Source: Planctomycetota bacterium | GTDB lineage: Bacteria > Planctomycetota > SZUA-567 > H5-PLA8 | Assembly (NCBI GenBank): GCA_045863855.1 | Contig: BTVV01000072.1 | Location: 1 to 30,592, forward strand | Length of the DNA: 30,592 bases | Reading direction: 5' to 3' | In this document: piece after piece, positions 1 through 30,592 of the stretch | How positions within the stretch are numbered: position 1 is the first letter of the stretch | Layout of the letters: each line of letters opens with the position of its first letter | The notes under the pieces: model-generated | Databases searched by the model: none | Told to the model about the DNA's origin: nothing | Seen by the model: only the letters and a program-made list of their open reading frames with translations | Made by a program: the position numbers and the translations under genes

Positions 1-1
1 T

Positions 2-193
2 CCGCGTCCGAGCAAGGAGATGCTGCTGAAGCGCTTCGATGCGGACGGCGACGGGAAACTGAGCGAAGCCGAACGCGAGGAAGCGCGGATGGCCTTTCAG
101 AAGCATCGCGGTCCGCGTGGCCCGCGTCCGGAAGGGTACGGCCCGCGGCCCGGACCCGGCGGCGAACGCCGGCCTCCGCCGGTCGACTTCTAG
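2..193 (+). CDS. 3' end of an EF-hand-containing protein (partial, runs off the window start)
   Basis: Frame 2 reads ...KEMLLKRFDADGDGKLSEAEREEARMAF...GPRPGPGGERRPPPVDF* with TAG at 191-193. It has a canonical EF-hand loop DADGDGKLSEAE and a Gly/Pro/Arg-rich tail. Not listed in the ORF track. Confidence 0.8.
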   Translation, partial: PRPSKEMLLKRFDADGDGKLSEAEREEARMAFQKHRGPRGPRPEGYGPRPGPGGERRPPPVDF

Positions 194-345
194 ACCCCGA
201 AGCGGGACGTTGCGAAACGAGTGCGGGCGCGGCCGGAAACGGCCGCGCCTTGTTGCTTGGACGCGCCCGCCTCGGGCGGATAAGCTGACTGCTTCGCGCG
301 CACGGATCGTTCCGCAACGAACCCGGCGCGGCCTGAGGATCGGCC

Positions 346-1074
346 ATGGCCGCCAAGAAGCAGCTCGCACTGGTCACGTTCGATATCGACGACACGCTTT
401 ACTCCACCACCGACTTCGTCCGGCTTGCGCGGGAGAATTCGCTCAAGGCCATGCTGGCCGCCGGTCTGAAAGTGGACCTCGAACGCGCGCGGATCGAACT
501 GGAGGAGGTGGTCCACGAGTTCACGTCCAACGACGAGCGCCACTTCGACCGCCTGCTGCAGCGCCTGCCTTCGGAATGCCTTGAGGACTGCAACCCCGCG
601 GTGGTGATCGCTTCCGGCGTCGCCGCGTACCACGACACGGTTTTCAACCACCTGACGCCGTACGAAGACGTGGTCGAAGGGATCCGGAGGCTGCATCAGC
701 TCAAGTACAACATGGGCGTGATCACGCAGGGCTGGACGGTGAAGCAGGCCGAGAAGCTCGTGCGGCTGCGCGTGCTGCCGTACTTCAACAAGAAGGCGCT
801 GTTCCTCAGCGATCAGCTTGGGATGAGCAAGGCGAACCCCAAGTTTTTCCAGCGTTCCGCGTCGACGCTGGGCCTGCCGAACGAGCACTGCATGCACGTC
901 GGCGACCGGCCGGACCGGGATATCGAACCGGCGAACAAAGCCGGATGGTTGACGGTGCTGAATAAGCGCAGCGGGCGCTACCACGAACGCGTGTGCGAGA
1001 CGCCGCCCGCGTACATCGTTCACAATTTCTGGGATCTGGTGGAGATTCTGGAGAAGGAATTCGAGCCGGCGTGA
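346..1074 (+). CDS. HAD-superfamily hydrolase (subfamily IA, likely phosphatase/nucleotidase)
   Basis: Motif I FDIDDTL, motif II ITQG, motif III Lys (SKANP), motif IV HVGDRPDRDI; GAGG RBS upstream. Confidence 0.9.
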   Translation: MAAKKQLALVTFDIDDTLYSTTDFVRLARENSLKAMLAAGLKVDLERARIELEEVVHEFTSNDERHFDRLLQRLPSECLEDCNPAVVIASGVAAYHDTVFNHLTPYEDVVEGIRRLHQLKYNMGVITQGWTVKQAEKLVRLRVLPYFNKKALFLSDQLGMSKANPKFFQRSASTLGLPNEHCMHVGDRPDRDIEPANKAGWLTVLNKRSGRYHERVCETPPAYIVHNFWDLVEILEKEFEPA

Positions 1075-1102
1075 AGTAGGCCGTCCAAGTCCCGATTTTA
1101 TC

Positions 1103-1130
1103 TTGCACCGCAACGCCGATGCTCTACCTT
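1103..1130 (+). promoter_or_regulatory. Putative sigma70-type promoter of tRNA-Glu
   Basis: TTGCAC-N16-TACCTT, about 35 nt upstream of the tRNA. Confidence 0.45.
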
Positions 1131-1165
1131 CTAACCCCTTCAACGCCTGACGTTGGGCGTACGGC

Positions 1166-1243
<78 letters not shown>

Positions 1244-1375
1244 ATTATCTTTCTGGCGTGACTCGCTCCGCGATCCACCTGCCGCCTCAGCCCCCTCGGT
1301 TGCATCGCCTGTCGACGGCTCTATCTTTATGGTCTGTAGACTCCCTTCACGAGCCGTGGAAGGATATTCGAATCG

Positions 1376-2842
1376 ATGACGCAAGCGCATGAGTCTTGGG
1401 ATAAGCCCTGGAAGCGCTGGCCTGGGCAGCGTTACGCCGACGCGCCGGCGCCCAGCGCCGAAGAGCGCGAAAAGATCAAGGCTCGGGAAGCGCAGGAACG
1501 AGACCGCGCCCGCGAGGCGCGCGCGCGCGATCCGCGCCCCAACATTCTGTTCGTCTTCAGCGATCAGCAGATGGCCCAGGCGCTGAGTTGCGCCGGGAAT
1601 CGCTGGGTCAATACGCCGCACATGGATCGCCTGGCCGACGAAGGCGTGCGCTTCGCGCAGTGCTACTGCGTCGCGCCCGTCAGCGGGCCTTCGCGCGCGG
1701 CGCTCATGACCGGCCGCCTGCCGCACGAGAACGGAGTCGTCTTTAACGGCGAGTCGCCCAGGCCCGAACTGCCCAACTTCGGGCAAACCTTCCGCGCAGC
1801 CGGCTACGCGACGGTGTACAGCGGGAAGTGGCATCTCCCGAATAGTTATCCGCAAGGCGACGACGCGATCCCCGGCTTCGACCAGATCAATCGCCCCAAA
1901 GATCCCCGCAACAAGCACGGGCTCGGCGACGTGAACGATTTCGGCTTCGCGTTCGACGCCGATTTCTTTCTGCGCTACGCGGCACCCCAGATCGGCATCC
2001 CATGGCTCTACACCGTCTCGCTGCACAATCCGCACGACATCTGCCAGTTCGCCATGCGCAAACCGCGCAAGCATCGCAACCTGGATCTATATCCCCCGCT
2101 CCCCTCCAACTTCGAGATCGATCCCGAGGAAGTCGACTTCCTGCGCATCGGCCGCGAATCCAAGAGCACGCACATCGAGATGGCGCCTTCGCGCCCATGG
2201 GACGGCGATCAATGGCGCGCGTATATCCAGGCGTACTACCGCCTGGTCGAGCAGGTGGACCGCGCGCTAGGTTACATCCTCGATGCGCTCGACGAGAGCG
2301 GGCAGGCCGATAACACGCTCGTCGTTTTCGCGTCCGACCACGGCGAAGGCTGCGGCGCGCACCGCTGGCCGTGCAAGCTCGCGCTGTACGAAGAATGCGT
2401 GCGCGTGCCGCTGATTCTGCGCTATCCCGGGCGCATACCCGCGGGCCGCGTGGACGACACGAGCCTCACGTCGCTGCTCGATCTGTACCCCACCTTCTGC
2501 GATTTCGCGGGCTTCGCGCCGCCGCCGGTCCGCGGACAAAGCCTGAAGCCAGCGATCGAGGACCCGCGGGCCGCGTGGCGCGACTTCGTGCCCGCCCAGA
2601 TCGCCGCGTACCGCGGCGACGAACACCAGCGCCACGGCCGTATGCTGCGCACCGCGCGTTACAAGTACAACGCGTACGATATCGGCGCGCGGCGCGAGGA
2701 ACTCTACTTTCTGGAGGCCGATCCGGGCGAGACGCGCAACTTGGCCCGCGACGGCGCGCACGCTTCCGCATTGACCGAACACCGCGCCCGCCTGCGCGCG
2801 TGGCTCGCCGAGACCGGCGATACTTTCGCGGTGCCCGAATAA
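1376..2842 (+). CDS. Formylglycine-dependent (S1) sulfatase, Ser-type, no signal peptide
   Basis: RPNILFVFSDQ, signature SGPSRAALMTG, GKWHL, HNPH, SDHG, K..LYEE..RVPL, ELY....DPGETRNLA. Confidence 0.92.
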   Translation: MTQAHESWDKPWKRWPGQRYADAPAPSAEEREKIKAREAQERDRAREARARDPRPNILFVFSDQQMAQALSCAGNRWVNTPHMDRLADEGVRFAQCYCVAPVSGPSRAALMTGRLPHENGVVFNGESPRPELPNFGQTFRAAGYATVYSGKWHLPNSYPQGDDAIPGFDQINRPKDPRNKHGLGDVNDFGFAFDADFFLRYAAPQIGIPWLYTVSLHNPHDICQFAMRKPRKHRNLDLYPPLPSNFEIDPEEVDFLRIGRESKSTHIEMAPSRPWDGDQWRAYIQAYYRLVEQVDRALGYILDALDESGQADNTLVVFASDHGEGCGAHRWPCKLALYEECVRVPLILRYPGRIPAGRVDDTSLTSLLDLYPTFCDFAGFAPPPVRGQSLKPAIEDPRAAWRDFVPAQIAAYRGDEHQRHGRMLRTARYKYNAYDIGARREELYFLEADPGETRNLARDGAHASALTEHRARLRAWLAETGDTFAVPE

Positions 2843-2846
2843 GGTC

Positions 2847-2875
2847 TTGCGGCATTCGCGCGCTCACGTTAAAGA
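2847..2875 (+). promoter_or_regulatory. Putative promoter for the ankyrin gene leader
   Basis: TTGCGG-N17-TAAAGA; the implied start near 2882 coincides with the first hairpin of the structured leader. Confidence 0.4.
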
Positions 2876-2880
2876 AACCG

Positions 2881-3002
2881 GCGCAGCGTTCAGGACGCTC
2901 CCGGTCCGCGGGAAGGGCAGAGCCCACCTGACCGACGTACAATCGACGATCCTCCTTTCGGCCCAGCCAGCGGACACCGGGCTCCAGCGAAAGGAGGCCA
3001 AT
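2881..3002 (+). ncRNA. Candidate structured cis-regulatory leader RNA with anti-SD helix and pseudoknots
   Basis: AGCGT(2885-89)/ACGCT(2895-99) hairpin; loop TCAGG complementary to CCTGA(2927-31); GGGC/GCCC hairpin (2915-25); GTCCGC(2904-09)/GCGGAC(2970-75); CCTCCTTTCG(2951-60)/CGAAAGGAGG(2988-97) covering the SD. Confidence 0.65.
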
Positions 3003-4397
3003 ATGGCCTTGCCGTTACCGTCCCGTCCGTCCGTCGAGCAATTGAAGAAGCAGGCAAAGGAACTCCTGCGCGCGTGGCAATCGCAAGACGCCCCGGCGCT
3101 CGAACGCCTGAAGGCGTCGCATCCCGAGTATGCGTCGAGGCCGCTCGCGGACACGAATGCCTTGGCGCTCGCCGATGCGCAACTGGTCCTCGCGCGCGAA
3201 TACGGTCATTCGAGCTGGCCGAAGCTGAGGCACGCGATCGAGAACCTGAACGGGCAGTCCCAGGACGAGGTGGACGCATTCATGAGCGCCGTGCGCGCCG
3301 GGGATCACCCCCAGGTTCGCGCGAAACTCGAAGCCAACCGCGCGCTGGCCTGCGCCTTCGACCGCCACGCCTTCGACGCCAACCCCGTCACGCTGGCCGC
3401 GTCGCGCGGCGACTTGAAGCTGGTCGATCTGCTGCTCGAATTCGGCGCGGACATCAACAAGCCCAGCCGCTGGTGGGCCGGGGGCTTCACGCCGCTGCAC
3501 GGCATCTTCTGGCACGACCGCAAACAGGAACTGGCCGATGCGCTGATCGCGCGCGGTGCGGTGTTGGACATTCATTCGGCGGCGGGCTTGGGAAAACTCG
3601 AGGCCGTGCGCGCGTGGCTCGCGAAAGAACCGTCGCTCGTCAACGCGCGCGCCGGCGACGGGATGACTCCGCTGCATTACGCGGCCACACCGGAGATCGC
3701 GGCGTTCCTGCTCGAACGGGGCGCCGAGATCGACCTGCGCGACATCGACCACGGCGGCACGCCCGCGCAGCATGCGGTCAAGGACCGCCCGGACGTGGCG
3801 CGTTTTCTGATTCAGCGCGGCGCCAAACCCGACCTCTTCATGGCCGCGGCCCTGAACGATCCGGCCTTGGCCGAAAAGTTGTACGCCGCCGATCCCGGTT
3901 GCTTGAAGGCCCGAATCGGTATGGGCGAATTCAAGCTCAAGGATTCGGACGGCGGGCACATCTATTGTTACGTGGCAGGAGGGGAGACGCCGTTCCAGGC
4001 GGCCGCGGTATCCAATGCGGTTGAGATGGTCGACTGGCTGGTGCGGCACGGGGCAAACGTGAACGAGCGCGCCGGCTACGACGACGGCACGGCGCTGCAC
4101 TTCTGCGCCTGGAACGACAGTTTAGAGGGGGCGCGCAAATTGCTCGATCTGGGAGCCGAACTCGAATGCCGCAGCGGGAAGATCCACGAGAATACGCCCA
4201 TGGGCTGGGCCATCGTCAGCGGTTCGGCGCGGGTCGTGGAGCTTTTCATCGAGCGCGGCGCGAAGTTGCTGGACTACTACTTCGACGAGGTCCGCAAGGG
4301 CAAGGCGGGCGAGTTCCGGCCGTTCAAGCACGTGCCGCTGGAACGCTACACCGAGATCGAGGCGGCGCTGCTGGCGGCGAAGCAATCACGAGGTTGA
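3003..4397 (+). CDS. Ankyrin-repeat protein with a small N-terminal helical module
   Basis: True start ATG 3003 after AAGGAGG. Multiple ankyrin motifs (GFTPLH, GMTPLHYAA, GETPFQAAA, GTALHFCA, NTPMGWA; LL..GADIN). N-terminus LPSRPSVEQLKKQAKELL...LADAQLVLAREYGHSSWPKL. Confidence 0.9.
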   Translation: MALPLPSRPSVEQLKKQAKELLRAWQSQDAPALERLKASHPEYASRPLADTNALALADAQLVLAREYGHSSWPKLRHAIENLNGQSQDEVDAFMSAVRAGDHPQVRAKLEANRALACAFDRHAFDANPVTLAASRGDLKLVDLLLEFGADINKPSRWWAGGFTPLHGIFWHDRKQELADALIARGAVLDIHSAAGLGKLEAVRAWLAKEPSLVNARAGDGMTPLHYAATPEIAAFLLERGAEIDLRDIDHGGTPAQHAVKDRPDVARFLIQRGAKPDLFMAAALNDPALAEKLYAADPGCLKARIGMGEFKLKDSDGGHIYCYVAGGETPFQAAAVSNAVEMVDWLVRHGANVNERAGYDDGTALHFCAWNDSLEGARKLLDLGAELECRSGKIHENTPMGWAIVSGSARVVELFIERGAKLLDYYFDEVRKGKAGEFRPFKHVPLERYTEIEAALLAAKQSRG

Positions 4398-4412
4398 ACG
4401 CGGGACTTCAAG

Positions 4413-4447
4413 CCGCGGGCGGCCTGGAGGTCAGGGGCCGCTCGCGG
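4413..4447. other. GC-rich hairpin between convergent genes (possible terminator or mRNA-stabilising stem)
   Basis: CCGCGGGCGGCC(4413-24) pairs with GGCCGCTCGCGG(4436-47) with one G-U pair; no U-tract. Confidence 0.45.
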
Positions 4448-4476
4448 AATGCGTTTGCAGGCGACCGGAGTAATGC

Positions 4477-5202
4477 CTACTCCGCCGTCGCCGCGGGCCG
4501 CTTGCGCGAGATAATCACGACCACCGCCAGCACCACGAAGATCAACGCGCCGATGGCCAAGACGGCCGTCGTATTCAGCTTGGCCACGCTGAAGCGCGCG
4601 CGCAGAACGCCGCTACCCTTCTGGCCGCCTACGAAGTCCGCAAACGTGCCTTCCCACACCACCGTATTCTTGCGCTCCACCTTGTCCCCGTTGTGATCCA
4701 GCAGCTTGCCCGGGCCGGTCAACTTCAGCGTCACCTTGCTGTTCATCGTGTCCTTCTGCGCCTTCTCTGCCAGTTCCGCCGGCGCCGCCAGCTTGCGTTC
4801 GAAGATCCAATCGTCGTTGACTCGGCGCAGGGAGATGCCGCCGAAAACCTGCTCGACTTCCGCGTGGCCCTTCCAGGCCGAGAACTTATCGAGATGCTCC
4901 GCCCGGAAGGTCCCTTCGAACGTGGCGCGGTTGGTGCTCTCGTTGTCCTGCTTCACGAACTTTTCCAGCACCAGTCCCGCGGGCTTCTCGGCCTTCAGCT
5001 TCTCGCCGTCCTCCACCGGGTTGTCCCACGACGCCTCGGACGCCAGCTTGGTCAGGAGCCCCTGCCGGCCGCGCTCGAAGCTGTAGACCAGCGTTCCCGC
5101 GCCGTCTTCGTCGAAAGCGATCTCCTCCTGATAGGTGAAGCACCCGCATAGGCTCCACAGCGCCACGAACGCCAGCGCCGCCTGCATTCGCTTTCGAAAC
5201 AT
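4477..5202 (-). CDS. Putative lipoprotein with C-terminal transmembrane anchor (LppM-like)
   Basis: Start ATG 5202: basic N-region, hydrophobic stretch, lipobox-like LCGC; 'DEDGAGT' and 'LTGPGKLLDHNG...VVW' pattern; C-terminal TM helix followed by SRKR. Confidence 0.7.
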   Translation of the reverse strand: MFRKRMQAALAFVALWSLCGCFTYQEEIAFDEDGAGTLVYSFERGRQGLLTKLASEASWDNPVEDGEKLKAEKPAGLVLEKFVKQDNESTNRATFEGTFRAEHLDKFSAWKGHAEVEQVFGGISLRRVNDDWIFERKLAAPAELAEKAQKDTMNSKVTLKLTGPGKLLDHNGDKVERKNTVVWEGTFADFVGGQKGSGVLRARFSVAKLNTTAVLAIGALIFVVLAVVVIISRKRPAATAE

Positions 5203-5340
5203 GGGGAGGCTCCTATTCGAGGAATGGCCCCGGTTGTCTGAGGGTCGCATCGATCCGGCCGGTGCGATTGAAGCATGCAGGCGCTGCCGGGTTCGGACAT
5301 GCGCGGGCGCCGCACGAGTCTAAATATCCTAGCTTCGCGC

Positions 5341-5838
5341 TCAGCGCACCTTGACAGGGCGTCCGTCGCCGATACCGGCGGGGCCGGCGGTGGTCACATC
5401 CTGGCTGGCGCGCAGGCGCCCGGTGGCAAAGGACGGATCCTTGGCATAGTTCAGATTGTTCGCGGCTTCGAAGACCACGTAGTTCTTGCCCAAGTCGTAC
5501 AACTTGTCGGTCGGGTAGGGCTTCAGGGAGATGTTTTGCGTGCGCTCCTTGTCCGATTTCAAGATCGCGGCGTTCAAGGCTGCGAGCCGTTCGGCGCGGC
5601 GGGCTTGGACGTTCTGCTGGACTTCGGCCGTCCACAGCCGCTGCAGCGCGCTGGACGGGATCGGCTCGGGCGCCGGTTGCGGTTCGGTGCGCTGGCAGGT
5701 CAGGCGGTGCTGTTCGACGCCCTTGCGCAGTTCGGCGATGAACGGCGACTCGCCGCCTTCGGCCGGCGCGGCATCTTCGGCGCTTAAAGCCAAGGGAGCA
5801 AACAACGCGACGAACGCAAACGCATGAACCAGGCGCAT
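5341..5838 (-). CDS. Secreted hypothetical protein
   Basis: ATG 5838 with GAGGGA RBS; signal peptide MRLVHAFAFVALFAPLALSA; host-like codon usage. Confidence 0.7.
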   Translation of the reverse strand: MRLVHAFAFVALFAPLALSAEDAAPAEGGESPFIAELRKGVEQHRLTCQRTEPQPAPEPIPSSALQRLWTAEVQQNVQARRAERLAALNAAILKSDKERTQNISLKPYPTDKLYDLGKNYVVFEAANNLNYAKDPSFATGRLRASQDVTTAGPAGIGDGRPVKVR

Positions 5839-5943
5839 GAGATTTCCCTCGTTGGGCATCGATAAGCAGGCCCAGTATAGCGCGAAATCGAAACGCAACC
5901 CAGGAATTTCAGGCCGAATCGGACGGCTAATGCGGCTCTGCGA

Positions 5944-6546
5944 TTACTCTTTGAGTTCGACGTTCCAGTAGGCTTCTTCGAGGAATTGCTCCCACGAAGC
6001 CTTGCAGCGCGGGCCGATCTTGAGTCCGATCCGCGTGGCCCACTTGGGCTTCACCGGCTTCTTGAGCATGCGCATACCGGCTTCTTCGGGAGTGCGGCTG
6101 CCTTTGCGCGTATTGCAGCGCACACAGGCCAGAACCACGTTTTCCCAGGTGCTCTTGCCCCCTCGGCTGCGCGGCAGGACGTGATCGATGGTCAGGTCGG
6201 TGCGGTCGAACTTCCGGGCGCAGAACTGACAGGTGTTCCCGTCGCGCTCGAAGATGTTGCGCCGGCTGAAGCGCACGTCCTGGCTGTAGAGGCTGTTGTA
6301 AGCCGTGAGTACGATGATCTCGGGGACGGCCAGCTCGAAAGTAGCCGAGCGGATCCGCTTGCCCGATTTGGCCTCGTCGCTGGCTTCGACCCAACTGTCG
6401 AAATCGTAGGTGGAATAATCCTTCGGATTGACGATGCGGGCGTAGCCGCCGTAAACCAGCGTCAGCGCGCGCCGTACGGTGGCCACATTGACGGCCACCC
6501 AACTGCGATTGAGGACCAGCACCTTCTCGGAGAGTACACCCACCAT
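5944..6546 (-). CDS. HNH endonuclease (McrA-like, N-terminal VLVLN type)
   Basis: VLVLN start, FSRRNIFERD, CQFC, TIDHVLPRSRGGKSTWENVVLACVRCNTRKG; likely start ATG 6546. Confidence 0.92.
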   Translation of the reverse strand: MVGVLSEKVLVLNRSWVAVNVATVRRALTLVYGGYARIVNPKDYSTYDFDSWVEASDEAKSGKRIRSATFELAVPEIIVLTAYNSLYSQDVRFSRRNIFERDGNTCQFCARKFDRTDLTIDHVLPRSRGGKSTWENVVLACVRCNTRKGSRTPEEAGMRMLKKPVKPKWATRIGLKIGPRCKASWEQFLEEAYWNVELKE

Positions 6547-6807
6547 AAAGTGGAACTCGCTGCGGGGCCGGGAGTTCTCGCCGCACCGGCCAGCCGGGAC
6601 CCGGAAATCATCCTGCGGGAGCACGAGTGTGCTGTCAAGCAGACCCGCCGGTTGGCATTCTAACGCAAGGCGGCCGTGCGCTCATCGAAAATCTACGCCA
6701 AGCCGTTACCCTTCCTTGGCTTCCATGAAGACGCAGAGAAGTGCGTGTAATGCGCTTGGTGCGGAAAGCGCTTCCAAGCTGATTTCCAAGCCTGTGCGGA
6801 AAATCAA

Positions 6808-6835
6808 TTGACGGGCGCGGAAAGCTGCCTAAGTT
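6808..6835 (+). promoter_or_regulatory. Putative sigma70-type promoter of the 6915 gene
   Basis: TTGACG-N16-TAAGTT in an AT-richer divergent intergenic region. Confidence 0.5.
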
Positions 6836-6914
6836 ATTAGTTTTGCACAGTTTGGATTCACAGGTCGAAGTCCACGCGGTGCCCTTTGTGGCCCACCGCA
6901 GCGGAGGACCGTCT

Positions 6915-8876
6915 ATGCGCTCGCCCGGGTTTCTTTTGGCGATGCTGGTGGCCGGCTTGCTGGCCGGCAGCGGCAAGCTGCATGCGCAGCAATTGATCGA
7001 ACTGGAAGAGATTCCGGACGAGGCCAAGAAGGATACGGAGTACCTCGACCACCTCGAGAAGAAGAAGGCGATGCGCGAGCGTCTGGCCGAACAGGATGCG
7101 CAATTGCGCAGCTCGTTCGAGGACCGCGTCAAAGCGCTGGAGACCGAACGCAAGACCAAGCTCGAACCGCAGGCCACCGCCACCGTTGAAGTGGACGGCC
7201 AGACCTTGAATGTCACCGAGCCCAACAGCGCGGAGCAGGCGCTGGACCTGAAGAAGCCGGTGCGTGACCATTACGAAGTAAGCCCCGACGATTTCTCGCT
7301 GTACGAGCACGACCGCTGGTCGCTGAACAAGAGCGATTTCCAGTTCGACCGCCCGCAGTACATCGTCGCCGACGGGCAGGTCGGCCGCACGAAGCGCTGG
7401 TTCGTCTTCACCTTCTCGATCACGAACAGCAGCACCAAGGCTCGGCGGATCGCGCCGGTGATCGTGGCGGTGACCAACAACGGCGCGTTCACCCCGGCCG
7501 TGGGCGGGTTCATTCCCGAGCGTCTGGCCGCTGACAGCACGTACCACCCGCTCGCCCACGGCAAGGCCGCGCGCGACGAGATGTGGCTGAAGGAAAACGT
7601 CCTGCCTATGGAGTCGCTGAGCAACATCCACAGCCACCGCTTCGGCGCCGAAGGCTTCCAGCCGCTGGCCAATCCGCCCGAACCGATGGCGACCTTCGCG
7701 CCCGGGCAGACGCGCTGGGGCGTGGCGGTTTGGCCGAGCTTCGACGATGAACTGACCGAACTGAAGCTGGTCGTCCACGGGCTCAGCAACGCGCACCGCT
7801 ACGACCGCAAGCAGCGCCACGCGCTGGTGATCGGCTTCACGCGCAATGACGACGAGTTCCACGTCGAGCGCAGCATGCTGAAGTACGGCAGCAAGGAATT
7901 CGAGTACCTCTGGATGTGGGACCAGGACCTGACGGTTCCGCTCCCCTCCGACCCCAACGACGCGCGGATCAAGGAAAAGAAGCTCGCCACGCCTTCCGGC
8001 GGCGAACGCTTCCTCTGGACCTTCCCGTACGAGATCGCCAACAGCAGCCCGACGACGCAGAGCATCAAGGTCAAGGAAGTGGCCTTCGCGCTGCGCGGCA
8101 GCGAGAACAAGGGCGTCGAAGTGGACGTGGGCGGCCAGAAGGTTCTCGTCGAGGTCAAGGTCGTCGACGATGGCCGCAGCAGCATCTACAAGGCCCAGTT
8201 TCTGCGCGAAGCGAACCTCAGCGATCCGGCGAAGGAGATCCACCGCTTCGCGCCTTCGGCCGAGAACCAGAAGTACAAGCTGCCCGGCGGGATGGTTTTC
8301 ACGATCAAGACCGGCGAGAAGATCGAGAGCCGCGCGGTCTTCGATGCGCAGGACGTGGACTGGACCGACGTGCGCCAGCAGGTCGAAGACCAACTCAGCC
8401 TGGCCAAGGACAAGAAGGCGGCCAGCGAAGAGACCTGGAAGCAGGCGACGAAGAAGATCGCTAACGAGCACAACAAACTGGCGGAGCAGAACCCGGGCAT
8501 CCTGTACGACCCGCGCCGCAAGCTCACCGACGACCACGTGGTCCTCAAGGACGGCCGCAGCTTTACCGGACTGATCAAGGTCAACAGCGGCGAAGCGCTG
8601 CAGATCGAGACGCCTTCCGAAGGGCTGCTGAGCTTCACCAAGGAGCAGGTCGAGACGGTGACGGAAGGCGAGTTCAGCGCCGTACGCAAGCAGGTGCTGG
8701 AAGCGATTCCAGCGGCCGTCGAGGCCGCCAAGCAGAAGAAGCGCGTCACCGCCTACTTCTCCTGCGAAGCGGGCATCAGCACCGGCAGCTACCGCATCGC
8801 GCGCTGGTACCGCATCCCGGGCAAGATCGACGAGGAATGGCTGAAGGCCTGGGAAACGCTCGACGCAGGCGAGTAA
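6915..8876 (+). CDS. Large secreted hypothetical protein (coiled coil plus two beta-rich, Ig-like domains)
   Basis: ATG 6915 after GGAGG; signal peptide ending KLHA-QQ; charged coiled coil; strong host codon bias; followed by an intrinsic terminator. Confidence 0.82.
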   Translation: MRSPGFLLAMLVAGLLAGSGKLHAQQLIELEEIPDEAKKDTEYLDHLEKKKAMRERLAEQDAQLRSSFEDRVKALETERKTKLEPQATATVEVDGQTLNVTEPNSAEQALDLKKPVRDHYEVSPDDFSLYEHDRWSLNKSDFQFDRPQYIVADGQVGRTKRWFVFTFSITNSSTKARRIAPVIVAVTNNGAFTPAVGGFIPERLAADSTYHPLAHGKAARDEMWLKENVLPMESLSNIHSHRFGAEGFQPLANPPEPMATFAPGQTRWGVAVWPSFDDELTELKLVVHGLSNAHRYDRKQRHALVIGFTRNDDEFHVERSMLKYGSKEFEYLWMWDQDLTVPLPSDPNDARIKEKKLATPSGGERFLWTFPYEIANSSPTTQSIKVKEVAFALRGSENKGVEVDVGGQKVLVEVKVVDDGRSSIYKAQFLREANLSDPAKEIHRFAPSAENQKYKLPGGMVFTIKTGEKIESRAVFDAQDVDWTDVRQQVEDQLSLAKDKKAASEETWKQATKKIANEHNKLAEQNPGILYDPRRKLTDDHVVLKDGRSFTGLIKVNSGEALQIETPSEGLLSFTKEQVETVTEGEFSAVRKQVLEAIPAAVEAAKQKKRVTAYFSCEAGISTGSYRIARWYRIPGKIDEEWLKAWETLDAGE

Positions 8877-8904
8877 GCTTCCGGCCGAAGTACCCCGCAT
8901 CCGG

Positions 8905-8938
8905 AAACGCGAGCCCGAAACGGCTCGCGTTTTTTATT
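8905..8938 (+). terminator. Rho-independent terminator (possibly bidirectional)
   Basis: AAACGCGAGCC-cgaaac-GGCTCGCGTTT followed by TTTATT, between convergent genes. Confidence 0.85.
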
Positions 8939-9362
8939 ACGTCGGCTTCTGGGCGAGAATGCCGCGGATGAACTCGATCTCTTCCGGCGACGCTTCGAGC
9001 CAGCGCAGCGCCTCGGCTTGCTCGCGAAAGACCGAACATTCCGGAAGCACCGGCTCCACCATCAACTGGTACATCCGCGCGAGGCCAAAGGACACGTCGG
9101 TGGGTGCGGCAATCGTAAGCCGGTACGATTCGTGTCGCGGTACATGGCGCAGATCGTGCTCGACCAAAGCCTGCAAGCCTGCTCGCGTCACGCCGGCCTC
9201 GGTCACGCCCTCAAGCGAACAGAACTCGCGCCTCCGGATCGGCAGCGCCGGATCGTCCAACTGCGCCTTTGCGAGCGCTTTCAACTCGGCATCGGTCACC
9301 AGCCCCGAAGCGACGGTGAGCACCAGTTGCGTACGCGGATGTATCGCGTAGGTGAAAGGCAT
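8937..9362 (-). CDS. Small STAS/SpoIIAA-like hypothetical protein
   Basis: ATG 9362 with GGAG RBS; pattern Y.I....LV....SG.VT..E...D...FGLARMY...VFR....AL.WL typical of this family. Confidence 0.65.
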   Translation of the reverse strand: MPFTYAIHPRTQLVLTVASGLVTDAELKALAKAQLDDPALPIRRREFCSLEGVTEAGVTRAGLQALVEHDLRHVPRHESYRLTIAAPTDVSFGLARMYQLMVEPVLPECSVFREQAEALRWLEASPEEIEFIRGILAQKPT

Positions 9363-9468
9363 GCGCTCCAAGACTCCGTGAGGCGGCGGAAGACGGCTTT
9401 GCGGTCACGCCGTGCATCGTATGAGTAAGCCTGCACTATAAAAGGTTTCCGCCGGACTGTCACGCCGC

Positions 9469-9900
9469 TCAGCCTGCTGCGGGCGCGGCCGACCAGAGCA
9501 CCAGCTCGCCTTCGGCGCAGCGTCCCGCGTCGGTTTCGGCATGGACGCGGAAGCGCTGAAACGCGCCATGCACGCGGAGGCGTTCGGCATGCAGGATCAC
9601 GCGCGCACCGGGAAGAACTTCTCGGCGCATGCGGAAGCGCGGCACGGACGCCAGGCGCGAAATGAGACGCGGGCCTTCGGGAGCTTTGGAGCGCAAGGCC
9701 AGCCCGGCCGTCTGCGCCAGAGCTTCCAGCAACAGCGTAGCCGGCCAGCGCTCGCGGCCGGCCAACCAGCTGGCGGCGGAGACGGCCAAGCGCGCCGATG
9801 CGCGTTCGCCGGGCGTCAGGGATTCGATGCGGTCAATGAATAGAAACGGAGGGCGGTGCGGGAGCCACGCGGCCGGATCGGCAGGCACCGGCGCAATCAT
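9469..9900 (-). CDS. FabZ/FabA-like hotdog-fold 3-hydroxyacyl-ACP dehydratase homologue
   Basis: LPHRPPFLFIDRI and LLLEALAQTAG motifs, V.PG; start ATG 9900 overlaps the upstream stop (ATGA). Confidence 0.82.
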   Translation of the reverse strand: MIAPVPADPAAWLPHRPPFLFIDRIESLTPGERASARLAVSAASWLAGRERWPATLLLEALAQTAGLALRSKAPEGPRLISRLASVPRFRMRREVLPGARVILHAERLRVHGAFQRFRVHAETDAGRCAEGELVLWSAAPAAG

Positions 9901-10667
9901 TCGGGATCCTTGACGGCCTCGGGCTTCTGCGCGCCGGCGTCCTTGAGCAACGCGTGCTCGAAAGACTCGGCGGAGAGTTCCGCCTCCACCTTCAGGTCGC
10001 CGAAATGTTCGATCAGCCGGTCGCCCGCGCCGGCCGGGGGAACCTTTTCGAGCGAGCTGAAAAACGCCGCGCCTTCGGTCACGCGCGCGATCAGGAACTG
10101 GTACGGCACGTCGGCGTTGCCCAGCTTCGCGCCGGGTTTCTTGGCCAGCACCACGCGCCACTGAGCCGGCTTGCTGTCCACGCCCGGCGCTTTGAACAGA
10201 TGCACGTCGAAGTATTCCTGCAACGCCGCCAGATCCATCGTGCTTGCGGCCTTGAGCAGCGCGAGGAGCTTCGGCGCGGCGGTGAAGTCCTTCACCCGCG
10301 TGGGCGGTTGCAGCGAGGGCGCGAACTCGGCCACCTGGACCCCGTTCAAGCGCCAAGCCTTCCAGGGGGATCCGTCGGGTTTGTGGAAAACGCGCAGCAC
10401 CTGGTCCGGGCGCTGCATCAGCATCTCGCCCGTCTCGACCCGTTCGCCCAGGAGTTCGTCGTTCATCACCGCGCGGACTTTGACGCGCACGCTGGGATGC
10501 TTGTCGAAGCTGGCTTTCAGCGCCGCCAAAGCCGCCGTGGCTTCGCCGCCTTCCACCTTCGATTCGCCCGCCGCCGGCTGCAGGTCGTCGGCGGACCACG
10601 CGGGCCACGCCGCCCAGCACAGTCCCAGCAGAATCGCCCCTGCACGCATCTTCCACCGGCTGCTCAT
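9897..10667 (-). CDS. LolA-like outer-membrane lipoprotein carrier/sorting protein
   Basis: Signal peptide (..AAWPAWSA), 'ETGEMLMQRPD', 'F.DLK...ELSAESF' C-terminal pattern; ATG 10667 with GGAG RBS. Confidence 0.68.
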   Translation of the reverse strand: MSSRWKMRAGAILLGLCWAAWPAWSADDLQPAAGESKVEGGEATAALAALKASFDKHPSVRVKVRAVMNDELLGERVETGEMLMQRPDQVLRVFHKPDGSPWKAWRLNGVQVAEFAPSLQPPTRVKDFTAAPKLLALLKAASTMDLAALQEYFDVHLFKAPGVDSKPAQWRVVLAKKPGAKLGNADVPYQFLIARVTEGAAFFSSLEKVPPAGAGDRLIEHFGDLKVEAELSAESFEHALLKDAGAQKPEAVKDPE

Positions 10668-10830
10668 GCCTGTCTCCCGAACCGTGTCGATGGGACGCCC
10701 GCTTCCGCGGCCGCATTCAAGTGTTCGGCCTCGCCCCACAGGGAATTGGCGTCCGAGCACTTTTTCCTAGACGTATGTACGCGCTCGCATTCCCATTGAA
10801 TAGCAATCCGTGCACCAAGCGCACGGGCGG

Positions 10831-11934
10831 TTATCGCTCCAGCAAGAACGCATCCCAAGCCGTGGCGATGCGTTTGGCCAGTTCAGCCCGTTCGGCCTCC
10901 GGGAAGAAGCTCGCTCGAGCCGCCTGGATGGCCATTTCGCGCAAGGCCTCCAGCGGCACGCCGCAGCGCTCGTGCGCGCGGGCGTACTCTTCCGTCAGAT
11001 CCACGGCGCTGATCGTCGGATCGTCGCTGTTGACGGTAACCCGCACGCCGGCTTCGTGCAGGGCTTTTAAGGGATGCGCTTCGAACGAGGCGGCGGCGCG
11101 GGTCTGAACGTTGCTGGTGGGGCAGACTTCCAAGGTAGCGCCGCGGCTTTTAAGCAGCCGAACCACCGCGGGATCTTCGGCGGCGCGCACGCCGTGTCCG
11201 ATGCGTACGGCGCCGAAGCGTTCCAGCGCTTCCCGCACGTTGGCCGCGCCCGGTCCGTCGGGGTCTTCGCCGGCATGCAAAGTGATCCCGCGCTCGGCGC
11301 GGCGCCAGGCTTCGAGAAACTCCGCGACGCTCTCCAGCGGGCAGGCCTCGTCTCCACAGACATCTACCGCGGCCAGCTTGGCGCCCAGGGGACGTTCCAG
11401 CAGTTTGGTTTGCAGCGCGTTGGCCGCCGCGGGCACCTGCCGGTTCAAGGCCACGGTGCAGGAGACGAGCACGCCGCGTCGCGCCGCTTCGGCGAAGGCG
11501 CCGCGCATGAGGGCTTCCGTCGCCGCTTCGACGGCCTCGAACGGTGGGAGCGGCAGGTCGGCCAAGCTGACCATGGCCGGCATCTCCCGCGCGCGCCAAG
11601 CCCAAAACAGCGGCGCGAAGCGCAACTCGTATGCGATGATGCCATCGGCCGCGGCGTCGGCGACGGCCTCGCGTCCGACGCGCTCCAGGTCGGCAATGGT
11701 TCCGTACCGGAAGCGCAGTGCGGCAAAGCGCGCCAGAAAGGCGCGAAAGCCGGGCGGCTCGCCTGCCGGAATCGTCACCGCCGCTTCGAGCGCCTCTCGG
11801 CTGGCATGCAAGCTTGCCTGCGCGGATTGATGGAATTCCCAGAGCGAATCCAGGCGCAACGCGCCTTCGAGGTGCCGGTGCAATTCGACCTTCGGCAATG
11901 CGCGCAGCCGCGCGCGCAGCTCCTCAGGATTCAT
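10831..11934 (-). CDS. add: Adenosine/adenine deaminase
   Basis: LPKVELHRHLEG, HAGE, RIGHG, EVCPTSN, NSDDP; start ATG 11934 overlaps the upstream stop. Confidence 0.9.
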   Translation of the reverse strand: MNPEELRARLRALPKVELHRHLEGALRLDSLWEFHQSAQASLHASREALEAAVTIPAGEPPGFRAFLARFAALRFRYGTIADLERVGREAVADAAADGIIAYELRFAPLFWAWRAREMPAMVSLADLPLPPFEAVEAATEALMRGAFAEAARRGVLVSCTVALNRQVPAAANALQTKLLERPLGAKLAAVDVCGDEACPLESVAEFLEAWRRAERGITLHAGEDPDGPGAANVREALERFGAVRIGHGVRAAEDPAVVRLLKSRGATLEVCPTSNVQTRAAASFEAHPLKALHEAGVRVTVNSDDPTISAVDLTEEYARAHERCGVPLEALREMAIQAARASFFPEAERAELAKRIATAWDAFLLER

Positions 11935-12932
11935 GGATGCTCCTGGCATTCGGCACGCAACGCGGCGAGGAATTCGCCCACGGCGTCCGTGTAGGCCGCT
12001 TCGCCGCGCGCACCGAGGTCCTGGTGTCCCACGCCGGGCAATTCGAGAAAGCGCTTGGGAATGCCTCCGGCACTGGCGGCCGGCGCGGCTTCGAAGAGAC
12101 GCCGGCCGTGCTCGAACGGAACCACACGATCGTCGGTCCCATGGATAACCAGGAGCGGGCAGGTGACGCGCGGGATGCGTTCGATGGACGGGTAACGCTC
12201 TTGAAGGATCAGGCGCACGGGCACGAACCAGTACAGATGCGCGGCCACTTCGGTGAGGCTGGTGAAGGGCATCTCGAGCGCCAAGCCCCCAGGCGGCGTG
12301 CCCGCGGCGCAGAGCTCTTCGGCGAGGCGCACGGCAACGGCGCACCCCAAGGATTCGCCCCACAGAATCGTCCGTTCCGGCGGGATGCCGCGTTCGCGCA
12401 CCCAGGCCAGCGCGGCGCGCGCGTCGAGCGCCAGGCCTTCTTCGTGCGGCGCGCCCTCGCTGTCCCCATAGCCTCGGTAGTCGAAGCAGCAGGCATGCAG
12501 CCCGCGCCGCGACAGGTGGTACAGCATCTCGGCGCGGTGTCCGCGATGCCCTCCGTTGCCGTGGAAGAACAGGACCGCCATGTCTCCGCCGCGCATGCTC
12601 GCATCGAAATCGGGTTCCTGGGCGTCCGCCTCGGGGCGCACGTGCCAGCCGCCCAGCGTCACGCCGTCGGCCGCGCTGACGGTCACGTTGCGCGCGCGGT
12701 CGGGCGCAAGTCCGGCGCGCTGGGGATCGACCGCCTCCGCGCGCGTGGGCGCGTAGATCAACTTGCGCTGCATCGCGAAGAGCGCCGCGCATAAAACCAG
12801 GTAACCGCCGAGGAGATAGAGCACGCTTCGCTTCAAGTAATAGGCCAGGCCGAAGTGCGCCGGAGCCGCCGGCGCGGGTTCGGGAGGGGACGCCACGCGT
12901 TCCGTGACGGCACGTTCGGCAAGCGATCCCAT
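11931..12932 (-). CDS. Membrane-anchored alpha/beta hydrolase (ABHD12/13-like)
   Basis: N-terminal TM helix then QRKLIY, FFHGNG, DYRGYGDSEG, nucleophile GESLG, HGTDD, GH triad residues. Confidence 0.9.
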   Translation of the reverse strand: MGSLAERAVTERVASPPEPAPAAPAHFGLAYYLKRSVLYLLGGYLVLCAALFAMQRKLIYAPTRAEAVDPQRAGLAPDRARNVTVSAADGVTLGGWHVRPEADAQEPDFDASMRGGDMAVLFFHGNGGHRGHRAEMLYHLSRRGLHACCFDYRGYGDSEGAPHEEGLALDARAALAWVRERGIPPERTILWGESLGCAVAVRLAEELCAAGTPPGGLALEMPFTSLTEVAAHLYWFVPVRLILQERYPSIERIPRVTCPLLVIHGTDDRVVPFEHGRRLFEAAPAASAGGIPKRFLELPGVGHQDLGARGEAAYTDAVGEFLAALRAECQEHP

Positions 12933-12974
12933 CGTTCGCGCACCTGCCCCGGAAAATCGCCGCGACTATACTCG

Positions 12975-13925
12975 CTATTTCAGCCAGCGCCGCAGCAAAC
13001 CCGTCGAGCGCGGTCCGCGCAGCGGCCGGCCATCCAACGCGCGCTCCAGGTCCTCCGCCAGTTGCGCGCAGGTCGGGTAGCGCTTGGCGGGTTCCTTTTC
13101 CAGGCAATGCATGACGACTCGCTCGAGGTTCAAGTCGACGGTGGAATCCAATTCGCGCGGCGGCTTGGGCGGAAGCGCCATGACCATTTGGCGTGTGCGT
13201 GCGGACGTAAGCGCCGCGAAGGGCGGCCGGCCGGTCAGGACTTCGTAGAGCATCGCGCCGATGGCGTAGACGTCGGTGGCCGGCGTGAGCCCTGCCTCTT
13301 CGCCGCGCGCCTGCTCGGGGCTCATGTACGACGGCGTGCCGACGATGTGCTGGACCTGCGCGTCGGCCGGCGCGCCGCGGCGCCAGGAGAGCCCGAAGTC
13401 GAGCACGAACGGTTCGCCTTTCGAGGTGACCACGACGTTACGCGGCTTCAGGTCGCGGTGGATCAGCCCATTCTCGTGCGCGTGATGCACCGCGCGGGCG
13501 ACGAGCGCCATCGCGCGCAGCGCGGTAGGCTGGTCGATCATGCCCGAGGCCAGGCCTTGGTCGAGCGGAAGGCCCGCCACGAAGCGAAACGCGATGTACG
13601 CGTAATCGTCGGCGAGGCCGCATTCGTGAACCGTCACGATGTTCGGATGGTCCAGCCGTGCGTAGAGTTCCAGTTCGCGCTGGGCAGTGGCGTGGAGGTC
13701 CGCGGCGCTCTGGCCGGCCAGCGTGGGGTAGAGGACCTTCAAGGCGACGACGGCTCCGTTGCGCGGATCCGAGGCGCGGTAGACGACCGAACCCGTCCCG
13801 CGGCCGACTTCGCGTTCGACCAGGAAAGGTCCGAGGCTGAGCGGCGGAAATGCCGGCGGCCCGGAACCGGGGTTGGACTCCGGCGCGGGCACGGGCTCCA
13901 GGCGCGAACCGCTGGCGTTGCTCAT
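12975..13925 (-). CDS. Hanks-type Ser/Thr protein kinase, cytoplasmic, kinase domain only
   Basis: GRG loop, VALKVL, HPNIV, HRDLKPRN, DFGL, GTPSYMSPEQ, DVYAIG, RY; start could be TTG 13937. Confidence 0.93.
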   Translation of the reverse strand: MSNASGSRLEPVPAPESNPGSGPPAFPPLSLGPFLVEREVGRGTGSVVYRASDPRNGAVVALKVLYPTLAGQSAADLHATAQRELELYARLDHPNIVTVHECGLADDYAYIAFRFVAGLPLDQGLASGMIDQPTALRAMALVARAVHHAHENGLIHRDLKPRNVVVTSKGEPFVLDFGLSWRRGAPADAQVQHIVGTPSYMSPEQARGEEAGLTPATDVYAIGAMLYEVLTGRPPFAALTSARTRQMVMALPPKPPRELDSTVDLNLERVVMHCLEKEPAKRYPTCAQLAEDLERALDGRPLRGPRSTGLLRRWLK

Positions 13926-14000
13926 GGGTGTATCCAACGCGGTTTGGGGCGTAACTGCAAGTATTAAGCTAAACTTGCACCGGTGCGAGATTCGAAGGGC

Positions 14001-14720
14001 TCAAGATCCTGGCGGCGATAGGGCCGCTTGGCGTTCTGCATCGAGCACTTCGTAACGCTTGAGCCGGTCCCAGGACCACCAGCGACTCAGCCGCCAGCCG
14101 CGCCATGCGGCCCAGGCCGTGACGACCGAAAAGAACAATGTGTAGCCGATCGAGAAGAGGACCAAAGCAGCGCGGAGCCCAGGTCGTTGCAGGGCACGAC
14201 TGTAGCGCGCGACATCCAGCGCGGCATACATCCCCAAACCTGTGCAAGAAAAGAGGTAGATAGCGAGGGCGATCAGTTCGGCGATCTCAAGTCCGATATT
14301 CACTTTTTGCATGAATGCCAGCAATGCTCCGTAGACCAATACCGCCGTGACGAGGTCCTGCATCCACATCTGCATGGGTGGGTCGTTGCGAGCTTGAAGC
14401 CACTGATGATATTCGCCGCGCCGGATCATCCAGCGAATAAGGACGAACATCCAGCCGCCGAAACCGAATACGCCCAGCAGGAGGAGGGGAATGGCGCCAT
14501 AACCATCGAACTGCATGAAAATCACGACCAGCAACCACGTTCCGACGCCCCAAACCACGACCATTAAGCAGGAGATCAAGTAGCGCTTTACCGGCTCATG
14601 CTTGCGCGCCATGAATCCCAACTCAAGCATGAAGTATCGATAGGCCAAGTAGCCCCAGAAGCAGATGCCCGCCAGGAAGCCCCCTGCGAAGATTGCACCC
14701 AGCAGTCCGAATAAGCTCAT
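14001..14720 (-). CDS. Multi-pass membrane protein of unknown function (paralog A)
   Basis: About 6-7 hydrophobic segments; shares motifs with the adjacent upstream gene; likely ATG 14720. Confidence 0.72.
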   Translation of the reverse strand: MSLFGLLGAIFAGGFLAGICFWGYLAYRYFMLELGFMARKHEPVKRYLISCLMVVVWGVGTWLLVVIFMQFDGYGAIPLLLLGVFGFGGWMFVLIRWMIRRGEYHQWLQARNDPPMQMWMQDLVTAVLVYGALLAFMQKVNIGLEIAELIALAIYLFSCTGLGMYAALDVARYSRALQRPGLRAALVLFSIGYTLFFSVVTAWAAWRGWRLSRWWSWDRLKRYEVLDAERQAALSPPGS

Positions 14721-14745
14721 GGGGCCGCCCCCGAAGCGTATCTCC

Positions 14746-15489
14746 CTACGCCGGGCCGCCGATGCTGCCGGGCGGGGACTGATCTGCAGGCGATACAGCT
14801 TGCTGCGGCCGGAGGTCACTCGGCCCTGAATCGAGCGGTCCGGCGGAGGCGAGCCAGAGCGCGCGGCGCCAGGCCCACCACGCTACGAAGCTGAGCGGGC
14901 CCAGGAACGCACAGAGGAGCACCATCAGCGCCACGTAGCCCGCGCGCTTGCCGCCTTCCAGGCGCGCCGAACTGCGCCGTCCGGCGTCGAGCGCCGCGAA
15001 GCAGCCGAAGAGCGCCCCCGGAAGCAGGTAAATCGCCCAGCCCAGCACGTAGCGTTCGGGCATGTTCCCGCTCTGCGCGAGCGCCGCCAGGATCGCCATC
15101 AGCGTGCCGTAAGTAAAGAGCCCTGCGTAAAGGTCGATCATCGCCGTTTGCAGAGGCGGCGGCGGAAAGCGCGCGGTATAGGCGCGGTAGTCTGGAAGTT
15201 GTTTGAGCCCCTTGACGATCAGGATGATCCAGTAGATCGGGCCCGCGATGCAAGCCAGGCCGTAGGCCATGAAACCAAAGATGGGAATCAGGAACACGAC
15301 GACCGTCACGACGCTCGTATAGAAAAGGTAGAGGACCGTGCCGATCACCGAGGCGGCCAGCAGCGCGGCGGGCCGATCGTAGTAGGAGGTATACGCCAGC
15401 TTGACGAGTCGGTTGCGGAAGGCGACGTACGTGAACGCGTAAGGCCCGAAGCCGATGGAAAGCGCGAGTAACAAGCCCAAAGCGGCCAC
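14746..15489 (-). CDS. Multi-pass membrane protein of unknown function (paralog B)
   Basis: About 6-7 hydrophobic segments; GTG start with GGAGG RBS just after the nadB stop. Confidence 0.72.
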   Translation of the reverse strand: MAALGLLLALSIGFGPYAFTYVAFRNRLVKLAYTSYYDRPAALLAASVIGTVLYLFYTSVVTVVVFLIPIFGFMAYGLACIAGPIYWIILIVKGLKQLPDYRAYTARFPPPPLQTAMIDLYAGLFTYGTLMAILAALAQSGNMPERYVLGWAIYLLPGALFGCFAALDAGRRSSARLEGGKRAGYVALMVLLCAFLGPLSFVAWWAWRRALWLASAGPLDSGPSDLRPQQAVSPADQSPPGSIGGPA

Positions 15490-15507
15490 GCGGCGCCTCC
15501 GCGGCGG

Positions 15508-17115
15508 TTATTCGAAATCGCGACGGTTGAAGTCGAGATGCTTCTTCCAGCGGGTGTCGTCGGTCTGGGGGAAGTCGCTGCGCTGATGCGCGCCGCGGGA
15601 TTCCTCGCGCTTCAACGCGGAACGGATCACCAACTGCGCGCAGGCCAGCATGTTCTGCAATTCCAGGCCCTTCACGGTGGCGAACTCTTCGCTGTAAACG
15701 TAATTCTGCCAGAAATCGAGCATCTGGAGCGCGTTGGTCATCGTCTCGCCGTCGCGGACGATGCCGGCCGCGCGGCTGTCGAGGCTCTTGAGCGACGCGC
15801 GCACGTCGTCGACGTCGATCGGAATCTCTTCGCGCGGCAGGATCGGTTTTACGGCCTTGTCGGGGAACGTCGGCTGCGGTTCCTGCGCCAGCTTCAATGC
15901 CTGTTTGCCGGCTTCGGTGCCCATCACCAGTCCGTCCAAAAGCGAATTGGAAGCGAGGCGGTTGGCGCCGTGGATGCCGCAGGCCGCGACTTCGCCCGCC
16001 GCCAGCAGCCGGACGACGTCGGTCCGCGCTTCCAGATCGGTGCGAATGCCGCCCATCGTGTAATGGCAGGCCGGGCGCACGGGGATGCGGTCCTTGGTCA
16101 GGTCGAGGTGGTACTGCTTGAGCGCCTGCCGGATATTGGGGAAGCGTTCGAGCACCATCTTGGGGTCCAGATGCGCGAGGCTCAGGAAGACGTTGGTCGC
16201 GCCGGTGCGCTGCATCTCGTCCACGATCGCGCGGCTGACGACGTCGCGCGGCGCCAGCTCTTCGCGTTCGTCGTAGCGCGCCATGAAGCGCTCGCCCTTC
16301 GCGTTGAGCAGGTGCGCGCCCTCGCCGCGGACGGCTTCGCTGATCAGGAAGCGCCGCGCGCCCGCCACGTACAGCGTGGTGGGATGAAACTGCACGAACT
16401 CCATGTCTTCCATCGTCGCGCCGGCGCGAAAGGCCATCGCCATGCCGTCGCCGGTGGTCACGTCGGGGTTCGTCGATTCGCGGTAAATCTGCCCCAGGCC
16501 GCCGGTGGCGAGGATCGTCGCTTTCGCTTCGATCTTCAGGAAGCGGCCGCTTTTGATTTCCAGCGCCACCAGTCCGTAGCAGATGCCGTCCTTGTGCAGC
16601 AGGTCGATGACGAAGTGGTTTTCCAGCAGCGTGATGTTGGGATGGTCGTGCACGCGCTGATGCAGGCTCTTCTCGATCGCGCGGCCGGTGGCATCGCCGT
16701 TGGCGTGAAGGATGCGCCGGTGGCCGTGCCCGCCTTCGAGCGTCAGATGCAGCTCGTCATTCTTCGAGCGGTCGAAGGGCGTGCCCCACTCGATCAGCTT
16801 CTGCACCAGCGCGGGGCCTTCGGTGACGAGCTTGCGCACCGCGGCTTCGTCGCAAAGACCGCAGCCTACGGCGAGCGTATCCTGCAAGTGCGCTTCGGGC
16901 GAATCGTCCGGCGCCACGGCCGCCGCGATGCCGCCCTGCGCGTAAAAGGTGTTCGATTCCTGGGAGGAGCTTTTGGTGACGAGCATGACCGAAGCGTTTT
17001 CCGCGGCCACCAGCGCGGCCGAAAGCGCCGCGATGCCGGTGCCGCAGATCAGGACGTCCGGACCCAGCGACGGAACGCGCCGCAGGTCCAACTCCAATAA
17101 ATAGCGCTCCTGCAT
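15508..17115 (-). CDS. nadB: L-aspartate oxidase
   Basis: G.GIAAL FAD motif, SNTFYAQGGIAA, EGGH..RRILHA.GDATG, EFVQFHPT, LISEAVRGEGA, ELAPRDVV, HYTMGG, GIHGANRLASNSLL, REESRGAH. Confidence 0.95.
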   Translation of the reverse strand: MQERYLLELDLRRVPSLGPDVLICGTGIAALSAALVAAENASVMLVTKSSSQESNTFYAQGGIAAAVAPDDSPEAHLQDTLAVGCGLCDEAAVRKLVTEGPALVQKLIEWGTPFDRSKNDELHLTLEGGHGHRRILHANGDATGRAIEKSLHQRVHDHPNITLLENHFVIDLLHKDGICYGLVALEIKSGRFLKIEAKATILATGGLGQIYRESTNPDVTTGDGMAMAFRAGATMEDMEFVQFHPTTLYVAGARRFLISEAVRGEGAHLLNAKGERFMARYDEREELAPRDVVSRAIVDEMQRTGATNVFLSLAHLDPKMVLERFPNIRQALKQYHLDLTKDRIPVRPACHYTMGGIRTDLEARTDVVRLLAAGEVAACGIHGANRLASNSLLDGLVMGTEAGKQALKLAQEPQPTFPDKAVKPILPREEIPIDVDDVRASLKSLDSRAAGIVRDGETMTNALQMLDFWQNYVYSEEFATVKGLELQNMLACAQLVIRSALKREESRGAHQRSDFPQTDDTRWKKHLDFNRRDFE

Positions 17116-17218
17116 GAAGCGCGCCCCCCGCCCGGTCGCACGTAGTTTGCGTAAAGACTTTTACAGCAACGGGAAGCAGCGGCAAACTGCTTTAAGGTAA
17201 TCGCGGAGCGAACTCCTA

Positions 17219-18727
17219 ATGGACGGCAGAATGTGGGGTCTTGGAGGCGTGCTGCTGATGGCTTGGCTGGGTACTTCCGCCGGAGCGGGCGAAGTTCTGC
17301 ACGTCGATACGGCGAGCGTATTGCGAACCTGGGCGCGTCCGCCCTTTGGGTTGAACGTCAATTACTTGATGGACCACGGGCGCGGGAAGGCGCCGGCTCG
17401 GCCGCTGGCCGTGGCGCTGAAAGAAATGGGGGCGCGTTTCCTGCGCTTCCCCGGCGGAGATAAGTCGGATTCGCACTTGTTCGCCCTGCCGCCTTACGAA
17501 AAGCCCGAACCGACGCTCGCGCGCACCGGTTCCGAAGAGTGGCCTTCCGCGGACCGCCAGTTCACCTTGGACGATCACCGTACCTGGAAGATCCGCCCGC
17601 TGGACTTCGACGAGTTCATGGCGCTGTGCCGGGAAGCGGAGGCCGAGCCGGTGATCTGTGTCTGCTTCGACGCGATGTACAAGCCCGCGCAGCCCGGAGG
17701 GACCGCGCCCACACGCGAGGAACTGCTCGCGCATGCCGTAGGGTGGGTGAAATACGCCAACGTGACGAAGAAGTACGGCGTCACGTATTGGGAGTTGGGC
17801 AACGAGAGTTACCTCGGCAGCCACAACGGTTCGCCCAGCGCCGTTCAATATGCGCAGGACGCCGCCGCCTTCGCGCGGGCGATGAAGGCGGTGGATCCGG
17901 CAATTCGCATCGGGCTCAACGGGCCCGAACGCCACGCCAAGCGCGGCGCCCACGATCCGGAAGCCGCGCCACCGTGGTGGAAAGCCGCCCTGGAATCCGC
18001 CGGGCCGCACGCGGACTGGCTGGCTTTGCACGATTACCCGTGCTGGAAGTGGATGGGTTATGCGCATTACACGAAGCTCAAGCCCGATTTCCAAAACGTC
18101 CTGCTCGAAGGCGACCGCGCGGTGAAGGCCTACCTGCCGCCCGAACAACAAGGCCGCATGCGCTTGCTGATGACCGAGGTCAACAGCGCCGACTGGTTCG
18201 GGCATCCCAAGAACGACGGCTGGAAGCACGTCAACACGCTGGGCCACGCGTTGGTGCTTTTTGACATGCTGGGCGTGTACCTGCGCCATGAGACGCTGGA
18301 CGCGGTGCTGGTCTGGAACACGCGCTGGGTCAAAAACGCGACCGAGAACCAACTTTGGGACGCGGTGGGTCCGGATAACGAACTGCGTCCCACCGGTCAG
18401 GTCATGGCGCTCTGGAAGCGCGCTTTTCTGCCGCAAATCGTGAGCTGCGCGGGCGGACCCGAAGCCGTGCGCGCGCATGCGTGCTACGATCCGAAGACTC
18501 GGCGGCTGAGTGTCTTTCTGATCAACCGGATCGAGCAAGATAGGGCGTTGCGTCTGGAAGTTCCCGGCTTACCCGAAGCCCGGGTAGAGCGAACCGTATT
18601 TTCAGGCGCCGGTCCGGAGGACGAACGCCCGCAGGTGAAATCCGCCGGAGCGCTGACCTGGCAGGCGGGCGGCGCGGACCTACAACTGCCTCCCGTCTCG
18701 CTCACCGTGCTCGAGTTCGCGCCCTGA
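17219..18727 (+). CDS. Secreted clan GH-A glycoside hydrolase (GH51/GH79-like)
   Basis: Signal peptide; LRFPGG, YWELGNE (acid/base), H.Y, MTE (nucleophile); C-terminal beta-sandwich ending LPPVSLTVLE. Confidence 0.8.
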   Translation: MDGRMWGLGGVLLMAWLGTSAGAGEVLHVDTASVLRTWARPPFGLNVNYLMDHGRGKAPARPLAVALKEMGARFLRFPGGDKSDSHLFALPPYEKPEPTLARTGSEEWPSADRQFTLDDHRTWKIRPLDFDEFMALCREAEAEPVICVCFDAMYKPAQPGGTAPTREELLAHAVGWVKYANVTKKYGVTYWELGNESYLGSHNGSPSAVQYAQDAAAFARAMKAVDPAIRIGLNGPERHAKRGAHDPEAAPPWWKAALESAGPHADWLALHDYPCWKWMGYAHYTKLKPDFQNVLLEGDRAVKAYLPPEQQGRMRLLMTEVNSADWFGHPKNDGWKHVNTLGHALVLFDMLGVYLRHETLDAVLVWNTRWVKNATENQLWDAVGPDNELRPTGQVMALWKRAFLPQIVSCAGGPEAVRAHACYDPKTRRLSVFLINRIEQDRALRLEVPGLPEARVERTVFSGAGPEDERPQVKSAGALTWQAGGADLQLPPVSLTVLEFAP

Positions 18728-18734
18728 ACCGCCC

Positions 18735-19784
18735 ATGAGCATGCGCCGCCTCGCCAACCCGCCCAACCCCTGGCGCTCGACCCACGTCGAATGGCTGGGC
18801 GAACCGCCTTCGGCGGCGCTGGACGTTTACGAAGAACGCGCCCGCAGCATCCTCAGCGAGAACGATTCGCCCGATATCGGCTTCCGCTGGAGCCTCAATC
18901 CGTACCGCGGCTGCTTCCACGCCTGCGCCTACTGCTACGCGCGGCCGACGCATCAGTATCTCGATCTGGGCGCGGGAACCGACTTCGAGCGCAAGCTCGT
19001 CGTCAAGATCAACGCGCCGGATTTGCTGCGCCAGGCGTTCCTCAAAAAATCGTGGCAGGGCGAAGTGCTCGTCTTCAGCGGCGTCACCGACTGCTACCAG
19101 CCGTTGGAAGCGCACTACGGGATCACGCGGCGCTGCCTGCAAGTCTGCCGCGAATTCCGCAATCCCGTGAGCATGATCACCAAAGGCGCGCTGATCCGCC
19201 GCGACGTGGAACTCCTGGCCGCGCTGGCGCGCGAAGCCCGCTTGCACGTCTGCCTCAGCATTGCGTTCGTGGACGAGGATCTTTCGCGCGCGCTGGAGCC
19301 GAACGTGCCGCTGCCGCGCGCGCGGTTCGACGCGCTGCGCGTGTTGAGCGAGGCCGGGATTCCCACGGGCGTCGCCGTCGCTCCGATCATCCCCGGCGTG
19401 AACGATCACCAGATCGCCGAGGTGCTCCAGCGCGCCGCCGAAGCCGGCGCGACGTCGGCGTTCATGACGCTCCTGCGCCTCCCCGCCGAAGTGAAACCGG
19501 TCTTCCTCCAACGCCTGCATGAAGCGCTGCCGCTGCGCGCGAAGAAGGTCGAACACGCGCTGCTGGAGATGCGCGAGGGGAAGCTGAATCAAAGCGAGTT
19601 CGGCGCGCGCATGCGCGGTTCCGGTGAACGCTGGCAGGCCGTCACGCGGCTCTTCGAGGTCTCCTGCAAGCGCTACGGATTGGGCTGCTACGAAGAGCGC
19701 GGCATCGGACGCGAGCGCGGCGTACACGATGCCGAAGGCACCCCATTTCGGCGTCCGAACGAAACGCGGAGCCTCTTCGAGTAG
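18735..19784 (+). CDS. PA0069/Rv2578c-family radical SAM protein (spore photoproduct lyase-like)
   Basis: NDSPDIGFRWSLNPYRGCFHACAYCYARPTH (CxxxCxxC), SGVTDCYQPLE, FGARMRGSG. Confidence 0.92.
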   Translation: MSMRRLANPPNPWRSTHVEWLGEPPSAALDVYEERARSILSENDSPDIGFRWSLNPYRGCFHACAYCYARPTHQYLDLGAGTDFERKLVVKINAPDLLRQAFLKKSWQGEVLVFSGVTDCYQPLEAHYGITRRCLQVCREFRNPVSMITKGALIRRDVELLAALAREARLHVCLSIAFVDEDLSRALEPNVPLPRARFDALRVLSEAGIPTGVAVAPIIPGVNDHQIAEVLQRAAEAGATSAFMTLLRLPAEVKPVFLQRLHEALPLRAKKVEHALLEMREGKLNQSEFGARMRGSGERWQAVTRLFEVSCKRYGLGCYEERGIGRERGVHDAEGTPFRRPNETRSLFE

Positions 19785-19898
19785 CTGGTACTTGGCCGGA
19801 ACCTGGCCCGAGCGCGCGAATGCCAGGCGACCGCGAGGCGCTTGATTGCCGGACGAAAGACTCAAGACTGGACGCATACCTCAACCGGAGATCCACCC

Positions 19899-21323
19899 AT
19901 GAGCAGCCCCGAAGTCACCCGCACGCCCGCCGCTTCGCACACCGAAAGCTGGCGCGCGCAGTTCCACAAAGACGAAACGTTGCAGCGCGTGCGCCCCAAG
20001 GCTTTCCACGGTTACCTGCCCAACCCGCATCGTGGAACCACGACCTTTCAGCGCTTCAACGGCGAGGCGCTGTATCCAGGCCTGATGTGGGACGACAGCA
20101 AAGGACCGCTCGAGTTCGCGCCGTTCCGCGGCGATCCGCGCAGCCTGCATAATCCGCAGTATCCCGACACGACGCTCTCGTACTGCCGCTGGCTCTGGTC
20201 GGTTATCGAGCCCCAGAAAGGAAAAATTCGCTTCGACGTGATCGACGGGGCGCTCGAAGCCGCGCGCGCGCGCGGGCAGACCCTCCAACTGCGCATCCAG
20301 CCCTACATCGGCGACGACATGCCCAAGTGGTACTGGGAACTGGGCGGGAAGCTGGACCCCAACAGCGATCCCAAGCGCCGCGAGCCGGATCATAATCACG
20401 CGTCGTACCTCAAGCATTGGGGCGAGTTCATTAAAGCCTTCGGCAAGCGCTACGACGGGCATCCGGTGCTCGAGAGTTTCGATATCGCCTACGGAGGCCC
20501 TTGCGGCGAGTGCGGCGGGAACACCACCGCGGCCACCGCGCGCAAACTCGTCGATATGTACCGTAAAGCGTTCAAGAAGACGCAACTCGTCTCGATGCTC
20601 GGGACATTCGGCTGCGCCTACGCGAGCAAGTTCAAGACGATCGGCTGGCGCGCCGACTGCTACGGCGACATGCGCACCGAAGGCAAGGGCATCGTCCCCG
20701 ATGCCCTGTGCTGGAACCACATGCTCGACGCGTACCCGAAAGAAGTCGCGCAGGATGGCGTGAGCGAGACCTGGAAGACCGCGCCCGTCACCATGGAGAC
20801 GTGCTGGACCGTCGGCTACTGGGAAAGCAAAGGCTGGGACGTGGATTGGATTCTGGAGCAGGGGCTCAAGTACCACACCTCGGTCTTCATGCCCAAGTCG
20901 AGCTTCATTCCGGACCGCTGGCGCGAAAAGCTCGACGCTTGGGACCGCCGCCTCGGCTACCGCTTCGAATTGAAGCAGGCGATCCTGCCGCTCGAAGCCA
21001 AACCCGGCGCGCGTGCGGGCTTCAGCCTCTTCGTCGACAATGTCGGCGTCGCGCCGTTGTACCGCGATTACCCGCTCGTCTTGCGCTTCACGCAGGGTCG
21101 CGTGTCGGAGTTCGCCCAACTCGATGCGCCTCCGCGCGGCTGGATGCCCGAGATCAACTACGCGGCCGGAAAGTTCGGCGTTCCGAAGAAGCTCCAGCGC
21201 GGCACCGCGGACGTCTCGATCGGGATTCTGGACGAGAAGGCCAAGACGCCGCGAGTGCTCTTCGCCAACGCCGGCTTGTCACCCGAGGGCTGGCTGCCGC
21301 TGACGAAGATGGATATCGTGTAA
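19899..21323 (+). CDS. DUF4832-domain, glycoside hydrolase-like protein (no signal peptide)
   Basis: NPHRG, Y.R..WS.IEP..G, RYDG.P, G.RADC, RLGYRF, N.GVAP.Y motifs; ATG 19899 with GGAG RBS. Confidence 0.75.
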   Translation: MSSPEVTRTPAASHTESWRAQFHKDETLQRVRPKAFHGYLPNPHRGTTTFQRFNGEALYPGLMWDDSKGPLEFAPFRGDPRSLHNPQYPDTTLSYCRWLWSVIEPQKGKIRFDVIDGALEAARARGQTLQLRIQPYIGDDMPKWYWELGGKLDPNSDPKRREPDHNHASYLKHWGEFIKAFGKRYDGHPVLESFDIAYGGPCGECGGNTTAATARKLVDMYRKAFKKTQLVSMLGTFGCAYASKFKTIGWRADCYGDMRTEGKGIVPDALCWNHMLDAYPKEVAQDGVSETWKTAPVTMETCWTVGYWESKGWDVDWILEQGLKYHTSVFMPKSSFIPDRWREKLDAWDRRLGYRFELKQAILPLEAKPGARAGFSLFVDNVGVAPLYRDYPLVLRFTQGRVSEFAQLDAPPRGWMPEINYAAGKFGVPKKLQRGTADVSIGILDEKAKTPRVLFANAGLSPEGWLPLTKMDIV

Positions 21324-21384
21324 GCCAACGCGTATCCTAATAAAATACTAAATAAGGCCTACGGAAGTTTATTGCCGTACCATG

Positions 21385-21413
21385 TAAACATATATGTATC
21401 AATCTATTATAAT
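21385..21413 (+). promoter_or_regulatory. Putative promoter in an AT-rich intergenic island
   Basis: TAAACA-N17-TATAAT (perfect -10 at 21408-21413) upstream of the 21523 gene. Confidence 0.5.
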
Positions 21414-21522
21414 GTAACACTAGGCATCGACAGTATTTCCATGACAATTTCGCGCTCCGCATCCGTTGAGCAGTGTACTTGTATATTGGTACGACCGTTC
21501 GGCAAGACGAGGAGAACCTCAG

Positions 21523-23280
21523 ATGCGTTTCGCTTCGATCGTGGCGCTCGTGGTCTGCATGGCGGCGGCACAAGGTTCGGATCTGCCGCTTGGCGAACTG
21601 GTCCACGACGGCCCGCCGACGCCCGAACAGATCTCGATGTACCTGCCCGTGACCGGTACGCTGGATTTCGCGGCCACGGCGAGCGTACGTTTCAAAGGCG
21701 GCGATGCGAAGGACTGGACACCGGCGCATCCGCTGCACCGCATTCGCGTGGCGAATGCCGCCAGCGCGCAGCCGGAAGCCTTTGCCGGCGTGATCACGGG
21801 CCTGACGCCGGGTGCTTCGTACAGCGTCGAGGTAACGGTCAAGCTTGGCGCGGATACGGCCACCAAGACGCTGAACGCCGCCACCCGCGCGCTGCCGCCC
21901 GCGGCCGGCGAACCCACGGTCAAGCTCGCCGCCGACGCCACCGTCGAACAAATCAAAGCCGCTTTGGGCGGCGCGAAGCCCGGCGACGTGATCCAGTTCG
22001 CGAACGGGACTTACGCCGTCGACGGGTTGCAGATCAAACAGAGCGGGACGCCCGAGAAGCCGATCGTGATTCGCGGGGAGAGCCGCGACGGCGTGACGCT
22101 GAAAGACCCCACCGGCGCGATCTTCCAGATCCTCGAGGCCTCCGACTTCATCATCGAGAACCTGACGCTGGAAGGCGCCAAGACCGACTCAGGCACCAAG
22201 GCCGGCTCCCACGGCATCAGCTTCTGGACCGCCCCGTCGCCGCAAAAGCGCATCACGATCCGCAACGTCACGATGAACGGCGTCGATATGGGCATCGTGG
22301 CCTCGAAGCAGACCGAGCAACTCATCATTTACGACAATACGCTGAACGGGAACAACGTCTGGGAAGCCGATTTCATCCAGTCCAACAAGACCTGGAACGA
22401 CGACGGCATCCGCATTCCGGGCTTGGGCAACGTCGCCTTCAACAACACGCTCACCGGGTTCGGCGACTCCCTGGCTATGGCCGCGCGCATCACCAACATC
22501 GGCGTGCATTTCTACCGCAACGACATCCGCATGACCGGCGACGACGCCTACGAAGGCGACTACGGCATCCGCAACATCACCTTCTACGATAACCGCGTGC
22601 ACAATTCGATGACGCTGATCTCGTTCGACCCCGTTTACGGCGGGCCGGCCTTCGCGTTCCGCAATATCGCCATCAACACCGGCCGCAGTCCGTACAAGCT
22701 GAACAACAAAAACACCGGCTTCTTCCTCTACAACAACACAGTGGTGCGCACCAACGGCTCCGGCAGCGGCAAGGGCTGGGGCTGGAACCAGTCCAACAAC
22801 GGGCCGCTCGTCGCTTGGGGTTACCGCAACAACATCCTGATCTTCCGCGGCGCAGGCAACATGATGGCGATGGAGGCCGGCGGGCAGGACCCCGTCGACT
22901 TCAATCACAACGCCTGGTTCCCCGACAAGAGCATCTGGTGGACGGGGACCGGCGGTTCGTTCAAGACCATGGCCGAAGCCCGCGAGAAGCTCAAACCGGT
23001 GACGCCCGTCTTCGGCGCGACCGGCAAGCGCCACGAAGGCTGCGTGATCAGCGAATCCGATCCCTTCGCCGAGGACATCGAACTGGGCGAGGATAACCTG
23101 AAGCAGATTACCAAGGCCTACGTGCCCAAGCTCTCCGACGGTTCCGCGCCGCGCGGCAAAGGCATCGCGGTGCCCGGCATTACCGACGGCTTCAGCGGAG
23201 ACGCGCCCGATATGGGAGCCATCATCACCGGCCGGCCGCTGCCGGAGTGGGGCGACCGGAGCGTGAGCGGTAAGCAGTAA
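21523..23280 (+). CDS. Secreted right-handed beta-helix protein with N-terminal FN3-like domain (polysaccharide lyase-like)
   Basis: Signal peptide; GLTPGASYSVEV FN3 motif; AKPGDVI.FANGTY, GT.EKPIVIRG; Asn-rich PbH1 repeats; C-terminal APDMGA; AGGAG RBS. Confidence 0.8.
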   Translation: MRFASIVALVVCMAAAQGSDLPLGELVHDGPPTPEQISMYLPVTGTLDFAATASVRFKGGDAKDWTPAHPLHRIRVANAASAQPEAFAGVITGLTPGASYSVEVTVKLGADTATKTLNAATRALPPAAGEPTVKLAADATVEQIKAALGGAKPGDVIQFANGTYAVDGLQIKQSGTPEKPIVIRGESRDGVTLKDPTGAIFQILEASDFIIENLTLEGAKTDSGTKAGSHGISFWTAPSPQKRITIRNVTMNGVDMGIVASKQTEQLIIYDNTLNGNNVWEADFIQSNKTWNDDGIRIPGLGNVAFNNTLTGFGDSLAMAARITNIGVHFYRNDIRMTGDDAYEGDYGIRNITFYDNRVHNSMTLISFDPVYGGPAFAFRNIAINTGRSPYKLNNKNTGFFLYNNTVVRTNGSGSGKGWGWNQSNNGPLVAWGYRNNILIFRGAGNMMAMEAGGQDPVDFNHNAWFPDKSIWWTGTGGSFKTMAEAREKLKPVTPVFGATGKRHEGCVISESDPFAEDIELGEDNLKQITKAYVPKLSDGSAPRGKGIAVPGITDGFSGDAPDMGAIITGRPLPEWGDRSVSGKQ

Positions 23281-23290
23281 CGAGGACCGC

Positions 23291-24322
23291 CTAACTGCTG
23301 GCGCGGATAATCAGGCCGCCGGGAATCTCCAGCGTGCGCGCCGGCTGGTCCGGGTCTTCGATCAACGCCATCAGCCGGCGTACCGCGGCCGAACCCAATT
23401 CGCGCCCGGGCGCGCCGAAGGTCGTCAGCGGCACGGCGGCGGTCTGGCTCTGCGAGAGGTTCACGCAGCTCGCGATGGCCAGGTCCTGCGGGATGCGCAG
23501 GCCCAGGCCCAGAGCGGCTTGCAGCGCGGCGATGGCCGTATCGTCGGTATCGCACCACAGCGCGCGCGGGCGGTCGGCGGCGGGCCGGTTGAGCACGTCC
23601 ATGGCCGCGCGGAAGGCCGCCCCTTCGAACGCTTCGCCGCCCGCATTCCACTCCGGCCGCGTATGCAGGCCCAGCGGTTCGAGCCGCCGCTGGATCGCAT
23701 CCACTTTCGGCCGTGTACCCTCCGGCTGCCCGATCATCTGGACCAGATGCCCCACCGCACGGTACTCGCGTTCGGCGAAGTGCCGCAGCACCGCCTCCGT
23801 GCTGTCCCCGCCGCCGCGCACGATCCGGTCCACGGGTTCGTCGCCGTCGTAAACATGCAGCCAGACCACCGGGCAGCGCATGGCGCGCAGCGCGCGCACG
23901 TCGGCCGCGTTGTCGCGCCCCTGCGATTCGCGCGTTCCGATCACGATCAGTCCGTCCACCACGCCGCTTTCGAAGAGGTCCGCGCCGTAGACCTCGCCCG
24001 GCGCGTCGTAGCGTTTATGCGCCAGCACCAAGTTGCGCTGCACCGCCTGTTGTTCGGACTGGATGCCGGCGAGAAAATCGGCGAGCACCGCGCTGCTGAA
24101 GAGCGGGCGGCGAAACGGCACCACCAGGCCGAAGGCGTCGGCGCGGCGCGTGCGCAGCCGACGCGCCAGCGCGTGTGGCCGGTAGCCCAGCTCCTGGGCC
24201 GCGTCGCGCACGCGCGCCGCCGTCTCCGGCGTCGCCTTGAGCTTGCCGTTGAGAATATCGCTGGCCGTCGAGAGCGAAACGCCCGCCTTGCGCGCGACAT
24301 CGATGATGGTGGGGCGGCTCAT
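23291..24322 (-). CDS. LacI-family transcriptional regulator
   Basis: TIIDVARKAGVSLSTAS HTH, LGYRPH..ARRL hinge, D..AIAAL, LRIPQDLAI, LTT; ATG 24322. Confidence 0.93.
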   Translation of the reverse strand: MSRPTIIDVARKAGVSLSTASDILNGKLKATPETAARVRDAAQELGYRPHALARRLRTRRADAFGLVVPFRRPLFSSAVLADFLAGIQSEQQAVQRNLVLAHKRYDAPGEVYGADLFESGVVDGLIVIGTRESQGRDNAADVRALRAMRCPVVWLHVYDGDEPVDRIVRGGGDSTEAVLRHFAEREYRAVGHLVQMIGQPEGTRPKVDAIQRRLEPLGLHTRPEWNAGGEAFEGAAFRAAMDVLNRPAADRPRALWCDTDDTAIAALQAALGLGLRIPQDLAIASCVNLSQSQTAAVPLTTFGAPGRELGSAAVRRLMALIEDPDQPARTLEIPGGLIIRASS

Positions 24323-24397
24323 GCGCGCGAGGATACCGCCCGGACCGTGCGCGGCCAAGCGCGCGTCTTCATGCCATTCCGAGACTGTCGCCAGAAC

Positions 24398-24434
24398 AAA
24401 AAAAGCGGGCGGCCCTTTGCGGAGCCGCCCGCTT
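24398..24434 (-). terminator. Rho-independent terminator downstream of metK
   Basis: Minus strand: AAGCGGGCGGC-loop-GCCGCCCGCT followed by a T-tract. Confidence 0.85.
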
Positions 24435-24464
24435 GCATGGCTTCGTGTGCGTCCGACGAAGGGT

Positions 24465-25628
24465 TCAGGCCAATTCCTTCTTCAGCGCCTCGACCCGGTC
24501 GGTCTTCTCCCATGTGAACTCCGGCAGCGCGCGTGCGAACGGACCGTGAGCCGCGGTCAGCCGGTAGATCGACCGGCGCAACTGGAGCTGGTCGATGATC
24601 GCCTTGGGTTTGAAGTTGAAGTGCTTCTGCACGATCGCGGACAGCTTCGCGTCGGGCAGCTTGCCGGTGCCGCGCGTATCGACCAGCACCGAGACCGGAG
24701 CGGCGACGCCGATCGCGTACGCCACCTGGATCATGCACTCGTCGGCCAGTCCCGCGGCCACGACGTTCTTCGCCGCGTAGCGCGAGTACAGCGCCGCGCT
24801 GCGGTCCACCTTCGTCGGATCCTTGCCGCTGAAGGCGCCGCCGCCGTGCGGAATCCAGCCGCCGTACGTGTCGACGATGATCTTGCGTCCCGTCAGGCCG
24901 CTGTCGCCGTGCGGGCCGCCGATCTCGAAGCGCCCCGTCGGGTTGAAATGGTAGATCGTCTTCGCGTCGAGCAGCTCGGGGCTGATCGCGGGCTTGACCA
25001 CGTGCTCCAGCAGGTCCGCCGCGAGCTGCTTCTGTTTGGAATTCATCTCGGGCTTATGCTGCTGGCTGACGACGACCGTGTGCACGCGGATTGGGCGGCG
25101 GCCTTCGTACTCGACGGTCACCTGGCACTTACCGTCCGGGCGCAGATAGTTCAGCTTGCCCGTAGCGCGCATCTCGACGGCCTTCATCGCGATCTGGTGC
25201 GAGAGCTGGATCGGGAGCGGCATCAGGTTCGGCGTCTGCGTGCAGGCGTAGCCGAACATCAGGCCCTGGTCGCCGGCGCCCATCTCCTTGCTGCTGCCTT
25301 CGTCCACGCCTTGCGCGATATCGGGGCTCTGCCGGTCGATGCTCACCAGCACCGCGCAGCTATCGGCGTCGAAGCGCATCGACGGATCGGTGTAGCCGAT
25401 CGAGCGCACCACTTCGCGCACCGTGTCGGGAATGTGCACGTACGTGTTCGTCGTGATCTCGCCGGCGATCACCACCATCCCGGTGCTGACCAGCGTTTCG
25501 CAAGCTACGCGGGAGTTCGGATCGTCCTTGAGCATCGCGTCGAGGATCGAATCGCTGATCTGGTCGGCGACCTTGTCCGGATGCCCCGGAAAAACCGCTT
25601 CGGAAGTAAACAAATACCGCTCGGCCAT
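24465..25628 (-). CDS. metK: S-adenosylmethionine synthetase
   Basis: [66 protein letters not shown]. Confidence 0.97.
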
Positions 25629-25713
25629 GCCGCGTATTCCTTTCCCCAGAGGAGAGAAGCGCTGGATCGTCCGACGGCGCCCGAACGGCGCGAGATCGGC
25701 GTAAGGCCCGCAT

Positions 25714-25741
25714 AATTTAGCTATTTGAAAGGGCCGGTCAA
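25714..25741 (-). promoter_or_regulatory. Putative metK promoter
   Basis: Minus strand TTGACC-N16-TAAATT, overlapping the stop codon of the upstream gene. Confidence 0.5.
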
Positions 25742-26106
25742 GTTCCGCCGGAGTCTACTTCGTCGTGGATGTTCGAGGAGGCCATGGCCGGCAAGTCCCC
25801 AGCCAGGATTTTCTTGGCGATCCCCTTTACGTCGTACACCGCGCAGGCGCTCGCCACCCCGATCACCACCTGCTCCCAGGACGCCGCCTGCTGCCACAAC
25901 TCGGCCGGCGGATTCTTGAGCAGCGAGTACTTGATCAGATCCTCCAGCTCCTCGCAGCTCGAAAGCACTTCCTGGATCTGCTCGTGCAACTCCGGCTCCA
26001 GATCGTCGATATCGGTCACCGCCAATGGGCCGCGCGCGCGCGAAGTCCGTTCGAGAAACAGATTCGCCTCGCGGTACAGCATCGTGAGCCACTTCGAGCG
26101 ATCCAT
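25738..26106 (-). CDS. Small acidic hypothetical protein
   Basis: 122 aa, GGAG RBS, natural composition and host codon bias; no recognisable motif. Confidence 0.7.
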
Positions 26107-26244
26107 GCGCCGTCTCCGTTCGGGCGCCAGTATACCGCCGGCGCCTGAGCTTGGGGATTCACGATTCGCGATTTCCGCTCCCGGTCGCTACAATCCGAGC
26201 GCGTTGCGAAGAAGCCCACCTCGCCCTGTTCGAAGGAGCACGCC

Positions 26245-26808
26245 ATGCCTCAGCCTCCCCAATTGCCGAAGATCGATTGGCCCGCGCTGTTTAACGCGGG
26301 GCAGACCTGGGACGAGTGGCTCAAGGCCTGCCAGGGTCCGATGCAGGAAGACATGAACGGTCATTTCGCGGCCGCCGAAGTGCCGGCCGAAACGGCTCGC
26401 GAGTTGCAGAAGCTTCCGCGCCCCGTGCACGTCGTCGCGATCAGCGAAGATTGGTGCGGCGACGTCCGGCGCAACACGCCGGTTCTCGCCAAGGTCTGCG
26501 CGGCCAGCCCGCAGGTGAAGCTGCGCATCATCGACAAGGAGCATCACCCCGAGGTGATGATCCGCTACTTGACCAACGGCGCCGAAGCGATCCCGATTTT
26601 CATTTTTTTGAACGACAAGTTCACCGAGATCGGCAACTGGGGCCCGCGCCCGCAGCGCTGCAAGGAGTTCATGGCGCGCGGGAAAGCGTGCGACAATCTC
26701 GACGCTGCGCGTGCGAAGATTAAATCGTTCTACGCCGAAGACCGCCACCGCTCGACGGTGCAAGAGATCGTGAACTTGATCCAAACCTCAGCGGCCACCG
26801 AGGTTTAA
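26245..26808 (+). CDS. Thioredoxin-family protein (WCGD active site)
   Basis: SEDWCGD, TNG..AIP.F, WGPRP; AAGGAG RBS. Confidence 0.88.
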   Translation: MPQPPQLPKIDWPALFNAGQTWDEWLKACQGPMQEDMNGHFAAAEVPAETARELQKLPRPVHVVAISEDWCGDVRRNTPVLAKVCAASPQVKLRIIDKEHHPEVMIRYLTNGAEAIPIFIFLNDKFTEIGNWGPRPQRCKEFMARGKACDNLDAARAKIKSFYAEDRHRSTVQEIVNLIQTSAATEV

Positions 26809-26909
26809 GCGAACTTCACCGCGTTGCGGCTCACGCGTGCACTTTCGCTTTGCGCCGCTTTCGCGATCCACGTAGGCTGCTGGACGGATCGGGAATCGCG
26901 CCTACGACC

Positions 26910-28637
26910 ATGCCCATGGATATGCGCAAACCGGAAGCGGTGCGCAAACACGACGGACGGATCGTAGCCTTCAACCCGCTGCGGTTGATGCGCTCGGTCA
27001 CGCGCGCCGCGCTGGCTTCGGGGCGGCACACTAACGCCACTGAGGCCAAGGGTTTCGGTGAAGAGATCACGCGCGCGGTCTGTTCGTTTCTGGTCAACGA
27101 GTATCCGCCTACGCCCACCACCGGCGACGTGCGTGAATTGACGCAGCGGCTTTTGCGCGAAACCGGGCATGCGGCGGTGGCCGAGGCGTACACGGATCAC
27201 GCGCGGCAGGCTGCTTCGCTCTTGTGGCGGATGCGGTTAATCGACGCGGGGCCGGCGGAAGGCGCACCTTGGGATCGCCGGCGGCTGATTGAATCGCTTC
27301 GTTCGTCGGGCGTGGCCAGCGATCCAGCGGGCGAGATGGCGCGGCACGTCGAGCGGCGCTTGGTGCAACTGGGCGCCGAGCGGATCAACGCGGCTTTGGT
27401 GCATGCGCTGGCGCTTTTGGCGCTGCACGAGCGCGGGATGGATGCGCGGCGCTATGCCGCGCGGCGCGTCTCGGCCAATTTCGCGCCGCTCTCGGAGCGT
27501 TACTTGCCGGCGGTGGCGGCGGATTGTCCCCTGCCCGATGCGGGTCCGGCGCTGGAAGCCTTTTGGCTGCAAGCGGTTCACTCCGACGAAGTGAACCAGG
27601 CCGTGCGCGGAAACCTATTGAGCTTGGAGCCGTATCCGGCGTCGCCGGCCGAAGCGCCGCGCCCGGAGGCGTGGGCCGATCCGTTGGACGCGGCGGCGCG
27701 GGAGCGCTGGGGCGAGCAGGCGGGACGGATCGAGGCCGATCTGCGCATCCGCGCCGACGGCGGCGAGCGGATGGGCGAGTTCGCCGAGGCTTTGGCGGCG
27801 TTCAGCCGAGCCGAGGGTTATGCGCGCGGGACGGACGTTCCCGAGTTTCGCGCCGGTGTGACGCTCAGCTTGCGCGGCGCGCCGGAAGTCTTTACGCGGC
27901 CTCAGGTTTCGGCGTTTCCGATCACGCTCAATCTGGGCGGCCTGCTGGTCCGCGAAGCGATTCACGATCCGCAGAAGGCCACGCTGCGCCTGACGCAGCT
28001 CGTGACGTTGGCCGCGCAGGCGCACCGCGAGCGCGAGGAATACTTCGGCCTCGCGCCGATGCGCGGGCGCGAGCTGCCGCTGGCTCCGGCAGGGCTTTGG
28101 AACGCCGCGGCTTGGCTGGCGCGGGAACCCTATATGCAGCACGGACCTGCGCCGGTTTTACGCGCGGGCGCGGGCGCGCTGCTCGCCGCGCTGAACGGCG
28201 TCGTGAGCACCTTGCGCCAGGAGACGGGGCTGCAACTGGTGCTGCGCAGCGACGGGCCGCGCGCGGCCGCGGCGGCGCTGTGGCGACGGGATTGCGCGTT
28301 CCTCGAGCAGGACGGTGTAAGCCTCGATCCGGCCGGAGCCTACGAGATCGGCCTCGATCTGCGCCTGACGCCGGGGCTGACCGACCTCGGCGAGCGGCTC
28401 GATTTCCTCCGCGCGCACGCGGCGCATTTCGACGAACCGCCGCCGCTGAGTCTCAAGGCGCCGCTGGGGCGCGAGCCGGATGCTTCGGCGTGGCGCGAGT
28501 TGCTGGAAGCGCTGCGCGCGACGGGACTTCCGCGCGCGCGTTTGCTGCCCGGCGGGAGCGCCCGCGGCGTACGGCTGCTGGCTCGCCATATCCGCGAGCA
28601 TCTGCAGGGCTATCCGCTCTTCGAGAATCGAAGCTGA
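26910..28637 (+). CDS. Double ATP-cone protein with a degenerate NrdD (class III RNR)-like body
   Basis: VRKHDGRIVAFN...VRE..Q..L.E.GH..VAEAY (ATP cone); second cone WDRRRLIESL...VERRL...; NrdD-like remnants; start 26910, 26916 or 26922. Confidence 0.72.
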   Translation: MPMDMRKPEAVRKHDGRIVAFNPLRLMRSVTRAALASGRHTNATEAKGFGEEITRAVCSFLVNEYPPTPTTGDVRELTQRLLRETGHAAVAEAYTDHARQAASLLWRMRLIDAGPAEGAPWDRRRLIESLRSSGVASDPAGEMARHVERRLVQLGAERINAALVHALALLALHERGMDARRYAARRVSANFAPLSERYLPAVAADCPLPDAGPALEAFWLQAVHSDEVNQAVRGNLLSLEPYPASPAEAPRPEAWADPLDAAARERWGEQAGRIEADLRIRADGGERMGEFAEALAAFSRAEGYARGTDVPEFRAGVTLSLRGAPEVFTRPQVSAFPITLNLGGLLVREAIHDPQKATLRLTQLVTLAAQAHREREEYFGLAPMRGRELPLAPAGLWNAAAWLAREPYMQHGPAPVLRAGAGALLAALNGVVSTLRQETGLQLVLRSDGPRAAAAALWRRDCAFLEQDGVSLDPAGAYEIGLDLRLTPGLTDLGERLDFLRAHAAHFDEPPPLSLKAPLGREPDASAWRELLEALRATGLPRARLLPGGSARGVRLLARHIREHLQGYPLFENRS

Positions 28638-28663
28638 TACGCAAACCGTGCCGGCGCAGCGGG

Positions 28664-30361
28664 TTACTTCGCGCTCAATCCTTTCACGATCTCATCCACT
28701 TGCGCGCGCGTGATCTTCGCATCCTGGAGGATCGCTTGCGCGAAATGGCGGTCGGCTGCGGCGGCTTCGCCGGCGCAGTGGAAGAAGACGCCGAGCAGCA
28801 AATTCCCCTCGGCGTCGGGGTCGCCGAGCGTGGCGGCGGCGAGCTGGCGGTAATCGGGCTCTTTGAGCTGGCTCCATTCCCAGGGCATCGCGGAGCCCTT
28901 CAGGTCGAGCGTTAACTTCTTGTCGTCGGCGGCTTTGAGGCGGACGGCTTCGGGCTTGGAACCGAAGAGCGTGAGGAAGACCTTGGGGCGCGCGCCGGCG
29001 GCGACGGCGGCGAGCGTGCGGGTTTTGGTCTTCGCGATCCAATCGGCGGGGACCGCAACGGCCTTCGGCGCGGCGGGCGCATCGGGCTTGGGTGCCGGGC
29101 GCGAGGTGGACGCGGAACTGCCGTTCGCGGAAGCGGTTACGGCGGTACTGGCCGGCGCGGCCGGCCGCGCGCCGAATTCGAAGGCGCCCAGATCGGGCGC
29201 GCCGTCGCGCGCCAGCCCGTCGAAATCTTCCTTTACGTCGGAGAGCGGTTCGGCCTGGTGGATCGCCTTCACGGCCAGCGGCGTGAGATGCAGATCGCCC
29301 GAGGCCGGCGCGACGAAGTAGCCGTCGAGCTTCCCGAAGAGGTTGCGGCGTTGTTCGACGCCGGGCGCGTCCCATAAGGTCCCGTGGACCAAGTTGTTAA
29401 CGAGTTCGATTTTTTCGAGGCGCGATTCTTTGACGGCCCGGATGCCGCGCCCTTCGGCGGCGTCGGCGGTGCGGAAGATCGTGTTGTGCTGGACGCGGAT
29501 GTTGCGCGCCCAGGCGATCTCGATGCCGGCGTCGGTGGCGGTGACGATGGCGTTGTTGCGCACGGTAAAATCGTCGGCGTGTAACATCCCGGCGGCCTTG
29601 GCTTTATCGTCGATCGCCGGATTGCCGATGGCGATGCCGCGGTCGCAGCCGCTGATGAAATTGCGCTCGATCGTGCAGCGCTTGCAATCGACCCACAGGA
29701 AAATCGCGCCGCGGCCTTCGCCGGAAAGGCCCTTCACTTCACGGAACTCGTTGTCGGCAAAGGTCCAACCGTCGAGTCGCATCATGTCGATGGCCGAGAT
29801 GTAGTTGCCGTCGAAGAGCCAATCCTTGGGCGGGACGCGGTCGCACGCAAAGCGGCAGTGGCGGACCGAGCCGCCTTTGGCGACGCCGCGGTCGGAGCCG
29901 GAACCTTTGATCGCTCGGACGCCGATATTTTTGAAGCGGCAGTTGTAGATGTGGATCTCGGACGGATCGTTTTCGCCGCTGACCTTGATCGCGTAAGTGC
30001 GGGTTTCCTCGAAGGTTAGATTGGCGAAGGTGATCCCGTGGGCGGTGCTGACGGTAAAGTGCGGCCCGCTGCCGTGCGTGCCGACCCAGCCCGGGCCGCG
30101 CAGGATGGTTTTGGACGCGTCGGCATCGCCGCCGGCAATGACGAGGTTGCGCACGTCGCGGACGAGGATTTCCTCGCCGAACGCATGTAAACCGGGCGCC
30201 AGAACGAGGATCTGGTTGGGCGTGCCGAGGGCGTTTTTGAGTTCGGCCAGCGAGGCGACGCGCTTGACCGGCCAAGGCGGCAGGTTCAGCGGCGGGATGG
30301 CGCGCTCGCCGGCGTGCGCGAGGCTCATCGTTAACATGAGTCCGATCCAGGCCTTATGCAT
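28664..30361 (-). CDS. Secreted right-handed beta-helix protein with Pro/Ala linker and C-terminal domain
   Basis: Signal peptide MHKAWIGLMLTMSLAHA; PbH1-like repeats; DFDG..R..APDLGAFE; low-complexity linker; alternative GTG start 30367. Confidence 0.8.
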   Translation of the reverse strand: MHKAWIGLMLTMSLAHAGERAIPPLNLPPWPVKRVASLAELKNALGTPNQILVLAPGLHAFGEEILVRDVRNLVIAGGDADASKTILRGPGWVGTHGSGPHFTVSTAHGITFANLTFEETRTYAIKVSGENDPSEIHIYNCRFKNIGVRAIKGSGSDRGVAKGGSVRHCRFACDRVPPKDWLFDGNYISAIDMMRLDGWTFADNEFREVKGLSGEGRGAIFLWVDCKRCTIERNFISGCDRGIAIGNPAIDDKAKAAGMLHADDFTVRNNAIVTATDAGIEIAWARNIRVQHNTIFRTADAAEGRGIRAVKESRLEKIELVNNLVHGTLWDAPGVEQRRNLFGKLDGYFVAPASGDLHLTPLAVKAIHQAEPLSDVKEDFDGLARDGAPDLGAFEFGARPAAPASTAVTASANGSSASTSRPAPKPDAPAAPKAVAVPADWIAKTKTRTLAAVAAGARPKVFLTLFGSKPEAVRLKAADDKKLTLDLKGSAMPWEWSQLKEPDYRQLAAATLGDPDAEGNLLLGVFFHCAGEAAAADRHFAQAILQDAKITRAQVDEIVKGLSAK

Positions 30362-30592
30362 GCCCACGACCTCGCGTCTAAGCTGCTTACACCTTAACGG
30401 ATGAGGCGGGGGAAGCTCTCGTTAATTTACGAAGCATTGGCCGGCCGGTTGAACGGAGCGGGCGCGGCGCGGGGTGGGGACGGATCGCGCGGGGCGGATC
30501 GCGTCGCGATATAGGGGCTATGCACGCGGCGAAGCGGGGTGCTCTTGTGCGGCAACTTTTCGAACGAACTTTAAGGACTTAGAAGGACGAAA

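Follow-up and report, generated by a model that had tools for sequence, protein, structure and literature searches.

A conserved, covarying leader RNA with two predicted pseudoknots, probably an uncatalogued protein-controlled on/off switch, precedes genes and operons of a small helical protein module

Leaders of ribosomal protein genes regulate at the level of the operon. ANTAR and BglG/LicT proteins combine a small RNA-binding output domain with varied sensor domains and have a cognate RNA in cis, and these RNAs are simple hairpins that mostly control termination. The ZTP riboswitch (pfl motif) has a 5' subdomain and a small 3' hairpin, which are joined by a variable linker and docked through a pseudoknot (10.1101/521930). 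5'-UTR motifs bound by the protein that they encode are an established category, PBC (PMC11109978); the available part of the main text of that paper has no mention of glyoxalase, ankyrin or Clp. Mycobacterial ClpC2 is a self-repressing drug sponge that binds promoter DNA (PMC10030653). Moreover, a motif before glyoxalase, flavin monooxygenase or NmrA-like genes has been described as cluster 630,527 (10.64898/2026.10.21.760802).

Here we describe a leader RNA in a window of 30,592 nt (the whole stretch of DNA that was analysed) from a Planctomycetota bacterium. It precedes a gene for an N-terminal module and ankyrin repeats (Table 1). Leaders of the same sequence class are called class I, and a second sequence class (class II) precedes PF20066 genes. 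Like the ZTP riboswitch, the leader has two subdomains, a variable linker and docking by a pseudoknot. Unlike it, the leader has two pseudoknots, matches no Rfam model and masks the SD, while the studied ZTP example uses a terminator; the genes behind the leader are not folate or purine genes, and the leader is tied to one protein domain. As in autogenous leaders, a category defined in PMC11109978, the 5'-UTR structure follows the gene of the presumed binder. It does so also where that gene is not the first one, as leaders of ribosomal protein genes do. Unlike in those leaders, the candidate binder is not a known nucleic-acid binder, it occurs in many interchangeable fusions, and Rfam has no such motif. 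Compared with the RNAs of ANTAR and BglG/LicT, this leader is a double pseudoknot over the SD, and no Pfam match to the ANTAR or BglG/LicT domains was found in 102 class I and 35 further proteins (among the matches listed, at most five families per protein). ClpC2 joins a small N-terminal regulatory domain to a partial copy of a drug target, and fusions of the module to Clp_N occur in both classes, but ClpC2 acts via promoter DNA and the conserved element here is a structured RNA. HDV-like and other self-cleaving ribozymes gave no Rfam match in the leader, and HDV-like ribozymes differ from it in topology.

The sole Rfam 15 match within the window was a tRNA gene (1166-1240, + strand; RF00005, 58.7 bits). 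For the region 2780-3100 the best E values were 3.5 and 4.2, below the gathering threshold, and in 20 homologous loci of both classes the Rfam 15 matches were confined to pieces of group II introns outside the leaders. No description of the RNA was found in the literature covered, subscription journals lying outside this coverage, and 11 supplementary files of PMC6429828 gave no match. The motif of cluster 630,527 may overlap with the class II RNA. The leader RNA is real, conserved and uncatalogued. It is probably a protein-controlled on/off switch, and we lean towards the explanation that the module binds the leader RNA to repress its own operon, under the control of interchangeable C-terminal domains that serve as sensors or decoys.

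Table 1. Features of the leader RNA and of the gene that follows it, in positions of the window
Feature	Position	Strand	Basis or remark
Weak sigma70-like promoter: -35 TTGCGG 2847-52, 17-nt spacer, -10 TAAAGA 2870-75	2847..2875	+	read from the sequence
P1 hairpin AGCGT/ACGCT, 2885-89/2895-99	2885..2899	+	E<0.05 at 1 pair in class I and 2 in class II
Pseudoknot 1: P1 loop TCAGG 2890-94 with CCTGA 2927-31	2890..2931	+	E<0.05 at 2 pairs in class I and 5 in class II
P1b mini-stem C2901-G2911, C2902-G2910	2900..2912	+	inferred; invariance too high for significance
Pseudoknot 2 (kissing helix): GTCCGC 2904-09 with GCGGAC 2970-75 in the P4 loop	2904..2975	+	class II: 2 pairs at E<0.05
P2 hairpin GGGC/GCCC, 2915-18/2922-25	2915..2925	+	E<0.05 at 2 pairs in class I and 1 in class II
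Variable linker joining the 5' and 3' subdomains	2932..2950	+	alignment A2: sequence and length differ
P3 anti-SD helix CCTCCTTTCG/CGAAAGGAGG, 2951-60/2988-97	2951..2997	+	class I: 2 pairs at E<0.05
P4 inner stem GCCC/GGGC, 2961-64/2979-82; its loop holds the 3' strand of pseudoknot 2	2961..2982	+	class I: 2 pairs at E<0.05
N-terminal all-helical module, about 80 aa	3003..3242	+	remote homologue of the N-part of PF20066; candidate RNA-binding domain
464-aa gene, module and ankyrin repeats	3003..4397	+	ORF and Pfam

A sequence-only reading of the window had named five pairings in the leader, and all of them are present with every coordinate exact and the ATG at 3003. It had also stated that a perfect 10-bp helix buries the whole SD; this was confirmed, with the SD AGGAGG (2992-2997) lying inside P3. 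The P1b mini-stem, which presents the 5' strand of pseudoknot 2 as a loop, was absent from its pairings. When the single leader is folded, the result is unremarkable at the GC content of the window (z -1.55; 11 of 200 shuffles equal it). The host genome has 1806 SD-ATG sites, and two of them have a perfect 10-bp anti-SD helix within 70 nt. The P3/P4 hairpin of the window has a predicted energy of -24.1 kcal/mol, and the SD is paired at more than 90% in a nested ensemble, a model that excludes the pseudoknots. The main support for the leader RNA is comparative and not single-sequence folding.

Upstream of the leader, a sulfatase gene (1376-2842, + strand) stops 5 nt ahead of the putative -35 box. 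Downstream, the gene at 4477-5250 (- strand) is convergent to the ankyrin gene and has a weak LppM match. The ankyrin gene appears to stand on its own. The putative promoter would imply a transcript start near 2881-2884. A start near the first hairpin had been proposed before, and the family agrees with it: TTGAC occurs 28-44 nt upstream of P1 in 48 of 94 homologous leaders and in none of them in a control window, and its position is that of the -35 TTGCGG in the window. Since a -35 box at 28-44 nt before P1 recurs across the family, the leader RNA would be the 5' end of the message. The promoter of the window itself is weak, and a consensus promoter scan of the window returned 0 promoters.

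The alignment of class I leaders, made with MAFFT, has 73 sequences. In this alignment 87.8% of cells pair, compared with 42-50% for slid partners, and both sides change at 26 of 35 pairs. Pseudoknot 1 changes on both sides at all five of its pairs, and one pair of P4 has 29 compensatory cells. The 6-bp core of pseudoknot 2 is paired in 438 of 438 cells; it is near-invariant in class I and its rare changes are mostly compensatory or G-U. We also used a tree-aware test (our own script, with an APC-corrected G statistic and a null in which parsimony substitutions are re-dealt along the tree). The sequence-only reading had asked for covariation, and it was found in both classes. Among 93 class I leaders, in an alignment fitted to the nested helices and not to the pseudoknots, nine pairs had E<0.05 and all nine are predicted pairs. 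Among 94 class II leaders there were 14 such pairs, of which ten are predicted and four are not (Table 1 gives the predicted pairs by helix). The first class I alignment, which had low power, gave one pair at E<0.05, and its top five pairs are all predicted ones. The two P1b pairs were counted in class I as CG 88, TA 1, GC 1, GG 1 and as CG 85, TG 3, TA 1, AT 1, GG 1. According to alignment A6, the P2 hairpin is inside the P1b junction in class II and after it in class I. Taken from these alignments, the leader is a real, conserved and covarying RNA with two predicted pseudoknots and a helix over the SD.

The fifth pairing of the sequence-only reading had been offered as a second pseudoknot or a competing conformation. 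Of the two options the second pseudoknot fits best. The extended CCCG/CGGG helix of the competing conformation was rejected, because one of its inner pairs is broken in 38 of the 73 sequences and the other in 42. Since the two-pair P1b stem flanks its 5' strand, pseudoknot 2 fits best as a loop-loop kiss between the two subdomains. Two class I leaders (L051, L092) have an additional hairpin between P4 and the SD.

Opening the SD by constraint costs 4.7 +/- 3.3 kcal/mol over the 73 leaders in nested folding. With the SD forced open, the 6-bp core of pseudoknot 2 forms alone in 42 of the 73, and in RNA that runs up to the SD without including it, the predicted fold has pseudoknot 2 as a plain long-range helix. 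An anti-anti-SD helix that would join the purine run 2910-17 to the anti-SD strand was considered and rejected (-6.5 kcal/mol, compared with -5.1 in shuffles); such a helix is used in 5 of the 73 SD-open folds, and no conserved one was found. In class I P3 covaries with the SD, and the signal of an expression platform is weaker in class II, where the pairing of the SD is 0.83 compared with 0.70 in controls (n=101), a modest excess. RNA contigs of a close relative correspond to 2893-3052 and 2907-3457 and thus run from the leader into the gene (contigs only, with no DNA control). None of them extends further upstream in the leader, which is weak evidence as contigs show no start. The RNA runs contained 5-8% of words, as contigs.

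The 3' hairpin is very stable, with a mean of -19.4 kcal/mol across the 73 leaders. This stability might suit a stable RNP or scaffold, such as a processed leader that stays protein-bound and masks the SD incidentally, or a fixed brake or thermosensor for a stress protein, and the fusions of the module to Clp and Lon substrate domains suggest protein-damage stress. However, the RNA lies in cis in every case, at the 5' end and on the same strand, and it contains the SD. In addition, the contigs of the close relative continue from the leader into the gene, and a simple brake needs no two conserved pseudoknots. Therefore, we regard an RNP, scaffold or brake as improbable.

In the host genome four genes begin with the module and all four have this leader. 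When the class I covariance model, built from the 73 leaders, was run on this genome, exactly those four sites scored high and one more site had an E value of 0.6. For other genomes, the class I module loci are the best 80 of 536 confirmed loci. All 77 of these 80 that have full upstream DNA carry the RNA, most of them having trained the model; of the remaining three, one is cut and has a partial match and two are too short. From the titles of their records, we take the class I loci to include Acidobacteriota, Verrucomicrobiota, Planctomycetota, Gemmatimonadota, Chloroflexota, Armatimonadota, Myxococcota and Actinomycetota lineages. Beyond the training set, the class I RNA was found in Methylosinus, Burkholderia, Variovorax, Azospirillum, Nonomuraea and Gemmatirosa. 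Thus the expected conservation of the leader upstream of homologues, other phyla included, was borne out by the comparative loci. A scan of 150 host-phylum genomes gave 17 RNA matches with E<1e-5, each of them directly before a module gene, and four weak matches with no module gene behind them. The weak matches L312-L315 and L323, which do not precede module genes, were treated as chance, and the matches L118, L324 and L325 were left out of the inspection. L315, a class I-like match with an E value of 0.009, may be a decayed copy. The class I model weakly matches one class II leader (E 0.0034), and the class II model has no match to the window. On viral contigs, three of the 14 class II pattern matches and one of the two class I ones looked real; two viral protein matches were spurious and internal.

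Of the 25 module matches from the host phylum, eight gave no RNA match, one of the eight being probably spurious, and this counts against binding by the module. In three of the loci (L094, L096, L099), the 200 nt upstream of the module gene look by eye like diverged leaders with longer P1b stems. Neither covariance model matches these three, and when a sequence-free descriptor was applied to them and to L127 and L149, shuffles scored equally well. By eye, the basic pair of the module is lost in two of five RNA-less module genes examined. One RNA-less module-like gene (L124:1486-2955) has an acidic first helix, and its C-terminal segment has a MoaD/ThiS-type look by eye.

Class II leaders of the same plan precede canonical PF20066 genes of Sinorhizobium and Microbulbifer (179-208 bits) and a PF20066-like gene of Shinella. 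They also precede VOC, pentapeptide and other fusions on plasmids of Methylobacterium, Rhizobium, Sulfitobacter and Pseudomonas. These class II genes carry the leader whenever the promoter is their own. We also scanned metagenome contigs for the RNA first, with a class II pattern in which the kissing hexamers were not required to be Watson-Crick, and obtained at least 118 loci. Among the 118 matches listed, the hexamers are fully Watson-Crick in 98 and paired in 111 when G-U is counted. The first free hexamer position is U-A in 63, C-G in 41, U-G in 9 and C-A in 5, and the second is U-A in 44, C-G in 70, U-G in 3 and C-A in 1, relatives among these sequences not being independent. Of the listed loci 108 were kept as real and ten were dropped, seven with an unpaired hexamer position (two of which have a module gene) and three as chance by eye. 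In the kept leaders, among the matches listed, the module gene comes first in 94, second behind a MATE pump in four, and is not seen in ten. Eight of these ten have at most 300 nt of downstream DNA, and four of the eight begin a MATE-like gene; another (L219) has a module start that breaks off. At L237 the leader is followed by a complete MATE gene but by no module gene, and a viral locus (L182:2718-4150) has a class II leader and a broken MATE gene, again with no module gene; both count against binding by the module. Group II intron fragments were seen near two plasmid leaders (L128:745-1343, L164:248-324).

In six operons (L163, L164, L186, L190, L234, L242), the leader is followed by a MATE gene without the module and then by the module gene. 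Two of them lie on plasmids, Paracoccus pAMI4 and one from Agrobacterium vitis, and four are metagenome loci. In all six the PF20066 gene in second position has no leader of its own. Thus the RNA is linked to the module at the level of the operon and not to the translation of the module ORF. Such an arrangement is a prediction of an autoregulatory RNA-binding protein, but it can equally arise from a riboswitch that controls an accessory gene along with its target. In each of three complete replicons there is a single strong class II RNA and a single PF20066 gene. Altogether, the RNA occurs with the gene of one domain in 98 of the 108 kept class II leaders (among the matches listed) and in 17 of 17 class I leaders. 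A PF20066 search found none in the host genome and 14 controls, and found it in one of 201 genomes around one further genome (G151). The sequence-only reading had tied the leader to an ankyrin gene and had left a riboswitch or a bound protein as options. The tie to the ankyrin gene has to be given up, as the RNA follows the N-terminal module and its operon instead, and this favours the bound protein over the riboswitch.

A new small-molecule riboswitch class, in which the docked fold binds a metabolite, an alarmone or a toxic compound and the module is merely shared, must be weighed at this point. Like riboswitches in general, the RNA is a conserved, structured 5' leader, and its expression platform lies over the SD. 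It is a compact double pseudoknot with many near-invariant bases, and its pair of subdomains, variable linker and pseudoknot recall ZTP (10.1101/521930). The strong conservation of unpaired as well as paired bases fits a ligand pocket equally well, and counts against binding by the module. In addition, the VOC, MATE, pentapeptide-repeat and kinase-like genes downstream could share a theme of detoxification, and L237 has the RNA without a module gene. On the other hand, the RNA tracks one domain through more than a dozen unrelated fusions, and the module stays as the second gene in the MATE operons. Neither the host genome nor the three replicons have extra strong copies before other genes, and there is no sign of a pathway regulon. 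We therefore consider a riboswitch unlikely, though worth keeping in view.

The module itself forms at least 3,925 clusters at 50% identity (E<0.001). Residues 1-80 of the window protein have no Pfam match, and this protein does not reach the cut-off of PF20066. The class I and class II modules are nevertheless related (hhalign 96.7%, E 4e-10): the module aligns to about positions 4-58 of the PF20066 (Glyoxalase_8) model, and class II proteins pass its cut-off. Among 102 class I relatives, scanned from the best 150 module matches, eight match PF20066 at E<0.01 and two of them are above the cut-off. The C-terminal domains in these 102 are ankyrin, Clp_N, ClpX zinc finger, LRR, TPR, WD40, HATPase, Lon substrate domain, FliM, FliG_N, BFN, T2SSE, sigma54 AAA and DUF2442, and in class II the module is fused, among others, to VOC, Clp_N, ClpX zinc finger and Lon substrate domain. 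These domains are mutually unrelated, and the module is the only common part, so no shared pathway is visible. In P0012, P0049, P0059, P0070, P0108 and P0133 the module is joined to partial housekeeping proteins (HATPase, FliM, Lon substrate domain, FliG_N, the N-part of a secretion ATPase, sigma54 AAA), which look like decoys, some of them perhaps cut at contig ends.

The predicted fold of the module is all-helical, with three helices in class II and an insertion in class I. Searches with these models gave no clear match to a solved structure or a known RNA-binding fold. The best structural match had Z 3.7 for class I and Z 5.4, to DUF1244, for class II; DUF1244 (3fyb) is a weak match common to both models (Z 3.5 and 5.4). 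In the ESM Atlas only unnamed clusters matched the module (0.85-0.87). In 97 class II proteins that were picked through their RNA, helix 1 has conserved K (0.98) and R (0.98), and these together with a Trp and an Asn near the C-end are 98-100% conserved. In class I, K/R at two sites is kept in 92% and 99% of N-terminal copies, which were selected by likeness to the query and are biased in this respect, and in 21% and 34% of internal repeats, where the core residues are kept. The conservation of these basic residues fits the module being a candidate for nucleic-acid binding. The C-part of PF20066 (e.g. L242:5027-5452) is predicted to be a Tudor/SH3-like barrel, a middling match (Z 6.5, rmsd 2.4, 57 aligned). 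As far as this model goes, Glyoxalase_8 looks like a misnomer, since the C-part does not have a glyoxalase fold, and the name may have come from the VOC fusions.

A small, basic, helical module might also bind DNA. The operator could be the palindrome CCGCGG at 2906-2911, as in the case of ClpC2, a self-repressing and DNA-binding Clp-domain sponge (PMC10030653). However, the covariation spans 60-100 nt and G-U pairs are kept, which is the signature of a single-stranded RNA, and the palindrome does not hold across the family, being disrupted in class I variants and missing from most class II leaders. A DNA operator is therefore very improbable.

Binding of the leader by the module is supported by one RNA per module gene, the MATE-first operons, the pairing of RNA classes with module classes and the basic helix 1. 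Under this explanation, transcription would start at P1, and the 5' subdomain (P1, pseudoknot 1, P1b and P2) would dock on the P3/P4 hairpin through the 6-bp loop-loop helix. The covariation in the aligned sequences shows this predicted docked structure, with P3 hiding the SD. The N-terminal module of the protein from the same operon would clamp the docked fold, so that the SD stays closed and the message is OFF. The fused C-terminal domain (ankyrin in the window; VOC, Clp_N, ClpX zinc finger, Lon substrate domain, a Tudor-like barrel and others elsewhere) would sense or soak up a ligand, a toxin or a partner protein. Binding of the RNA would then be altered and more of the protein, or of the MATE pump ahead of it, would be made, possibly through an ON fold that has the 6-bp helix without P3/P4. 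The proposed logic would be shared with ClpC2, which works on DNA (PMC10030653), and with ANTAR proteins. The direction of control by the module is a guess.

A more specific proposal, which we put forward tentatively as possible, is that these proteins are a widespread and so far undescribed family of RNA-based one-component regulators, in which a three-helix domain reads the double-pseudoknot leader and the fused decoys, when hit, release translation. The decoys would be parts of essential machines (Clp_N, ClpX zinc finger, Lon substrate domain, FliG, FliM, HATPase, secretion ATPase and sigma54 AAA fragments) or scaffolds (VOC, ankyrin, LRR, pentapeptide repeats). When a toxin, an antibiotic or a phage protein hits the decoy, the decoy or an efflux pump would be translated.

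The leader adds a common and uncatalogued double-pseudoknot class of RNA, and it gives a testable function to an unannotated module domain and to the apparently misnamed PF20066 family. Members are present in the culturable and tractable Sinorhizobium, Paracoccus and Methylobacterium, and thus the orphan motif is open to direct experiment. If the RNA is a riboswitch, it would be a widespread orphan class. If the module binds it, the two would make a modular protein-RNA switch that is like ANTAR in design and unrelated to ANTAR. Moreover, if the fused domains are decoys, their list would be a map of the attack routes on soil and water bacteria.

Follow-up and report, generated by a model that had tools for sequence, protein, structure and literature searches.

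In ribosomal-protein operons a protein binds the leader of its own transcript, as L1 does on the L11-L1 operon, and translational coupling acts across overlapping genes. Most of the known autoregulators that bind a leader are housekeeping proteins, which also have a second target. Pseudoknot riboswitches that occlude the Shine-Dalgarno (SD) sequence, such as ZTP/pfl and cobalamin class II, combine a 5′ junction domain, a variable linker, a 3′ hairpin and long-range pairing, and the small protein Rop/Rom binds an RNA kissing complex. Rop/Rom of ColE1 is described as a homodimeric helical protein (PMC11323272). COMPASS cluster #630,527 is a motif located immediately 5′ of genes for glyoxalase, flavin monooxygenase or NmrA-like proteins; in the accessible part of that preprint it is read as a leader common to enzymes, with no N-terminal domain named, and the word "ankyrin" is absent from the main text (bioRxiv 10.64898/2026.10.21.760802). 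Our search of the literature, which covered few subscription papers, found nothing on PF20066 (Glyoxalase_8) or the RefSeq "glyoxalase superfamily protein", and no description of the RNA-module pair presented here.

The locus lies in a 30,592-nucleotide stretch of a contig from a Planctomycetota bacterium, called the window below. Its subject is an ankyrin-repeat protein gene starting at 3003, behind a sulfatase gene that runs up to 2842. The features are as follows.

2847 to 2875, plus strand: weak sigma70-like promoter candidate (TTGCGG, 17 nt, TAAAGA), putative for this copy
2883 to 3005, plus strand: leader RNA, up to the start codon (model R1, 112 bits; this copy belongs to the seed)
2890 to 2931, plus strand: 5′ domain, a three-way junction (P1 2890-2894/2927-2931; P2 2901-2902/2910-2911; P3 2915-2925)
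2903 to 2909, plus strand: 5′ kissing loop GGUCCGC, predicted to pair with 2970-2976
2951 to 2997, plus strand: 3′ domain (anti-SD stem P4 2951-2960/2988-2997; P5 2961-2964/2979-2982; loop strand GCGGACA 2970-2976)
2993 to 2997, plus strand: SD sequence GGAGG, inside the 3′ strand of P4
3003 to 4397, plus strand: ankyrin-protein open reading frame, 464 amino acids
3003 to 3257, plus strand: N-terminal helical module, amino acids 1-85, with basic K15, K16, K19, R65 and K74 and a fixed W72; by profile, a distant homologue of the PF20066 N-terminus
3258 to 4397, plus strand: ankyrin-repeat cargo, amino acids 86-464 (Pfam Ank_2 E 5e-33; also Ank and Ank_3/4/5)

The remaining genes annotated in the window have no visible tie to these elements: a HAD hydrolase (346-1074, plus strand), the sulfatase (1376-2842, plus), an LppM-like protein (4477-5250, minus), an HNH protein (5944-6624, minus) and a 677-amino-acid protein without a clear Pfam family (6843-8876, plus). 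A tRNA gene with anticodon UUC (Glu) is located at 1166-1240 on the plus strand.

The leader RNA and the N-terminal module

An alignment of 11 leaders revealed a three-way junction followed by a variable linker and a long P4 capped by P5. P2 comprises 2-4 bp with a 7-nt loop, to which the P5 loop is complementary, and the joining bases GC and AA are invariant. In this seed, two-sided changes were observed in 15 of 33 pairs, including 5 of 7 kissing pairs. Across 80 distinct model-aligned leaders, fitted to the nested helices and not to the kiss and including three weak rows, 92.6% of cells pair, 25 of 33 pairs show two-sided changes (P1 5/5, P3 4/4, kissing 3/7), and covariation exceeds 500 of 500 shuffles and every slid control. 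P2 is almost invariant; its CC/GG flips to GC/GC in one relative (L014) and, by eye, to GG/CC in another (L288). The single-sequence folding energy is unremarkable (z -0.9 and, with 17 of 200 shuffles as good, -1.5), and we call the leader family real because of the covariation and the R1 matches, not because of folding energy. At the Rfam 15 gathering threshold the tRNA was the sole match in the whole window; the best Rfam match of the leader had E 3.9 on the wrong strand, and 15 related leader loci returned none.

Both the pairing of the SD within P4 and the kissing contact are predictions. The predicted probability that the SD is unpaired is 0.005 in this leader and 0.21 over 77 relatives versus 0.46 in shuffled controls, being lower in 58 of the 77; opening the SD stem is predicted to cost about 7 kcal/mol, with the kissing contact left out. 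A consensus scan of 2600-4600 on the plus strand of the window yielded neither a sigma70 consensus nor a terminator. Among relatives, 58 of 76 loci carry a TTG-16..18-xAxxxT site no more than 50 nt before the RNA, compared with one in 76 for the control windows. In three of four RNA-library runs from near relatives, contigs at a depth of 3-6 cover both the leader and the open reading frame; they may include DNA carry-over, give neither start site nor strand, and carry no weight here as evidence.

The original prediction described the first ~80 residues of the protein as a separate helical unit, distinct from the ankyrin repeats, with conserved basic and aromatic positions. The first two points were borne out. 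Residues 1-85 match no Pfam family at E<=0.1, ankyrin models included, and the five ankyrin families that match the protein all lie C-terminal of them; AlphaFold2, run on a 96-row module alignment, returned an all-helical unit (mean pLDDT 82.1, pTM 0.68) with predicted helices at 11-26, 30-39, 41-44, 48-53, 56-66 and 72-83. The third point stood in part. In 92 aligned RNA-led modules, K or R occupies the equivalents of K15, K16 and K19 in 99, 83 and 100%, the R65 equivalent is kept in 93% and that of K74 in 82%, and A18, L21, A64 and W72 are 99-100% conserved. W72 is the sole truly fixed aromatic, because W25 is not conserved and the family's phenylalanine is H69 here.

Comparison of the module with PDB sequences gave no significant match, the best being designed helical proteins. 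As for a fold in common with Rop/Rom-like or HTH RNA binders, Foldseek placed no solved structure at E<=0.001 against the module model, the best VIA-align result was a weak match (Z 4.2, rmsd 4.8, 68 aligned), and neither program matched the model to a solved RNA-binding fold. BFVD returned two unnamed small viral models as weak matches (73 amino acids, probability 0.92; 57 amino acids, 0.72; both E>0.8), and in the ESM Atlas the module gave just unnamed clusters at 0.93, with recognition under its threshold.

In the predicted model, K15, K16 and K19 share one side of helix 1, and this basic surface is retained where the RNA is present. All 92 RNA-led modules carry at least two of the three basic sites, and modules borne by a second gene, with the RNA before the first, carry 2, 3 and 3. 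Four RNA-less modules (L021, L251, L289 and L277, the last with no leader found) carry 0, 0, 1 and 1. The exceptions are a frameshifted gene with all three sites and no RNA (L204) and a module with three and a weak leader match (L017). In 117 proteins with two copies of the module, compared through a profile that was made from the first copies and so favors copy 1, K or R occupies the three positions in 91, 85 and 98% of first copies versus 16, 38 and 37% of second copies, and mean net charge is +3.4 versus -1.5; the core A, L, A and W are kept in both. This retention pattern, new here, is indirect evidence that fits an RNA-binding face. A degenerate C-terminal module copy in the window's own genome (L251; G000:C8:90543-90701) lacks both leader and basic residues.

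Two-way pairing of RNA and module

Loci were collected from both sides. Starting from the protein, an RNA of at least 35 bits lies directly upstream in 78 of 80 metagenome module loci (the best 80 of 213), so that the module was found mostly with the RNA. In one exception, where the upstream DNA ends after 121 nt, the 3′ half of the RNA is visible (L166); the other is the frameshifted gene L204. All three plasmid module loci examined carry the RNA as well. The set is redundant: with the limit set below 80% similarity, 27 of the 82 strong leaders count as distinct.

Starting from the RNA, we used a pattern of the 5′ domain alone, without protein input, which found at least 119 loci; five with less than 250 nt downstream were left out. 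Among the matches listed, the module is in the first open reading frame of 107 of 114 loci, compared with 0 of 77 upstream control windows. Four of the remaining seven are without a full RNA by the model, a check that covered 100 pattern loci, these four included. In the other three, an ankyrin-like gene without the module comes first after the RNA, and its stop overlaps the start of a second gene, which bears the module. Where a full RNA has enough sequence, the module is thus in the first gene or an overlapping second gene in 110 of 110 cases among the matches listed. A model-based RNA scan of 150 genomes placed 17 of 18 matches at known module genes. The remaining one, a 32-bit leader-like match with a complementary loop strand, lies antisense to an open reading frame, with no module (L365; G104:C33:68463-68585, minus strand). 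In the window's own genome, four RNAs and four module genes occupy the same four places, and the four paralogues share the leader.

The RNA tracks the module and not the cargo, being present with ankyrin, LRR, T2SSF+T2SSE, FliG_C, glyoxalase and acyltransferase cargo. For distant modules, searched in 27 loci with filters off, the three best R1 matches (21.6, 15.5 and 13.1 bits) sit upstream of three of them, and by eye these leaders keep the layout with changed letters. Two loci hold tandem arrays: five leader RNAs and five module genes with differing cargo on one strand within about 12 kb (L282; G151:C33:22000-40000), and two leader RNAs and module genes (L283).

That the module recurs at the N-terminus of proteins with varied C-terminal domains was also upheld. 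A region search found 802 proteins with the module among 1156 candidates, and a profile search of this branch alone recovered 10,851 cluster representatives (50% identity) at E<=0.001. Among 121 scanned top representatives (121 of the 150 listed, picked by length and residue limit), cargo is ankyrin in 38, Clp_N in 17, LRR_14 in 4, and ClpX zinc finger, FliM and FliG_C in 2 each. Among 34 proteins standing in for 33 of the 38 cargo clusters at the loci plus one plasmid protein, ankyrin accounts for 17, LRR, T2SSF+T2SSE, FliG_C, glyoxalase and acyltransferase for one each, and 12 have no match. The fusions are in frame and the cargo families are common to several phyla. By Pfam, the cargo is rich in substrate-binding parts of proteases (Clp_N, ClpX zinc finger), and one further cargo presumably resembles the Lon N-domain (L295:1283-1471, minus strand). 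By record title, RNA-bearing loci fall in Acidobacteriota, Actinomycetota, Gemmatimonadota, Planctomycetota, Verrucomicrobiota, Alphaproteobacteria and others; within the window's phylum the module occurs in 26 of 301 genomes. Module-RNA pairs also occur on plasmids, and we found no phage match for modules of this branch. Looking for short relatives, we retrieved 1058 proteins between 38 and 153 amino acids long, many of them possibly fragments, so stand-alone forms are not demonstrated by this set. Collectively, the near-complete co-occurrence in both directions supports the earlier proposal of a portable RNA-plus-domain cassette, which is real, widespread and uncatalogued.

A sister leader upstream of PF20066 genes

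The original prediction needs one amendment, since the module is no orphan. The module of the ankyrin protein scores 12.5 bits (E 0.15) against Pfam PF20066 (Glyoxalase_8), under the gathering cut-off of 23.7 bits, and 5 of 14 modules match the family weakly (best E 5e-4; model positions 4-51 of 143). Aligning the module with 26 PF20066 N-termini by hhalign gave a probability of 96.3% and E 1.5e-9 over 54 columns. The C-terminal part of the 143-position model is absent, and ankyrin repeats follow the module here. Profile comparison thus puts the module into the PF20066 N-terminal domain family as one of its distant members, a link new to this work.

Alphaproteobacterial PF20066 genes have a leader of their own, with P1, CC, a six-base kissing strand, a hairpin and GGUGAA, then a linker, then P4 and P5 with the complementary strand. 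A second model, R2, places this leader directly upstream in 46 of 50 PF20066 loci, 27 of the loci being its seed. The other four are a protein that matches just the C-terminal part of PF20066 and lacks both the module and the R2 leader (L308), a locus with the leader 1.4 kb upstream (L321), and two with no R2 match within 1.5 kb (L329 and L313). L313 (G488:C79) carries a divergent module subfamily, and its leader, missed by both models, has complementary CCCUCC/GGAGGG stretches. Among non-seed R2 matches, the kiss pairs in 6 of 6 positions in 19 of 19 leaders of five sequence types, and one seed member has GUCCGU/ACGGAC, near the GUCCGC/GCGGAC of the window. Neither R1 nor R2 matches the RNAs of the other; because the models do not cross-match, the kinship of the two leaders rests on their layout and similar kissing strands, from which we infer common descent. 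COMPASS cluster #630,527, as far as its accessible description goes, may be this sister leader, which bears on novelty.

Nine of 12 plasmid and phage records have an upstream leader match at E<=0.01, and two weaker ones are, by eye, of a third type. This third type was seen about 140 nt upstream on Pseudomonas-type plasmids (L344-L348 and L354), with CCCUCC/GGAGGG and CCAUCC/GGAUGG strands. A Paracoccus plasmid follows the same operon logic as the three loci with a module-bearing second gene: behind the RNA comes a MATE gene, and the PF20066 gene overlaps it. Xanthomonas phage PhiXhv-7 encodes a 48-amino-acid stand-alone PF20066-like module among small phage genes (L355:1477-1623), for which no leader RNA was found and which could act in trans.

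Probable autoregulation, its alternatives and the known systems

Since the module co-occurs almost constantly with a leader that is predicted to hide the SD, the tag likely binds the RNA and controls its own gene. We consider it probable that the module binds its own leader directly and exerts negative translational autoregulation. Under this proposal, the module would recognize the kissing-loop fold of its leader, through a contact that may comprise helix 1 (K15, K16, K19) and the R65/W72 region, and would hold the SD stem shut, the sign of regulation being putatively negative. Promoter, leader and module would then work together as a portable feedback cassette, governing how much of the fused cargo is made. 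Where another gene comes first, control would reach the module-bearing second gene by translational coupling, and the overlapping gene pairs fit such feedback. In the least certain step, the cargo (ankyrin, LRR or Clp_N) might bind a partner and draw the protein off the RNA, turning the loop into a sensor.

A broader version, which we regard as doubtful, takes the whole superfamily of co-evolving RNA-domain pairs as a plug-in sensor, in which cargo (ankyrin, LRR, Clp_N, ClpX zinc finger, FliG/FliM and pilus ATPase parts) would bait stress-damaged or phage proteins, capture would flip translation of the operon, RNA types would be orthogonal for each subfamily, and stand-alone phage modules could jam the switch.

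The sign could also be positive. With the SD stem predicted to be closed even when no protein is bound, a plain repressor would have little to add, unless the unbound RNA is in fact less tightly closed than the prediction. It is rather unlikely, in our assessment, that the module opens the leader, as positive feedback or a bistable switch, or that the leader is the stable RNP partner of the module with a job other than repression. The co-occurrence fits such a role equally well, as does an SD predicted to be shut by default, and when the SD is forced open in the prediction the kissing strands extend to a long helix (2900-2909/2970-2981), a second state. By eye, however, this extended helix is unsupported in the P2-flipped relatives L014 and L288, and leader-binding proteins usually repress.

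We also find it unlikely that the RNA acts as a riboswitch or is recognized by some other cell factor, with the module serving in oligomerization, localization or as a degradation tag and inherited with the RNA as its neighbor. Two-domain pseudoknots with an SD-covering stem resemble ligand riboswitches, the invariance of the joining bases GC and AA suits a ligand-binding or other such RNA, and tandem and C-terminal module copies show RNA-free uses of the fold. Adjacent elements also stay linked by adjacency: since promoter, leader and N-terminus adjoin, shuffling of C-terminal cargo keeps them together even without binding. Against this, the cargo genes share no metabolism or pathway, the RNA sequence type switches with the module subfamily, and the basic residues become rarer in modules that lack the RNA. 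That promoter, RNA and module are instead a selfish or mobile unit copying itself before genes, with the RNA serving mobility and not regulation, is highly improbable: the spread across the phylum is patchy, with four copies in this genome, five in 18 kb of one contig and presence on plasmids, but at its size the module could not be a mobility enzyme of a known kind, and it has no match to one, the fusions are in frame with cargo families shared by several phyla, and flanking repeats are not evident by eye.

Direct binding of the module to its leader, the reading we favor, would give a testable function to a very large uncharacterized domain family and to the misnamed N-terminus of the "glyoxalase superfamily protein", and the work contributes at least two RNA families that Rfam lacks. 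An autoregulator built as a dedicated tag, open to any cargo, would represent a new design. For synthetic gene control, naturally orthogonal pairs of a 55-85 amino-acid protein and a 125-150 nt RNA would be useful parts.

Set beside the known systems, the window leader shares the two-domain layout of ZTP/pfl and cobalamin class II riboswitches but is tied to one protein domain and not to a pathway, with no Rfam match. With Rop/Rom the module has in common a small all-helical protein and, if it binds as proposed, a loop-loop RNA contact; the sequence and fold searches found no match between the two, and the kiss here would form within one mRNA leader. As in ribosomal-protein leaders, a conserved structured leader, supported by covariation and predicted to lie over the SD, stands with its candidate binder in the same transcription unit; here the candidate is a dedicated small domain, not known to have any other target and fused to unrelated cargo, and its leader matches none in Rfam. 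The closest relative is PF20066, which has a homologous two-part helical N-terminal domain of about 55 positions, varied cargo and a kissing-loop leader. The window's subfamily differs from it by an insert of about 20 residues and by AQxxxAREYG where PF20066 has HSxALE, and the accessory hairpin of the leader lies inside P2 in PF20066 and after P2 in the window type.
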